Below, piece by piece: positions 1-64,000 of a DNA stretch of 64,000 bases (positions within the stretch are counted from its first letter, which is position 1; the number at the start of each line of letters is the position of its first letter). This DNA is from Amoeboaphelidium protococcarum X5 (lineage: Eukaryota > Fungi > Aphelidiomycota): the NCBI GenBank assembly GCA_023515725.1, contig JALDTO010000288.1, positions 124,001 to 188,000 on the forward strand. Reading direction: 5' to 3'. Made by a program: the position numbers and the translations under genes. The notes beneath the pieces are model-generated. The model was not told the DNA's origin and ran no database searches. It saw only the letters and a list, made by a program, of their open reading frames with translations.

Positions 1-256
1 TTCTGTACAGAATGTGTTAAGGAGCAGTCGGATATTATTATTATCGCTGCTTGATTATTAAGCTTTCTTGTGACGACGAGGACGATGACGACGATGTCGA
101 CGACGTGTAAAAGACTTCCGACAATGACGAAGATCGTTCAGCTTGAGACAGAACAAAGTGACAAATGAAACACCAGAATAGCAGAGAGCATAACAAGAAC
201 ACTGCCACAAATTACTTGAGAAGCCTTGAAGAAGATGATGATGATGAAGTTTTCAT
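1..256 (-). CDS. 5' part of an uncharacterised secreted or type II membrane protein (runs off the window)
   Basis: ATG at 256. MKTSSSSSSSRLLKQFVAVFLLCSLLFWCFICHFVLSQA: hydrophobic segment then Ser/Gln-rich stem. Open to the window edge with TAR=Gln. Confidence 0.6.
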
Positions 257-832
257 ACTATTTTTCGCCAGCTTACCAACTCTCAAATGATTAGACTTTA
301 CAACCTTGTCATAATTTTAAATCGATCGCTAGTACTCGGCGATTGTATTGCACTCACTCCCTCCTGACTACTTCCGCCACTTTCCTGAATCACTAAAATA
401 ATCCACCGTCATTCTAATATGTACTCAATGCGCAGAATAATAATCTAAATAATGAGACTACGCTGCCTACTAAAAATTGAGACAAAGTGTGTCAATAGTA
501 ATCAATTGAAGCATTATTGCATCAAATCGATCAAACTTGTTGTATTGAGGCTTCAAACTTTCCCCCGGACCGATCCAAACTGTCGTTGTTTGATCAACTT
601 GTTCCCAAACGGGCGATTGTTTTTATTTGTTTCAGCCATGAATTTTACCATTTTGAGTTATACACTAGATGATTTCACTCTATATTTAACACAAAAGCTA
701 CTGCATACATTATTATAAGCACTATCGAACTCTGGTCAAACTCAAGCGACGTGGAACTGTTTAAATTGGCGACTCTGTGGAATCTTTTGGATAAAATAGC
801 GTTCAATGCAATAATATGTAATTTATTCATTA

Positions 833-2452
833 TCAAATCATGTTCTTCAAGTAAGACCTCAAATCCTACAATAGCCAACGGTGCTACCAAAGCTATAAGC
901 AGTGTTCAACTATAGTATGTATAATGACACTGTGTTATGCAAATTCTTCCTTCCAATTTATTTCACCAGCATCCAAAACGCAGTACGATTTGAATTATTA
1001 CACCGTAGTTCTTCTATCCAGTACAAAATCCCAATTAAAATTTTGAGATGTCCATTACAATATCATAACACCCATCAGCCATAAGTCATAATTTTGAGAA
1101 ACATGAGATTCCGGAGCGCTATCACGCGCGTGCTGAGGTTTAAGGGATGTAATCGTAAAACGACCGGCTAGATCGTAATCAATCAGTACAATCTTATCAT
1201 CATCATCATGTGCCCAACATATATTCGCAGCGCGTATATCGCAATGACATTTACTGTGCTTTTCACCCAGGTAAGACAGTATATCAACCAACTACAATAA
1301 AACGCTTCTCAATTGCATTATTCCATTAGGAGGACGAGAGTGGAGATTACCGCCTTCATACAATGGCATAGACAGTATCGACCCATTGGCGTCCCAACTG
1401 TCACACAAAACGCGATCTGTAAGAAGCCTAAAAGGCAGAATATAATTATTCCCAGACCAAAGGCTATACAACTTATACACACGCTTATTTTCATAATCAA
1501 TGTAGATGGGGTTGTAGAATGACGGACGCGCTGTTAATTCAGATGCCTTCAATTTCCAAAACGCTTCCCATACCGCACCAGGAGGGATCCAACAATGTCG
1601 AGCATGTGGTTATAAAATATCAGCAGAATGCTCAACCAGTCTTTGCTAGACTTAAAGCGCCCACAAAACCCATGAAGACAACATCGTAGCCATATCACGA
1701 CCACTTTAACGCTTTGAGCACTTAAGTTAAATCTTACCATCGCAAAATAAAAAATTCAAATCAATGCAAACCATGAACAATGATTTATGAGACAGAAGTG
1801 GAACATAAAAGTACCATTTATCACCAAATATGTCCGACACGACATCCGCAGGTAGCATAGGATAGACTCGCTGTATAAAGCTAATACCATACACAGCAGC
1901 CTAAAGCGCGTGAGGCACAACATTGTAAATACTCGGACCTGAGAGTAGAAAATCTCTTTTGACTTCACAAACTGCACCGATAATATCCTCATGTCCAATC
2001 TTCTACAGCATTACATCAGGCTAACTACTACGCGGACAATACACTCTAGGTGTTAGAGGATCTATTCGCACCTAGTTCGCGGTACTGCGGGGAATTTCTA
2101 TATCTTAAGCCCAAGTATAACCATCGACTTTCAACATCTTTATAATATGCTCCAACAGCTTAATCACCATAGGCTATGTGTCATTGATCTCATCCAAATC
2201 TACAACAGACGACACACTATTTAATAGTTATTCCACATCTTTTACACCATTTTACATATCTTAAATCTACTGTTAATTCACTTTTTGCAGCAATTCAGCG
2301 TTAAAATCAATATCATCTGTAAAATAGAAAGGTAAGTAGTTTTGCAAATCGACTCCAACACATGTGCTATTAGTGTCCGACGCCTCATACTATACATATT
2401 CCCTAACATTATCAAGATGCTTCTACGCACCATTTATTGGATGTGATTACAT
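833..2452 (-). CDS. PD-(D/E)xK nuclease-like + protein kinase-like fusion (Crinkler-type REase-kinase), ~539 aa
   Basis: Single ORF under TAR=Gln, ending in TGA at 833-835. SQPDVML...GAVCEVKR...QAAVY nuclease-fold motif, then kinase motifs VYK, HCDIRAANI, LIDYD and DLWLMG. Confidence 0.7.
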
Positions 2453-2700
2453 ACTTGTGTATTAAAAATCAAATGGCTATTTAATAAGAAGAGACAGAGA
2501 CAGAGAAAAGAGATTGCGCTAGGTGGAGTAAAAATACCGAAAGTTGTAAATGTTAACATTCCAGTAGTAACAGCCAATCAAAACGAAGTATCGTGGCGGG
2601 CAACAAAATTAGAGTATATTAATGTCCATACATATACAGATTATTTCGTAAAATGTAACGATTGAGAGTGAAATAAAATAGGAATCATATGCATAAATAT

Positions 2701-3678
2701 TCAAAGGCATTTGGATAAGATTGCATCTTGATCGCGCAGAGTTTAGAGCGCTGACACACATGGCCGTAATTGTACGCAGAAATTGTTATTTACACAGACT
2801 TGAGATAATCGAGCCAAGCACTCATCCTAAATCTGAAAAGACTCATCCATTTATTGCGCCAATAGAATGATTGATATATCATCTTTGACGCGTTTAAGAA
2901 CTTTATACATCTTTTGATCAATCTTGAGTACAACAGATCCGGCTTAAGATTGATGGTCTTCATTCCCAGGAACCACTGTCCTAAACAAAGGTAACATATA
3001 GTAAAGATCCTACTCAAGCATATTAGATTTAGTAACTCCATCACGCCACATGAACACATAAAACTCAATCCCACTGGATAGGACTAAAGTACTTAGCTTA
3101 TACAGTAAATACTGTGATCGGGATTAAGACACCAACGGGAATCTCACAAAAGGCAGCGATGGTAATACATCCAAGCTTTAATCGTCAGGCGGCGTAGAAG
3201 TAGTATCGTCAATAACTGCGTTCATAGCTCTATTGATAAAGTCTTTCTAACTTTCCCATTAAGTATCACAATCGATTTGATACACAAGACGTGCCAGTCT
3301 TAGGGCCACCATCTCTCCCAAATGACGGTTGTTTCCAACAGTTATCACCGCAATACCTCGCCAACTCTCAACACCGCGGCATTAAATGATATCTCCATTG
3401 CTTAATTCAAAATCTGCCAATGGATATTCATTATATTTAGATATTTTACTAGAGCTGTGTGTTTGATCCACTTTCAATTCCTAAGTAGACTGACAGTTCC
3501 AATTGAGAAGAGTGATCACAGTGCCAACAAATATTCCGTACTACTGCTAATCGCGCAATGGCGCTAGCTCAGCATCATTGTTCACCCAGGAAAATAATAT
3601 AAGACTCTGAATATCGTCCTCCTCTTTCAAATTCGCCACCTGACTCTAATCTAAAATGAACACTGTCTTTATCATCAT
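2701..3678 (-). CDS. Uncharacterised ~325-aa protein with N-terminus resembling the HPS4/CCZ1 first longin domain
   Basis: Open ATG..TGA under TAR=Gln. N-terminus VFILDQSQVANLKEEDDIQSLILFSW...QQQYGIFVGTVITL resembles the HPS4/CCZ1 longin start. Confidence 0.55.
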
Positions 3679-3959
3679 ACACTACAGTGTTAACGCGTCT
3701 ACTGTGTGATTCTCAATGAAAGATGTTTCGAGACGCGCGGTCAGTGGGTGGACTTGTTCAGTCTTTCTCTGTTCATGTGAAATTTTGCTCACTGAGCGTC
3801 GTTCTCGTTTCTCCTTCTCTCTCAGTCTCGTTTGGTCCAATCTCTCCGTTGAAGGTTCTTTTGTGTGTTTAGTCCGCATTTAGCTTTAGTTCTACTTGGT
3901 AGTCAAATACATTGAATAAGAGTTCGTAATTTGAAATAGAACGTAAATTATATTACAGA

Positions 3960-4721
3960 ATGGCGGATGATAGCGAAGGTTTTATAGATTCGAGTTTGAA
4001 TGTCAAACCGGGCAAGATTGGTCAGAATCCAACTACTATCAGTGGTGGCGGGTATTCTAATTCGTAACAGTCGTCCCAATAGTAGTAGTAGTCATAGTAG
4101 CCAACATAGACACTCAATACCTTGGATGAGCCTATAAGTGAGACGTTTAAACGTGATTTCGGAAATATTGGCAAGAAAATAAAGCTGGTACTTTTGCCAA
4201 CTGGTTAAAGTAAAGCTGTGCTCAAAGACTGGGATCTATGGGGGCCTCTGTTGATGTGTCTCCTTTTGGCTTCGATGCTAGGCTTTCGATCCAGCGAGCC
4301 ATCGACTGTATTTACGGGAGTATTCTTTATATATTGGTGTGGAGCCGCTGTAGTTACGCTGAATGCAAACCTGCTGGGTGGTAAAATATCCTTCTTCTAA
4401 TCAGTGTGCATACTTGGCTATTGTCTATTCCCAATCATTATAAGCGCCATCATTGTGTACATCATTCCTCTGCCATACTTTATTCGCGCAATCATAGTGG
4501 CAGTGTGCTTTCTGTGGAGTACTTTTGCATCAGTCGGATTTTTGGGTGTTGGTCCACGTTTGGAAACTGGTGGTGACGGTATACTTCCAATTTCATTGAA
4601 TATGAACTCAGCATCGCTCCAAGTCAATGAAGGTGGAGTAGCTGAGAATCGCCGACTACTTGCTCTCTACCCCGTCTGCTTGTTCTACTTTGTAGTTGGC
4701 TGGATTGTATTCGTTGGATGA
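3960..4721 (+). CDS. YIPF6: Yip1-family Golgi membrane protein (YIPF6/Yip4-like)
   Basis: NTLDEPISET, LKDWDLWGPL, GGKISFFQ(TAA)SVCILGYCLFP, LALYPVCLFY. TGA at 4719-4721. Confidence 0.92.
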
Positions 4722-5174
4722 ATATCTTAAATATTGTCATTTTATAATTGAAATGATCGTATAGTTTCTGCATCGTCTACTTTGTTTTGTACAGCAACTC
4801 TCCATTCTTAAAGTGAATTCATTTTCTGCAATTCGAAAAGTCCACAACTAAATAATCACTCTAACCAGAAATATTTCAAGTGTTTGAAACCGAAACAGAG
4901 CCTTCATCAAACAAGCAATGACTCGAAAGTCGCGTTAAATGGTCATTTTCGGCTCATTTATCAGCTCCAAACTTGCAACTTGCAATGTAACAGTTCTTCT
5001 TTTCACCAGTTTTGTTTCAATTTCTGTTTTTGTTTCGGTTTTGACTTTCTGTCAATATCAAGTGATAGTAGTCATACTGTTGTCCTTCTCCCCACCTTCG
5101 TTTAATTAAAATATTTAATTTTGGAGATTAATTACTAGCTGGTTATCTCTTTTGAAAATTTGATATAGACTAAG

Positions 5175-7115
5175 ATGGCTTTGGTAAAGTACAATCATCT
5201 TATTCAATTTTGTCTGCAGTAATAGTGTAATGACTCTGCTCTGTTCTATGCACATCTATACTATGCTCTAAACAGAGACAGCTGCTTGAAGTCTGAAGCA
5301 TAATATCTATTGGCCAGATCGTATTATGTATGTTAGAAGTATCAGGAATCTTATGAAGTTTTAAAGCAGATTAATGGTGATTTAGATTCCAAGTCTTCCC
5401 TATTGCTGAGGGACTTGTGCATCCGTCTATAGAAAGATCAAGAGCTTGTGGAAGTAACTTTAATGCTGTAACAAAAGCGTGTAAGTAATTAGAGCTTCAC
5501 TGAATCTTAATTAACATTTGACTATGGTAATGCAGAATTTTCAAGTCTATAGAATTAAATCATTTTGGCCAAATAGTATCAAACATAAAGTCGGCATTAG
5601 GAAGCTGTTTAATGTTGTCATAATGTTCTGCGTGAATGTCCATTCATGGTTGAAGCATGGATGATACTGGCTCAGTGCAGTGGATAGTAGTAAAAATAAA
5701 TGAATTTCAGTCGGTACTTCTCTGAGTTCGATCCATCATTCATAGAGAGTCATCTACTGTCTACATTTTAATCATCATCGTTACAGAGTAGTATTGTAAA
5801 GTCCAAGTCCATGTAATTAGTTAATAGTAGCTCTCGCAACATCACTGTGAGATCCCATCAAGTGGAATCCATCCAGGTGGTCAAGGAGAAGAAGCGTACT
5901 AGAAGTGGATAGACCAAGTCTGCTTCTTAGACTAGTCTAAATATGAAAATGGACAGAATTTCAATGGAGAGTCAGGTTGACACTGTGGATATGGCTATGA
6001 TTCTTCTAATTTGTCAATTTCAGTATTCAGTTCACTCTTATGACTATCCTGTGGCATTGTCTATTTTAAAAGATTTGCCTCGATCTGTTACGGAATCTCT
6101 TCCAATATCGCTGGCTTTCATCTCAATCCTCACTGAAGTTGGACAGTATAGAGTTGCTTATTCCGTAGCGTAGAAAGTACTTGCATTATATCCGTATAAT
6201 AGAGAGAAATTGGAGACATTTTGCACCGTGTTTTGGCATCTATAGGATGATTCCGCATTATCAGTACTGGCTTAGAGGCGATTAAGTACAGTTAAGCCGC
6301 GTGGTGGTGTCTAGAGTACTCACATACTTGATGATGCTCATGCTTCCCCCGCTGCATTCTTGGCTATAGGAAATCTGTACTCTTTAAAGAATAACACTGA
6401 GATGGCTATAAAGTCATTTGAGTAGGCAATTAGACTGTCTAATCGTGATAATAACCAGCGAATGATAAGTTATTGTCAGTCACTGATAGGCTATGAACAT
6501 TTGGCAGCTGATAGTGTGAACAATGCAATAAATGCATTCAAGTCTGCGATATAAGCAGATCCTAGGAATTACATTGCTTGGTATCAAATGTCTAATCTAT
6601 GCATGAAGTCGGAGAAGATTAAGGATGCAGAGTATTGTCTCAGACGCGCTCTAACGATAAATTCACACAATGTGGTGATTAGAACGGCTCTGGGTAGTCT
6701 TCACGCTAAAACCGGTTAAGTTGATGTTGCCCTGGTAGAGTTTGATAAAGCTATTCAGACAAGCAAGTCCTTATCCGGCGTTCAACTCCCTCCTATATTC
6801 TCAACGTATTGCCAGATTCCGGATAATCCTCTACCGTATTATAAGAAAGCCAGCTCTTTATCATCCTTAGGCAGATATGAAGAGTCTCTGAATTATTATA
6901 AAAAGTGCGTCCATCTTGTCCCACAAGAGTCGTCGCTGTATATTAAAATGGCGGAAGTGTATAAAGCTTTGAATAGAGTTGATGACGCGGCCAAGTGCTA
7001 CCTTAAATCATTGTCCCTGTCAAGTCCAGATCCGTTTGAGTTGCTTAATACATCCTCGAAATCGTAATCATCTAAAGAGTGTTTAGAGAAGTTATTTAAG
7101 CAGCAAGCATAGTGA
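5175..7115 (+). CDS. CDC27: Anaphase-promoting complex TPR subunit Cdc27/APC3, ~646 aa
   Basis: N-terminal ALFYAHLYY..YLLARSYY and PFMVEAW. C-terminal TPRs LETFCTVFWHL, AIGNLYSLK, LIGYEHL, DPRNYIAWY. Confidence 0.85.
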
Positions 7116-7225
7116 CAATAATGATGATATTTATGATGATTTTTAATCGGAAGATTTTCTCTTTCTTTGTTTTCACAGTATTCAATCAGCGCTTGGAGGT
7201 TCCATAGTAATATTCAATTATAGCA

Positions 7226-7648
7226 ATGAAGTTGGTGAGATTCTTGATGAAGTTATAGGGCGAGACTGTGACAGTCGAATTAAAGGATGGAAGTTGCGTG
7301 ACTGGGGTCATTCAGAATGTGGACATGTAAATGAATACGCATCTAAAGAATGTTAAACTGACGCCATCAAAGAAAATGCTCAAAACTGCCACTCTACCAC
7401 CGAGTGCCAAAGCTGGCGATGTAGTACCTCTAGAATAAATGTCTGTACGTGGAAACAATGTCCGCTATGTGCTGCTACCTGATGGTCTCCCTCTGGACTC
7501 TTTCCTCATTGATGACCGACCAAAGATCAAGGGTCGTCTCGCCGATGGAGCTGATAGTTCAAAACCGCGAAAATCTGCTAGAACTGGTGGTCAAGGCGCG
7601 TCATCTTCGAGAGGTAGATCGCGTGGCGGAAGAGGCAGAGGAAGATGA
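7226..7648 (+). CDS. SMD1: Small nuclear ribonucleoprotein Sm D1
   Basis: [43 protein letters not shown] and an RG-rich tail. Confidence 0.95.
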
Positions 7649-8061
7649 ATTAGATTGACGCGTGAATGTGCAATAAAATACTTAATTTGACATTGTTCTA
7701 TTCCATCAGTTTATTGTTGTTATTAGTGTACGCGTATTGGCTAGTTTGATGAACGCCGTGTGCTGTAATGTAGATGACGAAACTGAATTATTGAAGGTAA
7801 ATGTACTCCATGCACTGAATTTAAATACGAAATAGCTTTCGCTGGATAGATAATGACAGCGATATCAGAGTGCGTTTGCACTAAACTGTATTCTATGTCT
7901 GCTAGAACGAAAGCTATAAACACATGATACGTGAAATTAAGGAGATGGAATGGTGCCCCTGACTTAGAGGCGAACCCAATAGGAGAAAAAGGCCCAGTAT
8001 ATTATTTTTATCAAATCGCGTGATTATCATTGGCAAACTGAAATCTTATACTTATTGCAAT

Positions 8062-9447
8062 ATGTAGAAAATGCTGACGTATATCATTCTATTGCTAATA
8101 TTGACGATTTAGTCCACGCTGGGTGATGAACCTCCTAGATCAACGATTCCTCTGCAAGTTCCCAAAGGATAGAAGGATGATGCAAGATTTGTGGCGGAGG
8201 CTGGGTGGATCAATGATATCAGATAGAGACTGGAATATTCTGATGAGCATAGATACACTCCACGTAATGTGATATTCACACTGGCATCGCGTATTTTGAA
8301 TGCCCTGAAAATCGTCGGTAGAGTGGATGGTGCAGAGTCGTGTTAGATCAATGTGCACGATGAGAGATTGCTAGCTGAAGTTCCTCTGATCGGTGCATTC
8401 ATCAGCGACATTGGCACCTATGAGTATAAGAAGAGTATTGATAAGTGGACCGTGCTGAAGAAGTATCCAACTGCATACGGCATGGCTATCATTCAGAAGT
8501 CTAATAAGAAGTGTCTGGATAAATTCGCTAAGCATTACACCAAGTACAAGTGGATGTACGGCTTGAATAATTATCTGCAAAAGATCTATCGCAAACGCGC
8601 ATTTAAAGTGGTGCCTCCGTTGAATCGCCAGTTCTATAAGACTATGCTGCGTTAGTTTGTGGAAGTCAATGCACGCAATGTTCAAGAGGGACGTACGCCT
8701 TGCTTTAAGCACGTCACTGAGACTCACTTTAGTCATGCCGTCGTGTATAACAAGTGCTTCCCCAATGTCTTGCGCACGCCGAGATTGGAAAAATTGGCCA
8801 CGATGTTCGAAGTTCCTGCATCCATAGTTGACCATCCACTGCATGTCTCGGCTCCTCTGGGATCAGGCGCTATAGCGTGGCAGACTGTGGATGATGTTGA
8901 TTAAGAAGCGGTCAAGTTTGCGAAATTGCTCAACTTTCTGGAGATTGCAGGACCATCCGGTACCACTGATATGATATTAAACTTGAGTCATTTGTTCGGG
9001 ATGAACTAACGCGAGCGGGACATGGTGCTTCTGTAATGTCTTTTGTATTTGGTACCTCAACATCACAGCATCATTGAGATTCAGATGGGATTCGATGGAA
9101 ATCCTGCAGTGAAGAGAAGTAAGTCTACGTGTAACGCCATCTTCTTGGGTGATAATGGCCAACCGAACAATGTGGACGGTGACAGCAGTGGAACAAGTGT
9201 ATCATCACGTAGTCCTTCGTTGATATCAGAACTGGAGTTGAAAAGTTCTGTTAGACAATTGGAAGAGTTGTCAATCTTTTGTCTACTGATGCCATTTGAT
9301 GATATAATCCCGGGGCTGTTTAGCGTTACTGATGTCATTAGCCCGTAGAGTATCGCGTAGTACAAAAGTCAAGGACGGATCATGGAACTGAAAAGTAAGA
9401 AGGACTTGGTGAGTAGAGCAAAGCTTTTGATGAAGAGATTAAGCTGA
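8062..9447 (+). CDS. Secreted ~461-aa protein with AGPSGTT...HHSIIE (S-HxxxE) motif; candidate AMPylase-like effector
   Basis: Signal peptide MQKMLTYIILLLILTIQSTLG. Joins track ORFs 8353, 8659 and 9043 in one frame. Ser codon 8956, His 9064, Glu 9076. TGA at 9445-9447. Confidence 0.7.
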
Positions 9448-9569
9448 AGTAGAGGTATAGATTAGAGTTGGATAGATATGAATGAGTCTTAGATGGACTA
9501 GAATTATTAAATAAGTTTTGATATTATCGTTTGTTTTGACTAATCACTTTCACTAGAGACTATAATCGA

Positions 9570-11486
9570 TCAGAGTTGGCTAATAGCCTATTAATGAGCT
9601 TTAACAATCTTCTTATCGCGCTGTACCAGATTAAACCAATTGACACCATTGCATCTTGAATAGCGAACGCCTTGGTTTTGCAGATTATTGGCTATAACCT
9701 CCTGACTGCAGTATTTATGCTTAGGCTCATACAGCCGAGTTATCCAAAAGTCTGAATACCAGTCTTTAATCTACACAACATTAGAGATCTCATAATCATC
9801 AGTTTAAAGTTGTTGTATTAACACTTACCTCGAGAGGGAAGAAGAAGCCAAAAATGTCAAAGTGCCTTCGTGACACCATGGCCTAAGTTAGAAGAGAGCA
9901 TTTCCACTTCTACATACACAAAATCAATTGATGAGAGGTTAAACTTGTACTTTATCGTGAAAAAAATAATGTTACCGCATCGGAAGGACCAGCCACACCG
10001 AGACCTTCATTGAGATCCAATTGAGTCGTAAAATAAGAAGCCCAACCAGCAGTCTCAATCCTAAGATCGTCATTTACTTGGTAGTAGTAGTCAGCACCTT
10101 CCTACATTGACACTAAGAAACCAATGTTCCAAATTAAGGTGAGCCATCCATTGGAACGAGGCATTGGCAGGTAGCGCACTACTAGCGAGTCTTACAACGC
10201 AGAATCGTTGATCATTTAATCGATTGCAGAGGTAACATTCTCATACATTGCAGCATCGGTATCAAATATGCAGTCACCCTTGTCAAAGAGTATATAGACG
10301 ATAAATTTAAATTAGGATGGTTCAGACGGGTCAATAGAGGCCAAGAGTGATGGCATAAAAATACTAATTACAGGAGAGATTTGACCATTGTTACAGCTAG
10401 ACTTTGTTGGAACACCCAAAGCTATAACCTTTCGCCTATCGATATAATCTGCCTTAGAATGTGGCAGCTTAATAAATTTATTTCGAACTAAAGAGCGGGC
10501 GTAAGTGTACATGTAATCGGCTCTAATTTAGATGTTGCAAAAATCTTGACCTTCAGTCTTGAAACCTTCTTGATTTAAATCAGTAATGCTAACAGAATCC
10601 AACTTGGCCATATAATTCGCATTATTATTCCAAGATAGATCATTCAAAGAGCACTCAAGTGTATTGAGACAGGTAATGCGATCATATATTATACGCTTAG
10701 CAAAGGAGGAACGTCTATTAAGTCCCAATACAAGTACAGATGCTTAAGACAACTATTAAGAGGACCACACTATACCGCCAACTTTACTCAAACTTTGTAT
10801 AATTTGGTCGACATAGCTCTTATCAAGTTTTAATGAAAGATCAGCATAGACTACGTTCTCACCATAGCGCGTAAAGAGATACTAAAAGGCCAGCAATCTG
10901 GTATATTGATACCATTGTTACTATTAGTCAGATAACTTGTGTTATTCAATCGCATCATAAAGAACATGATCATCAGTAGAGGCCCATAAGCCAAACTGAC
11001 GCGGTGTCAAGTAATTCACATTAGTCCATAGATTAACTTCTTCAGCTACGCTCTCAGAATTGGACATATCAATAACCATTATCTGCCCAATTTTGGTATT
11101 ATTATTGATTTTATGAAGACTCTACACGTATATAAATTATATAGTACTAGAATTAAAATGGTGTACTTTAATAAACTTACTCCAACAAATTCGCGCAGTT
11201 GCTTCACTTGCGATGCGTTCTGCATAATGGTAAACACGATTAATTGTGATGACTGCCCAGTATGAGATGCGAGACTTTACGTCACAGACTAGGTTGCATA
11301 TCGCTAGGATGAGCTATCATTCCAGCTATTTACTACGCTATTCTCGGTGGTGGTTACCAAGCGCTTCGATATACTAGATGATGGTCTCATACATCGAACT
11401 TGCCCAGCAGAGCGACGATACATGTACAGAGTGTACACCGAGTACAAGACTCCAGCAGTGAGAATTATTGATATGAATCTATTCAT
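9570..11486 (-). CDS. Type II membrane GT-A fold glycosyltransferase, 4 exons (introns 11122-11180, 9910-9975, 9771-9828)
   Basis: N-terminal TM anchor. ADYYYQVNDD, GVAGPSD, LLTQAMVSRRHFDIFGFFFPLEIKDWYSDFWIT. The GT..TGTAG introns give a continuous, motif-consistent protein. Confidence 0.75.
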
Positions 11487-11760
11487 TTAATCCAATGCCA
11501 AGATATAAAAAAATAGTATGAGTGTATAAAATGTTACAAAAGTATTTCTAGTAGAGGTTATTCAACTTGAAATGACCGTAAATGGACGCGTTTAAGACAC
11601 GACGAGGCTGAAACAAACTTTGAGTGACGAATAGAGAAAGCAGACGATACGCCATATTTGACCTTTAAAACAGAATCAATCTACTAAGAATCGAGTAGAA
11701 ATTAAGCTAACAAAGAAGCGGATATATTCAAGTAACTAAATAAATTAATTGAATAATCAA

Positions 11761-12945
11761 TCAGGGAAGAGGCTCTTCGTTGTCACTGAGTCTGGCCAAG
11801 TGTAAATACGCATCTGTCCCGTATCCTTCCATACTGATCAGGCGCAAATCTCCGCCAAAGTACCGGGCATACAGTCGTGATAATGGCAGTCCGTAACCGA
11901 ATCCAGCCAGGGGGGCTTTAAAATCGGATTAACTCGAGTTTGGATCCATAGCAGGAGCTTTAGCTGTAGTGTACAAATAAGTCCATACCATGTTCATCTC
12001 CGATCTAGGGATACCGCCACCTTCATCGCTAATCTTCACCGTAATATCTTCTTTACCCTCGGCGACAATCAGCTTGATTCTAGGATAAGCGTCACTATCC
12101 AGACCATGAGTCTCCACAACGGCACGCAATGAATTCTTCAATAGTTCAAACAGCATGTGATGCAGATGACTCGGAACATACATAAACTCCAAATCTTTCG
12201 GACAATACATCTTAATTTCCGGTGCCTTGAATAGACCATAATAATCTTCACATATGAATCTAGAATTATCAATCGCATCCTGCGCAATCTCTGCAACATT
12301 GGTCTTGGTACAGATGACACCAACATAACCAGGTCTGTGCTGTCCCTTGTTCAACGCAATATGTTATCCTATCAACATACGGATCCCTATGCGAGACATG
12401 TAGAATCTATCTAGAAAAGATTACACTGCAGAGTCCATTATAAGAGAGCGGTTGAAATTCTTCAATTCAAGAATACCAGTAGCCACAGACTATACCACCG
12501 GGTCATGTCGCCTCTTTATCCCCTCAATCACCTGGGTGAAATTGCTGTTAAAAGTATCCACATTTGATGGTAGTTGTGGTTCATTATCATCCACCAGAAT
12601 GTGATATCTCTTGCTCCCGTTCGAGCGATACTTTGTCTTGACACCCTGAGGCAGTTCCATCTTGGGAAACTCGATCAGCTCCTGAAATGACTCTGCATAC
12701 CAATTCTTGACTTTAATTACGCTCGGCATATCACTGAGACCATGCGGAAGATTCTCTAGTTCAACTACTCGGTGAGCCAGTCTGATAGGAAGTTCATCTT
12801 GCAAGAACATGGCCGCCTTCAACAGCGTTCCCTACGATGGATTCTGTCCAAACTCAACCATTTGTCTCAGCGATACTCCAGTCTGTGGGAACGATGCATA
12901 ATGCTTGATCTACTTGGCTAAGAGTTCTGAAATTTTAAATAACAT
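11761..12945 (-). CDS. PDK: Mitochondrial pyruvate dehydrogenase kinase (PDK/BCKDK family)
   Basis: [59 protein letters not shown] then TGA. Confidence 0.95.
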
Positions 12946-13261
12946 ATTCAATTTACTAAAAACTCAAATGGTGAAAGTTGGAGTATTATCGAATCCAATC
13001 AACTGATAGATCGGCAATTGATAAGGAGGAAGAAGAAGAAATAAATAGAAGAACGTTGTTCAAACACGCGGGATTGTTGATATGCAAGCAGTCTTGACCA
13101 GTATGGCTGGATGTGTTGAATAACTTATTTATATGCCAGATACAATGGAAATACCTTTGTTTAATGTAATAGTACATTATGCTACCTTTGTGCCTCATAT
13201 TAATAAAGTACTTCAGGTTGATAATGTGAGGAGAGTCATAACGCGGAGGACAGTGATGATC

Positions 13262-13390
13262 ATAACTTGTATAAGCAGAGTATTGACGAAGGCTGAGAAG
13301 AATTATTCGGTCACTGAATTGGAAATGTTGGCTGTTTACTGGTGCATATCGAAGCTATTCTGTTACTTGGAAATTCCATCGTACACTATC
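13262..13390 (+). mobile_element. Degenerate Ty3/gypsy-type LTR retrotransposon RNase H fragment
   Basis: SRVLTKAEKNYSVTELEMLAVYWCISKLFCYL matches the retroelement RNase H signature. No RT, integrase or LTR is recognisable nearby. Confidence 0.7.
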
Positions 13391-13423
13391 TATTGTTGTG
13401 GTATAAAAGTAAGGCTGAAGCAA

Positions 13424-15343
<1,920 letters not shown>

Positions 15344-15879
15344 ATTACGTTGAGATCCCAATTCAATTGATATCACAAACTAAATAATTTTAAATTGATA
15401 AACTTTAGGAGAGAGGACTACGTATAAATTAAATATCAGGCTGATGTGAGTCAATACAATACGCCAGATATCAGACAGAAGAATTATCTGCAGTGATGAA
15501 ATCAGAAATCGATAAAGCGCGCTCAACAAAGACGGAAAGAAGAAGTCGATTGAAGCCGGACGAACATGCGGGAGTGTCTTCAATATAACGAACCTCTTTC
15601 ATTCCCGTCCCGTTCGTTTCAGTCGCGTGATAACTGCTCCAGTCAGTCAGCCCTCTTCTCTCTTCCTGTTCCTTTGCAATATTCTGCTTGTATCCTGTTT
15701 CTATTCTCGTTCTGTTAATTGTTTCATTTCCCATTAGTATTTTAGTTAGTTTGCGTCAATTTCAAATTGAGTTTCTTATATCCGTTTGACTCACCTCTTT
15801 TGGTCAGTAAAAGTGCAGATTGGACTGTCTCTTTCTCTCTCCCTGTATTTCTCTCTAAACCAGATTATAAATATATTTG

Positions 15880-17109
15880 ATGGATCAATTTGTTGTACTG
15901 AGTGGTCTTGATCCCACACTTTATTAGTTACCTCATTTGTAAAGTGTATTTGTACTCAAGTAGTCTTATCAGTAGAAGTTGTTGGAATAATAATCATAAC
16001 AGTTCAAGTTTGTGGATGGTTTGGTCAAGTTTGTATTTGATCTCAATTCTAGCGGTATTGAGTAGTAGAATAAAGGTGGTGCTAATAATAACGTGTTCAG
16101 TGTAAGTAAGAGTCTGAACGCGTAGATTGTTGCTCATCAGGCAGCTTCGTTTGTAAAGAGCATATAGCCTGATTTGATACTTGTGGTGATTGACCGTTTT
16201 GATGAGCATATTCTGTTGAACGCCGTGTAGTCTATTGAATAGCTTGCTAACTGTGTTGATGTTAATGTAGTGGATCATAGTACGGATAATTAGCAGTTCA
16301 AATTTCCCTGTCACATTGTGATTGTAGTCAATACAGCGGGAGTGAAGGAGTTTGAGGACGCGTATGGGTCAGATATGGTAGACTTTGTGCAATAAGCATT
16401 GCGGGTACTTGCTCTTTAGTTTAACTGTACTCTATTCTTCACCAATACTTTCAAGAGTGAAAAAGTGCGAGGATGTCTACAATTCTTAGTGTAGAATATT
16501 GAGTTAGATGCACTACAATACTCTACAGATAATCAAGTGGAACCTGAGGTTGTTGATAGAGATTCGCTGTTTGTACCTTCAGGTTGGGATTCCATGGGGA
16601 AGATTTTAGTGCTCAACGAGTAATTTGAATATGAAAAGTTTCTGGTATAGAACGATAATAAAGGTCTGAACTTTACACAGGTTACATCTTATTGCCGCAT
16701 TGGCCAGTCCGTCGATACTACTGAAGTGTAAACTTAGAGCTAAATACCTGATGATTATTAACGGTTTTTGCAGTAGCTTAGTAAGTAGTACGGTATATCA
16801 TCTGCCAAGGCTCCATCACCTGGACCTTTGGCCGGTGGTGGCGGCTCAAAGTCTAAAAATTCAAGTCAGCAAGATTTGCTGCAATCCTCCTCTGCTGCTA
16901 CTGGTGGTGCAGATTCGGCTAGTTCTACACAGAATCAAGTGTTGGCGAATTTCTTTTCCAGTCTATTGAAAAAGGGCGGTGGTGGTGCACAAAGTTCTGG
17001 TAGCACCTCCTCTTCCATTGGCTCAAGCTAGGCGGGTAATTAAAAGTTGACGAGGGAACAGGCTGAGGCTGAACTAAAGAAACTCAAAGCGAAATAGTAA
17101 TCAAAATGA
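15880..17109 (+). CDS. DLIC: Cytoplasmic dynein light intermediate chain
   Basis: DFVQQALRVLAL, VVDRDSLFVPSGWDSMGKI, QVLANFFSSLLKK. Confidence 0.85.
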
Positions 17110-17227
17110 ATTCGATTTGCATCCTTAATAATCAGAATTAAATTGCCTTGCATTTATTAAAGTTTTAATCATCGAATTCTCTCGTAATCTTTAAAAATCC
17201 AGGAGATTGTTTAAACTTGCATCGGAA

Positions 17228-19606
17228 TCACTTTTAAGAAGAGCCAAACTTGCTCAGAATGTCCACCAATTGTTCACTACTTTCCACATGCCAGTCAGCC
17301 AGAGTCATCTTGGCTGCCGTACCAATGGTACAAGTAATGATGTTGCATGCTGGACCGTCTTACACTTGAGCGCCCACTGTCAATTCTTTGTTGTCAAGTG
17401 CAGCCGCTGGTGTCTAGCACTTTCTCAACTATCTGAACATATCTTCATCAGTCTTGTCGTCACCGGCACAGAATACAAAGTCTGCTCCAGCGTGCAGCTA
17501 CATCAACTTATTCACAATCTCTCCCTTGTTAATAGCTTGTGGACGTATCTCCAGATTCTTCTTACCAACCAGCACCTCAACTGGCAGTTTTGATATGATC
17601 GCATTCTCCAAATGATTATGACACTCTTTTGCCTACCATGAACCATAGCTTGGATCAGCCAAACGATAGTGCCAAGTGAGAGAACTTCTCTTCTCCTCAA
17701 TAAATGACCCCGGTGTACGCTCAGTGTAATACTCAAATATTGGCAATACATCATCCTTCCATGACAAATCAATCTCCTCCGACAAATTAATCCACTTATC
17801 AGAGCCTACGTACTTGATAAAACACCCATGCTCTGCGGACATGCCCAAATTCTTCACAGATCCCAGCCAACCGTCCAACGCCACCTGATCTCTACCAGAT
17901 ACAACGTATACAATTGTATTATCATCACTCGTCAGCTTTGCCAGAGATTCAACAGTCAAATCGGAAGGAATCGCAGCATTGGGAGTCTTTCTAATTGGGG
18001 TAAGAGTTCCATCATAGTCTAGGAAGAATATTCTCTTCTTGGACTTCGTATACATGTCAACACACTATTGAATATCCAAGACTGGAGTAGGATTCTACTG
18101 CTCTGGCTACAATGCTGTCAACACCATTTAGTCAACAAAAGACTTGGCCCAGTTCTGTGCATTATTTCTCTTCACATACTCGTACAACTGTCTGTGCTTA
18201 TCTTCTTTATCTTTGGCAGACATTGACAGGGCATTATTGATAGACTTTGCAACTCCAACATAATCCCAAGGATTAACCAGAATGGCATCTTGCAATGATC
18301 CAGCTGTGCCCGTAAATTCACTTAGAATCAAAGGGCCATGATTCTCTTGCTAGCATACAATGTACTCATGACTACTAGTGTTCATTCCATCACGGACACT
18401 TGTAATCAATGCAACATCAGCTATGCTCAGCAGGGCATAGTACTCGTCTCTCTCAATGACTTAATGGTAATGATGCACAGGCACGAATCCCAAAGAGCCA
18501 TAACTACCATTAATCCTGGAGACCAACTCTGAAATCTACGTCTCTAGCTTCGGAGAGGATGACTCTGTAGGAGACGTGACTTGAATCAGCACAACTTAAT
18601 CCTGCCACTCTGGGTACTAATCAAGAAACTTTTCGAATGCATTCAACTTGTGCTAGACACCCTTGATCTAGTCCAACTTATCCCGGCCAATGATAATCTT
18701 CTTGCCAGCATACATTTCTCTGATAGACGCAATCTTTGCTAGAACACTGGGCTTATGACGGTTCTTTTCCGCTTCATCGACATCAATACCAATGGGAAAC
18801 ACCTAAATAGAGACAAATCTACCATCATCCTCAACACCCTTGGAATTACTTTCACATCCAAGTATACGAGTGCAGGCAGAGATGAAGTGTCTCGCGTAAG
18901 AGTACGTCTGGAAGCCAATCAGATTACTACCCAACATACCTTTAAGCACATCTTTACGCTGAGGCAGACACCTGAAGATTTCACTCGAAGGGAACGGCGT
19001 ATGGAGGAAGAATCCAATTACAGCATCGGGTATCAGTTCACGCAGCATCTGTGGCAGTAACAGGAAATGATAGTCGTGTATCCATATATGATCTCCCGGT
19101 TGATACTCTTGGGCAATTTCCTTGGCAAACTGCTGATTAACCTTGATATAGTCAGCCCACCATTACTTCTCCTTAGTTCCATCAGAAGGTTGCCACATAA
19201 TGTAATGAAACAGTGGCCACAGGTTAGTTTTACAGAAGCCTTCATAATGCCCGTTAGATTACTAGACATCAATATGAATGGGGCGAACATTGTACTTTTT
19301 CTGCAGCGCTTAATGTACAGCCTTGTCATCAGACTCGATCGATCCAATGATCACCGCATTATCCAGAGACTGAATGCCCGCGAACAGAGCACCAAAATCA
19401 CGCCTGACTCCAAACTTGAACTCTGCATCCATCAACTTATGGCCATTAGCTTCCTCATGGTTAACAGCATTATTACCTTCCACAGAACCATTCGTTACAT
19501 CTTACTCTCCATTCAATTGCTCGGACCGAACACAAGTGTATGGTAAGAAGTGTGTTACAATCAACGCCCGACCACCAGTATTTCCACTTCCATTCTCAAC
19601 TTTCAT
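17228..19606 (-). CDS. TPS2: Trehalose-6-phosphate synthase/phosphatase (GT20 + HAD TPP domain, Tps2-type)
   Basis: LWPLFHY, HDYH, FFLHTPFPSSE, RDGMNTS, ILSEFTG, FLDYDGTL and GDDKTDEDMF. Confidence 0.93.
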
Positions 19607-19796
19607 CTTTTATTGTAATGTATATTTACTAAAAGCAGCAATAGACACAAAAACTTGGATTAGATAAAATTAGTAGCCACTGTGTAATTTACCACTTTAC
19701 AAAGACCACACAGTAATACAGATGTGACGAGGAGAAACGCGATAAGAAGAAATGAACGAATTTTGAGAGAACGAGCGAATCGATGGAGAACGATGA

Positions 19797-19817
19797 ATGA
19801 TTGATTGATTGATTGAT
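19797..19817. repeat. Short (ATTG)n microsatellite upstream of TPS2
   Basis: Tandem TGAT/ATTG units. Confidence 0.55.
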
Positions 19818-20334
19818 CGAATGATGAATAGGGATGAATGCATGTTGAAGGGAACGAACGATTAAAGTTGATTCTTGATGAAGATGATGACAACATTACG
19901 TCCTCGATAAGATACAAGAGATATTTAACATTAATTATTAACTAAGATGCTGTTAAATCGATATATAGTTGTGTTGACGCGTCTAGTTACTAAATGTTCT
20001 CGTCATACCGTGTCCTATTTACTGTAGATGCAATTAAGTTTCAACAAGTTTTCAAAATCTCATAAATTTAATGGTGCTGCATTCAGTGTCATTGCTAGGG
20101 TAGCCCTTATAGATGGGTGGTTTTAGAATTGAATAATACTGTAATGTTGGTATAATGATGACGCGTTTTGATTGTCATACTACCAAATTTTATTGATTGA
20201 GATGTATATGATTCTACCCCAATGTGTTGGGAGTCTTTTGAAGAGACTTCAGGGGTGGGTGAATTAAAGTGATTGGGTCCGCCTTTGCCACTTTCACTTA
20301 CTATCTCGAGTTATTACGATCACTCCCTAGCGTA

Positions 20335-21234
20335 ATGTCTATACAAAGCATATTTGAGGATTTATTCATCATAATACGAGGTCTTTTGGCTTTTATAATT
20401 CTCTTAACGGTGTCAACGGCAGCCTACGGTATCAATGATCTTGTTGGATCAATTCTTGGATGGGTTGCTGCACTGAAGAACAGGTAGAATGGAGGATTGA
20501 CGAAGTAGCAAATCTGGCGCGATTTGGCGGTGCTTGCCTTTGGGTTGGCTCTAATATTGTAATGCACTTACAGTATTTATCAACTTTAAATGCAGAAGGC
20601 CTTGAGCCATGGGTTCTCAGACTAGTCGCTGTGGACACTGATCATTGTCTCCTGGATTGTGGCGTTAATTCTAACGTTCACTGTATAGCAGTCTTACTCA
20701 GACAAGTACATTAAACGTGATGATCTCTCTTAGTTAAGCACTTTTAAGAATGGGGCGCGATTTACCTTATACTCCATCACATCAGGTATATTTCTGTGTA
20801 CGCTGTTTGTAATGTCATTTGCTAAATACGACGATGTACTCGTGTTGAGCAATCTGTAATCTATCTATGACGGTGATGATCAGTCCCAGATTACGCAGAT
20901 GCCTAGAATTCTTTTGTTGGCTCTGATTGCATACTGTCCTTGTATATTCTAGTATGTGATGTTTAGTTTGCAAGAGAGCTATAGTATTATGTCATTTATA
21001 AGCATCCCGCTAACGCGTTATGCATTGGTAATCATTGTTTGGCTGATTGAACTCTTTGGATACAGTTATATGATTGATTAGTTGGTAGTATACGCGTATC
21101 TTGGTCCTCTAGGATTGCCTTTGTTGATATCAATGGTAATATTCTAGATCATGGCACTGTTATTTGAAAACTTCTACGGTACAGTCCTTAAAATGAGCTT
21201 GCCTTAGCATGTCCCTTTGTCTGTAAAGGCGTGA
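20335..21234 (+). CDS. Uncharacterised multi-pass (about 7 TM) membrane protein, ~299 aa
   Basis: Open under TAR=Gln from ATG 20335 to TGA 21232-21234. Seven hydrophobic segments. Confidence 0.7.
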
Positions 21235-21445
21235 GTTTATTCTAATTCAAAAGCATTTGGTAAGATGTAGTTTTACGGAATCATTTACGAAGTTATGGAA
21301 ATATACTAATAACTAAGAGTTAGGATTATATCATTCTTCTATCATCTTTATATTCAGCCACTGAGACAATACTTATTGACTTCGCCTTTCAAAAGCTGTA
21401 TGATAACATCAATAAAGAAAATTACACCTTCTACGCAGTCATTCA

Positions 21446-23176
21446 TCACATAAGATATCTGACCCAACGATTCAGTCGACTGTAAAAGACATTAATCCAG
21501 CCTTAATTTGTATTATCTTGCCTCGAAATGAACTTTGAACGAACTATAGAACCCGCAAAATAAGCTGTCACCATTTCTGGATCACCTTTAAGTAGATGGC
21601 GCAATTGATCGCCGGGATTAAGCCCATGCCATGTAAATGATACCATTTCCAAGTGAGCGAATGCCTTCTATTTAGCAAACATTTGTACAGAAGATGACCA
21701 GTCAACGTGAAGTAACTGATCGACTTAGGACCATGTTTGAATTACAATTTATAGTCGCTTAACTGGTAATTTTCCAATGTGATTCAAAAATCCTTTAATC
21801 TACCCTATACTCAGTATATCCGGATTTAGAATTATCGCGTAATCTTGCAACAAACGTTAACTTTTTAGTTTACCAACAGCACTGGAGACATGTTTAGAGA
21901 GTTCCGCCACCGAATCAAAAGGTGTTGCATGAGACGTAACGTCAAAATTCAAGTAACCATATAGCTGCAAACTTCTTCCATACAAACGTAATATACGCGC
22001 GCCATGCATTTACCAACTATAAGATCCATATAAAATCTAAACATTCATCTTTGAATCAACAGTTGATATAGCGTCCCAGAAAGCTCCACAATATTCTAAA
22101 TTGCCGTATACACCCTCACTTATGCTAAATGTGTATACCACATCCCGTCGATTCTTGGTGAACTACTGCAAAGAGCTCAGTAACAAGGAGAGAGATTATT
22201 GCAATTACATAGGAGACAGAAGAAGTCCGTCAACAACAATGTCATGAATGTTGACATCAATCTTATCTAGCTCGTGAGGATTAAAACTGGCGCCGAGAGG
22301 ATCAAAGATTATGCTATCTGCAGTATTAATTTAATTCAAACTTTGACCACCTAATGAAACCAAGAGCAAGATGGAGTAGCGCAATGTCAAGTTGCTTTCA
22401 CCTTTGACAGATTCACCTTCATTTTAAGTAGCTGATATTCTATCACGTAACTACTATAGATTGCGCTGACGCACTGTTTAACGCAAAAAGATCCTGGCTA
22501 TTCCATCATCCGACGTAACAATTTCAGCCTTTTCATACGCTTTTATTGCCAGCGTCACTCGAAACGGTAATGCACTCAATTAAGACAGATAATCACTATG
22601 CTACGACAACTAGTGCATTTGAGAGCATGATAAAACAATATTCAAGCTGAAATCTTCAATAACAGACATTTCAGTAATTACCTACAAGACCTTGTCCAAC
22701 TTTGAGAGTAGCTCATATGATAAAATATCAACATCATCGTGCTGATTGTCAAAGTCGACCGTCATTCGGTTGTGTAAAATCAACTCTCTTGCCAGCAGAC
22801 TAGCTTTATTAAAATCGTCATACAAGACCAACGAAGACCTAAATAGCCTGTACATCAGGCTATGGAATCTTTACTGCGTGCACCAACACGACTACTGGGG
22901 CATGAAATTTCGCAACTTGACGGATACCTATTTCAGAGGCATTCCACGTTCACAATACAATCTCACGCGGTTGAAGTACACTTGAGGATCTTCTGTAGAT
23001 TTCCATTCAGGCTTATTACCGTCAAACCAAAATTGGTGAATATTTTCTAAAACAGGCAAAGGAAGATTAGTGATATCCAAGACACCAGTATCGCTCTCAG
23101 TGCATAATACCTATACCATGAGTAAGACGTATAAGGATAACACGCGTGACCAGACGCGTTAACCAGCCATTTTACA
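21446..23176 (-). CDS. Secreted ~576-aa protein with an F-box-like motif directly after the signal peptide
   Basis: Uninterrupted ORF. MQMAGQRVWSRVLSLYVLLMVQVLC then LDITNLPLPVLENIHQFW. Confidence 0.65.
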
Positions 23177-23351
23177 TCAATATTAAGCTACAAAAATCAA
23201 ATTACAAGGTGCAAGTAAAATAGGAAGGTCTTTTCAGGGAAATCCATATCAGAACAGCCCCTGTTTGATTCTTCATTGGCCAATCAAAGATCGATTTTGA
23301 CTTCCCTAAACTGCATAACGCAATAGATAAAATCGATTTCTAATCCAAAGC

Positions 23352-24212
23352 ATGATGATTGAAATTCCAGATATGAAAGTATTCGAGAACAGATGGGTGG
23401 AAATTTAGATTCTGTATTCCTGCTTATACACATTTGGCATTCTGAACGTGGTGGCGAGTGTATTGGGAATGTCTGTCACTTCGATGCAGACGCGAATGCC
23501 CATATCCATCACTATTGCATGCTCCTGTTTGGCCGTCTCCTTACCATATAGCCTCTATACATTTTATCAACTCTATGCACGATGTAGCTAATATATTGGT
23601 TATTACTCGGTGCCATTAATACTTGTATCTATTCTATTGGGTGTCGCTTTAGGAATTTATTTGTTCAAATCTGTCAGTCGCGTTACTATAAAATGCGCTG
23701 GTTATTCTAAATCAAGGTATTGGATATGCTTTTACGCGTCCACGTCCGTGTTTCTAATGAGCTGGTACAATGGACTTTAGAATGACGATGGAATACTACA
23801 CCTCTTGGACGGTACTAATCTTATCAGTAGCTTGTAAAGTGGCATCGTATTTAAAGGCCATGAATACTTTACAGCTGGCTATTTCCTACTAACATTCTCT
23901 CACGTGTTGATTGACTTTGTCTATTGGTTCTAGTGCGTTGATAGCGCCTCTAGATGGCATCAGTTTTTATTTGTTGTGCTAAGGTATGCTGTGCTGTTTC
24001 CCCTCCTAGATCTAAGCGTTCCATCGACTGATCTATACAGTGTGGCTTTGCTGTTTGTAAGCACAGTCGGTGTTGTGGGAGTGACTCTGTACAATATGTT
24101 CTTCATCATGGATCTGTGGGAGGGAGTGCGAATGAGACCATAACCCATTGATGCTCTTCCATTAACAAAGCACTCCAAGATGACTATCAACTGTTTGATT
24201 GTACAGTGCTGA
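23352..24212 (+). CDS. Uncharacterised multi-pass (about 7 TM) membrane protein, ~286 aa; probable distant paralogue of 20335-21234
   Basis: Open ORF with about 7 hydrophobic segments. Shares YxxYQL and RYA motifs with the 20335 gene. Confidence 0.65.
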
Positions 24213-24445
24213 ATTGATTGTATCATTTATTGCTATCTTTTTTTCTATACGTGTTCCTACACACGTGCTTATTCACTAAAGACTCTCACAATGATGTTTC
24301 TCTCTGCCTCTCTCTCTCTCGTGTTTCTTCTCGCGGTGCTTCTTTCCCAAATTGACGCGATCGTTTCTCCTTCGTTCATCGGTTCTCTCTACTAACCTTC
24401 TTCTGTATTTGTATTGTTTTTGAGAAGGTACTGTAATTTGAGGAT

Positions 24446-27400
24446 ATGGAGTTTAATTTGAATACACTTATCAAAGTGAAATATGGCAGTGGTGTCAAAT
24501 AATTGCTTGAATTATTGAGTAAAGATGAAGAGTGGTTGGTGGATATGAGTGATATAGTCAAGATGTAGGTACTAACTGAAATTCTCAAGTTGCCAGTTCA
24601 TCATTTGCCGTAGAATTTGCGTCATAATTTGGAGTAGAGTAGTGCTTTAATTCTATAGAACTCTCTCGGCTCTCTGGTGGATGAAGTAAAGCGGCTGTAT
24701 GGTGGTGATGTGAAATAGCGTTTACAAGGGATAGAATCAACTGTGCGTTTGGTCATGGCATTGTGTAAATTTCATCCAGCCATGAAGTTGGATAGTTTAT
24801 TTGTCTCATCTTTGAACAATTTTATTAAAGTATGCCAGAAGATTATTAAAGTTTTATCGAGAGAATATTCAGAAACTTTAAGGTAGTATTCCATAAAGTT
24901 GATTGTGGCGGTCACTCCCATAATAGTCAAAGTGCCTAATTTGGTTGAGCTCATTGATCCACTGTAGCAATTGAGTGCGTACATCATGTTCCATTTGGCT
25001 ACCGTACTCAGTGATTAATCTATTTGGCCTGGCTCTGATGTGAATTCCATGACGTACTGCGCTTAAATATCCTTCCATAATACGGTTTTGGCATAGATTA
25101 TTTCCAGTAGATGTCATGTACGCAATACTCAAGTTTTAAGTACGGTGATGAATTTTCTGCGCAGATTTGATCCTTCCAGACTGCCTTAGAAATCTTTATT
25201 TGTGGACATCATCGTGAGCAGTTTGTAGTATGATGTCGACTTCTGGTCCAACTATATTGATGAGCTTAATAGTTTACTTGAATGTTGCCATGATTTATGC
25301 TTTGTGGATATGAAATACTTGGATCTGCTTACTTTTATGGTTAGAGTATTCCACGATATTGATATACAAAGGCTTCATGTAGTTTTATCTTTGAGAATTG
25401 AAGATTTGGGTAATGAGTATTTGAAATTGTCTCGTAATGGAACTCAGTTCAAGGCTGAATAGAATATAGTCTTTATGCCCAAATTGTACAACATTCTAAT
25501 CCCAGCCGGTACTATGGCTGAATCTGTGTTTATTGAAGAGAGTCAGTAGGTTTTACTCTGGGATTTTAAGGTTGATCTGCTTTAGATTGCAATGTAGGTA
25601 TTATCTTCTGATACTAAGCTGTAAACTACTGATTCGGCTATTGTACATAGTCTATGCTGTCATACCAGACTTATCAGTGCTTTGATTGAACATGAGTTGA
25701 TTGAAATGCCAGAGTCTGTAATTGAATTCTGCTTTAATCTATCATCCACGTTGGCTATGAATAATCAAGGCGCTGAATTTGTTGGTGCTACTATATAGCT
25801 GGCAAATATTGTCTTTTTCTACGCGCCATCTCTAGTATTCTCTCTAGGATCGGAATCATTCTTCCAAGTGGACACTATGAAGAGAATTTGGATGCTTATT
25901 CAAGACCATGCGGCTACTGGCAGCACGAATTGTGAAATGTATATCAGTCTTCTTTCGTCAATGCTGCATATGCTTCGCTCTCAGTGCCTTGTATCCAATG
26001 TTGCCAGTGATTAGGTTGATCCACTATCATTGAACGTGGGCAAATAGATTGCTCTGTTTATTGTGTCTATACTGACAGCTGGTCAATGGAGGAGTAGTGA
26101 ATGGAAGTGTTACACTTAAATAAGTCAACTAATTTACCTTGTTGCTAGTGATTGTTCTCCTTTGCTCGCTTACAAGAGTGGTGAATAGTCTCCTGTTTAA
26201 TTGCAGTAGCCAGTTGCGTAATTTGGAGAGATTTAAAGTTTACTGATGAATCCATAAGTGATGTAATGTATAGCTGGTAACCTTATCCCCTTAGAGTTGC
26301 TGTTAGATGTTGATGGAGACGATTCTTATAATGCTCTTGTATTGAATATCAAATCATTGATTTAGTATGTCGCATTGCAGAATCAAATGACATTGGATGG
26401 CTGTGGATTAGATTTCGCCCAGGTTTTTGATGTGATCATGGCCTATTTATCAAATGAAGATTTGCATTTGCTTACCTTAAATACTCTTCAGTTGGTATCC
26501 GCTCTTGGTAATTCTGCATCATCATCATCATCATCGTCAAACTGTAATTTGTCATCACAATAATGGATATCTATTGTGGTTGCTTGTGTGAAAATTGTGT
26601 CTCTTTAAAGTTCAAGTACGCCTGCCTTATAGATTCCCGCCTATTGCATCCTAGCTTGTAATGGTCTTAATCTGTACGTAGATTAAGATCATGTTAAACA
26701 GGTGATTGATCAGTTCAAGTCATAACTATAATCTAAGCAGAGTTTGGATATATTCACTGGTCATCCTCTTTTGATGCACGTTAATTTAAGTGCCATCAAT
26801 CGCTGGCTGTTCAGGATGTCTCCTGAAGTGCTGGATGATCTGTGTTACACTGTATAGCAGCACATTGAAGCACTTTTGAAGGTTATCACTTTTCAGGAAG
26901 ATTCTGTCAATACTTTCTATTAAATTAGTTGTATTGCACAAATGTTGGATATGATAAGATTTGCGGCGCCGCGACTAAAGTCATTTCAAATTGGCAGCTT
27001 TGTATTTTCTAGACATATTATGGAGCTTCTGGGATACAAAGTTGGTACGGATGTGGATTAGCTACTGAATGATTTGTAAGAAGATTCGAGTATGAACTTG
27101 GAATGGTTTAGAAACATCAATTGGGCTTGCGGTGATTGCTCAGTTTTATCTCTGAATTATGGTCATTCATTCCTGTATGATGTTTCTTCACTAAAGAATT
27201 GTGGTCTACAGTCTTATAAAGTCATTGAAGAGATCAACTTTAGTATGTCTGCCAGGGATTGTCGTATCCATTGTCTCACGTCTTGGGCAGAACTTTTAAT
27301 TACCACCATCAATGGCGGTGGGCGTAACTTTAATCAGAAGCTCCTGACCGGATCGCTTGATTAAGCCTCAAATTTAGCCATGTGCCTGTCTGGATCGACA

Positions 27401-27541
27401 CTATTACTTTCTGTTCAATCTGCATCATCTGTCAATCGTATGCTTTGGACTGTGTGCTGTCACTTGATTCAAAATCTACCTGTCGACAACTAGCTGCTCA
27501 ATCCGAAGGACACGCTGAGAATTATTGAAGCTATCCTGTGA
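24446..27541 (+). CDS. NUP188: Nucleoporin Nup188-like, N-terminal/middle portion (~1031 aa)
   Basis: Alpha-solenoid with IPAGTMAESVFIEESQQVLLWDF (Nup188 IPxGT..W beta insert) and NYGHSFLYD..N..S..D....LTSW. Ends at TGA 27539-27541 without the C-terminal domain. Confidence 0.7.
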
Positions 27542-27696
27542 CAAATATTGATTAATAGTTACAAAGTATGGAAGTGCGTATTCATTTAAAGTTATCACAA
27601 TTTGTTTGCTTTTAGATTCTTCTTTTCTTATCTTGATCGTCAAAAATCGTTAAAAATTATAGTAACGAAATTTATTGGCTTAGTGGTGAAAGAACA

Positions 27697-28670
27697 ATGT
27701 CAAGTAAGTTCTAACCAATGCTCCCATAAAAGTGTTAAATTACTTATATAAGCGAAAATGATTACTTGTAGAATTTAAAATTGCGTTAGTGTAAATGTCA
27801 GTGGGCGACAATGTTGGGGTTAATTTGAACAAGGCGCGATAATTGGTTCTAGATGCCGCATAGAAAGGCTGCCACATGGTGGTTCTACCAGAGTGTTTCA
27901 ACTCTCCTTATGGCACCAAGTATTTCCCTAAATATGCCGAGAGAATCAGCGATAGTGTCAACTTGGCTGACAGCGGCCCGTCAGTCAATGCGTTGAGTCA
28001 AATGGCCCATGATGCGAAAGTACACTTAATCGGCGGTTCTATACCGGAAATTGAACCAGCGAGTGGCAAATTTTATAACACATGCACAGTGTACAATACG
28101 AGTGGTGAATTAATTGCCAAACATAGAAAGTTGCATCTATTCGATATCGATATCCCGGGCAAGATTCGCTTCAAGGAATCTGATATCTTAGCACCTGGCA
28201 ATAAATTGACTCAATTTGAGTTACAGCTCCCTTCCAGTAACGAGGAGAAGAAGCCTTAGATTGTCAAGATTGGACTTGGCATATGTTATGATGTTAGATT
28301 CCCAGAGATGGCAATGATATGTGCGCGTCAAGGCGGATGCCACATGATGGTGTATCCCGGGGCATTCAATATGACCACCGGCCCACTGCATTGGGAACTG
28401 TTGATGAGAGCGAGAGCACTGGACAATTAAATGTTTGTAGCCGCGTGCTCTCCCTCTTCAGTCCCAACTGATGGTGATGATTATGTGGCGTATGGACATT
28501 CTATGGTTGTATCGCCGGCTGGTCAAGTGCTGGATTAATTGGACGGTGATGAAGGCGTGCTGATTGTAGAACTTGATCTCGACTTGATTCAACAAACACG
28601 CCAACAGATTCCCATTTACACTCAGCGAAGATTTGACGTATATCCTGACATTTCATAGTAGAATCAATGA
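27697..28670 (+). CDS. NIT2: Omega-amidase Nit2/Nit3 (carbon-nitrogen hydrolase); intron 27704-27771
   Basis: [50 protein letters not shown](TAA). Confidence 0.95.
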
Positions 28671-28967
28671 TTTACTCCATCTCATTATCTCGCCACCTCT
28701 TATTTAGTAAAAGTATACTTGATTGTATTATTTTGGCAAATTAAGACTCTGTGACCAAATGATATCAACTACAGTTCTCATCAGCATGATCATGCGCGAC
28801 TTGGAAAGCTTTCGCTTAACGTTGCCGTAATTTCTCTTTCCGCAATTGAATTGTTCTTCTCTGATCAATAGTTTAAAGTGGAATTTTTTTTATCACTGTA
28901 TTTGAGTGTACTCACTAACAATCTCTTTGATAATAGTAATTAAATTAAAAAGTAAATAAAAAAGAAT

Positions 28968-29840
28968 ATGAGTAAGAAGTAGACATTCAAGTTGGTAATG
29001 GGCGATGTGAAAGAGGGAAGACGGTACCATATTGGAAGGATAAATACGAGTAAATAGTTCAATATACAGGAAGATTTGGAAGAACCTGTGTATCTGTTTA
29101 GAGGTAATCCTAATCTGATAGATTTGGAGAGATAGATGAAAAATTAGATGGAAGTTGACTAGAAAGATGGCGTGGATAATAAGAAGGTGAATGGAAAGAA
29201 CGGCGGCAATAAGTAAGAGTTGAATAAAGATGATGATCAAGTGGATGTTGATAATGATGACGATGTTAAAATGGATGGGGATGATAATGATCAAGATAAT
29301 GAAGATTAAGAGAGTCAGTAATAATAATAATAATAAAAGTAGAAGCGAAAGAAGTAAAAAGTTCAAGTTTATCATTCCGCCCAGCAGTGGTAGGAGAAGT
29401 TGCAATTCAGATTAGAGAATCGAGATCCGTACATTATGATGGATGGCAGTGAGAGTAATATCTATATCGGTAATCTAGAACGCAGCAATGGCTCATACGT
29501 ACTCTTTATGCATAATAGCTCCACGGGCGGGTTCTCTGTGGTTCCCGTATCTAATATATATAAGTTTACACCTAGAATTACTTACCGGACACTAACACTG
29601 GAAGAAGCAGAGGAGAAGATGGGTCAGAAGCGGAGTAATAGATGGTTGATGCATAAGCTGGAAGACGCGTCTGGCAGTGATGTGGATTCCAAATCAGTAT
29701 CTTCTTCTCAGTCACTATAACAATAGTAAAAGCTAGAAATTAAGAAGGAGTAATAGCGACGCAAGAAGGAGGCTCTTCTGGCTCCATAAGAAGATGAGTA
29801 GCTGTATGAAGCCATTTTCGACGACGATGATGAATCTTGA
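28968..29840 (+). CDS. TFG1: TFIIF alpha subunit (Tfg1/RAP74), short 290-aa form
   Basis: YVLF..GFSVVPVSNIYKFTPRITYRTLTLEEAEEKM..RWLM. Ends YEAIFDDDDES then TGA. Confidence 0.85.
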
Positions 29841-30340
29841 AAATGGCTTCTATAAGTGCCAGTTCTCGCGAGATATTGCTAGTTTTAGGAATTCAGATCT
29901 CCTCAGTCTATTGCAAAAGATTGATTAATATATATATATACTTTACATTATGAGTTGTATTGGGCGTGATGCTCCACTTTCGCCGGTAATATTACGACCA
30001 GTTGATTATAACTATGAGTGGTTAAGTGCTAATTTCCGTCCTTTGTTGATGGCGGATTTTTAAAGAGTTGAGCATTTGGCAAAATTAGCCTTCATAACTT
30101 ACAGCTATCGAGTATTCACTTTACTAACTTGCACATTTTATGCGCCAGTCAACGCTAATTGCTGTACAGGAACGCAAATCTTGCCTATATGCTTATAAGA
30201 CAAAGCGCACACGGGACGGCCGAGGGAGATTTTTCTCTACGCTAAACTTAACCGTTTGCGTCTTCCTTTAAGCACTGCACTCACTTTACTTCTCTCAATT
30301 ATAAGAGCGTATAGTAATACTAAAGTTATTTATTCTAAAA

Positions 30341-31807
30341 ATGGTGAATTCTGTAGTTAATATATAAGGATTGAGTGTGGATAAGCTGAGATTTGTTGCA
30401 TTGTTATTGTGCAAGACTCGACACAATAATGATACGTAGTTATTGGATGTGTACTATCAAGTTGTGGAATAGTGCCTACTCAGATTGACTGCATCATCAA
30501 GTGATAGTTTCCCGCTGGTTGTTGATTCTATTCAGTGTCTTCTTATTTCCAAGTCATTGTATATGGATTCTTCACGGGTGAGCAGTATCTTGGAGAGATG
30601 CCAGTTCAGTAGTCGATTGGCTGATATCCTACGCCGCGACTATTAGAGTGTGCATAGTCTGCAGTTGATAATCACCCTGCTGGTTGTTGTGTTGGATATC
30701 ACTGAAGATTTGCCATTTGCATAGAACGATGAAGTTCTGTAATTGATTTTAACTCGCGGTATGGATCTTGGTGGATAGAGCAGTAGTAACTAATTTGACA
30801 GTTTGAATAGGCGCCTTTGCTTATAGCTGTCCACTCTATTGGTGGAAAAGTTTTCATAACGTTATAATTGGATTCTGTGGGTTATCTTGGATAGTTTTAG
30901 TAAAAGTATTTCCTCGAATCGTTAATTTAAGAATACTTTACTAGGCAGATTGTTCAATAATGGTACTTAATCGCTGGATGTGTTTAATGTCGCAATGATC
31001 AAAGAAGAGTCTCAGCTGGTCAATTCACTTGCTTGTCAATATAATGTGTGGATGAGTTAGAAGAGACTTTATGCGGCGTAATTTATAGCATATTGTATTA
31101 CAGGAACGCGAATGTGTATAGATCAACTCAAGATTGTCGATCGTAATGAAACTTTATTCGCTAATAGTAGCGATGATGGAACTGGTAATAAGTTATAACT
31201 AGACGGTGACAATATTGACAGTGTTAGGAAGATTGTTGCACTCAATCTGAATAGTATATATGCTCTGACTGCTGGCGTTGAGGCGTTTGATGTATTGTCA
31301 AATGTTCATCATTAACTGTAATAATCATAAATAATGCTGGACGATACGAGATTTAGAGATATTCTAGTTCCTTCGCTGGATATGGCCATTCAGTCTGCTG
31401 ATTAAATGTCATTTGGTCATATTATTTACTATTTGGCGCATATCCGCAATTAGATTAAGCGCTTATTGGATTCTGAAAGTAATAACAATAATATCGCTAT
31501 ATTGAATGAACTATTTTATTATTTTGAGGCTGCTAGCACGTTCTATGTATCGTAGCTGTTGTTCATTGTCTCCTCCAGCTTTGACACTTAACTCGAGATG
31601 GATGGTGGCAAAGAGTAGAAATACAGCAAGATTCATAGGGAGAATATTGCATTTGAATGCGGAAGTGATCTTGTTGATGCACTGAGCTCTCTACAGGACC
31701 TATTCCATGATGAACTTTCATCCGGTCAGTAGTAGTTATACTCGTCCAATTTGAAATACCTCAAGAGCCTGCAAAAACAAGTGGAAGACTGTATTGATTA
31801 GCAATGA
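30341..31807 (+). CDS. NUP188: Nucleoporin Nup188-like C-terminal portion (~488 aa)
   Basis: Helical ORF with MSFGHII...FEAASTFYVSQ...IAFECGSDLVDALSSLQDLF, paralleling the Nup188 C-terminal SFGTL..E..LISQ..ELSSEL..LSSL pattern. Confidence 0.6.
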
Positions 31808-31874
31808 TGAAATAATAACATTATATAATCCTAATTTCAAACTTACATCAAACGATGTAAAGTAAATAAATGTA

Positions 31875-33455
31875 TCAAATGTAATGCAACTCTCGAACTG
31901 TAGACACTTTGCCATCAACGTACTCTTGCAAATTGTTATAATCCAAGAGATAGACTAGGCGCATCAGGTGAGGCATATACTCTTCATCGGGAACCAAGAC
32001 ATTGAACTCCAGTTTGGCAAACACGGCGAATTCTTGGGCACGAATATATTCAGAGGATACCAAAAGATTCTTTTCCAAAGCTTGTAATAACTTGACATAA
32101 TTCATACTCTTGCGATCGTTAATCTTGGCCGCGATGAGAAGACACGCACCAGCAATTACTTTTCTATTAGCTTTAGTCACATACTTGCTCAATATCAGCT
32201 TCTCAAGAAATACGATGGCTTTTGCCACGGTACTGAGTTCCAGATTCACAGCAAGACCAACCTCGAGTAGATGCAACTTCAAATTCCTAATCTTGCTGAG
32301 AGTTATACCATCTCCCAAGTCATCATGCTTCTACAAGAATTGTTCATTAAGCTCTTATTTCAATTCAGCAGCCTTTGCGTATTACAGAATCGAGGATATA
32401 TATGACTACAATGTAATCACAGTCTTATAAGTACCAGTTTTAAGATTGGGATCATCTAGGAAATTGGGATCATAGCTAGACTACTATGAGGACATTTACT
32501 GATTCTATGGATACGACTACCCTCCACTAGCTCCTCCGCTAAAGGACTGAATGGCGGATTATTGTGGCATCAGGAGATGAGAGAAACTCTGAGCCGTCAT
32601 TCTCTAATGCCTCAAATTGTCTACGCTACCATTTATCTGACGCGAATAATCACCACTGAGTTGCAACTAATTAGCCAATGCGATAGCCTTCCGTCTAGCA
32701 ATATCCTTATAAGTGATGACAGAGTGAACAGCAACTGGCTGATTAGAATCTCTCAAAACGTATACCAATCTAGGATCTTTCGTTCCATTCACTATGCCAT
32801 TCAAAGTCAAGCGGCCATTAATAAAATCACCACCAACAGCCCGCTTAGATGCAGTGATCATATCCTACTACTGCTACTACTACTAACTGCCATCGACAGT
32901 ATCCAGCATATCACCACTGGCAGGTGACGCACCAAATAAAGGCGACTTATACTAATCGCCTCCACCATCTTCGACTGCATTCAAGGGCGACGGTAGATCA
33001 TTAGGCGCAGATGAGGGCGGCGACTGATGCTCGCTCTCGGTATTAGTAGATGAATCTTCCCCATGGAAATTAATACCAAGCAAGAACCTCTCAGCAGTCA
33101 GCTATCGCTTGCTCTTAATCTTCTTCTAACTCGGCGCAGGTTCACCGCCACCTTCTTAGCTATTGGAATTCTCCTAATCTTGATGATGATGATCATCATG
33201 AATAACATCATTCAATTCCACAGCGGGCTCAAGGGGAGGCACCTGCTGCCCAAGTATTCAGTCTTCCGTAACGGGCGCCTACTCATCAGACTGTATGGGG
33301 GGAATAAGGTCAATCTGATTAGACTGCTGACTACCACCAGCACTATCGCTCATTTAAATGCTACTCAGAAACTTCATGGCAGCCTATCTGTTTCTAGACT
33401 ATCTCTATTACTGCTATTACTACTGCTGATGATCTTCTGAACTAATATTAATCAT
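31875..33455 (-). CDS. CABLES: CABLES-like cyclin-fold protein with an in-frame TGA at 33258-33260 (possible pseudogene, downstream start or readthrough)
   Basis: N-terminal RQAAMKFLSSI, YDPNFLDDP, LNEQF, ITLSKIRNLK, FLEKLIL..NRKVIAGACLLIAAKIND, EFAVFAKLEF. Confidence 0.8.
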
Positions 33456-33856
33456 TTTCCTTTTCTAACTAAATGTCTTTTAGATGTTATTAGATAAAGC
33501 AACTATATATACGCTTTCGAAAGTGTACTGTTTGTATTGCTATTCCCTTAAATGTTGTTGAATGCAGAAGAGAAGAGCAAGAAATCACGCGATCAATTAA
33601 TTGACGAAATCTTTCTCACATGAGCTCGCTCGTTAAAATGCCAACGACTATGCATTGAGCGAGCGCTTCGTCGCGTAGCAGTTGAGAAACACCGCGATGA
33701 AACAAAGCCTGAATATTATAGCAGTGATTTGATGGATGGTTAAACTGAAGTATTCCCAGCTAAGATAGTATTAGTATGAAATATGAAGTAAGTGTGTTAA
33801 ACTTGATGGGTATGCAAGAGACGCAATGATTGAAATGTATAACAGTTATATCAGAT

Positions 33857-35020
33857 TCAAGATTAGTATGCTTTTAGAATGTCTTGATGCAGTTTGCCAT
33901 TGCTAGCGAGGATTCCACAATTCTGAGAGAGATACGGTGAACCTTTGGAGAAGATCAACGGTTTACCATCAAGATCAGTCACTTGACCACCAGCCTCACG
34001 GACTATCAATTCACCAGAAGCATGATCCCATATCTTTTCCTGGTAATTCTACTTTACCGGCAATCTAAAATAGACATCGCCTAGGCCACATGCTACCAGC
34101 GCGTATTTACACTGACTGTCAAGTCGGACAGATTAATTGCGGTCACATCCAAGTTTATCCATAATACGCTGACTTTGATCATGATTACTGTGCCCAGATT
34201 CCACAGATTCACATACCGAGAGTTTACTAGATTCTTTAATGCTTGATACGCGAATAGGTATGGAGGAAGAAGAAACGGTGTTGTGTTTAGAGTTCATAGG
34301 CACTACAAATGATCCACCCTTGAGTGATGCATAGAATACAACACCGCGTCCTAGTTGACTCATAGTCTAGTCCGCTCCCCGGCTATAATCTTTAAGATCT
34401 AAATTTGGACATGCCATCGCAGCCAAAACAACTTGACCATCCCTGATCAAGGCGAGGCACACTGCATACTGCTGCCCGCGAATAAATCCTTTTGTGCCAT
34501 CGATAGGATCTAACGTGAAGTACTCATTAGACGATAGAGCGGTAGACTTGCCTTCATCCACAAGGTGATATAAATCGCTCTCCTACAGACTCTCCTTCAG
34601 CGTCGCATTGACCAAGTCTAGAACAGCCTTAGACAATTTAGACGATGTTGTACCGTTCTATTTCTGACGCAAATCCTCTGAAGACTCTTCGCTAATCATT
34701 GCATACTAATGATTGCGCAACTGGCCCATGAGCACGTAATTCACCACTGCTTGGGCCGCAAAATCCGCCACCGTGACAGGCGATAAATCATCTTTGATCA
34801 TCTGAGAGCCATCCGCCGAATTAGTCGCCTGTTGAGACAAGAACTACTTCTGATACGCATCTGTCATACTACCAGCCACTTTCACAGCTTCCACCATCGC
34901 CTTCAAAATACTGGCGTCTGAGTCCTTATCGCCGCTAGTTCCCATCAAACTGCTAATAATTGACTTTTTTGTTTTATAGCGATTAAAAGTGGCAATATTT
35001 AGAACTTGCTGAATAAACAT
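33857..35020 (-). CDS. MET22: 3'(2'),5'-bisphosphate nucleotidase (Met22/Hal2)
   Basis: KDDLSPVTVADFAAQA, LDPIDGTKGF, CESVESGHS, DSQCKY, YQEKIWDHASG. Confidence 0.93.
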
Positions 35021-35353
35021 CTTTAAATTCGCGCGACGACTACCCGGAAATCTGAATGAAAGGGGATTAAGTAAGTGACGCTGCGGGGTTTGTGATCTCG
35101 GTAAGATTTAATCAACATTAATTAAACAAACAACATAGTTAGACTTTTAGATACACTTTAAACTTATTGGATCATTTTCTATCAGGCAAAACGCACATTG
35201 TTTAACTTGCCAAAGATCAACATCTTGCGATAGTTGTTACTATGACTACAAAGACTTTGTTCAACTAAACAATGGCATGCAGTTAACCATTTACTGAAAT
35301 TTAACTCTCTCTCTGTTATGATATGACTTTTAGGCTTTGAACATACCGGTACA

Positions 35354-36304
35354 ATGACTTTTATCGGCTAAAGAACTCCATTAGAGTATATATTTGCCTT
35401 CTGCATCATATGTTTTCTCCTTAACATGGCGTCAGTGTTGCGGGTGAGTAAGCCTGAGAATCTCCAACCAATTGTTGGACTGATCAAACAACATCAAACA
35501 GCGATGACCTGCAGTGGATCGCCAAAGATCTTGATAGATGTATACATCTCGCATTATAATAATTAGAAGTGGCTGCTCAGGTGTCTAAATGCATTGTAAC
35601 TCCATCAGTCTCTGCCCACTAATGCTGACCCCTGTACCGTAGGCGTTCGATACAATGTTGTCACTATGGAAACTACTCAAGAGCAGCGCGATAGCGTGAT
35701 AAAAGCTGTAGGCAACAGGGCTCGGGTAATATAGTATCCTCAGAACGGTAAAGGTGGCGAGCCTCTCCCAAAGTTTTTCCAACTAGTCGCCAATGAAACA
35801 AAGGGCAAGATTACCGTGGTTTGTGATGTTGACGTCCTTGTACTTAGTGATGGTTGGGATATGTAGCTATTAGCGGTACTCTTCAGTCAGTCGCAGTACA
35901 CTATGGCTGCTATTAATCCGCGATAGTTCAACTCTAATTTTAAAGACGTAGCAGAATGGAATTTTCTAGCTTACAACACTGAAGTGCATAGAAACTTGCC
36001 GTTTATACAGTCCACACAGTAGATGAGCGAGTGGGGTCTATATGATTTTGGCCATTGGTTTTAAAAGTAGGCTGTTGATGCTGGTAAGAAGGTTTTCCTT
36101 TTTCACCACAAGCAATAGTTGATTGAAGGTAAATCGCCTGCCGTCTGTGAAGATTAGTATGGAAGACCTTTCGCGCTTCACATGTTTTATACCACCCGAA
36201 AGTAGCAGGATGATATTGGAGATGAAGCGTAGTATATCGTTACGCCGGAGCAAGAGCTTTGTATCGTAGAATATGCATTGTCGAGAAATACCACCTAATG
36301 CTGA
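35354..36304 (+). CDS. Type II membrane GT-A (GT2-like) glycosyltransferase
   Basis: N-terminal TM, IDVYISHYNNQKWLLRCL, DxD motif VVCDVDVLVLSDGWD, YDFG, HMFY. Confidence 0.7.
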
Positions 36305-36561
36305 TACACTATTAAGGCGATTGTTGCTCAGTATATAACAAATGATGATAAATTACTTGTCTATGTTGGGCGCGTAATATAATTTCTAAATTATTCAAAT
36401 GGCAGATGGACTAAATAAATTAGTGAACTTTTAAGGTAAGGTATCATTGATTTTATACCAAATTCTTGGATATCTTTTACATAACGTTCATAATCCTATC
36501 GGCATCGTTGTTAAAAATCTTCGTTGACGCCTTCTAAACCCAAATCCGCGTAATAAACATC

Positions 36562-37867
36562 ATGTCAGACAGCAATAGATCGCAGTATTTGCAAAGCTTA
36601 ATTAATAAAGACTTTGCATCAGATAAGGTGATGAAAAGATTTGAGATTAAGCATAAGCTTGGGGAGGGAACGTATGCTGTGGTGCATAGTGGAACCGATA
36701 AAGTTAATCAAAATTAAATGGTGGCTGTCAAGATGATCAAGATTGGCCAGTTTAGAGATGGTCTTGATATGTCTGCTATAAGGGAAATCAAGTTTCTTAA
36801 TGAACTCAGTCACGAGAATGTGGTTAAGCTGCTGGCAGTGTATACTAATGGTAGGAACATCAATCTAGTATTGGAGTACCTTCCTTATGATTTGGAGATT
36901 CTGATCAAGGACAAGTCTACTCTGCTCAGTAGTGCTGATATAAAATCGTACATGGGCATGATGTTGAGAGGCGTCGAGCATATACACCGGCACTATATAA
37001 TTCACAGAGATTTGAAGCCAAATAACATGCTCATATCAGCCAGCGGTCTATTGAAAGTTGCTGATTTTGGTTTGGCGCGATCATATGGTGAACCAACTGG
37101 AAATATGTCCACTCAAGTCGTCACCAGGTGAGTTTTACAAAAAGTTCAGTGGTGTCTCTTGATGAAATGTGATTAATACAAGATTCCGTTGATGATGTAG
37201 ATGGTATAGAGCGCCAGAGATTTTGTTTGGGGCGCGTGACTATGGCGATAAAGTTGATATGTGGTCGATGGGGTGTATATTTGCTGAGCTCATGCTACGT
37301 ACTCCATTTCTGGTGGGAGACACTGATCTTTAACAGCTAGAAACGATATTTCGTGCTTTAGGGACACCGTCATAGAACGATTGGCCGGTAATTTTTAACT
37401 GTAAGAATAGAGGTAATGAGAAAATCTCTTATTTCTATAATGTAGGGACTAGATCAGTTGCCTAATTATGTGGAACTTACCAAGTATCCAAAGCCTCAGT
37501 TGCGCTAATTGTTTAATGCTGCATCGTCTGATACTCTAGATCTTATGGCTCAAATGTTTTGCTATTATCCATTAAAGAGAATTTCAGCAAAAGATGTAGG
37601 ATATATGTAAAATAGTCGCGTTATTCACCCATTGAGCATTTGTAGGCTTTATTGCATGAGTATTTCAAAAGAGAACCTTATGCGACTAGTCCAGAAAATT
37701 TGCCCAAGATTAAGCAGGCTGTTGATAATAAAAGTCAAACTTAAGCAGCATCAACCGCTGCATCTAAATAAGAATCTGATCTGAATAGCGGTAAACGAAA
37801 AGGGCAAGCTTCCACCACCACCGCTCAGACTGAAAAGAAAGCTAAGCAGTAAAAGAGAGACTAATGA
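36562..37867 (+). CDS. CDK7: TFIIH kinase CDK7/Kin28; introns 37128-37200, 37388-37445, 37596-37645
   Basis: [39 protein letters not shown]|WYRAPE. Confidence 0.95.
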
Positions 37868-37915
37868 GTTAAGAAATAGCTTTATCATGATTTATAGTCA
37901 AGAAATGTATCGCTA

Positions 37916-38567
37916 TCACTTTTTAAGACCATAAATCTGCTCCAAGTATGTTTTAAACTCGTTGTAAGCGCGTTCCAGATTGTCGTTGACAATGATTTTA
38001 TCGTAAATATTCTTCTGTTTGGAGTATGCCAGGTCATCTTTCACTGATTACATGCGCTTCTAAACGCTTTCTTCACTCTCAGTGCCACGCGATCTCAGTC
38101 GAGTCTCCAGCTCATCTACAGATGGTGGAGCAATGAAAAGGAAGTTGGCAGAGTTGAATTGGCTCTGCGGATTGTCGATAAGCCGCTTCACATTCTATAC
38201 ACCTTGACGATCAATGTCGAGAATACAAATCTTGCCGCTTTAGGCCACACTGTTAACGGCACTCACCGACGTACCATAATAATTACCGCCAAATTGTGCA
38301 TACTCTAAAAAGTGATTGTCCGCAATGAGTTATTTAAATTTTTCCACTGAGACATAATGATAATCCACACCATCTTGTTCTCCAGCTCGAGGATTGCGCG
38401 TTGTATCTACACAAAATTCATTGTGGACATTATCATGAAAAGTTAAATATACGTATCATACGAGATACTGAGAAACCAAAATTCTCTGGATAATCCAAGA
38501 ATAGCTTCTTAAGTAGAGTAGATTTGCCCACTCCGGATGATCCAGACAGTACCAGCGGCGTTTTCAT
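37916..38567 (-). CDS. GUK1: Guanylate kinase; intron 38407-38461
   Basis: [15 protein letters not shown]|[30 protein letters not shown]. Confidence 0.95.
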
Positions 38568-38775
38568 TATCAATTACAATTTTACAAGGCTTCAAAAAAG
38601 GGAGTAAGAGAGCTTTAAAGGAAAACTCAGATACGCGCTATAATACATAAGAACATGGAGTAAAATAAAAATAATGAACATATATCCAACATTGGTATAT
38701 CTATTGTCTTCTAATAACTTGCCTAGTGTGGCAATGATATGATAGCCTTCATCATCATCAATATCATCATTATTA

Positions 38776-40380
38776 TCACTGTGATGACTCCTGTTGAGCA
38801 GCATCAACACCTTATTGAGAAGGCATTGAGGACGCGATTTCTCGTGGATGACCAAGTAAATGCTTGCGGAGAGTTCTCTAATGATAGAACGATTTGCCAC
38901 ATCCTTCAACATGACATACAAACTCTTTCACCCCAGAATGTGTCTTCAAATGTGTAGTGAGCGAATCCTTCCGGCTAAAACTCTTTCCACATCCTTCCAC
39001 AGGACAGCAGAAAGGCTTCTCTTTGGTATGGACCGCGATATGATTTAAAATGCGCAGTCTCTTTTAGAAAGGTTCCTTATTACGGGAGCAGTTCTCCCAA
39101 TGACAAATGTATTTGCCGCTCTCATCAGGCGCTATATGCACCTCAACTATGTGTTCGCGTAAATCACCTACAGTTGGGCAAAGCAGATTACATCCTTGCC
39201 AGCAACACTTGTGGACCGAAGATATTTCAGTGCCTTCTGAAGATCTTCTATAATTTGGTTCGCGTTACCCTGCATACAACTAATTCTACAACTAGAGCAC
39301 CATTTTGATGAGATTATCTTTGGTCATACCAGCCAATTGTTACCAGGTGTAGTTTTACTCAGAATCACCGACAAACTGCAGTTCTTCTACGCTCTTTACA
39401 GATGCAGGCGTACGTGAGCGTGCACTAGAAATCGCCAAACCATGCAGTGAGCTTTAATGACTACTTGCGATGCTTTAATTAAAATCAATGATCGCACCTT
39501 ATTGTGATGACAACAAGGACTATTATCTACCAACGATAAATGGAGACGATGGAGACCCAACTGATATCTGCGAGTTGAATGAATTTTCCATCAGCTGTAC
39601 CGCTTGCTATTGAGATTGACGGATCAGTGGTGATTAAACAGATATAACTTGTCCACTCTACAAAAGCGTGGTATTGTCCGATAATGACAAAGACTGGCGG
39701 CTATTAATCTACTGCTACAGATTCTGGGCCTACGCAAGCTACTATTCTTGAATTATTGAAGGCTCATTATGTGTCTGTACTTGCATCTGCATTGCGAGGT
39801 CATTCAGCATTACCTATTATTGCAACTACTGCTACTCTTGCATCACGAGCTGTTGAGTCTACTATATTTATTGCTCCATATTTCTCAACTGAGCATTGAC
39901 ATCCTGCTATTGAGCCATTGCAAACGCGCCTAAGGCATCCAGCATCGCCTGCTAATCAGAGGATGATACAGAGGAATTCAGAGATATCTCTGCCTAAAGA
40001 GTCTGCTGTGGATATTAAATCTACTGATGTTACTCATTAAAATTTTATACAGCTGACTATTGCTATGCCTAAATTAAAAGATCAGTGCCATCAGCAATCG
40101 CATGTGCACCTTATTGTAGCAGTAAGATAGAGGCGGCATCAGACAGGGAGCTACTACTAAGCACACTACTTCCATGAGACGCGTTCAGCATCAAATTTGC
40201 GCCTTATATTGCAATATCATCGCCTGCCTAGGTGTTATTTTAGAATATCTGCGAAACTTCAACGACACCACTGCTATCTTGGTATTACTGCACCGAATTT
40301 TCAATCATTGATGATAGAGCGGCATTGTTCAATTCATTAAACGCGATAGTTGATACCGACTGAGTGCTATCACGGTCCAT
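38776..40380 (-). CDS. Gln-rich C2H2 zinc-finger transcription factor with tandem CWCH2 (GLI/ZIC/PacC-type) fingers
   Basis: Four fingers: [51 protein letters not shown]. Polyglutamine N-half encoded largely by TAR. Confidence 0.88.
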
Positions 40381-40637
40381 TTATTACTTGCTATTAACTA
40401 TATATGATATAATGACGATTCACAATGATCTGCTAATAAAAATTTAGATTTTACGCGAAAAAGAGCAAATCTAATGTTGCTTCAACCCCTGTTGTAATGA
40501 AGCATGCACAGGCCACTATCATACAGGTGAATGACCTAAAACGTGGTTACACTAATAACGTGAAGACCAACAACCTTGAAGCAAATTCAAATTTCTGCTC
40601 AATAGTCTCAAAATTAAAAAGCCTATTATACATTTAT

Positions 40638-42416
40638 TCAATTATGTCTGGGCTTTTATGAAGAGTCATGATAATGAATTCCCTACACAAATCGGAATGA
40701 ATGTGTTACTTGTAGACGCGCGTTATACTCAAAAACATACCTCTGTGTCTAAAGTCTATTGCAAAGCCTTCTTGGAGCACTTGATACTTCCTTCAGACAG
40801 CTTCTAGTGCAATTCATTCAGTTCCAGCTGCTAGTAAGTCAGAATCTTCTCATACAGATCGTTCTGAGACTTTATAAATAGTTTTACATGATCGCGCAAT
40901 GCATTCCCGATCGTTTGTTTCAGATCGCGGACATGATCAGAAGCAGCTGCTAATTATGACTATGACTATGTCTATGACTATGATGATGTGGATTACTATG
41001 GCGCCTAGGAAGTCATCCCTTAATGAGCATTAGGTCTGTTACCGTTCTAACATTACTGTATATCTACTTTAGATGTATTACCAATCAACCTTTTTATCTA
41101 CACTCAATTCATAAAAATTACCAAGACGACATGCAGTCTTCTACAATTGATGGACTTACAGCGAGCATATGAGACTCTGCGAGGTGATGAATCTCTCTGA
41201 TAGCAGCGACAGTTCGCCGCGAAATTTACTCTTTCACAGTGTCATTAATAAAAGTGAAGCTATCCAGTTCCGCTTTATACTGAAGAACAGCGTTTTAAGA
41301 TGATGCCTAGCAGCCTTCAATAGACTTTGAATGGAACGCCTGTAGAGGATCAGTCTACCTCTAAACTTCAAATAAAGTTTTATCTTACTTTGCTCGGGCG
41401 GAATGCTGTGATGAAGAATCAGTATTCTTCAAGTTGGGTTAGTAAGCCGATCCAACATTATCCATTATAAAAGAATTAGCATCATCAATTGCCATTATAT
41501 CAAACGTGGCAGTCTAATCTTTCACCTGTCCTTTACCGTGAGATGATTTTCGTCTATTAGGACGCGTTTGTTCAAGGACCATCTATAAAGCATCATCATT
41601 AACATCAATCCTGGAATTAGAGGTAGACTTATTTACAAAAACTTTATACACCGACTCCATGTTGTCGAAATCTTCATCAACTTCATCTAAAGCGCTATTC
41701 GCATCCACTGGAAGCACCAAGTCCACAGTCTTTTGAGGCATTGCTTTGTGTTTCTACTGTGTCGTTTCAGCGCGCGTCGACGTGTTCTATGACCTTTATG
41801 ACACTGAAGCTTACTTTGCGGCATGTCCAATATCCGATAATCTTTTGGTATCATCTTCAACAAGCCTTTTCACTTCAGCCATTGATAGTTTACTTCGATT
41901 GACGCACTCTTTGAGATGCTTTTAAATTTTAGAACTAACGGCAGACTGCTTAACACCAGAAAGGTTAAATACCAATGCACAGACAGGACATTGACCGAGA
42001 GAGGCGACTTTACTAATCAAATCAGTCTACTGAATCTAAGTTTCAGTCTCGCAAGATTCCACTATACTGTTATAGCTACTATGCTCTTAGTCTAGACATG
42101 CGTTGACATGCCGCTCTTGATCCACAACCGAGAACCCTGTCAAGTCCATATCACAAACTATACATCGTTACTGAACCGCTTCATCATTCGATTATACCAC
42201 AGAAATCTAAGACTACTCCTAATTATTTTCCATACAAGATTCAATATGGTATTGTCGGGCCATTTGCGACTTGAATATAGACAAATTAGCCTAGCATATA
42301 GGACAGACTACACTCTGGTCCCTACTGGACCCTCCACTACCGCTTTAGAGCTCATCGGCGAGATTCATTTTATCAGCGATTCTTTTAGTAGACAAATTAA
42401 GCTTAGATTTGAGCAT
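40638..42416 (-). CDS. SLX4: SLX4 structure-specific endonuclease scaffold; introns 41098-41159, 40683-40740
   Basis: Three UBZ4-like fingers (CPIC..YHIESC, CIVC..HVNAC, CPVC..HLKEC). C-terminal Slx1-binding domain LYEKILTYQQLEL...LDTEGI. Confidence 0.8.
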
Positions 42417-42786
42417 ATTATCACTGTTATGACACCTTGCAGACCTTCAAAATTAATTGTTTCAACGCGAGTTAGAGTTGCCGCAGAAAAAGCTGAGAGA
42501 AGATCTTATACATTATCTGATCAGCTATAAAATATCTTTATAGAGTTTTTAAACTGCAAAAATGATGATTTGCAACTCTATGAAGATACTTATAAGATAA
42601 AGCCTAACTGATAATGCATAAACAGTTAGTCATGAAAGCTTAAGTACTCAAATGATAAGCAGATGGTGAATTTTAGGGGTCGCGTTTTGAATTTTTTCAA
42701 GTTTTCGCTGAATTCTTCTCCTTCGTTTCTTCGCTCGGTCTGTAACAACTTCTAATTAGCGAATTCAATATATACACACGATTGTC

Positions 42787-45624
42787 ATGATTGAGTAGAT
42801 TGTCAAGATAGCTCTGTAAGAACTCGCATATGAAGGATCGGATGGATGCAGTGTAAAGAAATTATTACGGCTGGTAAATAAGCAGCTGCCTGATGTCGAT
42901 TCGTCTAGCGATCAGATGGCCAGATTTGTGCATGATATTCTGGTGAAAATTCCATGCGTTGATAGCGGCGACACTGCTGATGATTAATAGTCTTCCATAG
43001 TCCGAATGAATGATTAGGACAGGTGTCAATGGTTGCTTGATAAATCCGCCCTAACGCCGGAGTAGCTGACACCTAAAATCGCACAGATACTGGATGTTGT
43101 AGCGTGCCGTCGATGGCGTGGAATATCACAGATTGAATTGTGTAAATAATTATCAATTGACGCGCGATCTCTCAATTATTACACGAAGCTCCTTCTAGAG
43201 AATGGTGTTATCCTCAGACGTAATGGTAGATCTAATGTCAGCGGCAGTAGCTACAATATCATTCTCCATCATTAGCGATTTGTTAATGAAGAAGAAGAAG
43301 ATGATGCTGGTGAATTAAACGCTGCGGCTGCCGATAATGGTGGTGATAGTGAAAGTAAAAAGAGCGCAGAGGGTCTTAATAGAACCAGCATTGAGTATAG
43401 AGTATAGATATGTAAGGCACTAGAGTAGGCAAAGAATCGAACTCTTACTCTATCTGATTTGCGTCGTATGGTCACTATAGACAACGTTCAAGAGAGCCGT
43501 CAATATAAACGAGGGAGAGAGTGGTTGAAAAACAATGGATACATTGAGAAGCTGTTTGTTGACTTTTCACCTGCTGATGCAGAGATGGCTGATTCTAACT
43601 TACCTGATTAATCGGATAAATAGTCGTCTTCATCTGGATAAAGATTTAGTTCAGAACCTGAGGATGAAGCTCAAGGCGAAGAAGAGTAGGATGTTTAAGT
43701 TGTCAGTGGTGGTGGTAAACTTACTACGTGCATCAGACTAATTAAGCCATACAATCCCGTGTCTGAAGATCCTAAAGCATTTAGAGTTAAGGCTTAGGAC
43801 GACATTGTTTAGGCGTCCGCTGATGACAAAGAAATGGGCCTGGACACGGATGTGGTTGGTTGCAATAATACTTTTACTTACGGATTCGCGTCTGATTACT
43901 AAATGTTTAACGTGATCGCTTGGAGCAAGACTGGCCTCACCACTTAGGACCTCCGGAAATAGATGAGTAATCTTAATGGCCGCGTTCTGAATACAATGGC
44001 GGAGAGATTATGCTGTACGACATCACCCAACTCTAACAGTAGCTAGAAGTCGGGCAAGTTCAAAAAAAAGTAAAATAGCAAGTCTTTTAACGCGTACACT
44101 CAGTATCATATGCCTAGTGTCAATCGTGCCATTGAATTCAATAAGAAAGAGAAGACTTTGAAGTTGACTGTGACCAATATGTACTGCCCATCTATAATAC
44201 GGGACGTAGCAGATGCTTAGGAATAGACTTTTGGTGTCTCTGCTGTTGATGGCGTCAATCTATAGTCAGCCGCTGATATTCTGTAATAGTCTTAATCTAC
44301 TACTGCTTCAGCTATACGTACAGAAGATGTCACTCCACCGTCATCAGTTACTTAATCTCCTGTGCCTCAACTTAAAGCGGCTTCGGTTGATACGGTCGCT
44401 CTTCCACAGTAGCAGAATCTCAATCTGACAGCTCTGGCTAGATCGAAACTTTTGTTATCGATTCTAGATCAAGAACCGATTGTGTAATTGGATATCTATT
44501 TTCTGAGAAAGTTTAGTCAACTTATCTACTTGGATAAGAAGGACAAAGCTGAGGTCGATCGCAAGACTTTAGAGCGGAACATTAAGCTCTTGGAGTAGCA
44601 TGGATTTTTAAAGACATTGAAAGTGGCCTGTCGCCGGGTGAATGGCAGTACATGCTATCGTATGCTTTTATTGCACAGAAATGTGTAGGTGGACGACGAT
44701 AATGAAGAGTTGTGCGATGAAATCGAAGTTGTAAAGTCTGGAGCACATTGTGGTTAGTTTGGCTCAGAGTATGCGCAATAGAAACCACCAGAGATTCCTA
44801 ATGTGGTCACTGATCTGGAAATTGATAGATTACCTCCACTCCCTAAGCCTGTCAAGACTAGATTGCAGTTGAGAAAAGAGAGAAATCGAAGCAAGAGACG
44901 GCGTCGTAGTGATGAATATGATGATAGCGACGAAACTTCTGCTTATGAGTCTGACTATAGTTCGAATAGTGATGCAGAAGATGGCGATTATATTGAGTCG
45001 GATCGTAGGCATAGATTGAAATCTAAAGGAATGCTCTTGCTCAAACCCCCTCAAGAGTTGTATGACTGGTAAACTGTGTCGTACGATACATTATCTGATC
45101 TGTATAGGCTTAAGAGGCGACTGCCACCAGCTCCCTTTTAATAATCTGGTGAATAGATTAGTGGAATTGATGACGGCTCAACCTAGAGTAAGAAGTTTGA
45201 TAATTTATTAGGCGCAACGTTGGCCATGCCTCTGCTTGGAACTCAAGTCAGCGATGGTGACTAGTAAATTAGTACAGAAGACATAGTCTGGCAGTAGGCA
45301 ATTACGCAAGTTTAACACTAACTGATTGCAGAAGGTGACGGTGGTGATGAAGTTATGGAATAGGATGCAACATCCAGAAAGAGTATATATGATCCCATCG
45401 GTCAATAGCTTGATGTTAAAAGTTGTAGAATCCCAGACAATCTTACAAACATAATTAATGTTAGAGCTAATGAGGATATCTATTGGTTATTGAACGCTGT
45501 ATCAAGCTAAATGGCAGTTCTGAAGCCTCGTGAGCTGTCTCTCTCCAACGAGCAATGGAGTTCCATATTGGTGAATAAGTAACTAGCAAAACTTGGATTG
45601 TCTTTTGATATCAATTTACTATGA
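42787..45624 (+). CDS. TFC3: TFIIIC B-block-binding subunit Tfc3/Sfc3/GTF3C1-like (~945 aa)
   Basis: ELAYEGSDGC, RWRGISQIELCKQLSIDARSLNYYTKLL winged helix, and DRKTLER. Confidence 0.8.
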
Positions 45625-45852
45625 ACAGTTGACAAAGTGAGTTATAATTACTGTATTTAATCATATAATGCTAATGCATGAATATTGCTTAACCGCCGTC
45701 GTGAAAATCACACGGTATCAAGAGGAAGATGATAAATTATGAATTAAGTCTGCAAACCAACTTTGTGTATACACTTATTCATTCATAAAACTTTTGATAT
45801 CACGATCTTATACGTCAATAGTCTCTACCAGTATCTTTGCGTCTCTGAGTGT

Positions 45853-47232
45853 TCAAAAGTTCATTTGAGACGCGTTGAAATTAGAGTTGTGTGATTTCAA
45901 ATCTGCGTCAATACTGTCTCGGAACCTCTTCATAACACCACTGAAATCTTTCAAACTCGTCTTTTACCAATCTACACATACAATTTTTATTAGATATATT
46001 CCTTAGATACTTGTTAACAGTAACAATATTACCTTTTAATTGAGTATTAGAAGCGCCAGATCTGTCATGTGCCATCATCTCCTGTATGACTCCATTCATG
46101 GTGGGCACTGTTAGAGGATTGAATTTGTCTGCATCCACAGCATCAATAGGAACACAAATTTTACCTACAAATTATGCATTAGGTTCAGCGTAGAACCATG
46201 ATTTGTAAAAATTGAACATAAGCATAGTGAGAACTTACCAGTTTTGGGGTGAACACAGAATGGGCTCTTGAGCAAGTGATTTAAATGCATACTAACCTGA
46301 GCATCTAGGCGAGGATACATGTAAAAGAATTAAATGTTCCTAACACAATTATCCAACTTCTTATCTTTCATTCCACCAACGTACTCTGTCAACACTCTCC
46401 ATTACTCTGCAGCAGAGTGTTATTGGGACCAGTGATCACTCAACTTCTACCGTAATGCCTCATGCGGCACCAATTTCAACATATCTAGAGGCAACTTTGG
46501 AGCATCGGGTCCGAGCATGCAACCACGAAAGTACTAGTCTATTATGGCAGCACTTCTCGACATATGCGGATGCTGATAACTCATTTTACTGGCCGCGTCA
46601 CCACTCAGGGCACGAACAACTTCCAGATACTGCACCACACTACGCCTGCTCTCTTCATTCATCACACGCGCACGCTTGTCAGCCACCCACAAATGAACAC
46701 CTCTACGACCGCTGTATACCCATAACAGACACTGGAAGCCAAAGTCTGATCTGAGACACTCGTCAATCACCTTGATAGAGACGGTCATGAGAGTCCAACA
46801 CTTTCGACAAATGTCAGCACCGGCACAGCATGAACGCACCTGATCATAATCCGTCATATCGATATCAATGACAAACTCTCTCTGCACCGGCTTGAAGCTC
46901 TTCGTCATGGACTTATTCTTGGGCTTGGTAGAGTACACGGCGCCAATGTCAATCTTGGCCGGATTCTTCTTGCACAGATCAGCGTGGAACTCCCTGTGTG
47001 TCATGTACGACTGGTAACGCACGTAGATCTCTTCCCCACTGGAACCGGTCAGAGTGTACGACCATTCTCTATTGTGTAAAATGGTAGGATCACCATAGCT
47101 CAGCCACTGCAGCATCCACTCTGACGGGAAGAGACGCTCATAAAACATCTTCCGCAACACCTACATGTCATCCACAAGCAGAATCTACTCATCACTCTCA
47201 TCCACTTGGTTCACAGGATCACTGACTGTCAT
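45853..47232 (-). CDS. PRI1: DNA primase small subunit; introns 46165-46238, 45972-46032
   Basis: [54 protein letters not shown]. Confidence 0.96.
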
Positions 47233-47903
47233 TTCTCAGACTTTTAAGCACTAGTTATTATATGCAAACAGAAGTTTATTATGTGATGCCACTTAATGCT
47301 ATTCCTTGGGAAAGTCTCGTTCTTTATGCAGAGCTATCCGGTCGCAACTATCTATTTAGAGGTGAACGCGCGTCTTTGAATAGTTGAAACGAGACGAAGA
47401 ACTGTCTGTCTGGCTGTCCGTCTGCTGAACAGAAAGAGAAATCGCTTCCAGATACTATGAAACAGAAGTGGCGCTCTTGTTAGTGTTCACCACCCTCTAT
47501 GTCATAGAGAAGTTATTGTACACTGTATACGGCGATTTATCAAGAAATACTAAATCAAGAAATTTTTTATTTTAAGGCTATAAAGTGTCGTTGCAGTTTT
47601 GACACTAAGAGTGGTGAGTTTTCGTTTGGTATTGTTGACAGGTATCTGGAAACATTATTTTCACGATAATTATACCAACTTCTAAGAGTATAAGCACGTA
47701 TATTTAGTCCTTTGATACTGTAATAAACGTTTACAACCATACACACACGCTTAGAAGACGCTCCGATCGTGTAAATTCACTTTCTACGGAGACAGGCGCG
47801 CGTTTCTCTTCCATCTCTTTAGTCTCTACAAATCTGTTAAAGTTCTTTTTATTAAACGAATATATAATCAAAGATTAGGCAGTTGAATTGATTTGGCGCT
47901 ATA

Positions 47904-49772
47904 ATGATTTTGATGATGCACCTTTCAATATTATTCTTAAGCGGATTAATACATTTCGCGATGTCTAATGAACATGATCATGTCTATGAGGATGGGGAAG
48001 AGGTGGTTGTATGGGCGAATACTGTTGGACCGTATGATAATAGATAGGAAACGTACGAATACTTTCAACTTCCGTACTGCTAAGGAGAGAGGGAGCCTCA
48101 GCATCATCATGAGACTCTAGGTGAGGCATTGCTGGGCATGGAACTGGTGAGTACTGGCATGGAGATTGGATTTAGACGCAACGCGGAGAAGCGGCCCATT
48201 TGTGAAGATTATGAGCTCAATTCGCGTCAGATTACTCTGTTCCAATACGCCATCAGTAATAACTACTTCTTTCAGTACTTTATCGATGACCTGTACGTTG
48301 GTGGTTATGTGGGTGAGAGCGATGTGGGAGATGATGGTCTTTACTTGTACACGCATTAATCATTCGAGTTCCATTACAACGAAGACAGGATTATTGGCGT
48401 GTCCCTGCAGATGGCTAATCCTGTCCTTTTAGGATAAGAGCTGGATAGTATCAAGTTGAATTTCACGTATTCAGTTGTGTGGACAGAGACATCAGTAGAA
48501 TTTAAAGATCGATTTGACTTTTATCTGGATACAGAGTTCTTTGAGCATCAGATTCACTGGTTTGCTATCGCCAACTCTTTCATGATGGTTCTGTTCTTGA
48601 TTGCCTTTGTTGTTGTTATTCTGATGAGAGCCCTGCGTATGGATTATGCTCGTTATGATAGACTAAGTGGTGGATCTGATGGTAGGAATAGTTCTAATAA
48701 TGTATCTCCGCCGTATTCCAGTAGTACCAGTAATAATACTAACTATAGTAACGCTGTTGGCTAATCATATAGTGGTAGATTTGGAGATGAAGAGTTGATG
48801 GATTTCAGTGAAGATTATGGATGGAAATTGGTTCATGGCGACGTGTTTAGGCGACCAGAGAAGCTTTCTCTTCTTAGTGCGTCTATAGGTACTGGGTACT
48901 AGTTGAACGTGATGTGTGTTCTCATAAGTATTCTGGCTCTCGTGGGCAATATGTACACAGAGAGAGCCTCAATCCTTACTGGGTGTATTTTCATTTTTGC
49001 CGCCACTTCCTTCATCAGTGGATACTATTCGGCACATTTCTTTGTGGGATATGGTGGACGGCGTTGGATCAGAACTTTGATGTTGAGTGCATCTCTATGG
49101 TCTGGTGCTGTGTGTGTCATCACTATCATAGTGAACTTTATAGCGATTTACTATCATAGTACAAAGGCTATACCTGCTGGAACGATGGTTGCCATATTTT
49201 GTATATGGGCGTTCATGGTGTTTCCATTGACTTTACTGGGCACTATCGTTGGCAAGAACTGGACTAGGAAGTTTTCGTTCCCCACCAGAGTTAATCCTAT
49301 TCCTCGGCCTGTGCCTGAGCGGTAGTGGTACAATGAACCAGGTTTCTTGATATTTGTTGGCGGTATTCTTCCCTTTGGATCTATTTTCATCGAAGTGTAT
49401 TTTGTGTTCACCTCATTCTGGACTTACAAGGTGTATTACGTGTTTGGATTCCTTCTTCTGGTAATAGCGAATCTATGGATAGTGACTGCCTGTGTATCCA
49501 TAGTGGTTACTTATTATCTATTGAATAGTGAGGATTGGCGGTGGCAGTGGGTATCTTTCCTTACTGGAGGATCAGTTTCGCTTTACATATTCATGTACTC
49601 GATATATTACTTCTTTGCAATGACTAAAATGTATGGCCTGTTCTAGACTGCATTCTACTTTGGTTATACCTCAGTTCTCTGTCTCGGCGTTTTTTTAATG
49701 TGTGGATCTATTGGGTACTCTGCTGCGTCTGCATTTGTACGTCGCATTTACGCCACTGTCAAAATTGACTGA
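47904..49772 (+). CDS. TM9SF3: Nonaspanin TM9SF3-like
   Basis: Signal peptide, [48 protein letters not shown]-terminal KID then TGA. Confidence 0.94.
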
Positions 49773-49843
49773 TATGATTGTTAGATTAAGAAAATTATAT
49801 CCTTATAAACTTAAATATACATTGAACAAAATAGACTCAACAT

Positions 49844-51409
49844 TCATTGATTACTAGATATAACAGATTTAAAGCCGACATTGTCCAATTCCATGATGGA
49901 CGCTGAGCCAGTTTACTTTTTACGCATTTAATCAGACCTGGTCATTATGATGTCTTTAGATGGTTATACAATAATGTTCTTCAGAAGTGACGCATCGTCA
50001 TGAAAGAGGGAATCGCAAGATATTCTAAATTGACTATGCGGAAATATCGGGGCAAGTTCTTAAGTGAGCGAACGTCTCTTCTCCAGCAGATCGTGCAAGT
50101 TCTCCAGTACGAGACCATCAATCGGGCGCTTTCTCTTGTTACGTACACCATTTTTATACAGTTTCGAGTAATGAGATTCAATCTACTTGTTCAAATCCTC
50201 TACCACTTACAAGTACTCTTGATAGGCCATTCGATCCTGGGCGACTTACTCTAGAATACGACGTCTATTCTAATTTAGCTGATGCACTTGGCGTAAATCC
50301 TGCTATAATCTACGTAGCTCCAGGCATATCTCATCATCTTCGTCATTACTCCAATGAGGGCCATTGTTCGCGTCCGAGTTCAAATCAAGTAGTCCTAAAT
50401 GTTACAGCTCTCTTCTGATACGCTCCTCTACATCATAGTTGAAGTCGGCATCATTCGGTAAAGTGCCAATTTACTTTTGATGCAATCCATCTTAATCAGT
50501 GACAAGTTCAGCGCCCTCACTGGATTCTGGTTCCAACTCCGGAGCTACGATATTTTCCTCTACCAGTGCAGATAACAATCGCTCAGTCAAACTACCGAGC
50601 CCAGATTGTAAATGCTCTTGAGATGGTAGCATAGCATTGTCACCATCAGCCCACACTTCTCGATAATGCCTTCCGAGCGGAGGTATCAGGAATGCACTGA
50701 CATCGTCTTGACTCGCCAAATACAAGTTTTACACGTCTTGTTCCGTGATTAATTTAAAGAATTGTTCGACATAATTCCAGAAGGTATTAGATGGAGTCTG
50801 CTGAGACGGCTTTAGCTTTGGCGGTGGCTGATCAGAGTACGCAACAGCCTGTCCGGCGACTTGATCCGGCTCCTGTGTTTCCGCACGCGAACTCTCATCC
50901 AAAAAAGTGGACTATCGTCTCTATCGCTTCAGAGTATCAGTATCATCATCATCACCTTAATCATTCTTGTGATCAGCTGCAGTGGCCGCAGTAGATCGCT
51001 TACGTTTCACCTTCGAGTCGCTCTTATCTTTCACCACGTCTTAACTTCCAACCGCAGAAACCGCCGTCGGCCGTTGAGCGTTAATTATTCCTACAGAATC
51101 GCCACTTTTGGCAGCTTGGGCCGACACAGCGTCGTTGAAGACACTACCTGCAGTTGGACCAACACGCATCTCCTTTTATTTTATCTTGATATATTTTTCA
51201 GCTTTCACCAGCTCGTCTTGCAGATATTATATCTTGTCAGTATTCTGCTTCTTCCATTGCTTGATCTCTCTGCGCATCGTCTTGAGCAATTTCTACTCAG
51301 CCTCCCCGCTAACAGCGCCATTTAAATATTTCTTGGCCGAAGGACAGCATTCATCTAATGATACTGCAGATAAAGTATTGAATAATAGTTTCTCTAGATT
51401 TTAATCCAT
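49844..51409 (-). CDS. ADA3: SAGA/ADA subunit Ada3 (Ngg1)
   Basis: TFWNYVEQFF, IPPLGRHYREVW, GSLTERLLSALVEE, ERIRREL..GLL, DDEICLELRRLQ. Confidence 0.88.
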
Positions 51410-51662
51410 TATATAAATGTACAATGCAGTGCAGTGATGTGTGTAGTAAGGGTGTGTAATTCGTGATGTCGTTGAAGTGATGATCGGGTTGCGTCACTTT
51501 CAGTCGTCTCCTTGAACTTGGCGAGCACAAAGCCCCTTTGTCGCCGCGCTTAGAATTTGCGGTAATAATGAAACATTGCAAGAAGCCATAAGTAATCGTG
51601 ACCCTTAAAAAAGACATGTTAATAAATTATCTGCTAAAAATGAATATATTTAGTTTCAAAGT

Positions 51663-53534
51663 TCAAGCACAAGTTGCTGCGTGACCAAATCTACTTAGAT
51701 TATACGTGTTCAGACAGCCATCGGTAAGCAGACGCGTAAGTCTTTCATTAGCGCTTGTGTCGCCACTAGCTGCTGCTGCTTCATACCATCGCAGAGCTTC
51801 GTGAAGATTCTTATCAACACCCAAACCTTTTTCATAGCAATTTCCTAATTAAAATTGAGCCGCTGTGTGATTCTGCTCTGCTGCTTTCCTGAACCAATAC
51901 ACGGCCTGTTGTGGATCAGAGTTGCATCCGACTCCGTTCAGATAGCACTGGCCTAGTTTGTTTTACGCCCTTGCATGCTCCTAACACGCAGCCTTATGAT
52001 ACCAATGGAATGCAACTTCATCGCTTCTCTCCACACCAAGTCCCTCGGAATAGCAAAAGCCGAGATTACATTGAGCCCATGGATTATTCTACTATGCAGA
52101 TAGTAAATACCACTTAGCAGCCAGTTTGTAATCTTTAGCAACTCCAATTCCATCTTCATAACAGTAGCCGAGAGAGTTCTGAGCAAGAGCATTGCCCTGT
52201 TCAGCGCTCAGACTAAACCACCTAGCAGCCTCAGCAGGATTTTTCTCAACACCAATTCCATTTCTGTAACAGTAACCCAGACTGAGTTGAGCAGGGGCAT
52301 GACTCTGCTCGGCCGACTTTGTATAAAATTCGACAGCTTTCTGATGATCCACAAGTACACCAATGCCGTTTTGGTAACAGTATCCCAAACTATGGTAAGC
52401 AAACGCGTTACCATGCTCAGCCGACTTGGTATACCAATGTACAGCCTCATAGTAGTTCTAAGGGACACCAATACCATTCTGATAGCAGTAACCCAAGTTG
52501 TGTTGCGCACGAGAATGCCCTTATTGTGCAGCCTTCAGATACCATTGCGCACCGATAGCCTCATTTCTCTCAACACCGATTCCGTTTTGGTAGCAGTAGC
52601 CAAGATTGCACTCAGCCCATGGGTATCCTTGTTCCGCTGATCGTGTGTACCAGGTGACTGCCATTAAAGGATCTGGCTCAACACCAATACCATCCTCATA
52701 GCAGTAGCCAAGTGAATTTTGAGCAAAGGCATTACCTTACTCAGCACTAAGTCTGTACCACTTTACAGCCTCAGTCTCATTCTTCTCGACACCAATGCCA
52801 TCTTCATAACAATAACCTACATTGTAAATGGCCACAGATTCTCCCTACTGAGCAGCTAGTAGATAATAACGCATTGCCTCTTGCTCATCCTTCTCGACGC
52901 CGAAGCCTTCTCCATAACAGTAACCCAGAATGCCTTGTCCACGAGGATGACCTTGAGCAGCAGACAGCTTGTACCAGTAAACAGCTTTACGATCATCCTT
53001 ATCAACACCGACACCATCGTGGTAGCACACTCCCAGTGCATACTGTGCAGAGGCGTCAGATTCTTGTTCAGCAGCGTTGATGAGCCACTCCACAGATTTT
53101 GATCCGATTGCATTAGCACGCTGCTGCCACTCTTCAGCTTCAACGCGGTTGATCTTCACACCCGGGCGACCGTACTTTCGCAGAAATGCAAGGCGCGCAC
53201 AACACAAGCCATCACCCAACATTGATCCATCAATGTAAAGCTTTTCAGCACCCTTGAAATCCATCTGAATACCAATTCCAAATTCATAGCAGAAACCTAG
53301 TACACCAAAAGCCTCAGGAAGCTACCGTGTGACGGCTTGCGCGAAGTAATTCACAGCCTTTGTTTCATCTCTTGCCTCATTGTCTTTGCCAAATAGAAAT
53401 CTCTCTCCGAGTTTTAAAAGCGCTTACGCACGCGTTTACTCTCTCGTCGACAAGTAATTTCTGCTGAGTCGATTGAACACGCTCTTGGATTATGAATATA
53501 GCGTGTTTGATACCTTGTTACAACCTTGAACCAT
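51663..53534 (-). CDS. Sel1-like repeat (SLR) protein, ~623 aa
   Basis: Long array of ~36-aa AQxxLGYCYxxGIGVxKDxxxAxxWYxxSAEQG repeats. Confidence 0.92.
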
Positions 53535-53880
53535 TGTGATTATTGTTTGATAATGCAATGATTAGATAAAAGATATTGCTCAATGTCCAACGCAATATCA
53601 AATAGATAAAAGAATAGTTAATGCAAAATTGCTAATGTCGATAAAAAGTAAGCGAAAAGTGTGAACACCAACTAATAAATTAACTGATCTGATCACATTT
53701 AAAGGAGCTCAAACGCGCCAATCAGTAAAGGGGCTGTCTATTTTCTGATTGGTCAGGCCCACATTTTTAATGCAGCTATAACACTTGAAATAATTGATTA
53801 TGTATGTATTTTAGTATCGCATTTCATTTATTTCATTCATTGATTTCAAAATTTATTTCGAATAAATTTCCTTATCTTAC

Positions 53881-55533
53881 TCACTTACTACCAGTTTTTG
53901 GTTTGGAAGCAGCAGGTGCAGCCTTTGCCGGCTTTTGAGGCACAGCTGGAGCTTTTGCAGGAGTCGGAGCTTTTGCTGGAGTAGGAGCCTTTACGGGAAC
54001 TTTTGCTGGAGTAGGAGCTTTGATAGGTGCTGGAGCAGGAGCCTTGATAGGAGCCTAGACGGGAGCTTTGACATCAGCACTTTGGCGAGGCTACTGGGAA
54101 GTGGGCGGCTACTTAATAGCATTGATACCAACGCCTTGTTGTTAAGCGCCAGCATTGGGCACAGTTTCAGGTCTTTGAACGCCGGCAGTGTCCTACTACG
54201 AATTCACTTTGGTTGCAACAGCAGCAGTTTCGGCCGGAGGACTAACACCAGAGGCTACTACAGGCACTGGCGCTGGGGTATTACCTGGTAAATCAGACTA
54301 AACTTTTGCACCATTGGCATCAGCGGAAGGAGCAGAAGGGACAGCCTGTTGTTGCAAATTTGGAGGCAAAGTATCTTCAGCATTTGAATTCTTAGCTTGA
54401 GCTTCCTATCCAGAAGATGGCTCCGGAGTAGAAGTAGATTCAGAGGCCACGGGAGCACCAGGTTGCTGATTAGTTTGAGGACTGGTTCTTTAATTTAATT
54501 CCTACTTTAATTGCTCAGCTCTTGGCTAAATCCATTACTTAATCTCATCACTAGTCCAACCGTCAGCTTCCAGAGCAGCCGCGTCTTTAAGACCAGTAGG
54601 ATTTCCTTGCGCATCGACCTCAAATGCGTCAATCAGAGGTTTGCCGTGCAGACTCGCATCTTTGATATGATCCGAAGTTGTAGGCATCCGTTAAGAAGAA
54701 TCTCCAGCTTAGACCCTATTTCCTTCGGCATTATCACTATCAACACCAGAAGGAGTGACGCCATCTTAAGGGTTGCCAGCACCAACTTGATCAGATGGTG
54801 TAGGAGCTCCATCACCAGCAGCTGGGGCAGGCAATTCTTCTTTAGGAGGAGCGCCAGCAGCAGCAGCACCTTCAGATTACCCAGACTCAGTAGCGCTTGG
54901 TGAGCCTTACGCGTTGGCTGTCTTCTGTCGCTCTTCACCAAGTTCTTAAGCCCTCTGCTTAAGCAATTCGATTTCTTCTGGAGTCCAACTTTTCTGCAAT
55001 TCGGCATCATCTTTCAGACCGATAGGATTACCCTAATCGTCGGTTTCAAACGCATCCAACATGCGCCCTCCATGGTAAATGGAAGCTCGTATATGATTAG
55101 TCACACTGTTGGGAGGGAAGTCAGGAGAAGGTGCTCTTCCGCGAGCATAGGCTTCTTGTTCAGCAACTTCTTGGGGCGACATATTCAGTGCCTCAGCAAC
55201 GCGCTTTCTCCCTGCCTCTGACATCACTTGGCGATCATCAGTCAAGAAACGACTTTGCATAGTACTACGTAGATTTTGCTTATTATACTCTTGCAACAAC
55301 TTTGCATTTTAAGGAGATACACCCTCATTCACCAGATCCTCTTCAGTTTTAATCAAGCCATCGGAATCGTAGTAGTTAGGCTGCATTTGAAACCCTTCAA
55401 GAGCAGATAAATCAGCAGGACCGTCATCAGAAGATTGACGCTTGAATAGGGACTATTGATGTTCGTTAGGACCGTGCAAAGGAACAGACAACACAATAGA
55501 CGCGGATATTAATAGTAGAATAGTAAATTTCAT
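53881..55533 (-). CDS. Secreted protein with a duplicated ~55-aa domain and Pro/Ala/Lys-rich tail
   Basis: Signal peptide MKFTILLLISASIVLS, KR site, two HI...HG..DAFExDxQGNPxGLKD...WT..EI...RA repeats, KAPTPA repeats. TGA at 53881-53883. Confidence 0.82.
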
Positions 55534-56083
55534 TGTTTAGATTTAGCAGATTATTCAATAGATCTCAATAGTTTGTTACCGGGATAAAGAAGTAGATATC
55601 ACTGCTCCCGCTTTTATAGTGATACGACCAAATTCCTAGCCAATAGAATAGCAAAAATCTGGTCACCAGGTGCGTGTGACCGTCCAATGTGCGACGTTTG
55701 TGTTTCCATTGAACAATCAGAGGGAAGTATCTGATGTAAGACAAACTTTGTAGAATCTGATTCGTATTGCAACATTGCAGAAGCCAATCAACACCCTTCG
55801 AATTGGGTTACATCATTACATGATACTACCAGAGAAATTCTTGCAAATGCACAACCATGCAGACAGGTTAATAGGTGTTACCGCAATACACTGAGTAAAT
55901 AAGCATCCATATATCATTCATTTACCATTGTATACCTCGGAGTTGTAACTCATTGATCAAACAGAACAAAACGCGTTAATTTCTATTGAAAGTTTCCAAT
56001 GTAAAATCACACCATCTCCCACATTGCGAGCAAGAGAAATAACAACATAATTGGAGTTCAAATCAAAATATAAGAATTTACAT

Positions 56084-56491
56084 TCATCGTTTAATATTCA
56101 GATTTCTCACCTTTCTAATCGCCTCAAGGGAGGGAGATTACGACTTTTTACTACTAAATAGTACTGATGATCTTGCGCTCAATACAGTAGATGCCTTTCC
56201 GGATTGATATTTTAAGACCGAAGAATAATCTTATCTATAATCTTCACCATCCGTCTTCTGCTCTGTAGTCATCTTATCATGTCTATCCTCCGCCAGACCT
56301 TCTTTTTTCAATAGCTTATGGTAAGCGCGCTTCAACTTCATCCTCTGGACCAACTCAGCCTTATCCTTTGCCTCTACACAATCCCATTGTATTTCGCGCT
56401 ATATAAGTATATATTAGCATCACAAACACTTACTTTTGTACTGATACGTGTTTCTAGGCGTAAGAAGTCTTTTATTCTATTTACCAGTCAT
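56084..56491 (-). CDS. Small basic protein, Fyv7/CCDC59-like N-terminal region; intron 56374-56433
   Basis: YQYKKAKDKAELVQRMKLKRAYHKLLKKEGL after removing a GTAAGT..TGTAG intron. The typical C-terminal GQP motif is not seen. Confidence 0.5.
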
Positions 56492-56659
56492 GATTATATG
56501 GTGTAAATTACCGTTGTGCACTTTCTCTCACTTTTCGTCAAGAGGAAATCGCCAATCCTTAATCGCCTTATTTAAACAGTTTGGCGTTGGTGACGAATCC
56601 TACACGTTATAAAGCTTTGAAATATCTTGAAAATTAATATTCAAATCATTCGGCGATTG

Positions 56660-57475
56660 ATGCCCTTCTATGCCGTCAGAGTGGGCAGGAGAGCAGGCAT
56701 CTTTAAGACATGGTCGGAGTGTGAAGCTCAAGTGAAAGGATTCCCCGGTGCCAAGTATAAAAAGTTTACTTCGGAATCTGATGCATTATCATTTTGTTAA
56801 ACGGATAGCTTGACGGCGGCGGCATCTTTGACTTCACAAGAAATTGCTGGTAATGAATTTGAAAAGGTATAACAAAGTGTCAAGAATATAGTTTCATAAT
56901 CAGTCTCCTCAGCGACTGTTAAAAGATTGAGAGATCCCAGTCCTGATGGCATAATCAACAGTACTAAAATAGAGTCGCAGCGAAACAAGAAACATTTGAG
57001 ATTGACAGACGATGAGATGAGACGCGTAACGTAACAAGAGCAATCGGTCATAGTGTACGTTGATGGTAGTTCATTGAACAATGGCAGCATAGGATCGAGA
57101 GCTGGTGCTGGTATTTATTACGGTCCGGGTGATGGTAGAAACATTTCGCGTTATCTTGGCACTAATGTCACTAATCAGATGGCTGAATTGATGGCTGTAA
57201 AGCTGTGCTTACAAAACGCACCTAGTGACACCAATTTACTGATAAAGACAGACTCATAATACACCATCAAAGGCGTGACTGAGTGGATGCTTAAATGGAA
57301 AGCAAATGGATTCAAGACCAAAGTAAAGAATCTGGATCTGTTCAAAGATATAGATTAACTTATCATTGGACGGACGGGATCTGTGTAATTTGAATATGTT
57401 CCAGGCCATTAAGGCTTTGAAGGAAACGAGATGGCTGATCGGCTCGCTCGCAACGCTGCCTTGAACAATTGTTGA
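56660..57475 (+). CDS. RNH1: Ribonuclease H1 with N-terminal hybrid-binding domain
   Basis: FYAVRVGRRAGIFKTWSECEAQVKGFPGAKYKKF, YVDGSS, TNQMAEL, TDSQY, GHQGFEGNEMADRLA. Confidence 0.95.
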
Positions 57476-57722
57476 ATGATTTTGAATGCTAGACAATCAA
57501 TTTGCATATCATTTAAATGCGTTATATTTTTATATTTAGCCAGGATAAAGAAGCTACTGACGGTAGAAATTTCACTTTTAATCATCACTTTGTAACAGGC
57601 AAAGAAAAGCCCCTCTTTTCACCTACAATATTTGATCAAGTTTGTACAGACAGGCGGATCTCTTTATAAATCGGCGACGGCTCGGGAGATTTTAATTGTT
57701 TATATGCTAGCTGTATATAAGA

Positions 57723-58805
57723 ATGAATTTGAAGCTAATAAGAAATGTCGTTGGATGGCTACCTGTTGCCTTTGTTGTGTCGCTTCTCATTTGGGCATGG
57801 CAAGCTTACACTGTAAATTTATGGCCGCACTGGTGGACTCAATAGCAGGCAGGCTGGCTGATTCTATTGATTTTCCAGATTCTCTTTGTATTACTAATGT
57901 GGACATATTACCGTGTGGTTATGACTGATCCCGGCTCTCCTCTCCACTATGAGCATCTCAGATTATAGTCCTCTGATCTATAGCATCTATCCTCCAATCA
58001 AGATGCAGCGATGGATTCTACCTTAATGAATGACAATACTAATGATAATTATAAAAATATTAGTGAGGATGCTCTTATAACAGCCACAGTAAAATCAAAT
58101 GGTCAACGACGGCATTGCAGAAAGTGTCACGTATGGAAACCAGATAGATGTCACCATGACTCAATGTCTTAGAGGTGTGTACTCAAGTTTGATCACTTTT
58201 GTCCATGGATTAATAATTGTGTTGGACACTATACCTAGAAGTACTTTGTGCTGTTCTTGTATTATGTAGTTGTGTTTAGCTTGTATACCGGCTTTACCAC
58301 TCTTCCCATTGTTATGAATATAAAGGGCGTGTTAGATATTCAAACTCTATTCCTCACAATCATTGGATGCATATTTGGTGCTGCATTGACGCTGTTCTTT
58401 GCGATGCATTTATATTACGTGTTTGCCAATAAAACTACTCTGGAGGCTTTTGATTATAAGAAATATCAAGTGCCTGTTAGAGTACAGTCTCTGAATAGAA
58501 GTAGACGTTCTGGGCTGGTACGAACTTCTGGTATATTGAAGTTATTCGGTCGACATTAGCAGAGAACTCGATCTCGGTCCTCTTCTATAATGAATACAGA
58601 TGATAGTCAAGATGGCTATGATATCAAGTACGTGAATATGTTCAATGTTGGATGGCGATTAAATTTCATGCAAGTTTTTGGCTCCAATCCGTATCTATGG
58701 CTCCTCCCTGTGTAAACTACTCAGGGTGATGGACTCTCTTATCCCAGCGTTACCTCCTCTTCTCCTCTCCCTTCTCCTCCTACCCATGTCAATGATTTAG
58801 TTTGA
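57723..58805 (+). CDS. DHHC-family palmitoyltransferase (Pfa3/ZDHHC2-like) with variant DHFC motif
   Basis: TDPG, [50 protein letters not shown]..WLLP. Confidence 0.9.
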
Positions 58806-58911
58806 GAATTTCTCTAAATTTACTGTACTTGTAATGATTTTGTTGCTTATAATGAATGACAAGGTATAGAAAAGTAAAAACTTATATGGAATCAATGTAG
58901 TAAATAAAATT

Positions 58912-60456
58912 TCATTCTTCATTATGAATTTCAAATCGTTAAGACGACAATGATGTTTAAGAGGATCCTGACTATTTTCGCTGCATTACAATTTTAGATG
59001 CATAGACATGATCAAGGACGGACAGAGTAAACTCCAAAGACATTTTATCTGACCAGTTCACCCCAGATGGATCATTCTCCAGCCAGGCAATGTGTCCGCC
59101 AACTTTCGTAGTAATTAGAGCCAGATTGGGATTCTTGCGGAACATTTGATACGGTATTGCATCAGCAGGTATTATGGGATCGTCCAGTGCTTGTACAGTC
59201 AAGAATGGCACTTTAATACTAGACATAAAGTTGACACCACTAGCCTCTGAATAGTATTCTCGAATAGTGTTATAACCCCAGAGTTTAGTAGTCAGGCGTT
59301 CATCATATTCTTGAAGAGTTTTACACTTCAGCACCTCCTCGATATCATACTCATTCTAGGTTGCTGTAGACATTTATTGGTTATCCAAAGCTGCAGCTGA
59401 TGACAACGCATCCGAACTTTTACAAGTCTGAAATACCGATTTATGCTGTGTCAAGTATTTGGCTAAACTCTTGGCCAACACGAAATTATAAACATGCTTG
59501 TTGATTCCATCCTTCTATAACCACTCGTCGATCACCAACCAATTGAATGGATTAGCAACAGCAATAGCGGCAGTCAATTTACAATCTCCGCCCTGCTCAC
59601 CAAGATATTTGGTCAATAAATTAGCTCCTAGAGAATAGGCTGTGGCAAAGAGAGGAGCCTGAGGATATTGAGAATGCACATGACCAACCACCTGCCTGAT
59701 ATCATCAGTGTAATGGCAAGAAAAGTACTTGGTGGTTTTCAATTCAGATGCTCCACACCCGCGAGCATTCATAACAACAGGGCGGATCCCATTCTGGGCG
59801 AGCAGTGTGACATAATGCCTCACATACTGAGTGTGTGAACCTCCTGTTACTCCGTGAATTATAATCATCACTGGTGAATCCTCGGCAAACCGAAACATGA
59901 ACTCTCTGCTATGGCGCACGTAATAATCAAGAGCAATAACACCACCATCTTCAGTTGCCAGTAAGTGTCTTTAAAATTCAACGTCTGGCACTATGCGCAG
60001 GTACTCGTGCAAGAACGTTTACAGATGACCACTCATGTTCCAACTGGCAGGAACCAAATACTTTAGCGGGCTAATATTGCATAGCATTGTATAAAAATAT
60101 GGCTTATATTTCCTATTTAACAACTAACATCGCCGGAGTATAGACTTCATTCGGACAGAGTTTCTAGTATAGTACACAGCGGGACGCTCACATTCTGCAT
60201 TGTATAACAGCCACATGGCGACGATCAGCGGCCAACATGTCAATACAACCATGAACCAAATCAGCTTTAACGCAATTTTTGTAAACGAAAACATAAGCGA
60301 CATGTATTTCTGAGGTATAAATGCACTGGATACATACTACTCTCTAACAACCGTCTTGTGGTGGAACGACTTGCTCTCAGCAAACGCCAAGTCGAAAGCA
60401 AATTCCTTGAATTGTTCAAACCAGCTCTCAAGATCTTAATTAGAGGGCAATCTCAT
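58912..60456 (-). CDS. ABHD1/3 / Eht1-type alpha/beta hydrolase
   Basis: SGHLQT, DGGVIALD, HGVTGGSH, NARGC, AYSLGANLL nucleophile elbow, ALDDP, GGHIAW. Confidence 0.9.
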
Positions 60457-60817
60457 CCTTTGTAGTAAGAAGACAAGTATTCCGTTTGTAGATATTATGA
60501 TGGGCAGTATTGGAAATAGAGGCCAAGTTAAAATATTCCAAATCGCTCTTTATAGGAAACAGCACTTTAGTTACCTGAATGTATGCTATTAACAAACTCG
60601 CCCGCCTGTTGGAGTTTGAGAATTGAACGAGACACAAACGCGCGCGTGCGGGGAAGCTCGAGACAGAATCGCGATCGCTCAAAGATGTTTCACACAGCCG
60701 TGTGGAGGAGCTGTGAACATTACAGTAGTGAGACTCCTGATTAGATGGGTGAGAAGAAGACGACTCAATTAGAAAAAGTACAGAGATAGATAAAATTTTA
60801 TTGCTTGTTTAGATTAT

Positions 60818-62452
60818 TCAATTACCGACATTGTCGTCATCGTCTTCCCATTCAGACTCTTCATCGTCGATATAGTCCGCACCCTGGACCATCCATGGCT
60901 CAAATGGATCTTCAAATTGATCAACAAACGCGTCTTCTCTATCAGCCGGATGCAACTCAGTATCATCAGCAATTGACTACCACTGCTCCCACTCAATGTC
61001 ATCCAAAAGACACGAGTCAAGAGCACTGGTCAACTATTCACGATCAATATCAATTCCGATAAATACTATTTCTTGACGTCTGTCGCCATACTTGCCTTCA
61101 AAATCAGCTCTTAAAGCATCTTGGAATTCTTGCTCCACAGGCCATTGATCTTCATCTAGCTCACAGAACCACGGCTGACCACCATTTATCGTCAGCACAC
61201 AACCAGCTTGAGACCACTCTCCCCACACAGAATATCGACTAGCCAACCAAATGAAACCTTTCGAACGCAAAACTGGGCCAAATAATGGATCCTTCTTCTT
61301 ATTTTTCGCAATTTGCTAAGGTGATGAAGGATTTACTAACGAGGTTTCTTTTTCTTCCTCTTCAACTTCTTCTGGAGAGCCTTCTTAAACAACCTCACCC
61401 TTCTGACTATCACCATCTTCCATTTCATAATCATCATCCTCCTCAGGCTCATATTATTCTTGGATTAGAAGAAACTTGTCTCCAATTAAATCCGCAAGTC
61501 TTTGCGGATGAAATGGTTTCCTGGCAGTATAGATAAAATGACCAATGCCATACTCTTCAGATTCAGGCTTAGGCGCTAGCTTACCATTGCGCTGCAACTG
61601 CATCTCACTCAGTGATTACAGCCACCCAGGAGAATTGCGCGCCTCTTCAAAGTCAAACAGACCGGTATTCAAAATGTTCTTCAAATCAATCTAAGAATTC
61701 AGAGTGCGAATTATGCGGGCTTTAGGATTCAGCTTCTTGATAAAGCCTTCCATCTTGTTAAGAACATCTTTCGATACCAGGTCAGTCTTGTTCAACATGA
61801 TGACATTTGCAAACTCAATCTGTTCAACCATCAGACTCGAAACGTTACGATCATCATACTACTCGACGTCCTGGTACTTATCAGACAACAGCTCTGCAGT
61901 ATCGCAATCGTTAAAGAAATTAAAAGAGTCCACCACAGTAACGCAGGTATCCAACACAGCCAACTTGCTAATACCACCGATACGCTTCAATTCGGCCAAA
62001 ATTGTCGGATCAATCTGATCTACCTGATCGCCATTCTAGCCATCGCCCGACTGAACGGCAGCCGTAATAGTTCCGTCAATGAATTCGGTGGAAAACGTTT
62101 CAGCCACCTGCATTGGCTCAGAAATACCAGTGCTTTCAATCACAATGTAATCAAACTTGTCAGCGCCTGTAGTCAGATGGTAGATCTATTCGATCAGGTC
62201 ACCGCGTAAAGTACAGCATATGCAGCCATTTTGCATTGATACAAGGCGTTCCTTGGTTCCAATGACGTTCTCGTTCTTGATCAGCTCAGAATCAATGTTG
62301 AGGGATGCCATATCATTGACAATCACAGCACATTTCAGGTTACTATCCTTGGAATGAAGGATATGTTGCAGCAGTGTAGTCTTACCAGCACCAAGAAATC
62401 CACTCAGCAAAGTTATCGGGATCGGACGCGTCTATTCAGTTAAGTTTACCAT
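60818..62452 (-). CDS. COG0523/CobW-family Zn-metallochaperone GTPase
   Basis: [57 protein letters not shown]. Confidence 0.93.
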
Positions 62453-63019
62453 TTTTATAGTCTATCACGTAATATTCCTAACAAGTTTCTTAAAGGAGTG
62501 AAATGCTCACATAGTATTGTTGATCCTCTATACCTGAAAATGACGTGATTTCTACAGTAAATGACGAGTGATCTTGGATCTGTACCCCTGCTCTTCAACG
62601 ATGATGATCTAGAGTATCAGCAAACGAGTTAATACGAGATTAGTCGGACTGAAATTCGCCCCAGGTGATAGTATTTACTCCTTACTGTCACCTTGTTATT
62701 GCGATCTATATGATTACTTCTAGTGGAGGAGGTGGATGAATTCGATTCGCAGCTTCACTAGTGAACGAACAACCGGACGAAAAAAGATATATTCTAAGTA
62801 CTAAGAAATTTTCTCAAGTCTTGGTGGGTGAGTTACGCGTAAATTTCTCAAGAGTAAGTCAATAGTGCTGAACTTCAACCTTCAAAGTATATTCGAATGG
62901 TTTAAATTCCCCGTTGATGCCGCAATTGATTTCTGTAAGATGCGAGCCGGTAATGGAAAATATATCCCAATTTAAAACCACCAACACTTTCCACCTTGAA
63001 TAAATAACTCATATTAAAT

Positions 63020-63235
63020 TCAGTATTTCACTTGTTACCTATACATGGAGCCAGTAATTTTTTCATCTCTCTCTTCCATCACGTAGTCAAAGTAGTCCAT
63101 TGCTCGTCTACGAGGCAGTCCTTGTGTCTCAAAGGATCGGTAATACCAATCCAGCATACTTCCAGTGGCAACACAAAGACCAGTGATTCCAGCAATAGGT
63201 AAAAGAGAACTCCACGGGACTTGATATCTCGGCAT
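63020..63235 (-). CDS. NDUFA1: Complex I subunit NDUFA1 (MWFE)-like
   Basis: VPWSSLLPIAGI TM, PRR..D.FD..MEERDEKITGSMYRQ. TGA at 63020-63022. Confidence 0.82.
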
Positions 63236-64000
63236 ATTAATATTTTGTCTGCTGTGTAAGTAATAGGAGAGATTGGGGTTGGATGAACACTTTCTTATTA
63301 TCAACTTGCAGAGTTCTACGGAATCCGAGAGCCGCAAAAGCGCGTCGCTATTTAAAAAGCAGAAACGAATATTTGTTTCTTACAACTGTTTTTGTTTTTA
63401 ATGTTCGAGAGCCGCAATCAGTGCCTCACATTAATACATAACGTTTTTGCACTTGTAATACGCGAATGCGACTTAACAAATTGATTAATTTTTGTGATTA
63501 CTTTCTTATTTATATCATGCTGCAAAATCAAATGTATTAGTCATGCACCGTGTGTGTGTTGCTTTACTTTAATGTGCAACTTGCGCAACTGCAGCAGTAT
63601 TGGTGTAAATATCTCAAGATTTTTAATATAGCAGTATTTGCTCCGCTTCTCTAGTAAAGAAATATATGCACCAAACCTCAAGCAAAAATTTGCAAACTGT
63701 TTGTGAGTAGTGGTTGCTCGATCTTTGTCACAACTGATTGCTTGATGCGTTAATCTCGAAACTGGCGCTTGCAATTTAACAGTAAGTAAGCGATTATTTG
63801 TGATAAATTGTTTTGATACTGAATGATACTTTATTATCTCTTACACACTATTCACTAAACTACTTTTTAACAACGTACAATCTTATTTGCGAGATAAGCA
63901 TACAGGTATAAGCAATGCAGCATTGGGACGCCGTAGTGTTGTCATTACTTGCTGCGCCACCCCCCTTACGCCACTCTAAGATCTTACGCAATCATATTAT

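What the first reader, a model, noticed from the sequence alone, without database searches (positions are those of the whole stretch)
8062..9447. Secreted eukaryotic protein carrying the S-HxxxE motif of bacterial LnaB-type AMPylase effectors
Seen: read with TAR=Gln, three track fragments join into one intronless ~461-aa ORF with a clear signal peptide. It contains EIAGPSGTT (Ser at 8956) followed 36 residues later by HHSIIE (His 9064, Glu 9076). Known: an SG...HxxxE triad defines the Legionella LnaB family of host-cofactor-activated phosphoryl-AMPylases, described mainly from bacterial pathogens. Inference: an intracellular eukaryotic parasite may secrete a toxin-like AMPylase, possibly gained by HGT, into its host. 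Standard-code annotation would miss it.
Basis: partly seen in the sequence, partly recalled or inferred. Interest (0 to 1): 0.85.

Follow-up and report, generated by a model that had tools for sequence, protein, structure and literature searches.

The report
Bacterial-type toxin enzyme in algal parasite
A fungus-related parasite that eats algae from inside has a conserved gene for a likely secreted protein bearing the catalytic core of a bacterial toxin family; it likely uses ATP against its host, which would make it a direct test of whether eukaryotes use this chemistry.

Summary
Read with TAA/TAG=Gln, 8062-9447 is one 461-aa ORF with Ser299, His335 and Glu339 where stated. It is 99% identical to a hypothetical protein of the aphelid Amoeboaphelidium protococcarum. 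It sits among eukaryotic genes and shows purifying selection (30 synonymous, 10 replacement changes). Residues 262-344 match the MCF1-SHE (S-HxxxE) catalytic hairpin of bacterial proteins (profile probability 98%). A confident model of one bacterial relative ranks Mcf1, LnaB and SidL first to third of 48,161 solved chains. The family call is therefore well supported, but the protein is closer to the classical Mcf1/HopT1-type branch than to LnaB. Limits: only about 80 residues align; the match vanishes when the motif is masked; its own model is too poor to test the fold; no donor is resolved; activity, actin dependence and delivery into the host are untested. Three fungal members of another clade are already tabulated, uncharacterised. 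Verdict: new variant of a known kind.

The parts
8062..9447 (+). Single-exon ORF, 461 aa under table 6 (TAA/TAG=Gln), TGA stop; 99% identical to A. protococcarum MP228_010259
   Evidence: no joints in laid contigs; 30 synonymous to 10 replacement differences
8062..8124 (+). Likely signal peptide, residues 1-21
   Evidence: hydropathy; a similar N-terminus in the distant homologue P0003; no dedicated predictor run
8182..8844 (+). Predicted helical N-terminal region (residues 41-261), shared with P0003 only; includes conserved Cys214 and Cys232
   Evidence: no detectable match to the bacterial family
8845..9093 (+). MCF1-SHE catalytic hairpin region, residues 262-344
   Evidence: hhalign probability 98.4, E 7.5e-15, 79 columns; HMM 39-50 bits
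8950..8967 (+). GPSGTT motif with the predicted catalytic Ser299 (codon 8956-8958)
   Evidence: Pro298, Ser299, Gly300 and Thr301 invariant in 27 of 27 rows of alignment A5 (rows were partly selected by this motif)
9064..9078 (+). HSIIE motif with the predicted catalytic His335 and Glu339
   Evidence: invariant in 27 of 27 rows of A5; aligns with His309/Glu313 of the folded relative
9229..9285 (+). Predicted helix 390-408 after the catalytic hairpin; candidate position of an actin-binding helix (lead only)
   Evidence: low-confidence model; [LI][KR]xxVR shared with P0003; position compared with Ceg14 in PMC13439196 section 9

Best explanation
The gene encodes a likely secreted enzyme with the Ser-His-Glu catalytic hairpin of the MCF1-SHE (S-HxxxE) toxin family, which likely cleaves ATP and passes the AMP to a host molecule or to water, and so would weaken the algal cell that the parasite invades. 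Shown: the gene, its code, its eukaryotic setting, purifying selection, and homology of residues 262-344 to a bacterial family whose fold matches Mcf1, LnaB and SidL. Inferred: the signal peptide routes it through the ER; five cysteines shared with P0003 stabilise it outside the cell; the amoeboid stage releases it against host cytoplasm; His335, positioned by Ser299 and Glu339, attacks the alpha-phosphate of ATP as modelled for Ceg14 (PMC13439196). The acceptor (protein, metabolite or water) and any host activator are unknown. The patchy distribution suggests gain from bacteria or giant viruses; GC content and TAA/TAG use like its neighbours suggest the gain is old.
For: A two-sequence profile (P0001+P0003) searched against 1.84 billion proteins gave 7 distant hits at E<=0.001, all on the motif region; 6 of 7 carry [GA]PSGTT..H[SG]xxE. 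One of them, P0006, finds by tblastn a gene behind a type III chaperone and an ADP-ribosyltransferase on plasmid pDC3000A, and Streptomyces giant proteins. The plasmid gene reads AGPSGT..HHSMLE; I take it to be hopT1-1 from its cluster (name inferred, the record says hypothetical; PMC2663052 lists shcO1, hopO1-1, hopT1-1). HopT1-1 and actinobacterial giant proteins are named MCF1-SHE members with signature 'S, T, HSxxE' (PMC3482391), and Streptomyces giants are 'MCF1-SHE classical' (PMC13431035 Table S1). An HMM of 21 such rows scores P0001 at 39.4 bits against 5.8 for the best unrelated one of 392 sequences. Keeping the motif and shuffling the rest never reaches that score (0 of 300, maximum 23.1). 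A model of relative L012 has pLDDT 89.9; its top three of 48,161 chains are Mcf1 (Z 12.4, rmsd 3.2, 212 aligned), LnaB (Z 8.2, rmsd 6.1, 212) and SidL (Z 5.2, rmsd 4.4, 138), followed by PAP2-type phosphatases. No replacement change is listed between residues 202 and 431 in the laid strain. Aphelids are intracellular amoebae that engulf host cytoplasm (PMC3975115).
Against: Only about 80 of 461 residues align with the family; residues 30-261 and 345-461 give probability 0.3 or less, and the upstream GNLRE and LSxRE motifs of the bacterial rows are not recognisable. With the ten motif residues masked the HMM score falls to -2.8 bits, no better than shuffles (142 of 300 as high). The relatives were collected with the query's own motif, so the profile tests are partly circular. 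The model of P0001 has mean pLDDT 43.9 and cannot show the fold or the pocket. In the papers I read, AMP transfer was shown for LnaB, SidL/Ceg14 and some LnaB-search homologues, but I saw no enzyme activity tied to a named classical-clade member, and two Legionella members showed none in the assays used (PMC13431035, PMC13439196). A signal peptide also fits a digestive-vacuole enzyme. No paralogue was found, unlike many effector families.
Confidence: 0.45

Rival explanations
1. Same fold and triad, but a feeding enzyme: it is sent to the digestive vacuole or the space inside the host wall and strips phosphate or pyrophosphate from nucleotides of engulfed cytoplasm, closer in role to its PAP2 phosphatase relatives.
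For: Signal peptide and conserved cysteines; PAP2-type phosphatases follow the three toxins in the fold ranking; aphelids digest host cytoplasm in a central vacuole (PMC3975115); single copy under purifying selection.
Against: The annotated relatives reached are a type III effector-cluster gene and giant toxin proteins; no housekeeping member of the MCF1-SHE clades appears in the passages read.
Confidence: 0.2
2. A secreted MCF1-SHE toxin aimed at bacteria or rival parasites on or in the algal cell, not at the alga.
For: Classical members are parts of polymorphic toxins of free-living bacteria (PMC3482391); many relatives found here come from Bacillota genomes and environmental metagenomes.
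Against: No delivery or binding domain is detected; characterised members act in eukaryotic cells.
Confidence: 0.1
3. It modifies the parasite's own proteins in the secretory pathway, as FICD does for BiP in animals (recalled), or its cyst wall.
For: Signal peptide; the ER lumen holds ATP (established knowledge); the gene is transcribed and conserved.
Against: No KDEL/HDEL end and no membrane anchor; no orthologue found in other eukaryotes with named proteins.
Confidence: 0.08
4. The triad is a serine peptidase centre, as first predicted for MCF1-SHE, or supports some other chemistry that does not use ATP.
For: Original prediction in PMC3482391; clades are diverse (PMC13431035).
Against: VopK showed no protease activity in vitro (PMC4619451); the solved relatives LnaB and SidL use ATP, and the fold is allied to PAP2 phosphotransferases.
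Confidence: 0.09
5. The motif match is convergence or a grafted fragment in an unrelated secreted protein.
For: No homology outside residues 262-344; masking the motif abolishes the match; own model uninformative.
Against: Seven invariant motif residues with the right spacing, helix pattern and upstream glycine; 0 of 300 motif-kept shuffles reach the score; the 13-residue block around HSIIE and the 8-residue AGPSGTTD block are identical in a 28%-identical homologue.
Confidence: 0.08

Closest known systems
Classical MCF1-SHE domain (Tox-MCF1-SHE: Mcf1, FitD, HopT1-1, VopK, Streptomyces giant toxins, mimivirus L389; PMC3482391, PMC13431035)
   Same: All-alpha prediction; S, T and HSxxE signature; two-helix hairpin; Ser-His spacing 36 (relatives here 35 to about 47); similar domain length.
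   Different: Nuclear gene of a eukaryote, read with TAA/TAG=Gln; ER-type signal peptide; cysteines shared only with P0003; N-terminal region not alignable and lacking the GNLRE and LSxRE motifs of the bacterial rows; stand-alone.
LnaB (Legionella; actin-activated phosphoryl-AMPylase, clade NM1S-2; PMC11142304)
   Same: S-HxxxE triad; the family model aligns to LnaB at Z 8.2 over 212 residues.
   Different: No sequence match to LnaB in the PDB search; Ser-His spacing 36 against 44; actin dependence and substrate untested; different clade.
Ceg14/SidL (Legionella; actin-activated ATP to AMP + PPi, adenylates 3-phosphoglycerate; PMC12092593, PMC13431035, PMC13439196)
   Same: Triad; predicted loop-rich stretch before the serine and a helix about 55 residues after the glutamate; family model Z 5.2.
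   Different: No N-terminal repeat domain, no neighbouring ankyrin inhibitor gene seen in the flanks; activity untested.
Fungal NM1S-1 entries of PMC13431035 Table S1 (Apophysomyces, Friedmanniomyces, Cadophora)
   Same: Eukaryotic records assigned to an MCF1-SHE clade.
   Different: Another clade; no signal peptide annotated; only table rows, not discussed in the passages read; sequences not compared here.

Membership tests
MCF1-SHE / S-HxxxE superfamily | Conserved Ser (with following Gly/Thr) and HxxxE at the kinks of two helices | tested here: met
   Ser299, His335, Glu339 invariant in alignments A2 and A5; helices 300-311, 316-330 and 337-344 in the best-supported part of the model, pLDDT 60-75
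MCF1-SHE / S-HxxxE superfamily | Profile-level homology to named members | tested here: met
   hhalign probability 98.4 over residues 262-344 to a profile holding the presumed HopT1-1 and a Streptomyces giant-protein domain; partly circular, and lost when the motif is masked
MCF1-SHE / S-HxxxE superfamily | All-alpha Mcf1/LnaB-type fold, tested on the family of relatives | tested here: met
   model of L012, pLDDT 89.9; Mcf1, LnaB, SidL ranked 1-3 of 48,161
MCF1-SHE / S-HxxxE superfamily | The same fold and a shared triad pocket in this protein itself | tested here: inconclusive
   mean pLDDT 43.9, pTM 0.29; no meaningful fold match; coordinates are not returned
Classical MCF1-SHE clade | Upstream conserved motifs seen in the bacterial rows (GNLRE helix, LSxRE helix) | tested here: not met
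   not recognisable in P0001 or P0003; these motifs come from my alignment, not from a published definition. Hence 'variant', not plain member
LnaB clade (NM1S-2) | Sequence similarity to LnaB or SidL | tested here: inconclusive
   no PDB sequence hit to either at E<=10 with P0001 or profiles A1, A2, A6; no clade profile was available
LnaB / Ceg14 type II enzymes | Continuous C-terminal amphipathic helix that binds actin | tested here: inconclusive
   helix 390-408 predicted at low confidence; Lys394, Val397, Arg398 fit 3 of the 4 positions described for Ceg14
LnaB / Ceg14 type enzymes | ATP-dependent AMP transfer or ATP to AMP + PPi, activated by a host factor | not testable with these tools
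   needs biochemistry
Secreted effector | Cleavable signal peptide and delivery to the host | tested here: inconclusive
   hydropathy pattern in two homologues fits a signal peptide; cleavage and destination untested

The most novel reading that the evidence does not exclude
An early-branching relative of fungi has domesticated a bacterial or giant-virus MCF1-SHE toxin, rerouted it through its own secretory pathway, and uses it as a host-activated AMP-transferase or ATP-draining effector against algae. With P0003 it would define a secreted, disulfide-bearing branch, and it would be the first eukaryotic S-HxxxE enzyme with a role and among the first mechanistically defined aphelid effectors.
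Probability: 0.35. Interest if true: 0.8.

Novelty: new variant of a known kind. Interest (0 to 1): 0.6.

Why it matters
The LnaB paper names as open whether eukaryotes use the S-HxxxE motif (PMC11142304). This gene is a concrete, conserved, single-copy candidate with a predicted triad, so the question becomes testable with one protein. It would also give a mechanism-level effector candidate for aphelids, which infect cultivated microalgae and whose effectors were picked by database similarity in the one infection transcriptome paper I read (PMC8657485), and a small stand-alone model for the classical MCF1-SHE branch, whose chemistry is still unclear.

Tried and rejected
Pfam, NCBIfam and PHROGs: no family for P0001. 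PDB by sequence: nothing relevant for P0001, P0006 or profiles A1, A2, A6. Word-based homologue searches found only P0002, P0003 and P0005; lengths outside about 250-800 aa were not searched with the single proteins. ESM Atlas: P0003 gave only peptidase M13 clusters under 0.9 with low recognition, rejected as noise; P0006 gave nothing; the window protein itself was not compared there. P0007 is a repeat protein without the motif and was dropped. Peptide-pattern locus searches found no relative in viral, metagenome or prokaryote contigs. tblastn of P0001 in phages and of P0003 and P0009 in plasmids: no match. DNA-pattern scans: 9 of 20 metagenome, 21 of 22 prokaryote and 1 of 38 viral stretches were family-like in frame; the rest were judged chance. 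Whole-genome samples: 2 of 401 weak hits in one phylum (neither showed the motif) and 1 of 401 in another, the centre genome itself, so the family is rare in those searched. The fold searches with the P0001 model listed no S-HxxxE structure, which at pLDDT 44 says nothing. Foldseek with the family model had no hit at E<=0.001 in the PDB (Mcf1 rank 1, E 0.24). The tree (27 rows, 88 columns) joins P0001 and P0003 at 94/88, unstarred, and resolves no donor; no root or clade test was run. No RNA holder is listed as such for the gene; contig depth was not used to rank expression. No whole genome was held, so paralogues could not be counted directly. The source organisms of P0003-P0010 remain unknown. 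Overlapping minus-strand frames 7527-8492 and 8140-8844 were treated as shadows of a one-stop code, since substitutions are synonymous in the plus frame. No complex was predicted: no actin sequence was on hand and the model is poor. The scan's earlier findings held nothing relevant.

Full report
The gene is real. Under table 6, window 8062-9447 is one frame of 461 codons ending in TGA, with 11 TAA/TAG read as Gln. Neighbouring frames read this way give intact eukaryotic proteins: an APC3-like TPR protein, a pyruvate-dehydrogenase-kinase-type protein, poly(A) polymerase, trehalose synthase and others, and an Sm/LSM protein just upstream. The protein differs at 4 of 461 residues from MP228_010259 of Amoeboaphelidium protococcarum, which lies on a 3.25-Mb contig. 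That species is an algal parasite known to read UAR as Gln (PMC5304391, passages). GC (0.44) and TAA/TAG use (11 of 22 Gln codons) fall within the range of 11 neighbours, and GC3 (0.50) is just above theirs (0.32-0.47). Contamination is therefore unlikely.

It is transcribed and conserved. Four runs of one study, of unrecorded kind, behave like mRNA: their contigs skip three GT-AG-type introns just downstream on the minus strand and one ends in poly(A) behind the upstream gene. Their contigs together tile 8030-9523 with no joint in the ORF. Of the 40 differences shown (6 more were not shown), 30 are synonymous and 10 are replacements, each scored singly; pN/pS is about 0.10. None of the replacements lies between residues 202 and 431. 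One difference exchanges TAG and CAG at codon 198, as expected if both mean Gln.

The case rests on relatives. The one full-length distant homologue, P0003 (431 aa, 28% identity, source organism unknown), also begins with a signal-peptide-like stretch, keeps AGPSGTTD and LVPQHHSIIEIQ unchanged, and shares five cysteines. Their joint profile, run over 1.84 billion proteins, returned 7 further hits, all at the motif; 6 have both halves of it. One of these leads by tblastn to 9 plasmid records: five Pseudomonas records, of which the one I opened lies behind a type III chaperone and an ADP-ribosyltransferase, and four Streptomyces records, of which the one I opened is a giant protein. I read the first as hopT1-1; that name is inferred from the cluster. 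HopT1-1 and actinobacterial giant proteins are named members of the MCF1-SHE domain, whose published signature is 'all-alpha; S, T, HSxxE' (PMC3482391, passages).

DNA-pattern scans added 31 family-like ORFs among 80 stretches. From 19 of them (near-duplicates left out), the Streptomyces domain and the presumed HopT1-1, an HMM scores P0001 at 39.4 bits; the best unrelated window ORF scores 5.8. Keeping the motif and shuffling everything else gives at most 23.1 bits in 300 trials, so the helix pattern around the motif contributes. Masking the motif removes the match altogether. Profile against profile gives probability 98.4 over residues 262-344 and nothing for the rest of the protein. These tests are partly circular, because the relatives were gathered with the query's motif.

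The fold test succeeded for the family and failed for the protein. The model of P0001 is poor (pLDDT 43.9) and its searches are uninformative. A bacterial-type relative, L012, folded with 26 rows that include the P0001 core, reached pLDDT 89.9. Against 48,161 solved chains its three best matches are Mcf1 (Z 12.4), LnaB (Z 8.2) and SidL (Z 5.2), then PAP2-type phosphatases (the PAP2 label for those entries is from my knowledge). Such Z values alone can arise among helical bundles, but the top three are exactly the solved S-HxxxE families, and the order mirrors the PAP2 link reported in PMC13431035 (passages). The same model matches six giant-virus proteins at TM 0.45-0.53, one of them at E<=0.001. 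Ser299, His335 and Glu339 align with Ser273, His309 and Glu313 of this relative.

How it most likely works. The family's tested members use ATP: LnaB transfers AMP to a phosphoryl group (PMC11142304, passages and section 9), Ceg14/SidL yields AMP and pyrophosphate and adenylates 3-phosphoglycerate (PMC12092593, PMC13439196, PMC13431035; passages, and section 9 of the second). Activity is not universal: LegK4 and Lpg0209 neither bound actin nor adenylated proteins. Mcf1's N-terminal effector domain is toxic in yeast by an unknown mechanism (PMC10716152, passages), and VopK toxicity depends on the triad without protease activity in vitro (PMC4619451, passages). I put family membership near 0.9, ATP-using chemistry near 0.7 given membership, and action against the host near 0.7 given that, about 0.45 in all. 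The main rival is a feeding enzyme in the digestive vacuole, since aphelids engulf host cytoplasm (PMC3975115, passages). A helix 55 residues after Glu339 fits three of four positions described for the actin-binding helix of Ceg14, but it lies in a low-confidence part of the model and is only a lead.

Origin. The family was rare in the prokaryote genomes sampled, and no other named eukaryotic protein was hit. That pattern favours a lateral gain, but the tree of the 88-column core joins P0001 only with P0003 (94/88) and names no donor. Transfer is inferred, not shown.

Novelty. The domain family is known since 2012 and includes a mimivirus protein. Table S1 of PMC13431035, a random sample made for a tree, has 86 eukaryotic rows; I saw 78, and the 8 unseen lie within the haloperoxidase block. 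Three are fungal members of clade NM1S-1, without an annotated signal peptide; none is in the classical clade and none is an aphelid. The tree file of that paper could not be read. Ten full-text searches listed no paper on a eukaryotic S-HxxxE enzyme or on this protein; 'MCF1-SHE' occurs in 4 papers of the library. Subscription journals are mostly not covered, and supplements of the LnaB paper were not searched. So this is not the first eukaryotic record of the superfamily, but it appears to be an undescribed secreted variant in a parasite, and it makes an explicitly posed question testable. Interest 0.6.

Noticed in passing
window 833-2761 (-): 642-aa frame with a weak C-terminal kinase match (Pfam E 6.7e-5) after a stretch with an E-x-K motif; it resembles the nuclease-plus-kinase layout of Crinkler-type effectors (recalled, not tested).
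   Followed up: no
window 53881-55533 (-): 550-aa protein with a signal-peptide-like start, an internal two-copy repeat and a Pro/Ala/Lys-rich tail; no Pfam match. A second candidate secreted protein.
   Followed up: no
window 21446-23170 (-): 574-aa protein with a signal-peptide-like start and no Pfam match.
   Followed up: no
window 9770-9829, 9909-9976, 11121-11181 (-): Three short GT-AG-type introns (58-66 bases) in or near the downstream gene, so the 426-aa frame 9799-11079 is not that gene's true structure.
   Followed up: partly
L023-L044: 21 Bacillota genomes, mostly Lachnospiraceae-type assemblies, encode proteins in open frames of 450-970 codons with an intact MCF1-SHE domain; 'Lachnospiraceae' does not occur in Table S1 of PMC13431035.
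   Followed up: partly
L082:573-2249: 558-aa MCF1-SHE protein with a basic N-terminus on a 473-kb viral contig; giant-virus members also appear in the fold search.
   Followed up: partly
P0004, P0008: Short motif-bearing proteins with the highest core identity to P0001 and P0003 (36-43% over 53-58 columns); P0004 ends in a hydrophobic segment. Sources unknown; they may be further eukaryotic members.
   Followed up: no
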